64,000 nt of DNA from Podarcis gaigeae (taxonomy: Eukaryota). Below, one piece after another: positions 1-64,000 of the stretch. The notes beneath the pieces were generated by a model, which saw nothing but the letters and a program-made list of their open reading frames with translations, was not told the DNA's origin and did no database searches. The stretch lies in assembly GCA_964106915.2 (NCBI GenBank), contig OZ066920.1. One strand, given 5' to 3'. The translations under genes were made by a program, and so were the position numbers. The first letter of the stretch is position 1. Every line of letters starts with the position of its first letter.

Positions 1-2334
1 ATTTCACGAAGCCATGACAGTACAGTTTTCATAACTGCTAACTGCTCTGATCACTTTCAGAGTAAGGTGTTCATCCTCACAAATCAGACCCAAGTCCCCA
101 ATAATAACTAACTGTCCCATGCATCATGGTGGCTTTCCCATGTTATTAAAAAAAAAAATCTGTTCCCATAAGATGCATTTAGAGAACTTCAGTTTAACTC
201 CCAAATTATAACAAATGGAGGTCTTTCCACTCTTGCTGTCTCCACCCCTTGCCAGTTGCGTGAGTAAATTATGCATTGATACAATGAGATGTCCCAAGCA
301 AGAAACAGCCATTGGGAGAGCACAATGGGCCCTTGAGAAGAGCTCTTTTAGCACTTTTTCCAAGTCAGTCACAACCCAGCTGTTACCATCTGCCAACGAG
401 AGAGTTTGGCAGGAGCATTTTTCAAATGTCTGCCAAAAACCAATCTGTTGGAGAGAGGGAGGGAGGGAGAGAATAGTCCTCAAGCTACATTTCCTTAAGA
501 TATGAGAAAGTTTGTATAACTGAGAACAATTGACAATGTTGGCCATTAGGACAGAACTTTAGGGCAGAAGTCTTTGGCCCCACTCAGTGTAATGTGGAGG
601 AGTCCCTCAAATGTTGTATATCACATCTTTAAGTGAGTTAAATAATACACATTACTATCTGCTGAGAAGAACAATTGGGATGCACCCAACTAGGTTTTTC
701 TGAGAGCACCTAATTTAGTCATGCCCATTAATTTTATTGAGTCTGCTCTAGGTAGGGCTAACACTGGATAAAAACTTACTAATTTCAGAGTAAAAAATGA
801 GCTAAGTGCACTATTGAGGTTAGGTGCATTTTAATCACACAGCCCTTAGGCTGTTTGAAAATTATGAATTAAGGAAGTAACAATATATATAGGAGATTAT
901 ATTTCTCCACCTGTGTGCACACCAGCAAGGAAAAATAAGAAAACTGTAGGAAATGTTATTAATTTGTCATAAATGTTACAGAACTCAAAACGTTCTTGAT
1001 TTAATTCTATCTCTCCTCAATGCATGTGGACAGGTTCACCTCAGAGAAAGTCCAGTCCATTTTAATGTGCAAGCAGGCCTAAATGTGCAGTTCTACTGGT
1101 ACAGTTCAAAAAATCAAGTACTGTAATGCAGAAGTCGCATTTCATTAGCTGATATAAAAGGTGACTGAACACTGTCTGAAAAGAGTATTACTGCATAGGC
1201 TTCCAGTTCTGAAGTTACCCATCTCTCCTCCCTCTGCCTGATATTTTGGCACACATTCTTGGGTTACAGAGCAACATACAAATGCTGGACTACCCATGCT
1301 AGAACCACAGGTTGTCCCCTATGTAAGGTTGGGTTACAGGGTCCCTGCATCTCTAATGGGCTGAAAGGACCAAGGAAGTCCATGACACTCCTGCCAATGT
1401 ACCTTTGTTATGTGCTGCAGAAAGCACTGAAACAAGAGCATTGACACTTCCTGCTGCAATGCCACTTATAATACTGATTGCTATGAAAAGGCAACTTTTA
1501 GGGTTTCATTATTACTAATCAGCAGTCAAAAACGTTTCCGTTCCAAGTGGTTAGTGCTGTTCTATTTGCAGAAGAGAAACTGGGTATTTAAAGCATCTGA
1601 TCTTGAAAGAAATTGCTTCCTTTCCCCACCCTTTCTTTATGCTGCCTTGGCTGCAGCTTGAGACCCCATTTAACAACAGCTTTGACTTATTTATAGCATT
1701 TCTTTGCATATTTAAATGGGGCTTTCCATATGGTGTGAGTACAGGCACCAAACAGTGTAGCAATTAACTGACAATGAGATTGATCTTCACAATGGCTCCC
1801 AAATAAAGGGAGAGACTACTTAATGATCTCAAATGCTCTGAGATACTGACAATTGTGTTTGAATTGTGGAGCCTCTGTCATTTTCTAGTCTGGTGTTTGA
1901 TTGTTTGAAACCTCAGAATATTTGCTATGTACTTCTTGAAATTCAATTTATATGAATGGAACGTTGGTGGTAAACCTGGATAATCAGTGGTTTTCTTCTA
2001 GACACACTATCCTATATGCCTAACAGAGCATGATCTACAGGCTGCATTTGCATCTTAATTCAATGAACCATGGCAAAAATATAGCTGCTTTCTTGTACAA
2101 CTTGTATGTTTCTTTTTCTGCACAGAATGGACTCCCTGCAAGCAGTGGAAGTCCCATCTTGCAAATGTCCAGCTTGGTCAACGGAGCTTGTGGAGATAAG
2201 GAACTTGGCCTGCCAGGCTGAAAAGGTCCCTCCATCCCCAATCTAGGTGCCAGATTGGCTCTGCCAGTGTGTTTGCCCCGTGCCAACCTCCTCACTGCTT
2301 CCCTCTCCTGGTATGGAACAGCAATCCACCTGTT

Positions 2335-2520
2335 GGGACGGGAGCCATAGCTCAGGAACAGAGCATCAGCTTTGCATGTAGAAGGTTCCAAAGTCAATCC
2401 TTGGCATCTCCAGGTAAGACAGAGAAAGACTCCAGGTCTGAAACCCTGGAGAGCCACTATATGTCAGTGTCAACAATACTGAGCTAGATAGCCCAAGTAT
2501 AAGTCAGCTTCCTATATTAC
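2335..2520 (+). mobile_element. tRNA-derived SINE, Squam3-like
   Basis: tRNA-Ala-like head (GCCATAGCTCAG...TTTGCATG...GTCAATCCTTGGCATCTCCA), then the Squam3-type body (CTGAAACCCTGGAGAGCC...ACAATACTGAGCTAGAT...CAGCTTCCTAT). Homologous to 14737-14909. Confidence 0.8.
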
Positions 2521-2748
2521 CATACTCTGCCCCATCTGGCAAGCCATTTCTGGTAGTGCATGTTCTAAGGTTCAACCTTTAGTTAATGTATGGCAAAAAT
2601 AAGGTCCAGTGCACCTCATCAGGGTGTCAAATGAACTCTGCACACCCTGGAACATGCACCAGAATTTTCCTGCAACGTGCAAGAGTTACATTATAGCTAT
2701 GCAGGAGTTCAGTGCAGAAGGGTTTCCTGAAGATGTAGAGGTTGCTAG

Positions 2749-3108
2749 GTAAAGGTAAAGGTACCCCTGCCCGTACGGGCCAGTCTTGACAGACTCTGGG
2801 GTTGTGCGCCCATCTCACTCAAGAGGCCAGGGGCCAGCGCTGTCCGGAGACACTTCCGGGTCACGTGGCCAGCGTGACATCGCTGCTCTGGCGAGCCAGA
2901 GCCGCACACGGAAATGCCGTTTACCTTCCCGCTGGTAAGCGGTCCCTATTTATCTACTTGCACCCGGAGGTGCTTTCGAACTGCTAGGTTGGCAGGCGCT
3001 GGGACCGAGCAGCAGGAGCGCACCCCGCCGCAGGGATTCGAACCACCGACCTTTCGATCGGCAAGTCCTAGGCGCTGAGGCTTTAACCCACAGCGCCACC
3101 TGCGTCCC
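2749..3108 (-). mobile_element. Sauria SINE (POM/Squam1 type), full length
   Basis: tRNA-like head with B box (GGTTCGAATCCC on -) and (ACCTTT)n tail. 16-bp TSD A[T/C]GTAGAGGTTGCTAG at 2733-2748 and 3109-3124, one CpG-type mismatch. Confidence 0.95.
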
Positions 3109-3729
3109 ACGTAGAGGTTGCTAGCCAGCAATATAATGTATTTCCTCTTGTAGGCCAACAAAGTTCATAATAATTCTATCCTCCTTTGCCTCTAGTCACT
3201 GTGACCACCAGTGTTCCTTCAAACATTGCATCCTAATCCTTGCTGAGATCTTTTCTTTGCCAGCTTGGAGATTATCAAAACGTTAGATTAGAAAAAATAT
3301 TGATAAATGTAAGAGTAATCATAGCCTATGCATTTGGGAGAGGCTCTAATGTAATAGGCTCATTATTCAGGCTGATCCTTAATAACATTTAATGGCTTGC
3401 ATTTCATGGGCTCTGATAGCGCACAACAATGCTTGCTGTATAAAAAAGTCCTCAAATTTCTCCTTGTAAGTTTAGAGCCTTACTACCACACAATTATGTA
3501 TGCAAACCGGGTCCTTTAAAGTATTTTATTTGCCATGCACACCAAAAATAGAATATTCTTCCAAAAAAAATGTACAGCTTGCCAATATTTTTTTCCTCTC
3601 ACAGGCTTATTCACTGGCAGGTGGCTAATTAGTACTAATTATTTCTCTATAGCATTTTCTGTTTTAATGTTTTGTAAGCTGCTTAGGCATGATGAGATGA
3701 GAAAGGATATACATTTTGAAATAAGCATA

Positions 3730-3880
3730 TTAAGACATGCAAAGTGCTTTTCGGTCTTTTTAGTGCTGTCGCCTTCACAGCAAACTCATGTGGCAGTTCA
3801 CTTATATTATTCCCATACTGCAAATAGGGAGGGGAAGATTGAGAGTGCATGACTTGCTGAAGATCACACAGTGGCCTTCT
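3730..3880 (-). mobile_element. Old MIR/CORE-like SINE fragment
   Basis: Degenerate CORE-like text (TATTATTCCCATACTGCAAATAGGGAGGGG...TGACTTGCTGAAGATCACACAG). Confidence 0.5.
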
Positions 3881-3942
3881 GAGCAGTAAGCCATGCTCAG
3901 AAATAAACCGTGATGTACTGTTAATGAGCAGTGTGTATGCTG

Positions 3943-3990
3943 CTCAATTGCTCCTGCTCTGCTAGACTCAATTGCTCCTGCTCTGCTAGA
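3943..3990. repeat. Perfect 24-bp tandem duplication
   Basis: CTCAATTGCTCCTGCTCTGCTAGA at 3943-3966 and 3967-3990. Confidence 0.95.
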
Positions 3991-4051
3991 CCAGCCCTAC
4001 CATTAGGCAAAGTGAGGTGACTGCACTACAGACCCAAAATGTCTCCTGAAG

Positions 4052-4392
4052 AAACATAAGAAGAGCCTGGACCAGGTGAATGGCCCATTTAGTCCAGCAC
4101 TCTGCTCTCACAGTAGACAACAAGAAGCCTATGGGAAGCCTACAGACAGGATCTGAGCACAATAGCACTCTCCCCTATGTTTTCCATCAGCTGGTATTCA
4201 GAAGCATACAGCCTCTGACAGCATATAGCCACCAAACACAGCAGCCACTGATCACCTGATCCATAAATTTGTCTAAACCTCTGTTAAAGCCATCCAACAT
4301 GGCGGCCATCACTGCCTCTAGTGGCAGCAGGTCTACTGTGTGAAGACGTGCTGTCTTTTGTCTGTGCTGTCTGCCACAATGCCAGATTTATC
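4052..4392 (-). mobile_element. CR1 LINE 3' end fragment (degenerate)
   Basis: AACATAAGAAGAGCC...CAGG...GGCCCATTTAGTCCAGCA, ATCCATAAATTTGTCTAA and GCCATCACTGCCTCT match the squamate CR1 3' end in antisense. A related piece lies at ~25832-25912. Confidence 0.75.
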
Positions 4393-4787
4393 ATTACGTA
4401 CAGAGCAGTCTTGGTAACTTGTTCCTCCCAGACAACCACAAACAGTTAAAGCCAAGAACAAACCTTGCTGGCTTGCTCTTGTGGTTTGTTGAAGAGAGGA
4501 AGAGAGCATGAGCACCAGCTGACAGGTAACACTCGCCGTTTGTTTCTCCTGGAGGCAAGGCAGAGCAATGGATCAATGTGCACCAATTGTGGGAAGTGCC
4601 TGTTTATTTCTGACTGTGATTTATCTTTATGTGCAAGCCAGGCTGAGGAGAGCAACGGCCGCACATTATGCAACAAACACATCTGCTGTCCTCCCAAAAG
4701 TGGAGAAGTGTTTCTTGCAGCAAACACATAAAGTGTGACAAAGGGCATATGCATATGTATTATTAAGCACTTGTGTGTATGGAACTA

Positions 4788-5151
4788 AAGGTAAAGGTAA
4801 AGGTACCCCTGACCGTTAGATCCAGTCGTGGACGCCTCTGGGGTTGCGGCGCTCATCTTGCTCTATAGGCCGAGGGAGCCAGCATTTGTCCACAGACAGC
4901 TTCCAGGTCATGTGGCCAGCATGACTAAGATGCTTCTAATGAACCAATGCGGCACACGGAAAAGCCATTTGCCTTCCCGCCGGAGCGGTACCTATTTATC
5001 TACTTGCACTAGCATGCTTTTGAACTGCTAGGTTGGCAGGAGCTGGGACCGAACAACAGGAGCTCACCCTGTCGCGGGGATTTGAACTGCTGAGCTTCTG
5101 ATCGACAAACCCTAGGCTCTGTGGTTTAGACCACAGCACCACCCGTGTCCC
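4788..5151 (-). mobile_element. Sauria SINE, full length
   Basis: (ACCTTT)n tail and tRNA-like head. Perfect 14-bp TSD TGTGTATGGAACTA at 4774-4787 and 5152-5165. Confidence 0.95.
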
Positions 5152-5682
5152 TGTGTATGGAACTAGGGACATGTTTATTTCTTTCATTCAAAGCCTGTGT
5201 TTCTTCGACAGAACTGAAGGGAGAATACATGGAGTGGCCAATTTGCCACCCTCAAGGCACTGAACAGACCCAGAACCTTCACAAGGGTGTGGTGTCACAT
5301 GCCTGGAACCATACAGTCGCCATCCAAACATATTGCTGTGGAGCTGCCCTAAGGTTAGAGTCTACATAGTATTTGAACCCAGTGTGTTTCCACTGGCCTG
5401 CTGAACATCACGGGCAATGCTTTATTCCACTGGATGACATTGGTCCTGGTTAGAAGTGTGTGACTACTACCCCTTTTAGGACATGGTCAGATAACATGCT
5501 GGGGTAACATGGAATTTCTGCCTAGTCACTAAAGAAGAATGTATCCTAAGTAGAGTGAGGTTTTGACAGATGTGCTGAAGTCACAAACCTTAACATCATG
5601 CCTGCCCATGAGGCAAACTGATGCAGCTGCCTCGGGTGGCAGAATCCCATGGGCAGCTCTCCTGCAGGCGCACTGTTTGCCC

Positions 5683-5719
5683 CTTCTTCTTCTTCTTCTT
5701 CTTCTGCTGCTGCTGCTGG
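5683..5719. repeat. Compound (CTT)n(CTG)n microsatellite
   Basis: Direct reading. It explains the poly-L and poly-E/A stretches in the ORF track. Confidence 0.9.
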
Positions 5720-5954
5720 AAAAGCAGTGGTGGTGGCAGCTTCTGGTGATACCTTGTGAAAATTCAACAAGATCTCACAAGATCTTGCCGGAAAGATCAC
5801 TTCACTTCAAAAAGTGAAGATCCAGACACAAAAGTTGTTGAGCTTTTCTTTCTCTCCCCCCCCCCCCAAGTGATAGGCAAAACTAGTTTTTATTTATTTG
5901 AAGGAAAAGGTTGGCTAGGTGTTAATATTGGGTGTATTTATTTATTTATTTTTT

Positions 5955-6234
5955 AAAAAACACAAATTAAAATTGCTTCCAGTAGCACCTTAAAGACCAA
6001 CTAAGTTAGTTCTTGGTATGAGCTTTCGTGTGCATGCACACTTCTTCAGATACACTGAAACAGAAGTTTCCAGACCCTTCTATATAGTGAGAAGGTGGGG
6101 AGGGGTATTACTCAGAAGGGTGGTGGGAATGGGTGATTGGCAGATAGCTGTGATGAGCCTGTTGACGACTTAACGACTGCAATAGGTCTTACAGGAAAAA
6201 GCAATGGGTGAGAAGGTGACAAAGCCATTTTTCA
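5955..6234 (-). mobile_element. Penelope-like element (PLE) pseudo-LTR, young, truncated
   Basis: About 243 nt are nearly identical (about 3 differences by eye) to the reverse complement of ~36033-36276. Contains a hammerhead motif and ends in a short inverted piece TGACAAAGCCATTTTTCA. Confidence 0.85.
6016..6053 (-). ncRNA. Minimal type I hammerhead ribozyme motif (PLE-associated)
   Basis: The - strand reads GUAU-CUGAAGA-A-GUGUG-CAUG-CACAC-GAAA-GC-UC-AUAC: conserved core, 5-bp stem II, 4-bp stem I and palindromic AGCU stem III. Confidence 0.8.
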
Positions 6235-6279
6235 TTCAAGATGACTAATGAAAGTAAAAATCAGGCAGCTTTGGGGTTG

Positions 6280-6425
6280 GCTTGAGACTAAGTCATGATT
6301 AGAATTGCTGTTGGCACCCGTCTGTCTCAGGAGATGAAGAGTGTGCCTTCAGGGGTGAAGTCAAGCCATTGGGGAGTTACAGCACCTGCTGTGGCTGTAG
6401 AGACTGAAAAAGCTGGGACAGATGA
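6280..6425 (+). mobile_element. RTE-clade LINE 5' end fragment with decayed HDV-like ribozyme fold
   Basis: TTGGCACC...GTCTCAGGAGA...GGGGTGAAGTCAA followed by GGAGTTACAGCACCTGCTGTGGCTGTAGAGAC resembles squamate RTE 5' UTRs. Nested P1/P2/P4 pairings are visible. Confidence 0.5.
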
Positions 6426-8361
6426 AGGAGTATGGTTGTGCTGATGCAAATGTACCATGGCATTTCTTCTTTCTGAGCTTCTCCAGGTGGTCATTCCTCT
6501 GCTGATCATTGCTGAGGATACACAACCTGGCTGAGTAAACCCAGTAAATTTCAGTGGATTAAGTAAGCATGACTAAGGCTGGACCTAACCTTTAAAATTC
6601 ACCAGTAATGGCATCAAAACAATAAAACCCACAGTTAGACTGTTTTTAAGCAGTCCAATCACCATATTTAGTGCCTTAGATACATTTAAATGTAGATACA
6701 TTTCCTGTTTCTTAGATACATTTAAATACTTTATTTCTATGAAAGAAGGTCATTATGTCATTGTGAACTTTGAAGCCGAGTGTGTATATGTAAGCTGAGC
6801 TGTGAAATATGTAGACATACAACCCAGTAACATGCAGTCCACTGAACTGGGTCGTTTTTGGGACAGGAACAGAGAGGGCAAGGTAATCCGGCTACATCTC
6901 CCTCTTTTGTCTTGTCAAGCACTTAGACAAAAGTCATTTTGTTACATGAGGGGATGGAGCCTTCAATTTAATCTGTAGGAAAGAATAGGTTGCAATGCCT
7001 TTCCCCACCTGTTGGGTTTTAAACAGCCACCCCATCTTGATGCCTTCCAGATGCAATTGTGCTGCAGCTTCCATCATCCCTGACTATTGACCATGCAGAC
7101 TGGAGCTAAAGGGAGCTAGTCCACAATATCTGGAGGACACCATAAAGCTGTTTTAAATAGTTGGGTGCAAATTCCTTTAGAAGTATACCTAGTCTGTGAT
7201 TAGATAGCACAGCAGGTGACTAGGAGCATTGGTAAGTTTGCTCCAGCATTTTTTTTTTGCTGCTTGACAGATCAGATGTTTGTGAGCAGGCTGTCTGGTT
7301 TTAATGGATTACTATTTATCATTCTCTGATAATAATAAAAAAAAACACTCCACTCTTACCCTGTCTGTAAGCAAGGTTGTTTCTTTCCATTGTTTGATAA
7401 GAACCAGCTCTTTAGGCTCAGCAAATGAGAGACCCAGGAGTGGGGTAGATGGCAGCATTACTGCTTTCTCCCCTTTTTTAATGCTTTCTTTCTTGTCTTT
7501 CTCAGCAGAAAGCTACATCTGAACATTAATGGCCACAATCAGTTTGGGTTCATTTCACTTGGCAGGTGGGCCATTAATTGAAATATGAAATAGGAATTCT
7601 GAAGATCTATTTTTAATCTGCCCCTCAGGCAGACTTTGATGTGTTTCCAAGTATTCTGGCTAGACTGCTATAATGGACTCGCATCACAGCTATTTTCCTC
7701 TGTTCAAAGGCACACACAAACAAAAAAAACCACACACACATAGATAAACAGACACAAAAGCAAAACAGGCACACAACTTGTCAGCAATTCAGCATTCTCT
7801 ACACAAGGTAATTCTGTGGTTTATTTTTAATTTGCCTTAAATGACAGCAGAAAATGTATAACTATAGATAGGCTTAGTTTATTAGCCCATGCAACATCTC
7901 TGGGAAAAGGGTGTTGTCAAAAGAAGGAAACATTTGGAGGGATAAAGGGAAGGAACAAATGAAATCCTTCATAGAAAGTGGGATGCCAGTGATGGCTCCA
8001 TAGAAAAATATTGAGGGAATGGAAGGCAAATGGGAAAGGAAAGGTAGAGCTCATCCTCTCAGAATCTCTTATTTTAAAGCTTCTCAAATATTATATTAAT
8101 ACATTACAATAATATTCATAGCCTAAAAATATTTCCTTAGAAGTAACACTGATATCAGTAAGATTTCTATTCAGGTGAGTTTGTTATAGGATTATATCCT
8201 TGCAGCATGATCTTGCGTGGGTCTACACAGAAGCAAGCAGCACCAAGCTGAGTGGACTTATTCCTAAGTGTGTACAGAATTGCATCTTTCACTTAAATCC
8301 TAATTCAAGTTTCTAGGTTTTTCTGAGTAGTTTTATAAAATTTATGTATGTTCTCAATGTA

Positions 8362-8603
8362 CAGTGGTACCTCGGGTTACATACGCTTCAGGTTACATAC
8401 GCTTCAGGTTACACACTCCGCTAACCCAGAAATAGTGCTTCAGGTTAAGAACTTTGCTTCAGGATAAGAACAGAAATCGGGCTCCAGCGGCGCAGCAGCA
8501 GCGGGAGGCCCCATTAGCTAAAGTGGTGCATCAGGTTAAGAACAGTTTCAGGTTAAGAACGGACCTCTGGAATGAATTAAGTACTTAACCCGAGGTACCA
8601 CTG
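8362..8603. mobile_element. Tc1/mariner (Tigger/pogo-like) MITE, family A
   Basis: TIR CAGTGGTACCTCGGGTTA / TAACCCGAGGTACCACTG, TA TSD on both sides, internal TTCAGGTTA sub-repeats. Confidence 0.92.
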
Positions 8604-9039
8604 TACTGCTAAAGATTGATCCACTCACTCAGAAACACTGACCCTGAGTGGAGTAGTTTGGAACCCATTTCCCCCCAATTTTCTGGTTTATCTCTGTATT
8701 AGTTTAACCCAAATTTACAGTGGGGGAGAAGTGAAACTGGTGTTGTTTGAGAGTCATGTCATGTGGACCATGCAAGTTAAATAGGAAATCAAACAGATAC
8801 AATCACACAATAAACTCCAGTCTGGACAAGCCTTCAGATAATTCAGCCTGCAGGTTAGGATAGACTTTTACAGCTTGCATGCCACATGCCACCACAAGCC
8901 AAGTGTGGTGGCCCATCAAACTTTAATAAAACTAATGTTTTTGCTTCCCTTCTGACAGTTTTAAAAACAAGGTGTTACCCAGAAACTGGTAGATCACAGG
9001 AGATAGTTGGTAGGCGGCTTTCAACTTAGTGGATCTGGA

Positions 9040-9320
9040 TTGTTTATTATTTACAGTATTTTTAAAACGTATACCCTGCTTTTCCCCTCCAACAAAGGAG
9101 CTGGTCAAAGTGGCTTAGAAACAGAAATAATCAAACCATTAAAGCACTAAATACAAAAGCAAAACACAAATAGTAGCACCTACATTCAATTTTTTATGGA
9201 ATTGCTGGCAATATGCAAATAAAGAGGAAGATGATCTAATGTCTTGGGGAAGTGATATGGGGTGCCACCACTGAGAGGACCCTCTTGCCCAGTGTCATCA
9301 AACCGTGCCTCAGAAGGTGC
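9040..9320 (-). mobile_element. Old L2 3' fragment
   Basis: TTTATT...ATACCCTGCTTTTC...CAAAGTGGCTT tail and GGGGTGCCACCACTGAGAGGACCCT motif. Confidence 0.5.
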
Positions 9321-10575
9321 ATACAAGAGGGGTGCAGCAGATGAATTTATGTATGTATGTATGCATGCATGTATGTATGTATGTATAACTGTTATAAAGT
9401 TTTATAATTAGGAACAGTAAAGAATAATATAAACAATAATTTAAAATAAACAACATTAGTAAATAAGCACAGACAGTACATTCTGTATAGTTAGCATAAA
9501 AAGGAGTCACATCAAACCTGTAAAGAATTAAAACTGCTAACACAAATACCCTTTATTCATTTTGCAGGGGAAGTGAGCTGTTCAGTCAACAGACAGAAGC
9601 TTATGGAGCTCCGTGAGTTTCTCCTTATTCTATTAACCACAACATTATAAAGGCTGTGGGAGGCAATCATTACCATATTCATAAGCAATAAAGTTGTCCT
9701 AGACTGACAGAAATTTGTCTTTACTCTTTCGACTTCCAGAAGATCTCAATTTATACGTTAATTTTTGTAGTAGGGCTGCTTCCCATACCTTTAGATACCA
9801 GTAAAAAATAGCTGTCCCAACAGCTGATGTTTAATGAAAAGATGGGCTCTCATAACTTCAGGTAACTCAGTCCCAAGCTGCTTAGGGTATTCAATTCAAT
9901 AGTGAGGCTTCTCTGAAACTTAACTTTGATGCTAGAAGCTCTCAAGATAAATCTTGACAGTTGAAGGGCTTGGCCTCAAGGCAGGCCAGTTTTCAAATGG
10001 AAATACTAAATTTAGCAATCCATAAGCACTTGGCATTAAAGAAGACAAAGAGCCAACAGTGATTGGTTCATTTAGATTGCCAGTCTTGTCTGGCAGAATT
10101 TATTTTGCACATATCAGCCATAATGCACTTTGTCATTGATTTGAGAAATGAATTGCCCTGCATGAAGCTATCCAGTTTTTCTGAAGTTCTTTTTCTTTTT
10201 TTAAGGCTGCAAGAAAGCTATACAGTATAAGATATATTTGCCAGTGGCAATTTCATTCTGGTACAATGAAGCAGGTCCCTCCTAACAACTTGCACATCTT
10301 TGCCAAGGCCATTGAATTCACCAATCACTTGTATGGATAAGCTTTAATAAAAATGGCCAAGAGTTTTCCCCTATTTTTCTAGCTCTAATCTTGCAGCAGT
10401 AGCATTATGGCATCAGCTGTCCAGACATAATAGATTTGGTGTGAACCTTGCTAGAGAAAGCAAAGGCCATTGACCTTTGAAAATATTTGTTGATTTTGGA
10501 AATAGCAAGGTGCTCATGCTGGTCACTTTTAAAGGAGTATCTGAGCACTTATGTGTTAAAGACCAACCTTTAAAG

Positions 10576-10713
10576 CAGATGTGGGAGAACCTTTGACCTT
10601 CCAGTTGTTGCAGAACTACAACTCCATCAGCCCTGTCAAGCATGGCCCATGGCCAGAGATGATGAGATTTATAGTTCAGCAACATCCAAAATGCCAAAGG
10701 ATTTCCACACCTG
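10576..10713. mobile_element. hAT (Charlie-like) palindromic MITE
   Basis: CAG...CTG ends, perfect 8-bp TSD CTTTAAAG at 10568-10575 and 10714-10721, ACTACAACTCC...TAGTTC hairpin core. Confidence 0.85.
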
Positions 10714-12309
10714 CTTTAAAGAGTTTTTAAAAATAATAGAACTCTGGCTTTGGTGATGATGGAAAACTGCATCCTGATACAACAACAATTTCATCATGGA
10801 TATTATTAATAAATGATCAATTACCAATCATGCAGTCACCTTTAGTCACAGTGTATAAAGCTCAGTAAGATAAAGCAGTTGCAGACTTTATGTTGGATGG
10901 AAGGTCTTTTATTCTGGAAGGAATCTAACATTGTGTGAGCTGACTTTTGCTTGCACAATGGGGCTTCGCCTTCCTCTCCCTCCCAAAAAATGCACCCCCC
11001 AAATCTATTTAAAGGGGTCCCTCAAGCCTCTGGAGATTTTAAGGGCATGTGTGTGTAGGTGGGTGCCCTGTGTTTTATTAACTGAATTCCATTCTGTACA
11101 TGCACAAAGTGCCTTGTTCTAAGTACGCTTATACAACTCTGTCCTTAGCAAGCTGCAGAAAAGGGATGTCTCTTCCCCAATGCTTCCTGTCAGGAGTTCT
11201 GTTAGGGACCATGAGCCCTTGGTCTTTTGTCCTGAGCCCCAGATCTCCTATTCCTTTACCTCTTTTTTATTATTTTAAAAAAATTCATAGGAGACCATTC
11301 CATCCCGTATCACTTCACTAAGCCACAAAGGTTTAAAAATCTTTAGACCTATGAACACACTTAAATAAGACCTTAAGACATTTAAGCCATAAACTGAAAA
11401 AAACACTCATGGTTTGGCCTTTCAGTAAACTCCTTAATTGTGATTATGGGACTTTTGACAGCTAAAATGCTATTGCTCTGCTAGACCCATACTTGGACAG
11501 AAAATTTCATAACCCTTCACCGCATACCAGTTTCCAGCTGTATGATGAACCCTTCTTCTGCAGAGGAACATTGGACATCTCCTTGTGTGTAAACAAAAAT
11601 GTGATCAAAATTTGCACCCTTGCTCCCCAGATTCGAGCCCTTCATGCAAAGGGATGTGAAAATCTTTTGATTTTGGTTCCTCTCAGAATTGATTTACCAT
11701 TAGCTGTAAACCACAGGACAGATCTTGGCTACAGCCCATGGCTATCCTGGAGAGAGCTAAACCAAAAACCAGGTATGAATGGCAGGCTAAACCAAACTAT
11801 GGCTTAGATTAGCTCAACAGCAGAACTAGGGAGGGGGGAAAGTGGCTGCAACTTCCTCTCCAGGAGCCTACATGTTAATGCTAAGCAATGGATTTAGCTT
11901 AGCGTGATGCGCAAACCAGGCCATAACTCTGAAAAGAATCCTTAATCTGATGTCCCAGTCCTTGATATGTTTCGCAAGAACCACAGAAGAACAGCTAAAA
12001 CAGGAACACTGCTCTGGAATAAGCCTCTGCAGCATAGACAGAAGCACACGTGCTACTTCATTGTTGTGCTAGCAAGTCGTTTGGGAATTAACCACAAATT
12101 GAGAATAGCTGGGCTGCTAGAATATTCATAAGAACATTGAACAGCTTTTATGCAAGATGGGCCATATGGTAGGCTTCTGCACCTTCTACAGATATAAACA
12201 CACACTTCCAACCTCATAAGCAAGCACGTGCTGTCGGTCGCTTTCCAGCAAAAGAACCTCAGAGAACTGCACAAATCTGTCCCTGCACTGTGTCATTTGG
12301 TAGCTTGTA

Positions 12310-12428
12310 GGTGGGAGTCAACTAAGGGTAGACCCACTCAGGGTAGACCCACTGAATTTAATGAGTATGACTAAGGTCCATTCATTTCATTGTGTCTACT
12401 CTGAATGGAACTTAGTTGACTACCACCC
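12310..12428. mobile_element. Palindromic ~120-bp MITE (GGTGGTA..CAACTAAG / CTTAGTTG..TACCACC family)
   Basis: Terminal inverted repeats and AGTAGACCCA/TGTCTACTCT inner arms. Relatives at ~680-770, 48412-48530 and ~61528-61725. Confidence 0.65.
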
Positions 12429-12904
12429 TTGCCATTGTGCTATCTTCTAGATGTCGGTGTAGTCTAATACCCATTAGAGTATGTTGGAGATGGTAGCTGT
12501 CATCCTGCAACATCTGGGAGACACAATGGTGGTGACCCTTGATGGATGGTGTAAAAACAACAACACACACACACCTCCAAGTAGTGTTTATTTTATCCCT
12601 AAGTTGTCCACGGAACTCAGAACTGGGAAGCAAAGATTTCACCTTCCCTCATAGGGAGGCTTTTTGTTTTTGTTTATTTTGGCAAGGGTGAGGTGCTGGC
12701 CAAGTGCTTGCAAAGCCTTACATAGCACAATAGTATGTGGGCTAATGCCATACAAGGGAACTTTGCCACTTCAGGCATGTTTCCGGTGCACTGATTGTCA
12801 CAGAGAGCCTTGAGCATCTGATGAGTGCAAGAAGCACATGCCCAATGGAACACACCAGCATGCAAATTTAATTTATCTTATCCACTGTATGCATATTATA
12901 ATAT

Positions 12905-13615
12905 TTATTTATTGCATCCATATACCACCTTTTTTCTCCAAGTTCAAGCTGGTGTACATGGTTCTCTCCCTCCTCAAGTTATCCGCACAACAACCCTGTG
13001 AGGTAGTTTAGGCTTAGAGGCAGTGACTAGCCCAAGGTCACCCAGTGAACTTCATGGCTGAGCGGGGATTTGAACCCTGGTCTCCCAAGTCAGAGACATC
13101 ACCTTGCTAACAAAGGTCCGTATAGTTAAAGCTATGGTTTTCCCAGTAGTGATGTATGGAAGTGAGAGCTGGACCATAAAGAAGGCTGATCATCGAAGAA
13201 TTGATGCTTTTGAATTATGGTGCTGGAGGAGACTCTTGAGAGTCCCATGGACTGCAAGAAGATCAAACGTATCCATTCTTAAGGAAATCAGCCCTGAGTG
13301 CTCACTGGAAGGACAGATCGTGAAGCTGAGGCTCCAATCCTTTGGCCACCTCATGAGAAGAGAAGACTCCCTGGAAAAGACCCTGATGTTGGGAAAGATG
13401 GAGGGCACAAGGAGAAGGGGACGACAGAGGACGAGATGGTTGGACAGTGTTCTTGAAGCTACCAGCATGAGTTTCACTAAACGGCGGGAGGCAGTGGAAG
13501 ACAGAAGTGCCTGGCGTGCTCTGGGCCATGGGCTCACAAAGAGTCGGTCACGACTAAATGACTAAACAACAACAACAACTCCCAAGTCCTAGTCCATCCA
13601 CTATGCCATACTGCT
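12905..13615 (-). mobile_element. MIR/CORE-type SINE interrupted by Bov-B
   Basis: CACAACAACCCTGTGAGGTAG...CCCAAGGTCACCCAG...GGGGATTTGAACCCTGGTCTCCCAAGTC, which resumes as CTAGTCC...CCACTATGCCA after the Bov-B insert. Confidence 0.8.
13092..13578 (+). mobile_element. Bov-B (RTE) LINE, 5'-truncated
   Basis: ORF 13104-13565 is the Bov-B C-terminus (KAMVFPVVMYGSESWTIKKA...IDAFELWCWRRLLRVPWTARRSN...GRQRTRWLD). (CAA)n tail and 10-bp TSD CTCCCAAGTC at 13082-13091 and 13579-13588. Confidence 0.97.
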
Positions 13616-14736
13616 GGGAGATTGCTTATAAGCAATAATGATATAATTCAATGGTACGAAGTGAGTCAGGGTAAGCAGAGAGGACAGGCTGATCCCATAT
13701 TTGCAGTTTAGTCTAACATTGCTATCCTTTGTTCACTGGAGCATCCAGACTACTCCATTGCCAATGAATTGCATTCCACAGCTTCTCCTCCCATGATTCA
13801 ACCAATAGATTTCCCATTATTTATTTCAAAGAACCTCAAGAGCTTTTTATTTGTGCTGGCATTTGGTAGTTGTGTTGATCAAAAATGCAGGGCATTAGCA
13901 GCTATGTCTAACTTCTCTCTATGCCTGCAGAGAAGATATACTTTGCTTGCTTCTTAGTGCCCTGAGCCATTGACATAGAAACTTAAAAATAAATAAATAC
14001 ATACATTATACATTTTCTTGTCTGTTCAGATGTGACAAGGAAGTGGCATGTGGGACACCACCAAAATCTCGTGCCTAAAAAAAAAAAAAAAAGCACTGAG
14101 AAGCCAGTAAGAAGCAACTTAATTACACTAGAAGTGATAAAGATTTTCCTAACTTACAACATTGTTTGAAACGTGCATTTAAAACAGGACCTATCTTCTC
14201 CTTTAGGGTATTTCAATGATTGCTCGTTTCAGATTTGCCACATTAACTTTTCAGCATCATATAAGCCTGATAGGGTACATCTTTGTTTCCTTATTTCTTT
14301 TCTATTAGTCGGTATCATTTATCACCCTGATAAAAACTTGTAACGGCTGTTTCTCTCCTGCTTTTCTTTGCGTTATAAAAGCCCTAGGGCTAATTAAGGC
14401 ACTGATCCTGAAACAAAGCTCTTTAAACTTTATTGCCAGGAACAGTCAGATTGAATTGGCAGTATAGTGAAGTGTGCATACACCTATTTACAAGGTCAGG
14501 TTGCTACCAAAACTTTCTATTCTTTGTTATATAATAATGCATTAATCTGGAGGGGGAAAGTATACCCCCAACAGATAGATACAAAAAACCCTGCTCTTCT
14601 TGCCAACCTCCATCCATCCCACCTCTCACTGGGACTACCAGCTTCCATAGCACTGATCTTATGAATCTGATATCCGTTGGCCTTAAGGTGGAAGGCAAAG
14701 AATGGATTGTGATGGGTAGCTACCATCATTTCCATT

Positions 14737-14909
14737 GGGGATGGGCCGTGGCTCAGTGGTAGCGCATCTGCTTTGCATGCAGAAGGTGCCAGGTTCAATC
14801 CCTGGCTTGGGAGAGAATCCTGCCTGAAACCCTATAGAGCCAGTGTAGACAATACTAAGCTAGATAGGCCAATGATCTCACTTGGTATAAGGCAGCTTCC
14901 TATGTTCCT
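14737..14909 (+). mobile_element. tRNA-derived SINE, Squam3-like
   Basis: A box GTGGCTCAGTGG, B box GGTTCAATCCC, and body ending GGTATAAGGCAGCTTCCTATGTTCCT. Confidence 0.85.
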
Positions 14910-15180
14910 GTGATTCACAGCCTTTGCTCCCCCCGGAAATGCAGGGCTCCCTTCTTACTTGGGAAGCAGCAGTGAGGAATGCGTGGGGCTGATTCCCAGA
15001 TGCCCAAGGGAAATGACAGCGGATATTCCCCCACAATGACACTATCTCAGGCAGCACAATCAACTCTCTGTCTTTAATTCTAAGTTAAAGGGCCAGGGGG
15101 TCTGAAGGCTGAAGATTAACCCAGAGAGCTGAGCCTACAACCAGTCATAGCCTCTCTCTCATGCACGAGCTGCCTCAGTA

Positions 15181-15422
15181 CAGTGGTACCTTGGGTTACA
15201 AACACCTCAGGTTACAAACACTTCAGGTTACAGACTCTGCTAACCCAGAAGTAGTACCTCAGGTTAAGAACTTTACCTCAGGCTGAGAACAGAAATCACA
15301 TGCTGGCGGAGCGGCAGCAGCGGGAGGCCCCATAAGCTAAAGTGGTACCTCAGGTTAAGAATAGTTTCAGGTTAAGAACGGACCTCCGGAACGAATTAAG
15401 TTTGTAAACGGAGGTGCCACTG
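15181..15422. mobile_element. Tc1/mariner (Tigger-like) MITE, family A
   Basis: CAGTGGTACC...GGTGCCACTG with TA TSDs. Colinear with 8362-8603. Confidence 0.92.
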
Positions 15423-15640
15423 TATTGTGTAGTTTCTTCTCAGGCTTTCATCTAGGAGCAATGGGGAAACCTCCAAGGGAGTGGAATGACCAGTGTCCTG
15501 GAAGGCAAGGCACAGGAAAGTGCTGCTCTGGGATGCTTTTCAGAGGAGACATGATGGTGTCAGCTGCTGAAGCATTGGGGTGATGATTGATCAGCCCTCC
15601 TTGATCTGGCAGATGAGGGAGGTGAAAATGAAGCTGAGAG

Positions 15641-15776
15641 CAGGAGTGGGGAACCTTTGGTCCTCCAGATGTTGCTAAACTACAACTCCCACCCATCCCA
15701 GCAAGACTGGGCAATGGCCCAGGATAATGGGCATTGTACTTTAACAAAATCTGGAGGCCAAAGCTTCCACACCCTG
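15641..15776. mobile_element. hAT palindromic MITE
   Basis: CAGGAGTGGGGAACCTTTGG...CCAAAGCTTCCACACCCTG with CTCCAGAT/ATCTGGAG arms. Confidence 0.8.
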
Positions 15777-17816
15777 AGCACAGAGGAAACTGGAGAATGA
15801 GTAAGAAAAGCAAGCAGAGGCTGCATATGTCTTTTCTTTTAAGGCGTTCCTACTTTACGCTGTTTAAACGATAACACTTGCATTTGTTTTGTTTGCATTT
15901 GGTTGTTTGCATTTCTAATTAAAAAACTGAACTTGCATTTCATCTGGCTGAATATTTTTTGTTAAATCTCAGTATGTTTTGCAAGTTGAACCTATGCAGT
16001 CAATTCAAAGGTGAATTTATTTTGCTTGCTTGCTTCCAGGAAACTATATGCATAACATTGCAGTCATGATGATCTTAATAAGTTGGGTATTATGCCACAT
16101 GCTGCTGCTGTTGATGATATAATAATGGATCAACACAGACGTCTGCATTTTTGGATTCTCTTTGGGGGTATGACTGTGGGAGCTGTCACGATGAGTCCTG
16201 CACTTCAACATTTACTGTTACACCACTGGGAGTGACAAATTGCAGGCTGAGCTAAAGCTAGTTGGAGAAAAGCTTTGAGCATTTAAGTGAGTCCCAGTGC
16301 GGCTGCTGGTGTAGTTGCAGTGTCAGGCAAAAAAGTCATTAGATCTGCAACCCTATGCCTATCCACCCTATCCACATTGAACTAAACCAGGCTTACTTCT
16401 GATGCTTGCAATGTATAGACTTGCAATGCTGGAGAGCATAGTGATGCAATTGCTTTAAGAAAACACATGTGGAAATTCAATAACCATTTTAATTGTGCAT
16501 ATGTGCATGCAGGATTAATTTTAGGGTACAGGATGGATGGATGGCTTTTTTAATTCCGTATAGTTGCTTGCATTTTATTGGAAATGTATTTAAAAATTGG
16601 ATTGTAATAAATTTGAAACAAATTCTACCAAAGTGCATGTACTTTAGATAACTCATTATTTTTATTGAGGCAGAATTCCAAACATTTGACAGTTGGCTTG
16701 TGAAACAGGGCAGTTTTGCATTCAGTGTTGGGGGCTCATTTTCTCCCTGGTGGTGCTCTCTGCCATGCACAGAAGTGCCTAAGGGAAAGAAAATATCCAG
16801 TTCTATTTTTAGCCACACACCTTGGAATACCTTGCCAACAAAAAGCAGCCCAGTAGCATTTTCAAATCGTAGCCTCAGTTAAGCTAGAAAATAACAGGTC
16901 TCTTTCATTTTGCCGCCTGGCTTTTCTTCTGAATTAGAGCCAAAAGAGGTTTAACACAGAAATCCTTAGCATGATTACTCAGAATTACTAAGCACCTCCG
17001 AGTTGTATGGCTGCTGATCCAACTGTCCATCCAGCTTTATTAAAATGTTACTTATTAAAGGCTATTAATTACACATTATTTATATGATTCATTTTGCAGG
17101 TCTGGGAATCACTCTCACATCTGCCTACAGATTGTATCTGTGTATAACTCTCACACCCTTGTGAATTCACTTTTGAGAAAGGCTCATGGCAAGTTCTTAA
17201 ATCCACATCTGCTGTTTGATGGCTGCAAGATCAAGTAGCAAATATGCAGTGTAACATGGCTGGCGTAGTCCCATGGTACTATACTGGAGACCGAGAAGAA
17301 AAATGTACTAGAAGAAAGGGAAATCCGCTAGTGGCAGAGGCACATTTTTTGGCACATCAGTCTTCTGAACTCTGCTACTCTGAGCTGATGATTTTCTTAT
17401 TTTCCAGCCTCACCTATCAATGATCAGCAGGAACACCACCATGTTCCTCCTGTAGCTAATTCTGAAACTCTGTAGTAATTACTCTGGGAGGATGCACCTT
17501 CTGCTTCCCATCATGGCAAGGGGATAGAGCAACATGGCCCCAAGCTATAGGCTATTGGAGGAACAACTGCTTTAATGCTTGCTTTCTTCTACTCTCCCTA
17601 CTCGTTTTTAACATAGCTGCAACACTTCCAAAATGGTAGGTGCTTTGTGATGACAATACGAATAAATGCGTCAGGAGGTTTGTCCACAACTGCGAGAAAG
17701 CTTGCTGGGGACAGAGTTGGAACTTTTTTTTCCACAGCGAGTTAAACCATCTCCCAGTTGGGGAATGGGGCCTCTCCACCGCTTGAGGAATGACAGCCAG
17801 TGCCTTTTCCATTTAA

Positions 17817-18152
17817 GTTGTTGTTGTTTAGTCGTGTCACATTACAGCACGCCAGGCACTCCTGCCTTCCACTGCCACCTGCAGTTTGGTCAAACTCATG
17901 CTGGTAGCTTCGAGAACACTGTCCAACCATCTCGTCTTCTGTTGTCCCCTTCTCCTTGTGCCCTCCATCTTTCCCAACATCAGGTCTTTTCCAGGGATTC
18001 TTCTCTTCTCATGAGGTGGCCAAAGTATTGGAGCCTCAGCTTCAGGATCTGTCCTTCTAGAGAGCACTCAGGGCTGATTTCCTTAATAGTTTTGATCTTC
18101 TTCAGTCCATGGGACTCTCAAGAGTCTCCTCCAGCACCTTAATTCAAAAGCA
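17817..18152 (-). mobile_element. Bov-B 3' fragment with internal deletions
   Basis: Starts with the GTTGTTGTTGTTTAGTCG tail. The - strand translates to LMLGKMEGTRRRGQQKTRWLDSVLEATSMSLTKL. Inverted relative to the copy at 13092-13578. Confidence 0.92.
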
Positions 18153-18199
18153 ATTTAGGTAGACTGCATTTAGGGAGACTGCAGCAATCCATATGTTCT

Positions 18200-19490
18200 C
18201 TCGAGGCACGGTGCAATCTAGATCTCCATTGACTTCACGTCACTCGGGGACGCAGCACTGCCCGGCTGGGATCGCCCCCGCTCTATTTAATCACCTAAAT
18301 GTACAGTATAAAGAGAATAATGCCTAAAAGCACGTGACCCTGGATTATCCCCAGGTCACCACGACGCCTCCGACGTCTCGCCCCACTGACCCACTAAATG
18401 CCGCCGCTCTTGTCTGCCAGGCTGAGGACCTGGCAATCCCTTCGGTGTGCGTGTGTGTGCGTGTACCTGCCTCGCTCTCGTCAGACGGGCTCCATTCGCC
18501 CACCGCCCTCCCACAGCAACAGCAGCCGTCTCTGGCAGGCGTCGGGCATTGTGAACGTTGACACGACTGAAAGTTGAGGAGAGGGTCAGCGCTCCTCCTC
18601 CTCCGCGCACGTCTGAACGCGGCGACTCGCGTTATCGAAGGCGACACGGTGCAGCGTGAGGGGGCCGTTGAGTGGAGAGGGAAACGAAAGCAGGCAGGAC
18701 ACCGGCGAGAGCGAGCGAGCGAGAGAGCAGGGGCTGGCTAAACTGCGGGCCAGGGAATCGGACAGAATCCTCTCAGGGGGGCCAGAAAGGTGCCTGCAGC
18801 CTCGGCTGGAATGCCTCCTCCCTCGCCATTTGGCCGCCGCCAGCAGCGCCTGTGGTGTTGAGCCTCGCCGAGCTGCTGGGCTCATGCGCATTGCCGGCGA
18901 TGCTCGCGCGCTGCCCTCTCCGGCGCCACTTCTGCTCCTCCTCTCGCTGCTGCTGTTTCTCTCTTTCTCTCTCCTCCTCGCCTGTGTGAGGGACTCCCTG
19001 AACTAGAAGCTGCTCGCTCTGGGGCTGCCTCTTTCTCCCTCAGCCCTGCGCCTCCCTTGCCACGGGAAGCCTTTTTTGTGTTTGTTCTTTGCGACGTATT
19101 GCTTCCCCCCTCCCTCCCTCCATTGCGCTTTCCCACGCGCACCACCTCCCCGCCCGCGCTCCCCATTCTTCTCTTCTCTTCTCAGCCAAGCTGAGGCGAG
19201 GGAAAGTGGGGCGCTGTGAGCTCGACGCTGCTGCCAGGACCGGCTCGTTTGGACTCGGCGCCTCAGCCGGCTGCCTTTCGGAGCGTGGGGTCCTCACTCA
19301 GCCTTAGAGCTGCAGTGCGCGAAGCCGCCGGCGGGGGCGCGGCACCTGGAAGGATCAGAAAAAGCTCCCCAGCTCCAAAGAGAGGGAAGACTCTGCCGCC
19401 ACTGCCCGGGGGACCTGCCTCTCTGGTAAGTGGAGAAAAAAAAGGGTCGCAGCCTTGATTGTGTGATGCGGGAGAAACTGCAACGCTGAA
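18200..19490. promoter_or_regulatory. CpG-island promoter of an unidentified gene
   Basis: Abrupt GC- and CpG-rich, TE-free segment in a CpG-depleted background. CRE-like CACGTCA 18236-18242, E-box CACGTGAC 18331-18338, YY1-like CGCCATTT 18824-18831, NRF1-like GCTCATGCGCA 18880-18890. Confidence 0.9.
18900..19425 (+). other. Probable non-coding first exon (5' UTR); start approximate
   Basis: Strong donor CTG|GTAAGT at 19425/19426 at the 3' edge of the island. No ATG seen on + between ~18903 and 19425. Confidence 0.65.
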
Positions 19491-21096
19491 CTCTTTGTGA
19501 AAAGCCGAAAGTGTAGGGGAGAGAGGAGGTGGTGCTGGTGCCTAGCAGTGTGGACAATGCACTCTGCAGATGCTCAGAGGCACTGCTTTTTTTCCCCTTA
19601 CGATGGTTTGGCAGACGTGACTCTGTCGGTGAATATAGGGACCCAGGAATGGATCTCTGCTGAAATTAAAGCCCTAAAACAGGTGGAAGGGGAGATAATG
19701 TCAACTTTCAAGGGTGGGCTGAGCTCCTAAATGGAGGGTGGAAGGGATAAAGAGCAGTACTCTGAGAGGCAGGAGGAGAGCACAAATAGCCTGGGAATAA
19801 CAGACTGATAAAAGATCCACAGTGTACTTCATTCCTAAGGAATCTCACGGATTTGCCATTTCTGCTGCGTGATAATGTTTCTAAACCAGTGTTTAGGGGA
19901 CTGCAGCTTTTAGGCTGTGATTCAAAGAGCAGGTGCAGCCTTATCCTAGTTATACTTTTTGAGAAGCCTCTCCCACGATATTAAGCGGCATTTGCGGTCC
20001 CAAGTCAGCTTGCCTAGGACTGCAGCAGCATTGCTTGGACTGAAGAAAGTTCCATGGAAATAACTGCGACAGCTTGCAAGTTAGAAGTGTTTTAGGATTG
20101 TGGTGCTGGGTAATCGACATCAGCTAGCGTTTGTGGTAGCAGCAGGCTGTGTGTGACTATGTGTAGTGGTTTTATGTTCCATCTCAGCTCGCTGGGTGGT
20201 CTAGGGCAAATCTCAGTTTAAATTAAAGTGAAGGAAGGGATAAATGAGATAAGAATTGTAAACATACTTGTGGCTGAGAGGCACTTTGGAATGTGGAATA
20301 ATAATATTGCAGTGAGCAGGGCAGCTGTAGTCAAGGGGAGAGAAACAGGCTGTAAAGCTATTTTCATTTACCAGGAATTCAACTCAGGGAGGCTTACTTT
20401 TTACTAGGCATGTACAGGATTCCACTGGATGAGAGGCATGCATGGCACAATATCTACAGAAACTAGCTGACCAACCTCAGATCGCTTGGTCTCATAGTCT
20501 CTGTTTTTGTTTAGGTGCCAAAAATTAGCAGCAAAATCCTAAAATCAGATTGCATCCTTTAAGCGTTGCAAGTTTGCATTCTTACTTGGAAGTAGCAACA
20601 TGAGAGGTCTAGCAGTAGTGGTTATGCATTGGGGTGCCAGCTGTTTGATAGCAGTTTTTGTCTGTGATCTCATGCAATGCAATCAGCTTCAATGGAACTA
20701 TCTCTGAGTATACAAGCAGATACAAGCGATACAAGCAGCTGGGTTCTATAGTGACATTTAAACTGGGAAGTTGGGATGGGGCGGAGACTTCATTAGTAAG
20801 GACGAAAATCCATACTGAAGGGAGAAAGGGAGCATGTGATGAGAATAAGTGGTTGTACATAGCCAGCCTGTGCAATTTACTCTAGCACTGTGGGATTATT
20901 CACTTCCAGATTATCTGATCATAGATCATGTGGCACCTAATGGATTGCTGCCAAGTCTGAATAACCAGTTGCAAAGGAGCTCTCCTTGTTCGGGTGTTTT
21001 CTATACCAGTCTCTTCCAGTTTACATTTTTGTTAACTAATCCCAAGTGTGCTCAGGTTTTTGGGATGGTGGAGAAATTTGATTCAGTTTGCATTCA

Positions 21097-21444
21097 AATA
21101 ATAATAATAATAATAATAATTTATTATTTATATCCCGCCCATCTGGCTGGGCTTCCCCAGCCACTCTGGGCGGCTTCCAAAAGAATATTAAAATACTATA
21201 ATACATCAAACATTAAAAGCTTCCTGAAACAGGGCTGCCTTCAGATGTCTTCTAAAAGCCTGGTAGTTGTTGTTCTCTTTGACATCTGATGGGAGGGTGT
21301 TCCACAGGGAAGGCACCACTACCGAGAAGGCCCTCTGCCTGGTTCCCTGTAACTTGGCTTCTCGCAGTGAGGGAACCGCCAGAAGGCCCTCTGTGCTGGA
21401 CCTCAGTGTCCGGGTAGAACGATGGGGGTGGAGACGCTCCTTCA
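21097..21444 (-). mobile_element. Young L2 LINE 3' end
   Basis: (AAT)n tail. ORF 21206-21490 gives the L2 C-terminus (RTLRSSTEGLLAVP...RAFSVVVPSLWNTLPSDV...FRRHLKAALFQEAF). Confidence 0.92.
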
Positions 21445-22599
21445 AAGGCAAATTTGCCCAATTTCTAAAACAATATAAAAACTGAAACACTACAGTCCTT
21501 CCAGATTTGTGTCATTTGTGTTGTGGGCTGGCCGAGTTTGGATGATGCAGAGTTAGGGTGGGGAGTTTGCCGAGGACCCAGGGGAGGGCTCCAGCAGGGA
21601 CCAGAGATCTGCTGGAATTGGGGCAACTTGATAGTGAGGATTTTTTTTTGGGGGGGGGGTCCCTTCAACTTGGTCTCTCACCTTACCTGACTCCATGATG
21701 AGAGCCATGAACCCCACCTCCTTCTCCATCCCCATCTTCCTCTTCACAGCTGTCAGCATTTAGGTGCCTGTTGTGCCACCTGCCTTGGTGCTGTCAGATG
21801 CCCACCCATTTCTCAAGGGGCAGAGACACCAAGAGGTACCAAAGGAGGAGAGAACAGATGGTTCCACCTACTAGGCATAGTGAGAAATTGTAGTAAGACT
21901 TGCTGCACTAAGTTGAGCCTGCCCCATTTCTCTATATGGGATAGCAAGGGTGTGTTTCAGTGCTGGATAAACATCTGAAACTCTGGGAGTTAGATATTTG
22001 TTGTTGAAATCAATTATGTGTATTGCCTGAAGTGCCGTAAGCTAGTGATTTGCATATGTACTGCAGCAGTCTGAACATTGCACAGAATCCTCCTTTGAGC
22101 CTTCATTCTTCAGCAAGGACAATTTGTACTTCTTTAAATTTTGCAATGCATCTCTCCAGCCATATGCACAAAAACGTGTAAACTTCAGTGTGCAAATAAA
22201 TGCGCAGCATTGTGAGTTTGAGGGTTGGGGATAGGCTGTATGTCTGTCCAGTTTCTGGATTCAGCAGGGATTCTAATTGCCAAGTAAGTTTATTGGTAAT
22301 GGCCCAAGCATGGGTCATTAAGGTAACAAAGGAAGTGGCTCTGTGCCAAACGACAAATGGGGGGACTCCAATCCCTCAAACGTCTGTTAGTTCAAATGAA
22401 AGAACTGAGTTGTGTGTGTGTGAACTAGAAGCTGCAGGCTGGGCAGCTGAGACAGAGCCATGCCTGGTTTCTGCTTGAATCCACGGTTGTGACTATGGGA
22501 GAAGTCTCTGCTGTCCCTCATTCTGAGGAAACCAAACCCTAGGTAAGTGCCTGGAACCTCTGGAATCTCACACCACTTGGAGACTGGGGCAGCATGCAA

Positions 22600-22820
22600 C
22601 AATATATTAATGAAAAAAAATTAATGCATTATGTTAGGGGAAAATGCATATACAAATATATATAGTTTTTTAAAAATCGCAAAAATGCAGAGAAATTTTC
22701 ATTAAAAGTTGTTTTTTAAAAAAATTGAAGCTAATGAAGAAATCTGGAGAACTGGACCTAAAGACTGGAAAAATGAGAATCTGAGAGAAACAGAAATTGA
22801 TCTGTTTTGTCCCTCCCTAA
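22600..22820. mobile_element. Non-autonomous DNA-transposon-like repeat fragment (TCCCTA-ended, AT-rich sub-repeats)
   Basis: Shares ATGCATTATRTTAG.GGAAA sub-repeats with ~56930-57163 and ~62945-63270. Shares the AATGAGAA.CTGAG...GTCC.TCCCTA end with the 57 kb copy. Confidence 0.55.
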
Positions 22821-23928
22821 TTAGGATTTTCATTTCCTACTCAAGCCAAATTAGTGTGCACACTTGGAACTTGACACAGATTAAAGCATCGCATCATGGC
22901 TTGCACTTCTAACCGTGGTTGTGTGTGTGTTGTATGCACTGAGCCAGTGAGTTGACGGAAAGATACATTTGCCATGTATTGACCATTATCTGTTTGTATC
23001 TAACCAGCACATACAGTTGCTGCTAGGAAGCATTTTCACTTTCCCTCTCAGCTACAATCCCTCACATGCTTTTTTCCAAGGTTAAGTTCCATGAGGCACT
23101 GGGGATTGCCACTGGAAGAATGTTGCTCCTCTCTGTGTGCACACGAGTAGAGCCACTTCCGCTTCCGATGTGGAGGCATATGTGTGCATGTGGAGGCCTC
23201 CATGGTAAATAATCCCACTGTTATTTGAGTGGCAAACCCTTAGCAACTCATGCAATGGAAAAGCTTTTCAGCTGCACAGCACTAATAGACCTAATTATCT
23301 ATACACACAGCCAGTGATTTATAAGTGGTTGAACTGTAATGCTTTGAATAGTAGAGCTCTTTGACCTTTCATTCTGATCTGTCACCCAGGGATCTGGCTT
23401 TAAGCACAGTAATATATCATCAGTGATGCTGAATACTTGAACTGATTAAATATGTAACACTGAGCAACTGAACAACAAAAGCAGGAAAACACTTGTTTCT
23501 TGTTATATATATATTTAATTTAAAAAAATACATTTTGTAGTTAATGCCATAGTATCATTTTGATCTGCTTGGGCTTTCTCTGTGTTTTTTTTTTTATCTT
23601 ACGGAATATTATTTGCTATTTCCACTTGATAATGGTGAAATTTTTATGAGTACACCTTAATAACCTTGTATCACATTGGGATTCTGCCAATGCAGGGATA
23701 ACAGCCCTGGGACCACGCAAACACAGCGGTGAAGTAGTGGTATAATACTATCACGAAACTGTACCTCTAAGGATGCACAAGGGTTCCTTTCATGTGTACC
23801 TCCTGCAGCCTAGTCTTTTGCAGCGACTTATGTGGTCAAGCAATTCAAAACATCACACTCGAAATAATGGTTTCATAGCATTTCAAGCAACTGTTCTTAG
23901 GATCAAGACAGTGTTCCCCTTTACTGTA

Positions 23929-24164
23929 CAGTGGTACCTCTGGTTATGAACTTAATTCGTTCCAGAGGTCCGTTCTCAACTTGAAACTGTTATTAACCTG
24001 AGGCGCGCTTTCGCTAGTGGGGCCTCCCTCTGTGCCCGCGCCTCTGGCACGCGATTTCCGCTTGCATCCCAGGGCAAAGTTCGCAACCAGGAGCATCTAC
24101 TTCCGGGTTAGCGGAGCTCGTAAGCATTCGCAAGGAGCACGGTTCGTAACCAGAGGTATTACTG
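23929..24164. mobile_element. Tc1/mariner (Tigger-like) MITE, family A variant
   Basis: CAGTGGTACCTCTGGTTA / TAACCAGAGGTATTACTG, TA TSDs, opposite orientation to the 8362 copy. Confidence 0.9.
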
Positions 24165-26350
24165 TAATCAGCCGTAGACATGCTGTATCAAATTCTGCTG
24201 CGTTTTTGTTGTTGCCATAGTGTTCTAGCAATACCTTTTAAAGCTTCTCTTGCCTAGGCAAGGATATATTTTGGAGAATGTCCAATGTCTTTAACAACTC
24301 TCCATTTTATTTATTTAATTAGTGTTTGTCATTACGATTAATATGTGTATTACTAAAAGCTGTCTCAGAAGATTTTTATTCTAACAGTATAAAACCATAC
24401 ATACTTAGTTCTAGTCAGCAATGAAATAGAACTAAAAATGGAGGAAAGGAAACATTTTCCATGTGAAGCCAATTTTTCCTATGGTTTACAAGTCCACGCA
24501 CTTCAGGAAAACACAATATTAAACTGATATAAGTCTTGGTTACTTTCAGCCCTGTAAGCAGAATTGGCTACACCTGAAGTTCTAGAATTTAAACACCTGA
24601 ATCCTAAATATTCCCATCAGAGCATTGCTGTGCAACCGGCTGTCAACAGATCTTGCAAATAATGTGAGCCAAAGTAAGTCACAAGAACTGCTTGCATGAC
24701 TAAAAAGCTAGAAAGATCTTTTTAATACAAAAAATGCACATAAATGGTTTTCTCTAATTCCTTTTGTAAAAAAAAATTCATATAATGAAAAATTAATCTG
24801 CAGCCTAGTTCTTAATGCATCTCAAAACCCAGTGCTCTGCATAAATCTAATTGCAAGGCATTTTAATGACAATGTGGGGGCAGGGGCAGGGTTAGTTCCT
24901 GCATCAGTTTCCCAAGGACTCCATTAAGTAACCTAAGCTCCACATTTAACCAGCCATTAAAATGATTTTAATTTGGTAGACGGCACCATCTGGAGTCTGC
25001 CTTTTAAGGGGAAAACAATTCATAATGTAAGGAGAAAATATTAAGAGAGTTGTGATTTTGTTTTGCTCAAACAAGAGGCTTCCACTGAAATCTCTTTATT
25101 GGCCGTGGGTGGTATTCAGGTGCTGTTTGTTCCCAGGAAATCACACCATTCACACATCAGAGTGTTAAGAAAACCTGGACACTAGAACGATTGGAAAATT
25201 GCAAGGGGAAATTTTATTTCTTGAATTTTTCAATTAGAAGTGGCAGACAACAGTTTCTTTAGGCCACATTTAAAATGAGCCAGTGCATCATTTTGATCAT
25301 TTCAGGGGAAGTTGGTTCAAACTTGGTGAATTTAGGACCATAGCTGATGATCAGTCGTCAAGTTTCCTTGAAGTCCACATAGCTATCATTGCAGACATTT
25401 TTTCTGAGTGTTCTTTTTACTTGGCAATATGCTTATGATAATTGGTGTATGATTTATTTTAGTCAATAACAAAATAAAAGTTTGGAGAAAAGAGAGGAAA
25501 ATATTTTGCATGTGAAGTCACAGTAATCCTTTTGTTTGTTTGTTTATGAGTCCATGCACTTCAGGACAACATGATAATAAACTGAGATAACTCTTGGTCA
25601 CTTGTATCCCCGTAAGCTTACATTAACTGAAAGTCATTGCCACAAGTGTTTCTTTTTAAATACATTGTTTAGAATTGAAATTCCTTTATTGACATATAGG
25701 AGTGCAGCCTGTAGAAAATGTGTTTGGTCTGCTGAGTACCTTTCGGATGATAAATTAGTAAAATAAGTGCACACAATGCAAATTCTCAGTCAAGTTTTGT
25801 TTCCTGAGGATCTGAAAAAAGGCACAAATAAAAAGAGACTGCTGGATCAGGCCAATGACCAGCTAGTTCAGAATCCTGTTCTCATAGCAGCCAACCAGAT
25901 GCCTGTGGGAAACTTGCATTTTAAGCATAAGCAAATGTTACTGTCACGGTCCAGAGGTTTCTCAGTATGGCTTCCTATACTTATCACCCTCAGAAGTCTG
26001 TGAATATGCAACAGGGCTAGGGAATATTTTTCACTCAGCAACCCAGACCTTCATCTCCCATCAACTCTGCAGGCCTGCTTTGATGGGTAGGCAGGGGTAC
26101 ACACTGGTCAATCATCTGACATTATGATGATGTCAGGTGATCAACACCTGTCAAAGCTAGTTGTGGGTGCTTAGGAAGTATTGCGCAAGAGGCTTTGCTG
26201 GCCCTGTGCTTGGCACTTGGGAAGTGCTTTGAAGATAAAATCATTCATCTCTCTGCAGACCTTGATGTTTTGAGTGCAAATCCCACTTATAGGTGATGCA
26301 GACTGGTGGCAAGCTGGGCCAGAATGTTTCTGACCGTATGCCCTCTGGAC

Positions 26351-26440
26351 CATAGCTGTCAACTGTTCCCTTTTTTAAGGGGAAATTCCCTTATTCCGAA
26401 TAGGATTCCTCGCAAGAAAAAGGAAAAGTTGACAGCTATG
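26351..26440. mobile_element. 90-bp hAT-type MITE
   Basis: Perfect TIR CATAGCTGTCAACT/AGTTGACAGCTATG. 8-bp TSD [C/T]TCTGGAC at 26343-26350 and 26441-26448. Confidence 0.88.
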
Positions 26441-26999
26441 TTCTGGACCCTTGCCCTTCTGGGCTGATTAAAGCTATCAGAGGTGGGGTTGGTGATTGAC
26501 CAGACTGGTGGCCACTTGAGTAACTTCAGGTGAAAATCCATGAAGGCTAGAGGTTCAGTGTAAATATGGGTGTAATTATTGCTTTATTGTAAGAGCTTCC
26601 CTCCCTCTCACCAACTGTGCAGAAGATGCTGCTTTAAAAGTTGCCCGGGATTTATATTGTTGTAACAGAATGATGCAGGAAAGCACATTGTTTTCCTTTC
26701 AGGCTATGTGTATATACTGGAAGAAAATCTGTTTGTTTTATTTTAAGCTTTCTCCACTTCTTCATTCTGTGTATTGCAGGGCCTGTGTGTTCTTCAAGAG
26801 TCTCAAGTCTCAGACCTTACTTGTAGTCAGCTCCACTGATTAATTGGGATGCAAATTTTAATCTGTGATTAAAACTTCAGTCAATTAATTAAACCGACTG
26901 AGGTTTGGAGGCCTGGTGATCTGTACTACAAGGCAGTTTGTGCAAACTCCTTGTTCCAAGTATAGAAATTTTACAAACCACTCTTTCTATTCTTAACTC

Positions 27000-27640
27000 T
27001 AGGAATTGGTGCCTCAGATCAGGAGTGAATGGGGGTTACAAACTGATACTTAATCCAGACAAGATGGAGGTCCATACAAGAATGCTGTCGATCTAGGTGA
27101 GGTAGTACATCTCCAAAAAAGCAGAAGAATACTCATTGATTCATCATGTTCCCCGAATGCTTAGATAGCTGCCGTGGTTAGGAGTGCATTTTATTAACTT
27201 TAGCTGATATGCCAGCTGCAGCCTTTGGAGAAGGCAGACTTTGCTTGAGCAAAGCATCCATGCTTTAGTTATATCCATGCTTGATTACTATAATGCACTC
27301 TCTGTGGGTCTGCTTTCGAAGATGGCATGGAAGCTTCTGTTGGTCCCAAAGATAGATGTTATACTTTTGTCTGGTGCTTGCAGGTCAGAGAATATAACTC
27401 CAATTTTATATCCAGTCATACATCAGCTCCACTATTTGCTTCCAGGCCCAGTTCAAAATGCTGATTTAAAGCCCTAAACAGTTAATAGGATGGCGTTACT
27501 TTTGAGACCTCTTTCTCCTATATAAACGTGAAGGACGAGCACTTTATTTCTGGCAGCGGTGTGACACTGGAATGGTCTCCCAAATGAAATTTGCCAGGTT
27601 GCCTCTTTATGTGTCTTTCACAAGAAAGTAGCACACTTTT
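27000..27640 (+). mobile_element. Old L2 ORF2 remnant
   Basis: ORF 27241-27477 (IHALVISMLDYYNALSVGLL...ENITPIL...HQLHYL) matches the L2 motif HALVxSRLDYCNAL...HITPVL..LHWLP. The upstream KLILNPDKMEV resembles L2 KLNPDKTE. Confidence 0.85.
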
Positions 27641-27685
27641 AATGAACTTTTATTCTTACTGGTTTTTTCCTACCCTTACTGCTGG

Positions 27686-27689
<4 letters not shown>

Positions 27690-27717
<28 letters not shown>
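27690..27717. repeat. (GT)n microsatellite
   Basis: Direct reading. Confidence 0.95.
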
Positions 27718-27720
<3 letters not shown>

Positions 27721-29099
27721 GGTTGTATTATGTTCTTTGTTTTTAGAAGCTGGCTGCTGTACTTGCATTTTTATTGATTTTGCTGTATGCCAATCTGGGC
27801 ATCTTTTTGATAGATGGATGAGATATAACAAATTAATTTTATTTACTTCTAACTTTATTTTTTAAAATTAGAAGAATTTCATAAAGGTTTTGCAAAAAAA
27901 AAAACCCTACACATCATAAAACCTTTTACCATTACTGCAACAATTCTCAATGCCAAATTTGTTTTATTATAAAATAACTAGTAGCAGATGATTCTATCTT
28001 CTGATCAACTATCCTGAGTATTAACTAAGGAAGCTTATTACGAAAGCTTGTTAAAAGTCTGTATGTGTCAGTAATTCCAATTATGCACACATTAGCCAGT
28101 TTAGAAATGGAGAAAGCACTTACAGCTCTATTCAGAATGTGAGCTTCTAAATTATGTATGGTCTATTATTTTTTCCCCCAAGGAAAAACTCAGGTTGCCT
28201 TGGGTGCTTTGCCTTGTCAGATAAGGGCTAGAAAAGACTTGGATCCCGATAACTTTGTGATACAGATAAGAATTTTTAGTGTCGGTGGCATTGTCAAATC
28301 CTATATAGGCTTTCCTGACAGCCTGAGACTGTATATAAAATGACACTTGTGTATGGTGATCCTTCAGCCTTTCATGTTTCTCTTTTGTGTAGATAAGCTT
28401 TCAAATCTCCATCCTCAGTGTCAGCCAATGATAGCTTTAAATATAATCTGACTTCCTGGAATAAAGATACAAACATGATTTAAAAACCCATTTGTTTGTG
28501 ACAAAGGGAATACAGATATTTGTAACAAAATGCATAGACCACAGCCTGCCATCCATTTAGTTTAAGTGCTTACTTGTAAGCGCCTTGGGTACCATTAATT
28601 TCAGTGGGACTATTTGGGCATAAATGCTTGTAGATGATGATGGCACTGTAATGGTAATGGGAACATGTCACACTTCACAGTCACTCAAGGCTTATAGTTG
28701 GACCATTGTAGTATGGCAGTGGTTGCAGAACCTATGATCCCCTAGCAAGTGGATTGTGGTGCTTGTGTGTATGTCTGCAAAAGGCTGGAACTGGGGAGGA
28801 GGAGGAAACCATTTGTGTGTAAAAAGGGGGGGGGTGAGTTAATGAGTTTAACCCCAAATGCAGCAGCATTTGAAAAGAACTCGAAGCCACTTTGGCAACT
28901 GGAATAGCCTCTAAAGTGAAATGTGCATTTTAGAGAAATCTTGGGGAACACAGAAGAAAATAGAGACAACACCATAGGCTGTTTTTATGGGATACCCTCT
29001 ATTTGATCTCGTTACATTTATATGACACCAATTCCATTGGCTCCCAGTTTGTTTCTGGAACCAGTTCTGATTCTCACCTTTCAAAGCTCTAAAAGATTT

Positions 29100-29350
29100 G
29101 CAATTTGGATACCTCCAGAACCACCTCCCGTCACATGAACCTGTACCCTCTTGTTATGGTCCTTGGGGATGGTCTTGCTCCATGTGCCTCCACTGTGTGA
29201 AGTGAGGAGCATAGAGACACATTGCCAGGCCCTTTCACATTGCCAGGTGCTTGGACTACAGCATTCTCTGTCCCATGAGGTCTCACAGACTACTTCTCTA
29301 AACACATTTAAAGCATCAAAGAAGACATTGTTTAGAAAAGCTTTCTGAAT
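29100..29350 (+). mobile_element. Old L2 3' remnant
   Basis: Translation ...SLSHEVSQTTSLNTFKASKKTLFRKAF resembles the L2 C-terminus. Confidence 0.6.
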
Positions 29351-29714
29351 TGAGTTATCTACAGGTTTAATGTCTGTTAACATGGCTGCTTGTATTTATT
29401 ACTATACTGCTGTCCTGCTGATTTATTTTATGGTTTGCTGGTTTTTATTGCTTTAGAATCTTATTGATAGCTGCTGCAATCTAGCATCCATATAGGATGT
29501 AAAGTATGGGGTATATAACCTTTTAAATATTTTTTTTTTTGCGAAACAACAAACATTCCCATTCTTTGATAAAAGAGAAATTTAGTGCTTGGACAGATTC
29601 TCATATGCTTGCATCCAATATATATTCCACAGTTCATACATTTAGCAAGAAATGCTACTGTACTGAATGTAGATCTGCCTCTTTCTCTTCTGAGCCATAT
29701 CTACTAGATGATCC

Positions 29715-30170
29715 ATTTAGGACACGCATAACCCCTGAGTTATAACAGCAGCATTGTTTGCTAGTTTGCTTCTGTGCCCAGTTCAAGGTGCTCATGTTAG
29801 TGTTTAAAGCTTTAGATAACATAGGCCACAAATATCCGAAAGACTGTCTCCTTCTTTATGGACCCTCTAGGACAGAGGAGGCCTTCTTGATAGTTTCACT
29901 GCTCCTAGAAACTTGAGAGCTAACAGCTCAGGACAGAACGTTCTTTGTGGCAGCCCCTAAACTATGAACATCTCCCCCCACAGAGTGAGAGAAGATGCAT
30001 CTAGCATCTTTATCATGTAGTCTTCCTTGTATGCTGAAGGCACACTTCTTTACCTTGACCTTTGATATCAATGATATATAGTTATAATTTGGGACCCACT
30101 TTATACTTTTGACCATAATCTGTTTTAACTGATTTTAATGCTGTAAAATCATTGTAAGCCACCTTGGCAA
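29715..30170 (+). mobile_element. Old L2 3' remnant
   Basis: CATAACCCCTG...GCCCAGTTCAAGGTGCT...TTTAAAGCTTTA...GTGGCAGCCCCTAAACTATGAAC...TGTAAGCCACCTTG. Confidence 0.7.
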
Positions 30171-31689
30171 GGCATCTGTCTTATTCTCATCAGCCCTCCT
30201 GAGAAGTTCAGTTACTACATCAGCACAGAAGTGGGAGGAAATAATTCAACTGAATTGGTGAAGTCTTGTGAGGGATCCCAGAAGTGAATTTCCTTAAGAA
30301 ACCTGCATCCCATACCATTTAGTGCTTTAAAGGCTAAAACCTGCCCAGAACTGAACCCAGAAAACCTATTGAAGCTTGCACAAAACTGGCATAATATGAT
30401 CTGTCATATGTCATGGTTGCAGACAGCAGTCTGGTGGTTGCTGCAGTCTGACTTGAGTGATAGAGAGTGGTGGAAAAAATGGGAATTGCTCTTCTGGATA
30501 TTTCATGATGGTATTTATAAAATATTCATGACTTTTGATTTGAGGCATGTTTCCTTCCTTCCCTATCTTGTGGAACTGAAGAGCGTGAGTTACCTTAAAT
30601 TACCCATATGAGTTGTCTCATGAGTCGCTGTGCAAATTCCCGTTTCTATCCTTTGGTTTGGACCTTGCTGATAAATGTGATTGTTTGCAGAGACTTATTT
30701 TTGCATACGCATATGTTCGAGCTGGGGAAAATAAATGTTATATCTTCTGGAAATGTTCCAGAGCAGGCATTCTGTCACGCTATTGATTATGGCACAGTTT
30801 TGTGGCATCTTCAAGAGTAGGACAGTTTTCTGCTTGCAATTGGTTCCAAATTTGGAAATCTGTCTTATACAGTACCTACTTGGGATAATGAATAAATCCC
30901 CTATCATCTACATAAGCCTTCAAGACCAACGGATTTATTGTAACATAAACTTGTGTAGATCAGAGTTCAAGTGGACAAAAGCATGTGTAGAAATACCTGT
31001 TGATTTTGGAGATGCTGCAATACTATGTTCTTTTTGTTTGTCTTTGTTTTCCTTTTGCAAGAGACTGATATAACTACCTCTCTGGAATGAACAGCTGTGG
31101 TATTTTCACCCTTTTAAACCCATTCTGTCCTTTAAAACTGCCACTAAAACGAACGCTTCAGAAATCTTGACTTTAGGGTACACACTGTTCACCCACTATC
31201 TGTATTATAAATAAACATGTGAGAGCAAAGCAGCAGATGTTGATTAGAAAAGGCTATTTTCCACTAGCCCTCCTCTTCAAGATGACGATACCTAAGGAAA
31301 ATTACTGTGATGAAATCCCATGTGTCTGTAGATTGGATTATTCCCTTTCTCTAAATGAAAATTTTAAAGAATGACAGAAATCTGCCCTAGGAATGAAATA
31401 TCATGCTGACAATCTAATCTAGGAACAAAATATCTCCATAGCTCCTGGGATAGTCAGAACTTTTGTATTTGCTCCCAAACATGTGCAAAGTGCTGGAAAG
31501 GTTGCAGTAATTTTTCATTCTGTTATTTAAATAGGTATCACAGAAACTTTATCTTAGCATTCAGCATAGTGTTTTCAAGTGCAGTTTTTGTAAGATTTAC
31601 ATAGTTCTGTAAGTACTCAAGTGAGGGCTTCTCCTCTTCCTCCTCCTCCTCCTCCTCTCTTCTCTCTCTCTCTCCTCATCTGTACTATA

Positions 31690-31915
31690 CAGTGGTACCT
31701 CGGGTTACATACGCTTCAGGTTACAGACTCTGCTAACCCAGAAATAGTGCTTCAGGTTAAGAACTTTGCTTCAGGATGAGAACAGAAATTGGGCTCCAGC
31801 GGCGCAGCAGCAGTGGGAGGCCCCATTAGCTAAAGTGGTGCTTCAGGTTAAGAACAGTTTCTGGTCAAGTACGGACCTCCGGAACGAATTAAGTACTTAA
31901 CCTGAGGTACCACTG
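31690..31915. mobile_element. Tc1/mariner (Tigger-like) MITE, family A
   Basis: TIRs and TA TSDs. One 16-bp sub-repeat fewer than the 8362 copy. Confidence 0.92.
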
Positions 31916-33385
31916 TACATTTTTCTCTCTGTGTACACATATGTAACTTAAACACTTTCACATTTAAGCATAATTTCCTCCCTCTCTTTAACCCTACCTT
32001 TGTTAGGTGAAATCCTAATTATAATTTTCAATGGTTTTTTGGCCTTTCATGGCAATAGTATATTTACAGCAAACATAAGAGCAACACAAGTTTGTGCGAC
32101 AGAACAACATTCAGTGGTAAAATGGCTGCTCTCAGTGCATGCCAAAAAATTCCACTGTGTCCCGGAATCCTTATGTGTTCTATGTGATGATGACAGTGTT
32201 TTGATGAGACACATCTTATACTGGTGATAAAATGCAAACATTCCTGGACCCACCCACCCCCACACAATTGCCAAGTCAGCTATTTTAATGACTACTTTCT
32301 AGGTCTCAGAAAGACAGAAATTATAGAGTAGCTTTGTCTCTGTAAGAGTCTGTTATAGTGATGCAAGTCAGATAAGCTGCATTGAGAAACATTTATAAAG
32401 CTATCGCTGCTCCTTTGTAACAGATAATAATTCAAGCTAGCTTTACCTCTGCACAGCTGAGACAGCTATAGATAGCTTAGGAATGAAATGTTATCAATAA
32501 TAGATGGTGTATTTTATGTTCCCTGACACATGGTAGTTGGGGTGCTCCATGTATCATTCCTGGATGAAATGTAAATATTCACTTACTGTCCAACTTCATT
32601 CCTTTTGCTGTTGTTGCATTCTTTTGCCATATTTGTCCATTTGCTTTTGCTAAGCTTTATGTAGCTGGGGATATAGTTCATTTTATTCTTGTGATGCCGT
32701 AAAGAAATTGCCCGTGAGCTAAGCAACTTGATTTTACTAAAGCAACTTTGTTTTTCCTACTCTTTCTGGTTGATGATGCATTAATCTGTTACATTGTGCT
32801 GTTTTCCTTTCTTTCTTAACATTCTAGCAACTGTTTTTATTATTTCTATACCATGAGAAACTAGAGCAATGGTATATTGCATCCATCCCTGCTGATTACA
32901 TGGAGTAGCTTATCTGTTAAATCCAAAACTGGTCTAATGGGAATATTGTGTGTTGCCACATTTCATTTTCAGAGAATTTTAATGTGGATTCTGTTTCACA
33001 ATGCCAAACAGCTTTCCCTCATCCATTAGTTTGAGAAGGTATGGGGGAGGAATGGGGACTCTGTCAGGAGGATTAAAAAGTAGTAACAACTACCAGCCTG
33101 AGGGTTGCAATATCTCCTAAATGTTGTGTCTTCTTGAGTTCATTCAGTTGATAAATATGAGGGGCATCATTCTGTTGTGCTCATTTGTAGTGCAGGTGTC
33201 TAGGGATCAGAGTTACATGTAGCTGACCCCCTAGCATATTATTTTAGCAGAAAGTGGCTTTTGTAGCTGTGATTAGTAGTGGAGGAAGGGCAAATAAGAA
33301 CAAACCGGCTGGTGCTGATGGGAAAACATTTGGAAGGCCCTACTTTGGTGAAGGCTGGTATATAATGAAGTAATGGCACTTCTAA

Positions 33386-33737
33386 GGGACGTGGGTGGTG
33401 TGGTGGTTTAAACCACTGTGCCACTTGGACTTGCCGATCAAAAGGTCAGAGGTTCGAGGCCCTGCAATGGGGTGAGCTCCCGTTGTTTGGTCCCAGCTCC
33501 TGCCAACTTAGCAGTTCAAAAGCACGCAGTGCAAGTAGATAAATAGGTACCAGTAAATGGCATTTCCTGCGCTGCTCTGGCTTCGCCAGAAGTGGCTTAG
33601 TGATGCTGGCCACATGACCCAGAAAATCTGTCTGTGGAAGTGGACAAACGCTGGCTCCCTTGGCCTGTAAAGCGAGATGAGCACCGCAACCCCAGAGTTG
33701 TTCGCGAATGGACTTAACTGTCAGGGGTCCCTTTACC
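33386..33737 (+). mobile_element. Sauria SINE
   Basis: GGGACG.GGGTGG head and CCTTTACC tail. 14-bp TSD TAATG[G/A]CACTTCTA at 33371-33384 and 33738-33751. Confidence 0.93.
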
Positions 33738-35269
33738 TAATGACACTTCTACTGATGTGATAGTCAAAGTTCTAGGGTGTAGTTACCCTGTAGCTGCCCA
33801 ATGGATGTGGGATACTGTGAAAATATTTAATGATGTACTGTTCTTAATTCTGTCTGTAATCTGGTGTATGGAAAGGAAAGGAAAGGAAGTTATTTCTGAC
33901 TCCAAGCAAGTTTTCCAAAAGAGAGTGGTGTACTTTCTGCGTTCAAATCATTCATGTATGATTTTGCTTAAAGGGGAGGTTTAAGAAAATCCTGTCATTT
34001 TCATGGAGGAATTTTTTTTCTCGAGCCAAAATATTGTAGAGCAAGGACGCGTGAGTCCTACTGAAACAACACAAGTGATCTTTCATGTATGTCAGAAACT
34101 GCTTGTTAAGTTAAAAATTTGCAGTTATTTTTTTTTTAGCTCTTTGAAATGTACTGGAATGACTTGTCTCCAATGTCTTGCCTTTTATATTTGCTGGAGG
34201 GAAAAGCACAAAATGGCAGTTTAATACGCATCTAAGATATGTGTTTGAACTACATCTAAGCAACAAACAGTAGAAGGGGAATGTTCATGGTGCTCCCATC
34301 TGGCTCAGGAGTTTTTATATTAGTTCTGTGTGATCTGTTTTGCAACAGATGGAGAGTCACACTAGGAGGAGTTATGAGACGCCTCTGAATGTAAAAGGCC
34401 TGAAATAATTACAGTGAGCTATTGCTCAAACACCTATTCCTTTCAGAATGGCAGGTGATGATGTCGATATGTGTGAAACAGCTGACTTCCCCAGCTCTAA
34501 TCAAAACACTCATGCCAGGTTTTCTTTGCTGTTTAGATGTGATCCACCTTCCCCTGCCCCCAATATGTTGATACAAAAGGGGAAAAGCAATCTGTGCTTC
34601 CTTAATAAAATAGCATAGCATTTGTGTCACACATCCCCAATATATGCACTTATGTGGTCTCACACTCCACGCGAATAATTGTTACTAAGTATGCTTTTTC
34701 AGCTACAAACAGAGAACTGATCTGTATATACATGTCTCATGGTAAGGAAATATAAGGTAATCAGTTGTGGTGTTGGCAGTATTGCTCTATTTTATAATGC
34801 AATTCCTAGACCATAGAAACTAGATGTTGGAATAAAAGATGCATGTCCTGTTGAGATGCTATTGTTTAGAAGGATTTACTGCTTCTGTACTTAAGTTATT
34901 TAAAATAATGGGGGGTGGGGTGGGAGAGATCCTGAAGGAAATGTTGATAGGAAAACCATCTCAGTGAGTGATTAAAAACATGGTTCTTTAAACCAGTGGT
35001 AATCTCAGTATAAAAGAGAGAATTGTTAAAATACAATATACACATGTAAGATGAGTCTAGCTGAAGAGCTGCTGTGCTTTCAAAGCTCACTGAAAGAGCA
35101 GAACCTGTACTTCTGAAGCCTCATCTGTCTCCTAGGATGTGATCAGAATAGATGCCATTAAAGATCTAAACACAGACACACACACGCAATCTCTTTCCCC
35201 TTGTTTATTCTGACACATTGCAGAATTGAAGCAGTACTTGAAAATTTTCCTATTACATAGATCAAGTTG

Positions 35270-35850
35270 GGGTTATTATTATTATTTATTAGACTTGCTA
35301 GTTGCTTGGTCATGCAGAGGTCTCCAAGCAACTTACAACATACTTAAAAACTGAAAAGGAAACACAGATACCTTGTAATATTAGCATTGTAATACAGAAA
35401 ATTCATAAAAGTATACACTGTAAATCAACCTGCCTCCAATGACAGCATTAGGGAGTTTTGGCACCATACTGTCTGCAAAATTAATTGTCTCAGTCCATCA
35501 AAAGCTTGACGCGGGAGAGGGGGAGAAATAGGCTTTTACCTGGTGCCAGAAAGATGTCAGTGAAGGTGCCAGAGGACTTCAGTGCAAAAACATTCCATAG
35601 ATGAGGAGCCACAACTAAAGAGTCCCCCTCCAAGCTTCCCTCAAAGAAGGGACCTGGAGAAGGGCCTTAGACTCACCAAACTCTTTATGGCTCAGAACCC
35701 CAATATCTTCCGAACACCACTCCCAGTATGAACCAACTTGACTCTTAGTTCTTATACCGGGAGTGGTGTTCAGCAGATATTGGGGTTCTGAGCCATAAAG
35801 AGTTTTGGTGAGTCAAAGCCAGCACTTTGAATTGGGCTTGAAAGCATTTG
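35270..35850 (-). mobile_element. Old L2 fragment containing a secondary inverted duplication
   Basis: TTATT tail, CATTCCATAGATGAGGAGCCACAACTAA and CAAAGCCAGCACTTTGAATTGGGC are L2 antisense motifs. Confidence 0.65.
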
Positions 35851-35870
35851 GGATGTCTTATTTAGATAGT

Positions 35871-36293
35871 TCCAGTTACAGATAGGTAGCCGTGTTGGTC
35901 TGCCATAGTCAAAACAAATTTTTTTTCCCTTCCAGTAGCACCTTAAAGACCAACTAAATTAGTTCTTGGTATGAGTTAGTTCTGAACAAAGACCTTGGAT
36001 TCTTAGCTCATTATACATGACAAAGCAATTTTTCACCTTCTCACCCCTTGCTTTTTCCTGTAAGACCTATTGCAGTCGTTAGAGTCGTCAACAGGCTCAT
36101 CACAGCTATCTGCCCATCACCCATTCCCACCACCCTTCTGAGTAATACCCCTCCCCACCTTCTCACTATATAGAAGGGTCTGGAAACTTCTGTTTCAGTG
36201 TATCTGAAGAAGTGTGCATGCACACGAAAGCTCATACCAAGAACTAACTTAGTTGGTCTTTAAGGTGCTACTGGAAGGGGAAAAAAATTGTTT
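35871..36293 (+). mobile_element. Penelope-like element: ORF 3' end + pseudo-LTR with an inverted 5' pLTR piece
   Basis: 35982-36020 encodes LNKDLGFLAHYT*, resembling a PLE GIY-YIG C-terminus. Inverted arms at ~35911-35975 and 36231-36294. Flanking direct repeat TTATTTAGATAGT at 35858-35870 and 36294-36306. Confidence 0.88.
36200..36237 (+). ncRNA. Minimal type I hammerhead ribozyme motif (PLE-associated)
   Basis: GTAT CTGAAGA A GTGTG CATG CACAC GAAA GC TC ATAC. Identical to the 6016-6053 motif. Confidence 0.8.
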
Positions 36294-36305
36294 TTATTTA
36301 GATAG

Positions 36306-37028
36306 TGTCACCAGAACGGAGTTCTAATGCTGTATCTGAGGTGGGGGAGCCTATACCCGATGGACTTAGAAGAAAACTGTGTGCTGTAATTGACCACTCT
36401 CATTCCTAACACTAAACCATCCTGTGATCCTCAGATGAAGGGCAGTTCCATTTGCCCTTCCCCGACAGGCAGCTTTGTAAGCAGGCCCATAGCTGCTCTT
36501 GCGTATTTTAGGCCAGTTCATTCCCCGCTGCCAAATTGACCAATGGTGTCAGGGCCTTATGGGCGTTCCCCTGGGTGCGGGTCAACTGCCCAATGAGCGG
36601 CAAGCTGGTGACGGCTCGATTGGTGGATAGGCATTGGGTAAACTGAGAACTTGAGTGGAGGGGAGGTTGTAGCCTTCGCATTCCCCTCCATGGGTAAGGG
36701 TATCCTGTTGAAAGGATCCACGAGGAGTGGCTCCTGTCCCAGATAGGGGCCAGGGCCATTCCACCTCTCTGATAGGAACCACTTGGGGGATGCCCCAATT
36801 TGACATAGGTCATAGGGCATTCCCCGTCAGATGGGTTCACCCTTAGAAACACTGCCAGTAGACGGGCTGGAATGAAATATGCAGTGGCTTATCCTATGGC
36901 CTATGGCCAAAGCCTACATATCTTTAACCAACAAAGTTGTGGCCTTATTTGATCCCATAAACCCAGCGTACTGTGTACTGTCTAGTTATGTAATCCTCAA
37001 GGAACGGGATGGTCATGGGACCTTGACA
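36306..37028 (+). mobile_element. Probable solo LTR (Gypsy-like)
   Basis: TGTCA...TGACA termini, locally GC-rich with CpGs, and CCAACAAAGTTGTGGCC resembling an AATAAAGTTGTGGCC polyA region ~90 nt before the end. No TSD visible. Confidence 0.45.
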
Positions 37029-38221
37029 TGCAATATTGTATAACCAAAAATATGGATACTCTCTGGAAAAGCCCAGAATGCATTAATGTGACAGTATGGG
37101 GCTGTCCTGATTCCGATGAAATATTAGAACTTTACAATCAGCTTTAACCTGGGCCAGAGTTGAAAGCAGGACTCATCCCTCACCCCAGATGCTGAGCTAA
37201 GTACTAGAACCTCCAGGAGGGTAGTCTATTTGTAGCCCTTTTCACATGGAAGGCTGAGCCTGTTCCATCTACACTATTTGGAACCATTTCAAGTGGGTTT
37301 ATTTTAAAATTTGATTTAATTTTGCAGAGTTGTTCATGTTTTATTGCAGTGCATAGCAAATGTAAGTGGAAGAGAAATGTAATTTTCATATGGGACTGAA
37401 GATAACACTCCAATCTGTCTAGAGTACTATATTTCATCAATACAGAAGGTGCATTAATTGCAAGTTTTATGAACTTGTGCTAATGCAAGCTAGGGAGTTT
37501 TTGTTTTCTAAAAACATGGAGGGCACTATAAAATTCCATTGATTTCTAAAGGAAGGCTACACTTGCCCTTAAATATTTTCTATTGAAATCACTAGGACTT
37601 TAAAGGTGCTTAGCTTTTGGATGATTATTTAAAAAAAAAACACCTTGTGGGAGAAAAAAACTTCACTGATGGAGTCTCAGGATGGAATGTGGGGTGATAC
37701 AACTTACATTTAAATGAGACTCCATTAAGTGCTGCGGCTCTTCTACATTCCATCTTGATCAGATGCAGACTCCTTGGCTCCTAGAGAACTTGAACGCTTA
37801 CCCACTATTGTGTTATATCTTGGTTGACCTAATAAAGGTATTGCCTTGATTTGGATTTTGAAAAAAAATGACTTACTGTTTCTCCCCTTCTTCTTTCCCA
37901 CTCCCACTTTCCCCATTTCTACTAATTCACGTGCCAAGGTTTGTAAGAACCTCCCACTCTCTTGCCAGGAAGAAACATTTTTCAGTATTATAGATCAATT
38001 TCAACATCATAACAACTTACAGAGACTGCTCTGTGATTATTTATATAATTGCTTTTTTACTTTCTCTGGAGGTCAACCTGGGGGTCTGTTATATAGACAT
38101 TTACAATTTATGGAGGCTCCTATTCTGAGCAATTAAATGCAGCAACAAAATTACATGTGGCTTTTATCGAACCTATCTTATGATTTAATATTCCTTCATG
38201 TGGTGTGTTAACTTACACTAA

Positions 38222-38222
38222 A

Positions 38223-38262
<40 letters not shown>

Positions 38263-38264
38263 AA
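38222..38264. repeat. (AAAG)n microsatellite
   Basis: Direct reading, about 10 units. Confidence 0.95.
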
Positions 38265-40041
38265 AAACACCACAAAAGTTTAACATCAGCCTTTGAACAC
38301 CACCACCAAGCCCTTTCACAAACACTTTAATCCTAAATATTTTGGTGGTAGTGCAATGAAAATGATACATGTGCTTGCAAGAAATTGGACATATCACACA
38401 CATCATAAATCAGGTCAAAAAGTCTGACCAGTTATAATCAAGAACAGTATGCAGTGCAGCACGGTACTGAGCAAAACGTTTTGGTGGAGTAGCTCTACTG
38501 CCATGCAAAGTTGTTCCATAGTTGTCTTGATCTTCACAAGTATTACATGGTGTCACATTGGAAACAATAGAACACAGTTCCACAAAAAAAGCTTAAATTG
38601 AAAGAATCACACAAGTATTAATATGGGTCTGAAGGGGATTTCAGACACTCCTCTCCTCCCAATGTCCTGGACGGTGTCAGGTTAGCCACCCTTGGTATGA
38701 GAGTTAGATATGAACAGGGTAAGGATATGTGGATGAGGTCATTTCCTTACCACTCAGTATTCCTCAGTACTTTCACTATTTGTATCACATTTAAACAATT
38801 AACGTGTTTAGCTAGCAAACATTAGTCCTAGGGGTATCAATATTCTGCATTTGCATTTTAATCATGTTCCCCCCCTTCCTCTGGGGAGAAATATAGAAAG
38901 GTGTTGACCTCTGCATTAGTACATCATTTACCCATGGAGAAGACCACAACCTACGCTTTTCTCTGGGTTTTGATCTGAGGCTCAAGTAAAGCTCTTGGTT
39001 TGCTAATTGAAAAAAAATGAAATTAGCGCATGGTTTTGTTATCAGAAACTAAAAAGCATTGTTGATGAAAGGAGCTTTTTTGTCTCCCACAAGGAGCTTA
39101 GCAGAAATCGCATTACAACCAAGAATAAATGAATGCCTCTTATTTTCTGTTGAGATTTTGGGCAGGATTTCAGTGAAATGTGCTGAGTGTAAGAATGGCA
39201 AAGATCATTTCGTTTTGTGATATAGATATTGGGTTCTGACTTCGGAGCTGGTTGAAACCAGCCACCTTTATCAAAGTGACACATAGCTGTAGAGAAATTG
39301 CCTTGTACTTCACATCTTTCAATAAACGTGAAGGAGGAGTAAATAGCAAGGCAGGAAGGAAGTTGTTATGGGGCGCAGCTGCAATAGCATCTGTCTGGAA
39401 GTGGGGAAAAGAAGAAATGACCAGATTTTGGAAAGATGTGTGCACTTCATTATTCAAAATATATGAAATGGCTGAAAATCAAATTTGTTGGTACAGTACT
39501 TGTGTCTCTTATATACAGTGAGCACAGCATGACAGCTTCCCCTCCACACACGAAAGGTCAATGTGCATTGATTTTATTTTTACAGGTTTTGCCTTTAAGG
39601 TGGTGGCTGGGACTTAATAAAGAGGTTCTGAAGCTGGTTGAGAGAAGACAACAGGGATTGTTCTGTGCCTGTCCCTAAGATGTCGGGATGCCACATAGGT
39701 GAGGAATGATAGGGCATTGGAGGCAGGTTGGATTATGGATGTAGGCAGCTACTGTCTTCTCCACTCACATCTTGATTATACATGCCAGGTTAGCTTCCAC
39801 AGCCTCAGTTAAATCATCAGTAAGAGATATGTTATTCTGCATTAACCTGGAATTCAAAAGCGGCACCCAGAGACTGGTAGGGCAGCCACTAAACCCGAGT
39901 GGGAGAAACTTTGAAACATGGCATATAGACATTAACCATCTGAGCCAGGGTCCCTTTCCTGGACTACTTTCTATCAATACTCCCCTATTCACGACCACAC
40001 TAATTCAGACCCACCAGCTTCCCCCATTTGATCCCATATAC

Positions 40042-40167
40042 CAGGCCTTCGGCTCTCCAGATGTTTTGGACTACAATTCCCATCATCCCTGACCACTGGT
40101 CCTGTTAGCTAGGGACCATGGGAGTTGTAGGCAAAACATCTGGAGGGCTGCAGGTTGGGGATGCCTG
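40042..40167. mobile_element. hAT palindromic MITE
   Basis: CAGGC...GCCTG ends. Perfect 8-bp TSD CCATATAC at 40034-40041 and 40168-40175. Same family as 59654-59789. Confidence 0.9.
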
Positions 40168-41180
40168 CCATATACTCAATCAGAGCAGGGCATAACCTAC
40201 CAAAGCCTGTCTCCAGATATTCCATGCCCCCTCCAATAAAACACAAATCCAGGCAAACCTCAAAACATCCAATCCCAGCAAAAATGTTGGAAGGGTGGCC
40301 TTTGAGTCAGCTTCCTGAAGTGGCTCCCGTTTGGTGCTGCCACTTTGGAGGCAGTACCTTCTGGACTGGGTCCAGCAGATCAGGATCCACCCCCTGGAAA
40401 TAGGGTCCAGCCATTCCCAGTTGTTAGTTGGTCTGGAGGCAGGCTCTGGCTAATAACGTCAACATCTAAGTTCTGGACATGATGGAAAAGTTTGTCCCGT
40501 TGTAATCATTCAGTTTTCTTTGTTTAGAAACAAGTCTCACGTGTTATCATATCAGTTGCCTGATCTTGGCAAGTAGATCTAAGCAATCATTGCCACATCA
40601 GCAGAACTGCTTCAGTAATGGGAAAAAATCTCCCCAATCTCTTACAGTCTGTTTGCTTGAGCTGCTGTAGCATGTCAGCGGCTGTTTTCTGCCTGCTTCT
40701 TGATAACACTTTTTTTCCAGGGTGTAAGGCTTTATGTTAGAGGTGCTTGTCAGGGAGCTCTATCGCAGTACAGTACATATATTTTGGGATGGGAGTACTG
40801 TGAAATGTTCTAGTTGTAATCATAGGACTGTTTCTGTGCTTTGTGTTTTACCTGTTCTTTGGAAAGATTGCACTTAGTGCAATCTTAGTGATCATGTTAT
40901 ATATCGCTCATTAGCCCCAGCCAGCATTGCTAACGGTCATGGATGATGGGAATTCTAGTCCAATATCTGTAGGGCCACAGGTTCTCCACTCTTGCTCTAA
41001 AGAGTTGCCATGGTGCATGCATTAGAAAGAAAAGGTCTGCCACGTGTTCTCACAAGCACATCTCTCCCCCTCCCCCTTACCCATTACCATTGCCATATTC
41101 ATTTACTATCTTGCTCCAGCTTTAGTTGCACACATGTGTGCTGCCTAGTTAAAGCCCCTCTCTTTATCCCTCTCTGCCAG

Positions 41181-41418
41181 AGTCGGTGCTTGTGCTGTTA
41201 GAATAGCCGTCGAGATTGGCAACAAGAGGCTGTTCCAGGTGCTGCATCATTAACGCAACACCTGTATATGCAGCATGTGGAAGGAAGGGAGAAAGATAAC
41301 TGGGTAATTCATTTCCTAAGATGATGCTTGCAAGCATAATATAGTGGCATCCAGAGAGCCATCTTGAAAGAGGCAGTATTTGCTGCTGGTGAAGAATTTT
41401 AGAAACGCTGAAGTACAT
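41181..41418 (+). other. Probable internal non-coding (5' UTR) exon or alternative first exon
   Basis: Acceptor CTCTTTATCCCTCTCTGCCAG| and donor CAT|GTAAGT. All three frames are closed early. Lies in TE-free sequence. Confidence 0.5.
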
Positions 41419-44049
41419 GTAAGTTTAAATATATATATATTTAAAAAAAATATGAATCTGATACCCTTCACTTTCTGCCATCTCAGGTGGGCTTGTTTCA
41501 CTTTATTGAAGGGAAAGACCTTTCACTGAAAAATTACACCATTTTAGCATTAGCTGGCAGACTTAGTTTTCATCCGAGCCATATGCAGTGACAATCAGCT
41601 TATTACATTGATGTTCGCTGAAACAAATCCAAGAGTCAAGAGAATTTACTATCCATTTACTATCACTTACTTTGTGCTAAGTATTAGAAATCTATCCACC
41701 AGTTATTCACAGACTACTCTGCAATCAGTGTATCTATTCACTTTGAAAATAATAATTATTCTTGCAGATAGTGCAGCCCCAGCAGCAGGCTTTTAAAGCA
41801 TCCCTTTTAAAGTGTTGGGTTTTTTTTTCTTGTTTTGTCATTAAAATTGGTCTATAAATTTTAGACAGACTTCAGCTGAATGAAAGTCTATCACATGCCA
41901 GACACACATTGATTTCCCCCATTAGATCAATGCTTTCCAAGGCACCATATTATTTATTCATAAGACAGAAAAGATGCCTGAGAGGCTTTTACAGAGGTGT
42001 AAATCTGTAATCCAGATAACATTGTAGAAGGTTTATTCCAGAACCCCAAGAAATATGTGCAGGCAAACCTCCCTACCTGCTTCACTCTAAACATACACTC
42101 CCTTCTGCAATCATTCATTCATTTGGAGAAAGAATCAGCTTTTATTAAAGCTTGAATTGTAACATTTTTAGCTCATTTTTCTTATTGGTATTCAGGTGAA
42201 GCAAGAGTTTTCCATCCCCGTCTCAGTTTCTGAGACAGCTTCTCTTTTATTTCTAATAGGATAATCGTGTTCATGACCCCCTTAAGGGGGAAACTTGTTT
42301 TCCGCAAATCAAATTTTTAAACTTTCTCCGTCGTCGTTCAGTCAGCCTAAACACATTTTCAGTATGCATGCTGTGTACTTCCCTTGACCATAAGAATATT
42401 TCAATTCACGCTAATGTCTGTACATATATCCACACTATTAGTACAGTGTCTACTGACTGTACACCATGTAAGCAGAAGTGTTTTTGAGGACTTGGTCATT
42501 CTGCAAGATGCATCAAGGTATACGGAATATATTGTTACCCATCTTGAGTAGTTTCTTCAGAGTGCTATCATGGTGCCTGTTTGTACGACATACCCACATA
42601 TAGGTTTGCATGATTGTTACCCATCCATGTGCAATTAGGTAGATGTACTAGAATCTGTGCTATGATTAGTACATGTCTGAGGTCTTCTTTGAATGTTATC
42701 GCAGCGGCATGGGAGTTAGCAGAGTCCAGATACGCTGCTCCAGACATACCTTCACAGTCTCCATTGATGCTGGTTGATCTGTATAGCTAAGCCCTTGATA
42801 AAAATCAGGACCTTAACAGTCAGTGAAACATGTTTCCGCTCACAAAATGTACTTTTAGCTTGTCATGTGTTATGCGGTGGAAGCAGCAGTTTGGTAGAAA
42901 ATCAGCGGTAAAATAAAAAATTAGTAATAGCAAAAGGAGTTTATTTAGAGATCATTTAATTTATAGCCAGTTACAGCATTAAGTGTATTTGCTTGCTGAG
43001 AATTAAGTATAATTCTTATTAACATGTGTATTTTCTGAACTGCTAAGCTGTACTTATCTGCGGCACTCATTTATTCGTTTAATACTCTATGCTCTACTAA
43101 TTGATGGAAACTGATGATTTCTGCATCCTTCCTCAAACATATTCTCACTGATCACCCTGTGACTGCTATAAAGTATACAAATGCAGCTCTTTCAGCAGCA
43201 ATTTTTCCTTACAAATAGAATCTTTCATGTGGAGAATGTGGAAATCTCTTTCCATTAGCACTTGAGAAATTGCCTTAATCCAAGTTTAGTTCAGACATTT
43301 GCCTACTTAAAACTTATATTCTAACCATTATCTCCTCTCTTCCTGATTACAGTAATTTTCTCTGCTCTATCCCCACTTAGAAATTTGAATACTGCTTTCT
43401 TGACTGTAGCAAGATAGTGACAGCCTTATTTCCTCTATAGTACTTGGTAACAAGAACACATCTTGCGCTGACATCTCCACTGCCCCCACTGATAAGTACA
43501 TTTGCAATTGCAAAAGAAGGGGCTGCCTCCATCCTATGAATAAATCAGATTGCTTGGCAGCAGACCCACACATCATAGTTTACCTGTGTTGTCTCTACCC
43601 CAGACACACATTAGTTATGATTATCTTATTATATTACTAATTACTGAACTGAGCCTGGGTAAGCTGAGAGGATAATGTATAGGGCTTGATTTTTGCAACT
43701 GGGAACCATTCCACATCCCCCCTCCCCACAGTATGGTAGGAGGTGCTACTTAGACCCTTCTGCCTTTTCGTCTGCTTCCCAATATGCTTTCTTGCACATG
43801 GGTGCAAAGATAGGGCATATCATTTTGCCCTGGGGGTGGGAAATTAGAATTTGACCCTGTATCTCTCAAAGAGAAATGCTAGGGGTGGGAGTTAGGAACA
43901 AGGTGTAAATAGCATTGTTCTGAACTTCCATTTTAACTTATTAGCTTCCCATGGCTACATCTTCCTGAACGCATGATCGCTGGAACTGGGGTGGCATCAA
44001 CCATGTCCCTCCTTCCTCAAAACTCTTATAAAACACAGTATGCAAACTA

Positions 44050-44281
44050 TAGTGGTACCTTGGTTGTTGAACTTCCGGCATTGTTCGACTTCCGGCATGG
44101 TTCGAAAACCAAGGCACGGCTTCCAATTGTCTTCAGGAACTTCCTGCACTCAATTGGAAGCTGCTTTGGATGTTTGGCTTCCAAAAAACATTCGCAAACT
44201 GGGACACTCACTTCTGGGTTTGCGGCGTTTGGGAGCCAAAACGTCCGAGTACCAAGGCATTCGACAACCAAGGTACAATTG
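44050..44281. mobile_element. Tc1/mariner (Tigger-like) MITE, family B
   Basis: AGTGGTACCTTGGTTGT / ACAACCAAGGTACAATTG TIRs and TA TSDs. Homologous to 46618-46840. Confidence 0.85.
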
Positions 44282-45059
44282 TACATTGAATGGTCACAGG
44301 ACAATCTGAAAGTTTGCTTCCTCCATGTGGCATGCATCAAATGGCACATTTTATTTGTCTTGCATTGCCACGCAGAAATCTTATATATGGCTTTGGATAT
44401 ACATGGAAGAATGTTAGGCTTCAGGGCAGGATACAGAGAAGAAGAAACAAAACTCGTATTCTAGCATGGTTGATAACGACTTTATCTATATTAGTCTTTT
44501 CTATTTCAAGCTTAATTTATTGTAAATACATGCTTGAAGAGTTATTAAAGAATAATTAGTTCATGAAAATGAACTACCGAGATAACAGTGCCCTGGGATT
44601 TGAAATTAAACACAGAAAGATGACTTCATGCATTTCATTAAATAGATCTCTTCCTTTGGACAATACAGAGAAGAGGAGGAGAAGAGGATTATTAAGATAT
44701 CTTATGGATGTAAATGTTTCATGTGTGCATGCATAAAATGAGTGAAAACTTGTGTTATGCAGTAGGATTTTAGCGCAGCGTGCTTGTTGCTTAGTTACTC
44801 CTGACAGAATGCATGGGTGATGACATTAGCATCACATTATAGATTTGAATGAGCAGGGATCCCCAGCTCTTCAAATTATCCAGCATTTCGATAACAATAT
44901 TAGACTTCAGACTTGAAGATGCCACATCTCCTTAAGTAAGTGGTAACCAGTAGAAAATAGAATTAATATTCTAAAAGATTGGTGCAGAATATTTTCATAT
45001 ATTGGAGGGTAGTTAAGGGCTTTACAGTGCTGGATCAAACATTCCACAAGGGGAGTAAT

Positions 45060-45410
45060 GCAATCCGTGTTGATCTATTTGTGCATCCTAGCCCCCTACC
45101 GTACTAAATTTGCTCTTAAAACAGCTGAATTTAAGGATCACAAGGCAATTTGCAATATAAAAACACAAATATACATACCATAACAACAAACAAAAGAACA
45201 ACCCCCCTGCAACTAAGGATACGTAATGAAGGCATTAGGTGGGCCTCCCTGGGGAAAACATTCCACAAATGGGGAGCCACAACAGAAAAGGCCTCTTGTC
45301 ATGTTGCAACCCTCTGGAGCTCTTGTGGATGGGGGGGGGGCGGACAAAGAAGGGTATCAGATGATGTTTGCAGAGCTTGGAGCAGTTTATATGGAGAGAG
45401 ATGAGTTAAC
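45060..45410 (-). mobile_element. Old L2 3' fragment
   Basis: GCCTCCCTGGGGAAAACATTCCACAAATGGGGAGCCACAACAGAAAAGGCC is the antisense of the L2 AFSVVAP.LWN.LP region. Confidence 0.7.
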
Positions 45411-46078
45411 AATGGCAGCAACTGCAGTGGATTGGATCCAGACATAGTCATGTTTAGAACAGACTAAGCATGACTAAGGATCCAAGCCAATGCTGTAAGC
45501 TGCCTGTTTGGTTCAAAAAGCAGAATGGTGTGTGATACCTTGTTTGTAAATACTATTAATTGATATAATCAAAGGGGTTTTAAATTTTTAAATCATAGCC
45601 TATCCATTACCCTGGATATTTTAAACACTGTCTAAACTGTATTACTCTTGTTGACATTTGTTAAAAAATATTATTTAAAAAATGTAAACTGAAGCATAAT
45701 AACTCTTCAAGAATTTACTTATTTATGTTTGTCCAGTGTCATTGCAATGGTAACAGCACACTTTCAACCCTTATTTAAAACCATATAGGCATGATTACTT
45801 TCCACCACTGTTAGCTAGGCTGAAAACGTCTTCCTTATTTCTGTCTAATGGAATTTATCTGCACAGCTTTACATTTGATTGTTCGGAGAGCAGCCTTTGG
45901 AAAGTGCTATTCCAATGCTGTCACTACATGCATTTGTGAGTGTAAGTCTTTGATTATGGCTTAGAATTCCTGATGTGCCAACAATATCTGAAAGATATAT
46001 AAATGACTACATATGTGGATACTACCTGTAGTAGAACAATTGACTGTTTATCTGTTGTAATGTAGTTATTTTCCAAGC

Positions 46079-46444
46079 GGGACGCGGGTGGTGCTGTGGT
46101 TTAAACCACTGTGCCACTTGGACTTGCAGTCGGAAGGTTGGCGGTTAGAGGCCCCATGACGGGGTGATCTCCCTTTATTCGGTCCCAGCTCCTGCCAACC
46201 TAGCAGTTCGAAAGCAGATCAGAGTGCAGGTAGATAAGTAGGTTCTGCTCTGGCGGGAAAGTAAACGGCGTTTCCGTGCGCTGCTCTGGCTTCACCGGAA
46301 GCGGCTTAGTCGTGCTGGCCACATGACCCGGAAAAACTCTCTGTGGACAAACGCTGGCTCCCTTGGCCTGTAAAGTGAGATGAGCACTGCAACCCCAGAG
46401 TCGTTCGTGACTGGACTTAACTGTCAGGGTCCCTTTACCTTTAC
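46079..46444 (+). mobile_element. Sauria SINE
   Basis: GGGACGCGGGTGG head and CCTTTACCTTTAC tail. TSD TAGTTATTTTC at 46063-46073 and 46445-46455. Confidence 0.93.
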
Positions 46445-46617
46445 TAGTTATTTTCTACTTCAGCATATGTGGGTAGTATGGTACAGTAACAGTTATGACT
46501 TCATTTTAATTACATTGTTCATCTTATTACTATAAACTGTTCTTTGCAATGCAGTGGAAATGTCCACACATGTACTTTCTTTTCTTTTCTTCTTTTGAAA
46601 ATGGGAAATTGCAAATA

Positions 46618-46840
46618 CAGTCGTACCTTGGAAGTCGAATGGAGTCTGTTCTGGAAGCCTGTTTGAAACAAAGCGTGACTTCTGATTGGCTGCATGAAGC
46701 TCCTGCAACCAATCGGAAGCCCCGTCGGATGTTTGGCTTCCAAAAATAGTTCGCAAACCGGAACACTCACTTCTGGGTTTGCAGCGTTTGGGAGCCAAAA
46801 CGTTTGAGAACTAAGCTGTTCGAAAACCAAGCTATGACTG
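46618..46840. mobile_element. Tc1/mariner (Tigger-like) MITE, family B
   Basis: CAGTCGTACCTTGG / CCAAGCTATGACTG with TA TSDs. Confidence 0.85.
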
Positions 46841-48411
46841 TACTGTACAAGTTTTGGCTCTCTTGGATTTCAGTACATTTACAGTCCCACTGAACTACAT
46901 TCCAAAGGGACATCCTGTAGATTTCACGCCTTAAAAAAGAGAGCTTGCTCAGTTTACCTTTTCATTGTAGGCGGGTGCTGGAATGATTCTTTTCCAGCTG
47001 ACCCTGGCATCAGGAAAAGAAATCTCTGAAAATACAACACAAACCCATGCAAAATAAAGAGAAGGAAATGAAAGCATACCCCATTCTGTTCCTCCAAATA
47101 TAATTAGAAGTATATAAGCTAATTAAATTTCCACCTTAATCCTATATATCACCCTTAATGTGATGATATATCCATTTCTTAAAGGCATTCTATTTTTCAT
47201 GGCCCATTTCTGTGTCTCTGTGGACTACTGTTAGTATGAATTCTAGTAGGACCTGGAGAATTAGTTAGCTTTGTGGCAGCTGGCACAATAGGATTTTTGA
47301 TCAAATAATGAAATGCAGTTGATGGGTGGTCTCCTGTTTTTAAAGCATTTGTGATTCAATGCAACTCTTCCTTATTTACCTAAGAAAATGCACATAAATC
47401 ACACAAAGATGAAAATGCTTAATGGAAGTGCAATGAAAATGAAGTGTAAGCCCAGAAAATTGCCATAGAAATAAAGAAAAAGCACTTCAAAATTATTGCA
47501 TTCATATTCCTAATTTGCTACACTTTGCAGAAAATGACCTCTGATTTCTAGATATGTTAATGATTGATTGTTGCAGATGCTGTCTATATTTTTGTACATT
47601 GTAGCTGCTGGGGTTTTTTTTTTAAAAAAAATCATTATTAACTCTCTTCCGTTGTCACTAGCAACTGGAATTCCATTCCTGTTATATAATAATCTCTGTG
47701 CCCGCAACTGTACCTTGACAGTGGTGCTAAAACAAGATTAGATTAGAAATTAACTTGAAACACTCCTGCGGTCATAATTGTTTATAATTCTGAAGAATAA
47801 CATTTCACTGTTTGAAATCCAATTGTGTAAGATGGTAATGATTTTCTGCATATGCAGCATCTTACTGACAGCTTCATTTTTGAAGCTTGGTTGCTTATTT
47901 TCTCAATATTTTCTAGTGTGGAAGTGGTGTGAGCAAGTAATTGTTGTGTACTTAGTAAATTCTTATTTTTATCTTTTAAGACACATTCTTATTCCTAACA
48001 CCATTACAGAATAAGAAAGGAAGGTAGCAAGGATGTTAATTATATTCAGCATAAAGCTATTAGATACTTCTGGTATTGACTATCTCTGGTTAGTATGTAC
48101 CATTATGTCAAAGAGTCTTTCAGTGCCCATTAGTGAAAGCCAAGACAGCAATTCCCATTTTTTTGAAACAGTGGGAAGATTTCAGTGGCATATTCCTCTG
48201 ACTGTTCCATTAGCTGAAGCATTCCCCTTGCTAAATGGAACAGTCCCACTCCCTTTGCTCCCCCCTGTGTACAGTTTCAAGGTTTCTTCTGACTCTCTGG
48301 AACAGGTTTGGGGGAGGTATGTGGAGAGGAGACGGGAGAGAACCCTGTTGTACCAATAGGATCCCTTGAGATGGCTTCTGCAAACACCAGGTTAGTTGAA
48401 TCTGAGTCACT

Positions 48412-48530
48412 GGGTGGTATTCTACAAAGTTTTATTGAGAGCAGACCCACTGAAATTAATGAACATGATTACGTTAGATCCATTAATTTCAGTGGGTCTA
48501 TTGTGAGTAAAACATTGTTGGCTACCACCC
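48412..48530. mobile_element. Palindromic ~120-bp MITE
   Basis: GGGTGGTA...TACCACCC ends and perfect inner arms AGACCCACTGAAATTAATG / CATTAATTTCAGTGGGTCT. Confidence 0.8.
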
Positions 48531-49027
48531 AATATACTGGATTCAGTTTCTCCTAAGCTTATCCAGGGTGTCTTCTTTAATAAGAAAATCAGTAATGGCA
48601 GGAAAGGTCCTTTGCTGTATAATGCTCAGCCTCAAATGTGTGTTATTTAGAGATCCGCAAATATCAGCTTAGCATACTAGCCACTCTCTTGTCCCATGTC
48701 TTCTAATGCGCAGTGGACTCTGGCTGGTGGCAATAGTCCAGGGAAGTGGTTGGATGACAAGGGACCCAAAGGTGTGCTAAAGGAGGAAAAGAGATTACAG
48801 AGAAGCTGGAGAAATTCCTTGCATCTGTCTTCTCAGCAGATGATATAAGGCAGATCCTAGTGCCTGAACTAACTTTGGCAGGAAAGGAGTCTGGGGAACT
48901 GAGACAGATAATGGTGACAATATTTTCACTATTTCTTACTCAAATGTGCTGTGTAAGTGAGGGAGAACATGAATATTTCCCCTTGGCATGCTAAAAATTG
49001 AAATTGTAGGTGCCTCATGATCAAATG

Positions 49028-49166
49028 CAGGGACAGAAAACTTGCGGCCCTCCAGATTTTGCTGGACTCCCAGTTCTCACCAGCTCCATCCAATGTGAAT
49101 AATGGTCAGGGATGATGGGAGTTGTAGCCCAACAACATCTGGAGGGCCATACGTTCTACATCCCTG
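49028..49166. mobile_element. hAT palindromic MITE (degenerate)
   Basis: CAGGGA...TCCCTG ends and GGCCCTCCAGAT / ATCTGGAGGGCC arms. Confidence 0.75.
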
Positions 49167-52100
49167 AAGTAGTGTCTGTGCACATGAGGAGGGATTGTGT
49201 GGTCTAAAAGCAAAGGTGAGGATGTAGAAAACATTCCCTGAAAGGTGGAGGGTTTTGAAAACCACGTTAATGTATTACCACATTGTGGCCTGATTTAAAA
49301 ACCTCCTTGAGGCATTTGGTGAAGAGTAACAGCTAAGCTAGATGGATGACGTTTTCTCATTCAGCAGCAACAACAAAAAGTCTGTCAAGGCCTGAGGTCC
49401 ACCTTCCCATGAGACTGGCTCTCATCTCCGCAATTAAGATATGCTTCAGATGACCTGCTCCAAGTTACATCAGTCAGGGAGGTCAAGACAGCCTCAGAAA
49501 GGATCATGGCCTCTCTGGTAATCAGCCCAGAATTGTTAAATGGCTTTATGAAGGATGTTCACTTTTGCGGGTGTCCTTGAGCACTGCCTGAAAGACTTAA
49601 TTCCATCAGTTCCCAAATGCCTTCTTGGATAAAGTCCTATTGATGCTGCTGGCTTGGGATGTTGTTGTTTTTTGTTATCGAAGTAAGTGTTAGCCTTGTT
49701 GCGGTTTTCATTATGGTTGTGAGCTGCTATGAGTGTAAGATGAAGCAGATATAAATGTTTTAAACAAGTAGTCAAGTAAGATAAGCTTGCTTTTTCTCTA
49801 ATTTTGTAGATTCAAAGTCCACTCTCAACACCCATGTCCACAACATTATAAAGTCATTGTTTAGATAGAGATAGAATGACAGATGATACGATAGATACAG
49901 AAACAATCTTATTTATAAGATTTCTTGCCTGCCCTTCCACCATAAGGTCTCAGGATGGGTTACAACAATATACAATTGTAAAAAGATAAACCCATTACAA
50001 GTATCAAACAAGTAAATTGTTCCAAATGAAACAGAACAGTACAAAATTCAGTATTTACTATTTTACATTTAGTACCCCCATTTGAGTTACCTGTTTTTTA
50101 TTCCTTTTTATGAATAACGACATTTTTTGGAGAGGCAGCTGTTGTTCCTTATATAAAATGTGGGGAAGGAAGCAGAACAGAGCAGAGCTTCTGCCAGCCT
50201 CATCAACATCTCAAAATTCCACCTAGGCAGCCTTCATGCATGCACCCCTTTGTGTGTCTAATGTCTTCTTGCTTCCTCCAATTTCATCTATCCTCCCAGC
50301 CTTGGTCTCAACTTCATGGAAGGGTGGTGGAAGTGGAGAAAATGAACCAGAGCCCAGGGCAGCTATGAGTGACATCCTTTGATCTACAAAGGAAACTAAA
50401 TACACGGGGATACATTCAAACAGTTTGTGCAGAATGGGGTTCTTTTACTCCTTAGAAATAGCAGACTGGATTGTTTCAAAATAACTTAACATTAAAAATG
50501 TAGCAATTTGCCAACAATTTGTGGTTTTAATATAGCTGGTTTAGAAAACAGATTTGTGTGTTTATCCTGAAATTCTCAGCTGTGCTGTACATTTAACGGG
50601 GAAGTTTTGCTCTTGTGAACTCTTGTGATCTTTGAGCAAGAATGAAAACAATCAGTTTGTGCCTTATGTGCTTTATCTGTGGGAGCTATGCAATTAAATG
50701 TGGTGAGAAGGTTGTAGTATAGGGTATGCACTGACATTCTGCTAACCCTTCAGGAGATACCCAACCACGAAAATGAGTTAATAAAGATATATCTTGGAAC
50801 TACAAGTTTGTTTTCTGTCTTTGTGCTGTATCTATATACCCAGCATATATTAAGCAGGAAGATTTCAGGGACACTGAATAAATTGCACTATAGGGGAAGA
50901 ATTTATTTGACAGGGTGATGGATTTAGGCTTGCAAAACTATTTTTAAATTATTAAAACATATGTTGGCTGCTTCACAACTGGGAGGCCCTCTTGCAGATG
51001 TACAAACGTCCAAGCTTGAACGTTTTTCTAAAGCTTTCTGTAAAATGTTCCCATTTAGATCAGCTTTTAGCTGCTCTTGTTAAAACCGATATGGTAATTT
51101 TACTTTTTGAATGCCCTTTATTTTATCTCACTGGGGCTCTTGGTTGTTTGTTTTAAATGTTGTTATTCATCAGCTATCCAGAAGTTCTCAAGATGAGAGA
51201 GGCTAAAAATCTTAACATCAATTACATCATGAGTGCCAGGAGAAACAGCTGCTGTTATAATTCATAATAATTTCAAAACACACAACTGTTTCTCCAGAGC
51301 TCTTCCAATTCCATCAATAAAATCATTTTTCATCATTTCTCTGTAGTACTATTTTATTAGTGTGCATCTTAAATTTCTATAGTCTGTTAAAGAAAGTATA
51401 TTGAGGGCTACAACTTTAAATACTGAAAAGCTAAGGTATATTTATTTAAATTCCAGGTCCCCCCCCCCAAAAAAGGTTCACAATGTTGACTCTATTGGTG
51501 ATACAGTTGCCAGGTCAGAAACTTCTCAGACCTTGATTTCAGGACTGAAATCTGAGACCTAGGGGCCAGGCTCCTGAGATGTCATTAAGCAAAGCACATT
51601 GAGCATTAACCACAGTCACTGAGGGCATGCCATTCAAATAAAAAACAAGGACAACATATGAGTGAATATGGTACTGGTTGTAAATTAAGGAGGACACCTT
51701 AGGTAAAGGGTTTGTTACTATGCTCATTGTGAACTGCTATTGTGAACAGCCAGGGTTAATGGTGCAATCACCAGTTAGTACTATATACATTTAATTTCCT
51801 TCTGATCTCATTATCTACACTCCCTTCTCCAACACGTATGCTATTATACAATGTGTTACTCTTTAAGGTGCCACAAGGCATCCTTCCTTGTTCAGAACAT
51901 ACCCACATACCCATACCTAACAGTGCATAGGAACACATAACATACAACATCACCCATATAGGTCCACCTGTCTGGCATATAAGGCAATTTGGCAGAAGCA
52001 ATCTGGCATGAGTGGGGCCACTAGCACAAAGCAGATTTACATTCCCAGCCTTTGTTTTACACACACACTTTATTCCCCGAGTTCTTTGTGTAAGAAACAG

Positions 52101-54292
52101 GATGTGATGGGATTTCTAGTCCACCAAAGATCCTCTTTTCACACCAAGAATAGGCCTTTTCAAACTTCTGTATTACACTCAAACATAACACTTATGCCCC
52201 AAGCTCTGTGTTTAATTCATGGGGCAGGGAGAGGGGAAGCCAAAAAATACTACTGGGCTAGCAGAGGCCCCTGTTGTGAATCAACATAGCTCTTGTCTCC
52301 AATTCAGGTTTTAGTTTGGAGAGTTTACTCCACAGCCATGACTCCATTCTTTTCCATATCCAGAGTGATTTCTTATGCCCGTTCCTAGGATTACCAGTTG
52401 GTTCCCCCACTTTTAGGGGAGAGCAGAGGGGGGACTGCTCTAGAAGTAGAAGGAAATAACACACCTGAAATGGGATTGGGAACGTCTCAGTCGCATTTAT
52501 TTTCTTCTGTCTCAGAAGCAGCCCTGCCACACTCCACCCACTTCCCCACTCCACTTCAAATAAAAATAATAAAACACCTCCTTTAGACTCTCCAGTCTCC
52601 ATTCCTGTCTCTCAGCACTCCAGTCTCCTTCAATCCATTTTCCTCCTTGTCTCCTCAAGAAGATCAAAAGGCCACCCAGGACGTGCTGCAGGCCATGAAG
52701 ACAGCAGGACTGGGCTCCTCCTTCACATGTTCTGTTTGTATCTGCAGCCCTACACCTTGTGCCAGGGGTGCATGCATACTCCTTGGGTTGCCATATTTCT
52801 AGAAGTAAAATTCAGGATACAGAAATTTTAGGCAATCAGCCTCAAATTCCAGGACATTTTTCCGACTTTCCAAACCCCGTCATAGTCCCATCCTCCTCCT
52901 TTTGAGCCCAGCCCAGTTCTTTTACTTACTCTGCGTTCCCTCCCACCACTCAGTCTTTTAGACAGAGGTTAATGGGGAGAGGAGAAGAGGGCAGATTATG
53001 TTGAAAGTCTATACAATAATTTGCAGTGATGGAGGTTAATTGGTAGATAGATGAAGGGAATAGAGAAGGGCAGGCCCTGCCTGAGTGTCTATGCAATAAT
53101 TTACACCTGGCTCCTGCTGAGCTGAAGCTTGCAAGCTGCATACACAATATTCTTAATAAAAAATAGAAACAGGTAAGGGTGCTTTCTCCACCTGCCACCT
53201 GGAGGGAATAGGCAAACTTGGGAACATGGTGGAAACATGAAAGCAAATTATATGAATAATTCGTATTCTGATTCGAATCCAGTTCCTTTTTGTGCCTATG
53301 TATGGGTGTTTAATATGAAAAAGTCAAGGCTCTTTAAAAACATTGCTTGGTTCAGATAAGTCTGCAGGCTTGCATTTTGTAATATTTGCTATCTGCATCT
53401 TCTCAGATTTTATAAGGTAATTTCTGTTTGCTTATAAGGGTAATTTGACTTTTATTTCTGTTCAAGTAAGTGTGGTAGATTACATATGCATTTCTTCCCC
53501 TTAATTGTTTTTCATTTGTTTGTTTTAAAGAGGTGCTTTCATTTGGTAGTAGTGACCACCAAGTCCATTAAGGCTAGTTTTATGGTTCCATTATCTAACT
53601 CTAGATTGATTGTATAGCATGACTGGTAGCCACAAAACTGCTAGGAATTAAAGGTTGTTGTGCTAGTGCAGATAAACTTCAATAATCAAAATGAGCTCAT
53701 TAGTGAGCTTTCTTTTCTTTTCTTTTTTAAAGCAGCTAATAGCAATTCCAACAGAAATTGTGCATTCTTCCAAATTATTAATCTTGTTAAACCACTCTTG
53801 ATGGCTATTTTTAGATCCTTTAAAGCTCTCGGGGAAAGTGCAATATGGTTTGACATGGAATGTAACATTGCCACAGAGCAATTAAGCAAGCTGAAAGGCA
53901 ATTAGAAACTGTGGTTTGTGGAAAGTTATTGAAGCCTTAATGAAAAATAAGTATAAAATGCTAATAGTAGGAAAAAATACTCTAATCAGAAATCTGTTTG
54001 GACTTCAACTGAAAACACTAAGATAAGAGATTTTATAGGTGAACTCCATTGATTTTAATGGGACTACTCTGAATAAAAAATGTAATAAGAATATTACTTG
54101 TTTGGATATTTGCCCTAAAACATTTTGGAGATTAATTAATAGTAGATGTGCAATGAACATGAATCTTGTCAAAACATGTATTGACAAATACATGGGAAGA
54201 TTGTCACTGTCAATCCCCCAAATAGCTAGGATAGTAAAGAAATACTGATCTTAATTCTGCAGTTTATGGTTAATACTGTCCACAATCTAGCC

Positions 54293-54665
54293 CAGGGGTC
54301 GGCAAGGTTTACCGGGAATGGGCCGGATCACTCCCACGGAGATCGTCCGTCGGCCAGACTGGCGCAGCGTGATGCCGGAAATTGTATCTGTGCATGTCTG
54401 CGGCACAGGAAATCGCTTCTGTGCAAGCCCAGATGCTGAAAATCGCACCTACGCAGAAGCGATTTTCGGCGTCTGGACATGCACAGATGCGATTTCTGGT
54501 ATCTGCACATGTGCAGACACAAGTTCCAGCACCGCTTAGCGACTCCCCGCACCACACTGTGCTGGTTTAGCGCAGCATGTGGGGGACTCACCCAGCAGGC
54601 AGCTCAGTTCATGGGCGGCTCATGGGCCCGCATCCAGCCCATGGGCCACACCTTGCCGACCCCTG
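54293..54665. mobile_element. hAT (Charlie-like) non-autonomous element with a long internal palindrome
   Basis: Perfect 16-bp TIR CAGGGGTCGGCAAGGT. Perfect 8-bp TSD ATCTAGCC at 54285-54292 and 54666-54673. Confidence 0.93.
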
Positions 54666-56267
54666 ATCTAGCCCCAGGAGAAGATGGGATCTAAATTGAA
54701 TTATTCAAAAACAACATTCAATGACTGGTTCCTGCGAACTGCTTTCTGTGAATTATTCTGGATGCATACCAGATATTGTTCTTAATTTCAAGAAAGGTAA
54801 AAGAAACAGTCCAGCAACCATAATCCATAAATGGCTGAAATGAGATCTTTGCCAAGGTTTATGCCAAGCATAGGAGCCATTTCCCAAGGGTCGAAGTCGC
54901 TTCTCCCCGCCCCCTAAAATATTTGAGGGGGCTGGGCCTGTACTGTGTACCCTTAAGTAACCCCAGAAAAAAGCACTGCTACAAATAGTTGAGGCTGAAT
55001 TATATCTGCAGATCCTTTTGTGACGGTGAAATTTGGTGGTTTCTGACACCATATTTAGGAATTGCACTGATTGCCGCGTGCTTGAAGGTACAATGTAATT
55101 TCAGCAACCAAGTTTAGAGAAACTGTTCGCTCAAGATCTGCTCACATGGGGGCAATACCTGTAATTGCCACACATAAAGCAGTACTTTAAAAATAGAACT
55201 GAAAAGTCTTGCCGAAGACCAATTTATTAGAATTTCATCACAGCTAAATATCAGTATAACTAGGGATCACTCCTATTTGCTCTTGCACACTTGGGAGGAA
55301 AATAAATTAAAGGTTCACAAACAGAAGTACAAAAACAACATCCTAGAGTGGAAAAGGGTAGCAGAGTAATTGAGGAGAGTGGGTGAGGGGAAGGATAAAA
55401 TGATGCAGCACAAATACTATATTCTGTTGAGAACTGCCCTCTGGCATAGATGGGAAGGTGAAGAATGCCCTAGGAAAAATTAGATGAAAAGGATTGTGTG
55501 GACAGTTGTGTTCATATGAGGCAGGGGAGGGGGGGATAATAAACAGCATAAAGCCCCCACCTGGAAGCATCCTAAATTAGTTCACAATCTCCTTCATCAG
55601 AATAAGTCCAAATGCAGACCTCAAGGTTTGGAGATCCAGCCTATTTTCCCCCTCCACCCCATCCTACTTTACAGAACATTTCACTTGATACAGAGGTCTC
55701 GATAACTTGAAACACTATTTTGTGACATTTTGGTTGGACCTGAATGTTTTTTGTTCTTAAAGTAATTCAAGAAAGAAGCAGTCTGTGAAAGTGGATTACC
55801 TCTGTAGAGAACCAAAGGATAATTGTGAAGCTGAAGGCTTTACACATGTATAGCTCATTGAAAGTCCACTCCACAGTCACTGAAATGTAAACACAGGCAC
55901 CAAAGAGTAATAGATACTTAATCCATAGCAATGTTTGTATTTCTAATGAGGTGTGACATATTTCTTGATACAGGAGGGTGGGAGGCAAATTGTATTTACA
56001 TGAGGATGTCTTTAATGGACCCATGATGTCTCTTTTTTAGAAAAAGAAAAAAGAAAAGCAGTTTCTGAAGGGAAAGGGAATAACTCTTCTCCTGTAAAAC
56101 ATTGCCACAAGCAGCTTCTCCCCATGGAAGGTTCAAAATTTGCATTTTGAATCCTGTATGGTGGGGGACTGAGGGATATTTTGAGAAGAAAAACACCCAA
56201 AATAACCCCCCTCCTCATTGCTTTAAAAATAGTGTTGGGATGTGTTTCTGTGCTTCTGAATATAATA

Positions 56268-56492
56268 CAGTGGTACCTCTAGTTATGAATTTAATTCGTT
56301 CTGGAGGTCCGTTCTTAACCTGAAACTGTTCTTAAATAGAGGCGTGCTTTCGCTAATGGGGCCTCTTGCTGCCACTGCACAGCTGTCACACGATTTCCGT
56401 TCTCATCCTGGGGCAAAGTTCTCAACTCGAAGTAACTCTTCCAGGTTAGCAGAGTTTGTAACCTGAAGCATTTGTAACTCGAGGTACCACTG
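56268..56492. mobile_element. Tc1/mariner (Tigger-like) MITE, family A
   Basis: CAGTGGTACCTC / GAGGTACCACTG with TA TSDs. Confidence 0.92.
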
Positions 56493-56690
56493 TATGCAGT
56501 TAATTGTGCTGAATTCTACAGCAATTTGAGCATGTTTTCTGTCCCCTCGTTACTCCCCTACAAGATCAATGTTGCACTAGAAGAGTTAGGTCTAATTTGT
56601 TTGTGTTGTCTGCAATGCAACATTATCGGGTGCTAAGGAGAACTTGCAGAGCCATGAGGAATCAACTTGGTCAGAAATAATACTTTAGCC

Positions 56691-56876
56691 CAGTGGTTCC
56701 CAAGTGATGGTCCGTGGACCCCAGGGGGTCCACATAACCCATCCAGGGGGTCTGTGCCACCACTCACGTAACAAAAACTACCATATATCTATCAAATTTT
56801 TCAAAAGTAGGGAGTCCATGGCTTGGCTTTTGAAAAATGGGGGGTTTTGCAGTACTTAGCTAATTGGGAACCACTG
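56691..56876. mobile_element. hAT (Charlie-like) MITE
   Basis: 13-bp TIR CAGTGGTTCCCAA. Perfect 8-bp TSD CTTTAGCC at 56683-56690 and 56877-56884. Confidence 0.92.
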
Positions 56877-58645
56877 CTTTAGCCTTCTGCAAAGGCAGAA
56901 GGTAGTTTCACAACCGAAAGATGTGTAACAGAACACATGTATTAGATAAATGTGTGCATTAAAATGCATATGAAAATAGCATTCAACCGCATTTTGTTAG
57001 GAGAAATTGCTTCCTAAGATGTGCATATTAGGCAGGATTGCTTGCAAGCATGTGTGCGCACTATTTTTTTTAAAAATAAACAGATTGAGAAATGTGACGA
57101 ACTGATTTTAAAACTGGAAGAATGAGAAACTGAGGGGAACCAAAACTGATTTGTCCATCCCTAGCTGTGAGGTAGGTTATGCCAGGAGATAGTGATTGGG
57201 TCCAGGGCCATCCGGTGAGTTTTATGGCGGCGAGACTTTGAATACAAGGCTGAAGAGTTATCTACAGAGCAGATTTTGGGGGCAAAGTGGAAGAAGAGAG
57301 AATGGGGAAGCTATATTGCACAGCTAAAAGTCATTGCTCTAATGTAACTATTTAGTTGGATACCACCCTAAAGTTCCCACTAGTTCCCACTTAACTATAG
57401 AGGGAACTAAGTGAACAGTTTGCCTAACCTTGCACCAATAAAAGTTAGTCCACTGAAATATATTTCTTTACCCATTTTGTAATTCATAATGCAGCAGCAG
57501 CAGCTACACCTAAGCATTTGTTTTGAATTATGTAACTTGCTGTGAACTTCCTTTGCCAAAAATGAGAAGAAAGTCTTAAGAGCTTGCTTAGATATCACTT
57601 TTCACTAATTTAGCCACATTTATTCAGAACATCAAAAAGGAAACGATAAAGTTCTTTTCCTTTATTCATAAAGGCCAGGAAAACATTTTTCAGACATACT
57701 AATGTTTGATGGAGAGTGATGCTTATCCTTTTAAATTGAACTCATACTAAGAAGCAGCTAAATAAAAAGCTCAGTTCTCATTTTTTGGCAACTTTTTAAT
57801 GGATTGTTAAATAAATGCTTCTTTTTTATTGTAGAAAATAATGGAATTTTTGCCCTTTCACATCAGAAGTTGAAAGAAGCTCTTGGATTGTGACACAGAG
57901 GCCATTCTTTATGATTAGGGCATAAGATACTAATACATTTTCTTCTTTTTAATGAGTTTGCGTTTATAACAGTTGCTTCAGGCCACAGTAATTTCAAACT
58001 CTTAATGGCCTTCAAAGGAGACTTGAATACTTTCATATCGCTAAAGGCCTGTGTAAGCTGTCCAATATATTGATTTCAAAATAATCTAAGAGAATAAGGT
58101 TTGTAAGATAAAAGTCTGTTCTTTCACAACTTCAAGCAATGTCTACATCAATGTTTTATACAGAGACTAATTAGGAAAACAACACCATATAATCATAGCC
58201 AAGGCTGTTTTTTAGAGGTCAGTAGTTTGAGGGGGAAATATAATATGTAACCAGAAGCCATAAAACATATATCTTTTTATAAAAAATATTTCAAAATTAT
58301 TTAGTGTACTTAAACATATCCCACCTAGCCATTGTAGTGCCTGTCCACTGATGGAAGGGAATTCTGATGGAATGAAATAGGGAGGGGGACAGTTTTCAGT
58401 TATCCTATTTTGTATCTGATCCAGAGGGTTAGGGGACGCCACCCCTGGAGCTGATTCAAATATGGGAGGTGTTGTGCAGAGGGTGCAGAAGAGAGTCATC
58501 AAAAGTTGCATTGCTCTGCGTTCTATTGATCGATTCTTTTCCATCAGCAGACAGTCACCACTGGATTATCACTCATTAATTTAGAATGCTGCATGTTCTG
58601 ACCTCAGCAAACCACTTAGCGTTTTCCTAAGAAGAGAGTCCAGCC

Positions 58646-59286
58646 CATCGGTAGGCAAACTAGGGCCTGGGGGATAGATCCGGCCCAATCGCCTTCTAAA
58701 TCCGGCCCACGGATAGTCCAGGAATCAGCGTGTTTTTACATGAGTAGAATGTGTGATTTTATTTAAAATGCATCTCTGGGTTATTTGTGGGGCATAAAGG
58801 TAAAGTAAAGGTAAAGGTACCCCTGCCTGTACGGGCCAGTCTTGACAGACTCTAGGGTTGTGCGCTCATCTCACTCTAGAGGCTGGGAGCCAGCGCTGTC
58901 TGCAGACACTTCTGGGTCACTTGGCCAGCGTGACGAAGCTGCTCCAGCGAACCGGCACCAGAGCAGCACACGGAAACGCCGTTTACCTTCCCGCTATAAA
59001 GCGGTACCTATTTATCTACTTGCACTTAAGGGTGCTTTCGAACTGCTAGGTGGGCAGGAGCTGGGACCGAACAACGGGAGCTCACCCCGCCACGGGGATT
59101 CGAACCGCCAACCATGCGATTGGCAAGTCCTAGGCACTGAGGTTTTACCCACAGCGCCACCCGTGTAATTTGTGGGGCATAGGAATTCGTTAATTCCCCC
59201 CCCCCCAAAAAAAATATAGTCCGGTCCCCCACAAGGTCTGAGGGACAGTGGACCGGCCCCCTGCTGAAAAAGTTTGCTAACCCCAG
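58646..59286. mobile_element. hAT MITE related to OposCharlie1 (OC1), interrupted by a Sauria SINE
   Basis: 5' end GGTAGGCAAACTAGGGCC. The 3' end AGGAATTCGTT...TATAGTCCGG...GGTCTGAGGGACAGTGGACCGGCCCCCTGCTGAAAAAGTTTGCT resembles the OC1 terminus. Confidence 0.75.
58797..59167 (-). mobile_element. Sauria SINE nested in the hAT MITE
   Basis: Perfect 14-bp TSD ATTTGTGGGGCATA at 58783-58796 and 59168-59181. Same subfamily as 2749-3108. Confidence 0.95.
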
Positions 59287-59653
59287 CCACACATGATGTG
59301 TCCCCTAGAAGCTAGTAAACTAGAGTGTATATAATGTGACACGACCTACCCTGCAATCATATAGCTCCTTTAGATTCACACTTTCTCAAGTCCACCATTC
59401 TGCCAAAGCAGCCAGGTCATGTAGCACTTGCCACTTCTGAATCACAGGGACTGAATCTCTGAGACCTCCTTTTGAATTCTGCTGCCTTGACAGGAAAGGC
59501 CAGGGAGTCTGCTTTGTAAATAACACCTTGATTGCCCCATCTTTTTGCTCCCAAATGGTGTTAACAAATGCTCTCCTGCTTAAGATTTGCCAGTTAACCT
59601 GTCAATCAAAGCAACCTGGCTGAACCTTGGTCCCCAGAACTGATAATCTAACA

Positions 59654-59789
59654 CAGGCAAAGGCAACCTTTGGCCCTCCAGATGTTTTGGCCTACAATTC
59701 CCATGCTCCCTAGCTAACAAGACCAGTGGTCAGGGATGATGGGAATTGTAGTCCAAAACATCTGGAGGGCAAAAGGTTGCCTATGCCTG
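59654..59789. mobile_element. hAT palindromic MITE
   Basis: CAGGCA.AGGCAACCTTT / AAAGGTTGCCT.TGCCTG. Perfect 8-bp TSD ATCTAACA at 59646-59653 and 59790-59797. Confidence 0.93.
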
Positions 59790-60401
59790 ATCTAACAGTT
59801 GATATCCAACAGTCTTGCATTGGTTAGCTAACTCTTTAAAAAGTGCACACACATTAAAGTACCATTCTGCTTTTTTTATGTCTCTTGGTCCTGGAATACT
59901 TGGTTTTCAGATTTAGTTTTAACTCGAAATACTAGGGAATACCTTCAGCAACAGGAAAGGGCCTTTGCTGAAACTCTGGAGAGCTGCTGCCAAAGTTTGG
60001 GGCAGATAGACCAGTGGTCCAAACCATTATAAAGTGGCTTTTTATCTCTGTAATTAATTTATTTAGACCATATGTTCACTAGCCAATCAATAAAAGTCCT
60101 CTGGGCAGTTCACACAGTTCAAACAATTAAAACATTAAAATACATAATTGGAACATTTACATTAATCAATCCATTTCCTGCCTAAGGACCAGAACAAGGA
60201 GCATTGAAACCACAGCATAAATAATGTATTTCAAGGGCAAACATTCTAAAAGGTCTAAGACTTTGCAAAGTCCTCACCAGGTGTGGGAAAGTTCTGGAGT
60301 GTCTCACTGGGGAGGGCATTCTACCCTTCTTGTTAATAACCACACACCTGGTGGCAATACCAAGGGGTGGGAATCAGGTAGGGCACAGAAAGAGCAAAAT
60401 A

Positions 60402-60717
60402 CAGTGGTAGCTCGGGTTACAGACACTTCAGGTTACAGACGCTTCAGGTTACAGACTCCGCTAACCCAGAAATAGTATCTCAGGTTAAGAACTTTGCTTC
60501 AGGATGAGAACAGAAATTGCGCGGCGGTGGCGTGGCAGCAGCGGGAGGCCCCATTAGCTAGTGGTACCTCAGGTTAAGAACAGTTTCAGGTTAAGAATGG
60601 ACCTCCAGAACAAATTAAGTTCTTAACCCGACGTACCACTGGCATGCTCTGGTCCATGGGGTCACGAAGAGTCGGACATGACTAAACGACTAAACAACAA
60701 CAACACCACCACCACTG
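60402..60717. mobile_element. Tigger-like MITE (family A) with a Bov-B tail inserted in its right TIR
   Basis: MITE body 60402-60641. The terminal ACCACTG is duplicated at 60635-60641 and 60711-60717, the latter followed by TA. Confidence 0.88.
60642..60710 (+). mobile_element. Bov-B extreme 3' end (~70 nt)
   Basis: GCATGCTCTGGTCCATGGGGTCACGAAGAGTCGGACATGACTAAACGACTAAACAACAACAAC matches the 3' end of 13092-13578. Confidence 0.9.
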
Positions 60718-62994
60718 TATATTTATAGGTTGGTGAGAAAGAAAAGTAGCCTATGTTAATGGCAAGAGTTCAGAAATAGGAGGGGGCAAGGGGGTGCTTC
60801 CCCCCCCCCAGCACCCACCTCACTTCTCTAGGCAGAAGAGCCTGGAGAAGGTCCTTCAGTCACGATCTCAAGGTTTGAGCAGGTATATAAAGCCAATAGA
60901 TAATCTGTGTAAGGCAGCTAGATTATTTCACAATTCAGAAGCAATTTGGTGGATTCAGCTCCTGAGGCAATAAGGGTTAAGAGAAGCATTGCTTACAGCT
61001 CTGTATCAAACTGCATTATGAGGGAGCATAATATTCAACTCGGATAGCTTTGGATATAATTCCTGTTCCTGAAGCCTTTCAGCTCTGTGTTCTTATGAGC
61101 TGGCACCAAGGAACATGGGGGAGGGGGAAAATCAAAGCATGATTAGGATGTGTATTTTGCTTAGAAATAACTGGTTTTTTTCCCTTTTGTGAATTTACTT
61201 CCAGGCCTGTGTGTGCCTATTGTTAAGACCTGAGTCCTAATAACGGCAATATGGCAACTTTTGTTTTAAATGAAGAGGGAAATGTCACTGACAAAAGGCA
61301 AATCCTATAGGCATTGGGTTTTGTGTTTGTTTGTTTGCTCATCAATAACTCTGTGTTAAAGAGCAAACTATGACAAATGAAAACAAATACCAGTACATTA
61401 TTGATACTGTCGTGGAAATGCTTCTTAGGCAACGGCAGTTACCAAAACAGTATTACGGAAAGCACTAAAATTAAAATCTAATGAAGTCTCAGCTCAAATT
61501 TTAAAACATCCTATGACATGCTCTGTTGGGGTGGTAGCCGACTAACTCGTAATCATTGAAATCAATGGGCTTTATTATTGTGTTCAACTGACTGTTACTT
61601 AGGTCTGTTAATTTCAGTGAGCGAACCCTCAGAACAGCACACAAAGGGAGGGGAATCATTTCATCTGGCATAGCACAACTTTGAATTCCACCCAAAGGGT
61701 CTACTTTGAGTAAAAGTTAGTTGACTTACTATATGTATATTTGTAAGTAGTCTTGTGCTGATACTTAAATGCTTTTAGATTTATGCTAGTAAGAGATGGC
61801 CCTGTATGGTTATGACAACAGAGGTGTAGCTTTGCTAATGGTTTAGAAAAGCAGTATCAGCATTTTGGCCTTTCCCTAATGGAGGGCAAAACTGTGGCTC
61901 AGCTGAATCAGTTTAAAAGCCATTTTTCAAAAACCAGGGGTTTCTGCTAATGCATTCTCTCCCTTTTTTGATAGTTGGCAGAGGGGATTTATGCTGTTTT
62001 AATTCAGTGGTGCTTCAAACAGAGGAGATATGATCAGCTGATATGCATGGGTCATATTAACACTTCACTTACTGGGAACGTTGAATGAAAAAACGGGATC
62101 AGCTCTCGGTGAGACGCAGCTGGAATATATATATAAATAAGAGGCTGAAGGGAGGAGGAAGTTGGATACAGAGCTGTAAATGGATGGGGGACCCAAGCAG
62201 TGAAGGGTGCTCATTCATGGGAGACGTTTATGAGGTCATAAATTATGTCTTGGGCTATTACTGAGTATGTTTGTTTGATGGTCCTAATATAGTGGTGGTG
62301 TTTGGAAGCTCCTGTATTGATTTAGTTTAGCCCATTAAAAAAAAGGCCTTTTATTTCCTGGCTTCTTCTCCACAGCTTCAGAATTAGTATGGCTTGAAAA
62401 GCACACAAAATAACTAGGAAGAGGCATGCATGGGCTCTGGTGCTTCCCATCTGCCACTGCTTTCCCCCCTCTACCCCAATTCTTATTTTGCTCTGCCTGG
62501 CCCTTTTACTCTCTCTACATTTTCTCCTCCAACTTCTACCATTTGCCATTGTAAGAGGAGGAGGAGGAGGAGGAGGAAGAATGAGTGTCCTGTACATGAG
62601 AGGTCTATTCTTCTCCCCCACAGCCTTGCTTGTAACCAACAGCTTGCAAAGTCAGGTCTCTTGTAATAGTAAGGGTGCCAAAGAAAAACAAGTGGCCTTT
62701 TTAGCTCCTTAGGTTGACCGAGTCTTGCTAAAAAGAAACTTGACAGAACCAGCATGTTGCAGAATTCTATATTTGGAGTTCTATATTTTTAATAACTTAG
62801 GTTCTAATCCAATTTACTACCCTTATTTGCATGGGAAATGGGTGGTGGTGGTTTTCTTCTTAAATGTGGTACCTGAAATTGTCCTAACAGTTTAAAGTTG
62901 AGGGGGTTGTTTACCATGGCAGCTAGTAGTATTTTTATTTTATTTTATTCAAATGCATGTATTAGTGAAAACAACATACACAAATGCATTATAT

Positions 62995-63159
62995 AAAAAA
63001 TATATTAAAAATTGTCATCTAAGTTTGTTCTTGCTATAAGCATGCACATGAAAAGCTTATACCAAGAACAAACTTAGTTGGTCTCTAAGGTGCTACTGGA
63101 CAATTTTTTTATATGTTTCGACTGTGTCAGACCAACACGGCTACCTACCCGAGTCTAGA
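62995..63159 (+). mobile_element. Penelope-like pLTR remnant with inverted arm (second subfamily)
   Basis: GCTTATACCAAGAACAAACTTAGTTGGTCTCTAAGGTGCTACTGG...CAGACCAACACGGCTACC, with an inverted arm at 63019-63041. 15-bp TSD ACAAATGCATTATAT at 62980-62994 and 63160-63174. Confidence 0.82.
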
Positions 63160-64000
63160 ACAAATGCATTATATTAGAGGAAATTGCTTTGCAAAAATGA
63201 CTATATTAAGCAAAATTGCATATCAAAAAATGTGTCTATCAGGAAAAATTCCCACCAAAATGCTGATGAATAAAATATATTTGCAATGAAGTAAGTAGAC
63301 TCCAGAGCATTTCATATCATACTGCAAAGGTTCTGAAGATGTCTAGGTTTCTGTTGGTCCTGAAGACTGAAAATTCACTTTAGGTGTAAGTGCAGAATTG
63401 AATGCATTCCTTTTCATAGTGCTTGATGTCACAGCAAATCCTTCACCACAAATAATTTTGAAACTTGATATATATTTAGGAACATTTCACAATATTCAGT
63501 ATTTTATATTCATCTGCTTGATTGTTTGACTAGGAAGAAAGGATGAGATGACTAGTACAAGGACCCACAGATTCTTTCGAGACTTTCCATTTCAAGAGCC
63601 AGAAATATTTTGCATAATTCGTCTTATTTCCCTCCACCCACATTGTTTCTAGTCAATTGCTTTCCCGATATTAATTTACACTCTTTGCATTGAATACATG
63701 TAATAGCAGTTTTGCTGCCTGAGTTCCCACAATACCAGCAAATGATCTTATTTCAGGGGTAGCTAAGTTCTTTTCACCATCATCATAGAACTATCATTGA
63801 TTTATCAGAAGCAGAGGCAGCTGCATGCCCCTTGGGAAAGTTCACAGCTGTCTGCAGCTGCTGCGGTAAATTTCTCTCACAAGAATCCAATGCGAGAAAG
63901 GAAAGAAACTTCAGGAAATAATGTTAACTCTGTCTTTTGTGCATGGCTGTAGTGATGAAAAGCATTACAGGCAACTGATTAAAATATTGGTCTCCTTCCC

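Follow-up and report, generated by a model that had tools for sequence, protein, structure and literature searches.

The minimal hammerhead motif at 36200–36237 (+) is very probably the pLTR hammerhead of a recently amplified Penelope-like element (PLE), carried as a passenger within a 424-bp stub whose likely location is a 5' intron of PAG1; it is predicted not to cut there. All positions are those of the window, i.e. the whole stretch of 64,000 nucleotides of Podarcis gaigeae that was analysed (contig OZ066920.1, assembly GCA_964106915.2). The motif and the insertion that carries it consist of the following parts.

36200–36237 (+), minimal type I hammerhead motif, with C36233 and A36234 on either side of the predicted cut.
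35870–36293, whole PLE insertion of 424 bp with inverted arm, junction and sense body; delimited by the target-site duplication and by the empty site in organism A.
35858–35869 (+), left copy of the 12-bp target-site duplication, the last bases of which may agree with the tail of the element as well.
36294–36305 (+), right copy of the 12-bp target-site duplication.
35870–35975 (−), inverted, 5'-truncated pLTR piece with the optional tail, without the hammerhead core.
35981–36293 (+), sense 3' PLE fragment with ORF end, pLTR and hammerhead; no tail at this end.
35982–36020 (+), last 12 codons and stop of the RT-GIY-YIG ORF.

The full core of PLE minimal hammerheads (C3–A9, G12–A15.1, U16.1, H17) is present at 36200–36237, with C3–A9 at 36204–36210, G12–A15.1 at 36226–36229 and C17 at 36233. 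Stem I, as read from the sequence, comprises 4 bp (36200–36203 with 36234–36237); stem II comprises 5 bp (36212–36216 with 36221–36225) and a CAUG loop; A36211 is the extra unpaired base between 9 and 10.1, and G36212 and C36225 form the G10.1–C11.1 pair. In place of helix III stands AGCU (36229–36232), a palindromic 15.2–16.2 that gives the monomer no helix III. Stem II and its loop together (36212–36225) form a perfect 14-nt palindrome. The hammerhead lies in the pLTR, 185 nt after the ORF stop, in the window copy and in the long copy L165 alike. The hammerhead search proposed in the initial annotation gave a divided answer: a generic minimal-hammerhead descriptor was positive, while each of 40 first-order Markov resamples of the window gave 0 matches, and Rfam covariance models gave no match on the motif, neither at the gathering score nor with E values up to 10 admitted, which is expected because the Rfam hammerhead models require a helix III that the motif lacks. 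The 29-mer of the motif had 0 matches in 100 shuffles; the predicted folding of a 61-nt stretch is no better than that of shuffles (z 0.13). Reading and descriptor search thus uphold what the initial annotation had recognized, an intact catalytic core on the + strand with stem III reduced to AGCU; its assignment to the PLE-type minimal hammerheads also stands, as every sequence property tested agreed, and the cut after C36233 is accepted as the predicted position.

The insertion combines a pLTR, an inverted 5'-truncated copy, a one-sided optional tail and a target-site duplication; homology to family copies extends from 35981 to about 36290 on the + strand and over 35870–35975 on the − strand. 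Over 299 bp the sense fragment matches L165 at 98% identity. The site is empty in the related organism A, where a single contig passes straight from 35857 to 36294; the contigs of organism E are too broken to tell. The insertion is a 5'-truncated, recent PLE copy; given the 98% identity and the empty site, the intact core therefore reflects youth, not conservation. The inverted piece, which had been overlooked, is antisense to 36231–36295 and thereby extends over the cut site as well as stem I's 3' strand; its portion at 35911–35975 is complementary to those positions at 94%. Directly upstream of the insertion, at 35666–35818, lies a hairpin-like inverted repeat with 52-nt arms (94%), perhaps a MITE, which is also present in organism A and so is older than the insertion.

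Two other pieces of the same family were found in the window, the hammerhead of the first having likewise escaped the initial annotation.

5957–6223 (−), second copy of the PLE family, with an identical hammerhead at 6016–6053 (−); upstream of the CpG island.
63040–63147 (+), more diverged (85%) 3' piece of the family, without intact hammerhead.

Other features of the window are a tRNA-like Rfam match at 14748–14806 (+; 37 bits, acceptor stem missing), likely representing the head of a tRNA-derived SINE, and a 163-aa open frame at 13074–13565 (+), which presumably resembles the C-terminus of an RTE/BovB LINE ORF.

The motif is not special to this locus but one of more than 11,000 identical copies: across the 1.51-Gb genome, 11,151 exact matches to its 34-mer were counted (5575 forward, 5576 reverse), against 0 for the reversed control. 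All but one of 244 hammerhead places belong to one young family with single changes only, the remaining place to another family, and the window copy has the same core as the family majority. A second hammerhead family, unrelated to the first, was seen at L152:264 (+), with an inverted partner, and at L200:421 (+); it has a 6-bp stem II, CGUC on the cleavage side, an ATG at the junction of core and stem II as in Anolis Poseidon, and inverted pairs.

With the C-terminal 85 residues as query, 3146 candidates were obtained, 150 of which were scored, all at 98–100% identity; 8 long copies with long open frames (503–706 aa) were chosen among these 150. All 8 share the same C-terminus and a C-X4-C-X2-C linker between RT and EN, and 6 carry a hammerhead of the exact type soon after the stop. 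L165 (706 aa open) encodes RT and, at the C-terminus, GIY-YIG in a single ORF, as in EN+ PLEs (RVT_1 PF00078, E 9e-11; GIY-YIG PF01541, E 3e-5; both over the cut-off), of which the window copy keeps the last 12 codons. No same-strand hammerhead was found upstream of the ORF in any of the 8 long copies, all of which appear 5'-truncated, nor was a full-length unit with both pLTRs found among them; a solved-structure comparison for the parent ORF gave no match. A CX2-5CxxC linker occurs in Neptune and Nematis and is lacking in Penelope/Poseidon, according to the accessible part of PMC8557442. From this motif the parent element is likely of the Neptune clade, Nematis sharing the linker.

The placement in PAG1 draws on one further feature of the window and on exons beyond its end.

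18251–19500 (+), CpG island; a + strand splice-donor consensus lies at 19426–19431.

Four exons matching PF15347 (PAG) were found on the + strand at window-equivalent 100,653–109,483, spanning profile positions 1–428, which places the PAG1 coding exons 64–73 kb downstream of the motif and on its strand. Between the island at 18.3–19.5 kb and 128.7 kb no further CpG island was found. The island is likely the PAG1 promoter with a non-coding first exon, a link to the coding exons that we infer from the sequence. Among the sequencing runs listed for the putative island exon, none is on record as RNA, which bears on this link in neither direction. As the PAG1 exons lie on the + strand and the island carries a + donor, the motif very likely lies in sense orientation in a 5' non-coding intron of PAG1. 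The statement in the initial annotation that the motif shares the strand of the gene starting at the CpG island agrees with the PAG1 exons on + and with the + donor at the end of the island. A fatty-acid-binding-protein-like exon (L134:2279–2422, −) and a ZNF704-like exon (L130:8168–8271, +) flank PAG1; Pfam returned 0 families for these two short exons, which we take to be FABP5 upstream and ZNF704 downstream, an arrangement presumably as on human chromosome 8. By eye, a possible − strand donor was noticed at the island's left edge (18465–18470); the promoter may act in both directions.

Cleavage of the window copy in a PAG1 transcript is unlikely, because it has no sense partner closer than 47 kb and because the cut site is predicted to be paired with the inverted arm upstream. 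The predicted duplex of arm and body comprises 65 bp at −98.1 kcal/mol; with the arm the probability of stem I is 0.0 and that of the pairs over the cut site 0.999, even for an RNA ending at 36250, and without the arm stem I still stays below 0.01 in the insertion body, all values referring to equilibrium secondary structure, which ignores tertiary contacts, proteins and co-transcriptional kinetics. A stem I probability of at least 0.1 in its own context was obtained for 1 of 30 family hits. The nearest sense copies are found 47 kb downstream of the motif (204 kb scanned); these two copies, at L122:9031–L123:742 (window-equivalent 83031–84742), form a tandem duplication of 859 bp (99.4% identity) within the region that is likely the same PAG1 intron, and could be an assembly duplication. 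They were considered as dimer partners and rejected: they are a tandem duplication, and stem I is predicted to be unformed in both. Since stem II and its loop are palindromic, two motifs are predicted to pair there (−30.6 kcal/mol for two 38-mers) and not as an active double hammerhead (−11.1 kcal/mol; two monomers −13.6 kcal/mol). This stem II dimer, predicted to be inactive, would confound a tandem-dimer cleavage assay.

RNA reads were mapped to 35300–37100 from organism A, which lacks the insertion, and the element reads stem from other copies (88–89% run on into unlike sequence). Family RNA is present in both runs; the unique flanks of the insertion have almost no depth. A pile of RNA ends at the cut site was found in neither of the two organism A runs (6–12% of each read), standard libraries being prone to miss such ends. 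In the available text of PMC4209133, minimal PLE hammerheads show no cleavage as monomers and low cleavage as dimers. The Anolis Poseidon hammerhead, according to the portion of PMC11167929 at hand, cuts only with the element's protein; insertion needs no cleavage, uncut RNA is the main substrate, and RNA-seq shows no ends at the cut. The proposal of the initial annotation that the nascent intron carries a potential self-cleavage site is therefore not borne out in any meaningful sense, the cut site being buried in the predicted duplex with no nearby sense partner; the absence of the insertion from a relative and the published behaviour of monomers weaken it further.

The 5' ends of the family copies point to the templates from which they were made, and the pLTR contains two promoter-like elements.

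36167–36172 (+), TATA-like box TATATA of the pLTR, 30 nt before A36197; putative promoter element.
36195–36199 (+), initiator-like TCAGT; the main 5' end of family copies maps from here to 36204.

Genome-wide, 36200–36226 is kept at 10,017 places, of which 3,403 extend six bases further 5', to 36194; about two-thirds of the copies begin just 5' of stem I, and part of this drop could be subfamily variation. Loss around the cut amounts to about 0.5–1.1% per base (72–164 of about 14,500). Among 30 copies not chosen by their 5' end, 14 start at 36197–36204, 8 further upstream and 8 inside the motif; loose ends cluster at 36198–36200 in DNA and RNA runs. As most copies start just 5' of stem I, 30 nt after the TATA box, uncut RNA is likely the usual template, which matches the Anolis in vitro work as far as PMC11167929 is accessible. 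The TATA/initiator pair, the inverted 5' arm, the one-sided tail and the target-site duplication belong to published PLE anatomy (PMC8557442 and PMC3846280, both available in part).

The element would be transcribed from the TATA/initiator promoter in its own pLTR, which we infer to place the hammerhead at the very 5' end of the RNA. Reverse transcription would begin about 100–140 nt downstream of that end and would mostly reach it on uncut RNA, leaving thousands of short stubs that start at stem I. In a + strand host transcript the inverted arm would be made first and would then pair with 36231–36295, so that neither stem I nor the AGCU on which stem III depends would be available, a stem that the monomer would be unable to close in any case.

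Two findings count against this account: the isolated 38-mer does fold stems I and II (pair probabilities 0.64–0.73 and 0.97–0.98, respectively), and copies starting at the cut site are in excess, so that some RNA may be cut by the ribozyme in vivo. Among places that keep the 26 bases following the cut, 164 lack C17 and 14,466 have it. Places without the base just upstream number 123 for a start at 36232, 72 at 36233, 164 at 36234 (the cut), 78 at 36235 and 157 at 36239, of which 30, 70, 96, 71 and 36, respectively, were examined. With point mutants removed, the estimated truncations are 96 (78–112) at 36234, compared with 57 (35–81) at 36232, 42 (33–51) at 36233, 37 (28–47) at 36235 and 70 (44–97) at 36239. 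At least 3 nt of antisense microhomology was found in 21 of 56 examined copies truncated at the cut, in most cases owing to the complementarity of the two stem I strands, and the true junction of these 21 is ambiguous. Without microhomology junctions, 60 (44–77) are left at 36234 vs 37 at 36232, 36 at 36233, 37 at 36235 and 48 at 36239; clean cases joined to flank number 17 (8–30) at the cut vs 6 at 36233, 8 at 36235, 8 at 36232 and 4 at 36239. Starts at the cut are thus 1.6–2.6 times as frequent as starts at adjoining bases and concern less than 1% of copies. As evidence of cleavage this footprint was rejected, the excess being small and confounded: the interval estimated for the cut is not separate from the ones for 36232 and 36239. 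A junction recurs in which the inverted arm extends as far as the hammerhead's 5' tip and is fused to the sense copy via stem I microhomology, with the core deleted from the sense arm (L039, L045, L269, L272, L278, L279, L282, L286 and others).

An unlikely reading, to be kept in mind at most, adds to the mostly uncut templates from the pLTR promoter just 5' of stem I a small class of copies that start exactly at A36234 and derive from RNA cut by the hammerhead. If true, the insertion junctions would document in the genome that a PLE hammerhead cuts RNA in an animal; intronic sense copies that lack a shielding arm could then likewise be cut while the element is active. The literature searched, which leaves out most subscription papers, yielded no study that compares genomic 5' ends with the cut of a PLE hammerhead.

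For the insertion itself, other roles were weighed. It might matter only as a 65-bp double-stranded hairpin or as a cryptic pLTR promoter, not as a ribozyme, serving as an editing substrate, a small-RNA source or the origin of a short internal transcript in the intron; the strongly stable arm duplex (predicted −98 kcal/mol), the intact TATA/Inr-like pair and the presence of an antisense arm within 1.5 kb in 14 of 30 family hits (some loci overlap) are consistent with this, but such structures are common to thousands of copies, and we regard it as improbable. Somewhat less credible still is cutting of the PAG1 pre-mRNA by the window copy at a low rate, helped by the element's protein or by AGCU pairing in trans with other hammerhead RNAs. 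The core is intact, identical to the family majority and sense to PAG1, protein-assisted cleavage has been published for a related PLE (PMC11167929, in its accessible part), and family RNA occurs in both RNA runs; on the other side, the 65-nt arm lies over the cut site, two 38-mers are predicted to pair via the stem II palindrome instead of as an active double hammerhead, neither run has a pile of ends at the cut (a weak argument, from another species and standard libraries), and the window copy lacks the 3' tail, where the Anolis protein starts reverse transcription according to the same source.

That the hammerhead was domesticated to regulate PAG1, through splicing or the amount of transcript, along the lines of the conserved intronic hammerheads of RECK or DTNB, is hardly to be believed. 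Its intronic position, sense strand and intact core would suit such a role, but the orthologous site is empty in the close relative organism A, by which this reading is largely refuted; youth, seen in the 98% identity with long copies, leads one to expect an intact core; genome-wide, the identical copies number more than 11,000 and show no strand excess; and a stable helix III or loop contacts are absent. The reading as a passenger hammerhead of a young PLE stub is thus preferred. For PAG1 the insertion is probably of no consequence, since it is a recent copy among thousands of others and is predicted to be shielded. The family, with more than 11,000 near-identical copies, is a convenient test bed for the in vivo role of PLE hammerheads.

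The motif agrees with the minimal PLE hammerheads of PMC4209133, as far as the accessible text describes them, in its type I topology, intact core, extra base between 9 and 10.1, G10.1–C11.1 pair, palindromic 15.2–16.2 without loop 3, 4-bp helix I, pLTR location, thousands of solo truncated copies and pairs on opposite strands; reptiles are mentioned there. It differs in its helix II (5 bp with a palindromic loop, vs 7–8 bp in the S. mansoni families) and in the great homogeneity of the family, which most families in that source do not share. With Poseidon_Ac (PAc) of Anolis carolinensis, in the part of PMC11167929 available, it shares a lizard-type PLE, a pLTR hammerhead, two 3' ends a tail apart and uncut RNA as main template; unlike PAc, the parent has a CX2-5CxxC linker, absent in Penelope/Poseidon, and stem II does not start with the ATG of the ORF. 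The PLEs of the Neptune clade (PMC8557442, in part) likewise have RT, a CX2-5CxxC linker and, at the C-terminus, GIY-YIG, and show 5' truncation, an inverted 5' copy and a one-sided tail. The RECK and DTNB hammerheads of amniotes (PMC6155905, partial text) are also of type I and lie inside introns, but they are few, canonical and conserved across amniotes, whereas the window copy is of the minimal type and one of very many, and organism A lacks it at the orthologous site. Non-LTR retrozymes (PMC7229834; bioRxiv 10.64898/2026.07.22.740005; both in part) resemble the stub as type I, PLE-related, non-coding sequences; they are head-to-tail tandem repeats with mostly canonical ribozymes, whereas the window copy is a solo stub that keeps the end of a PLE ORF; of 30 family hits examined, 2 had a partner on the same strand at a distance of up to 1.5 kb.
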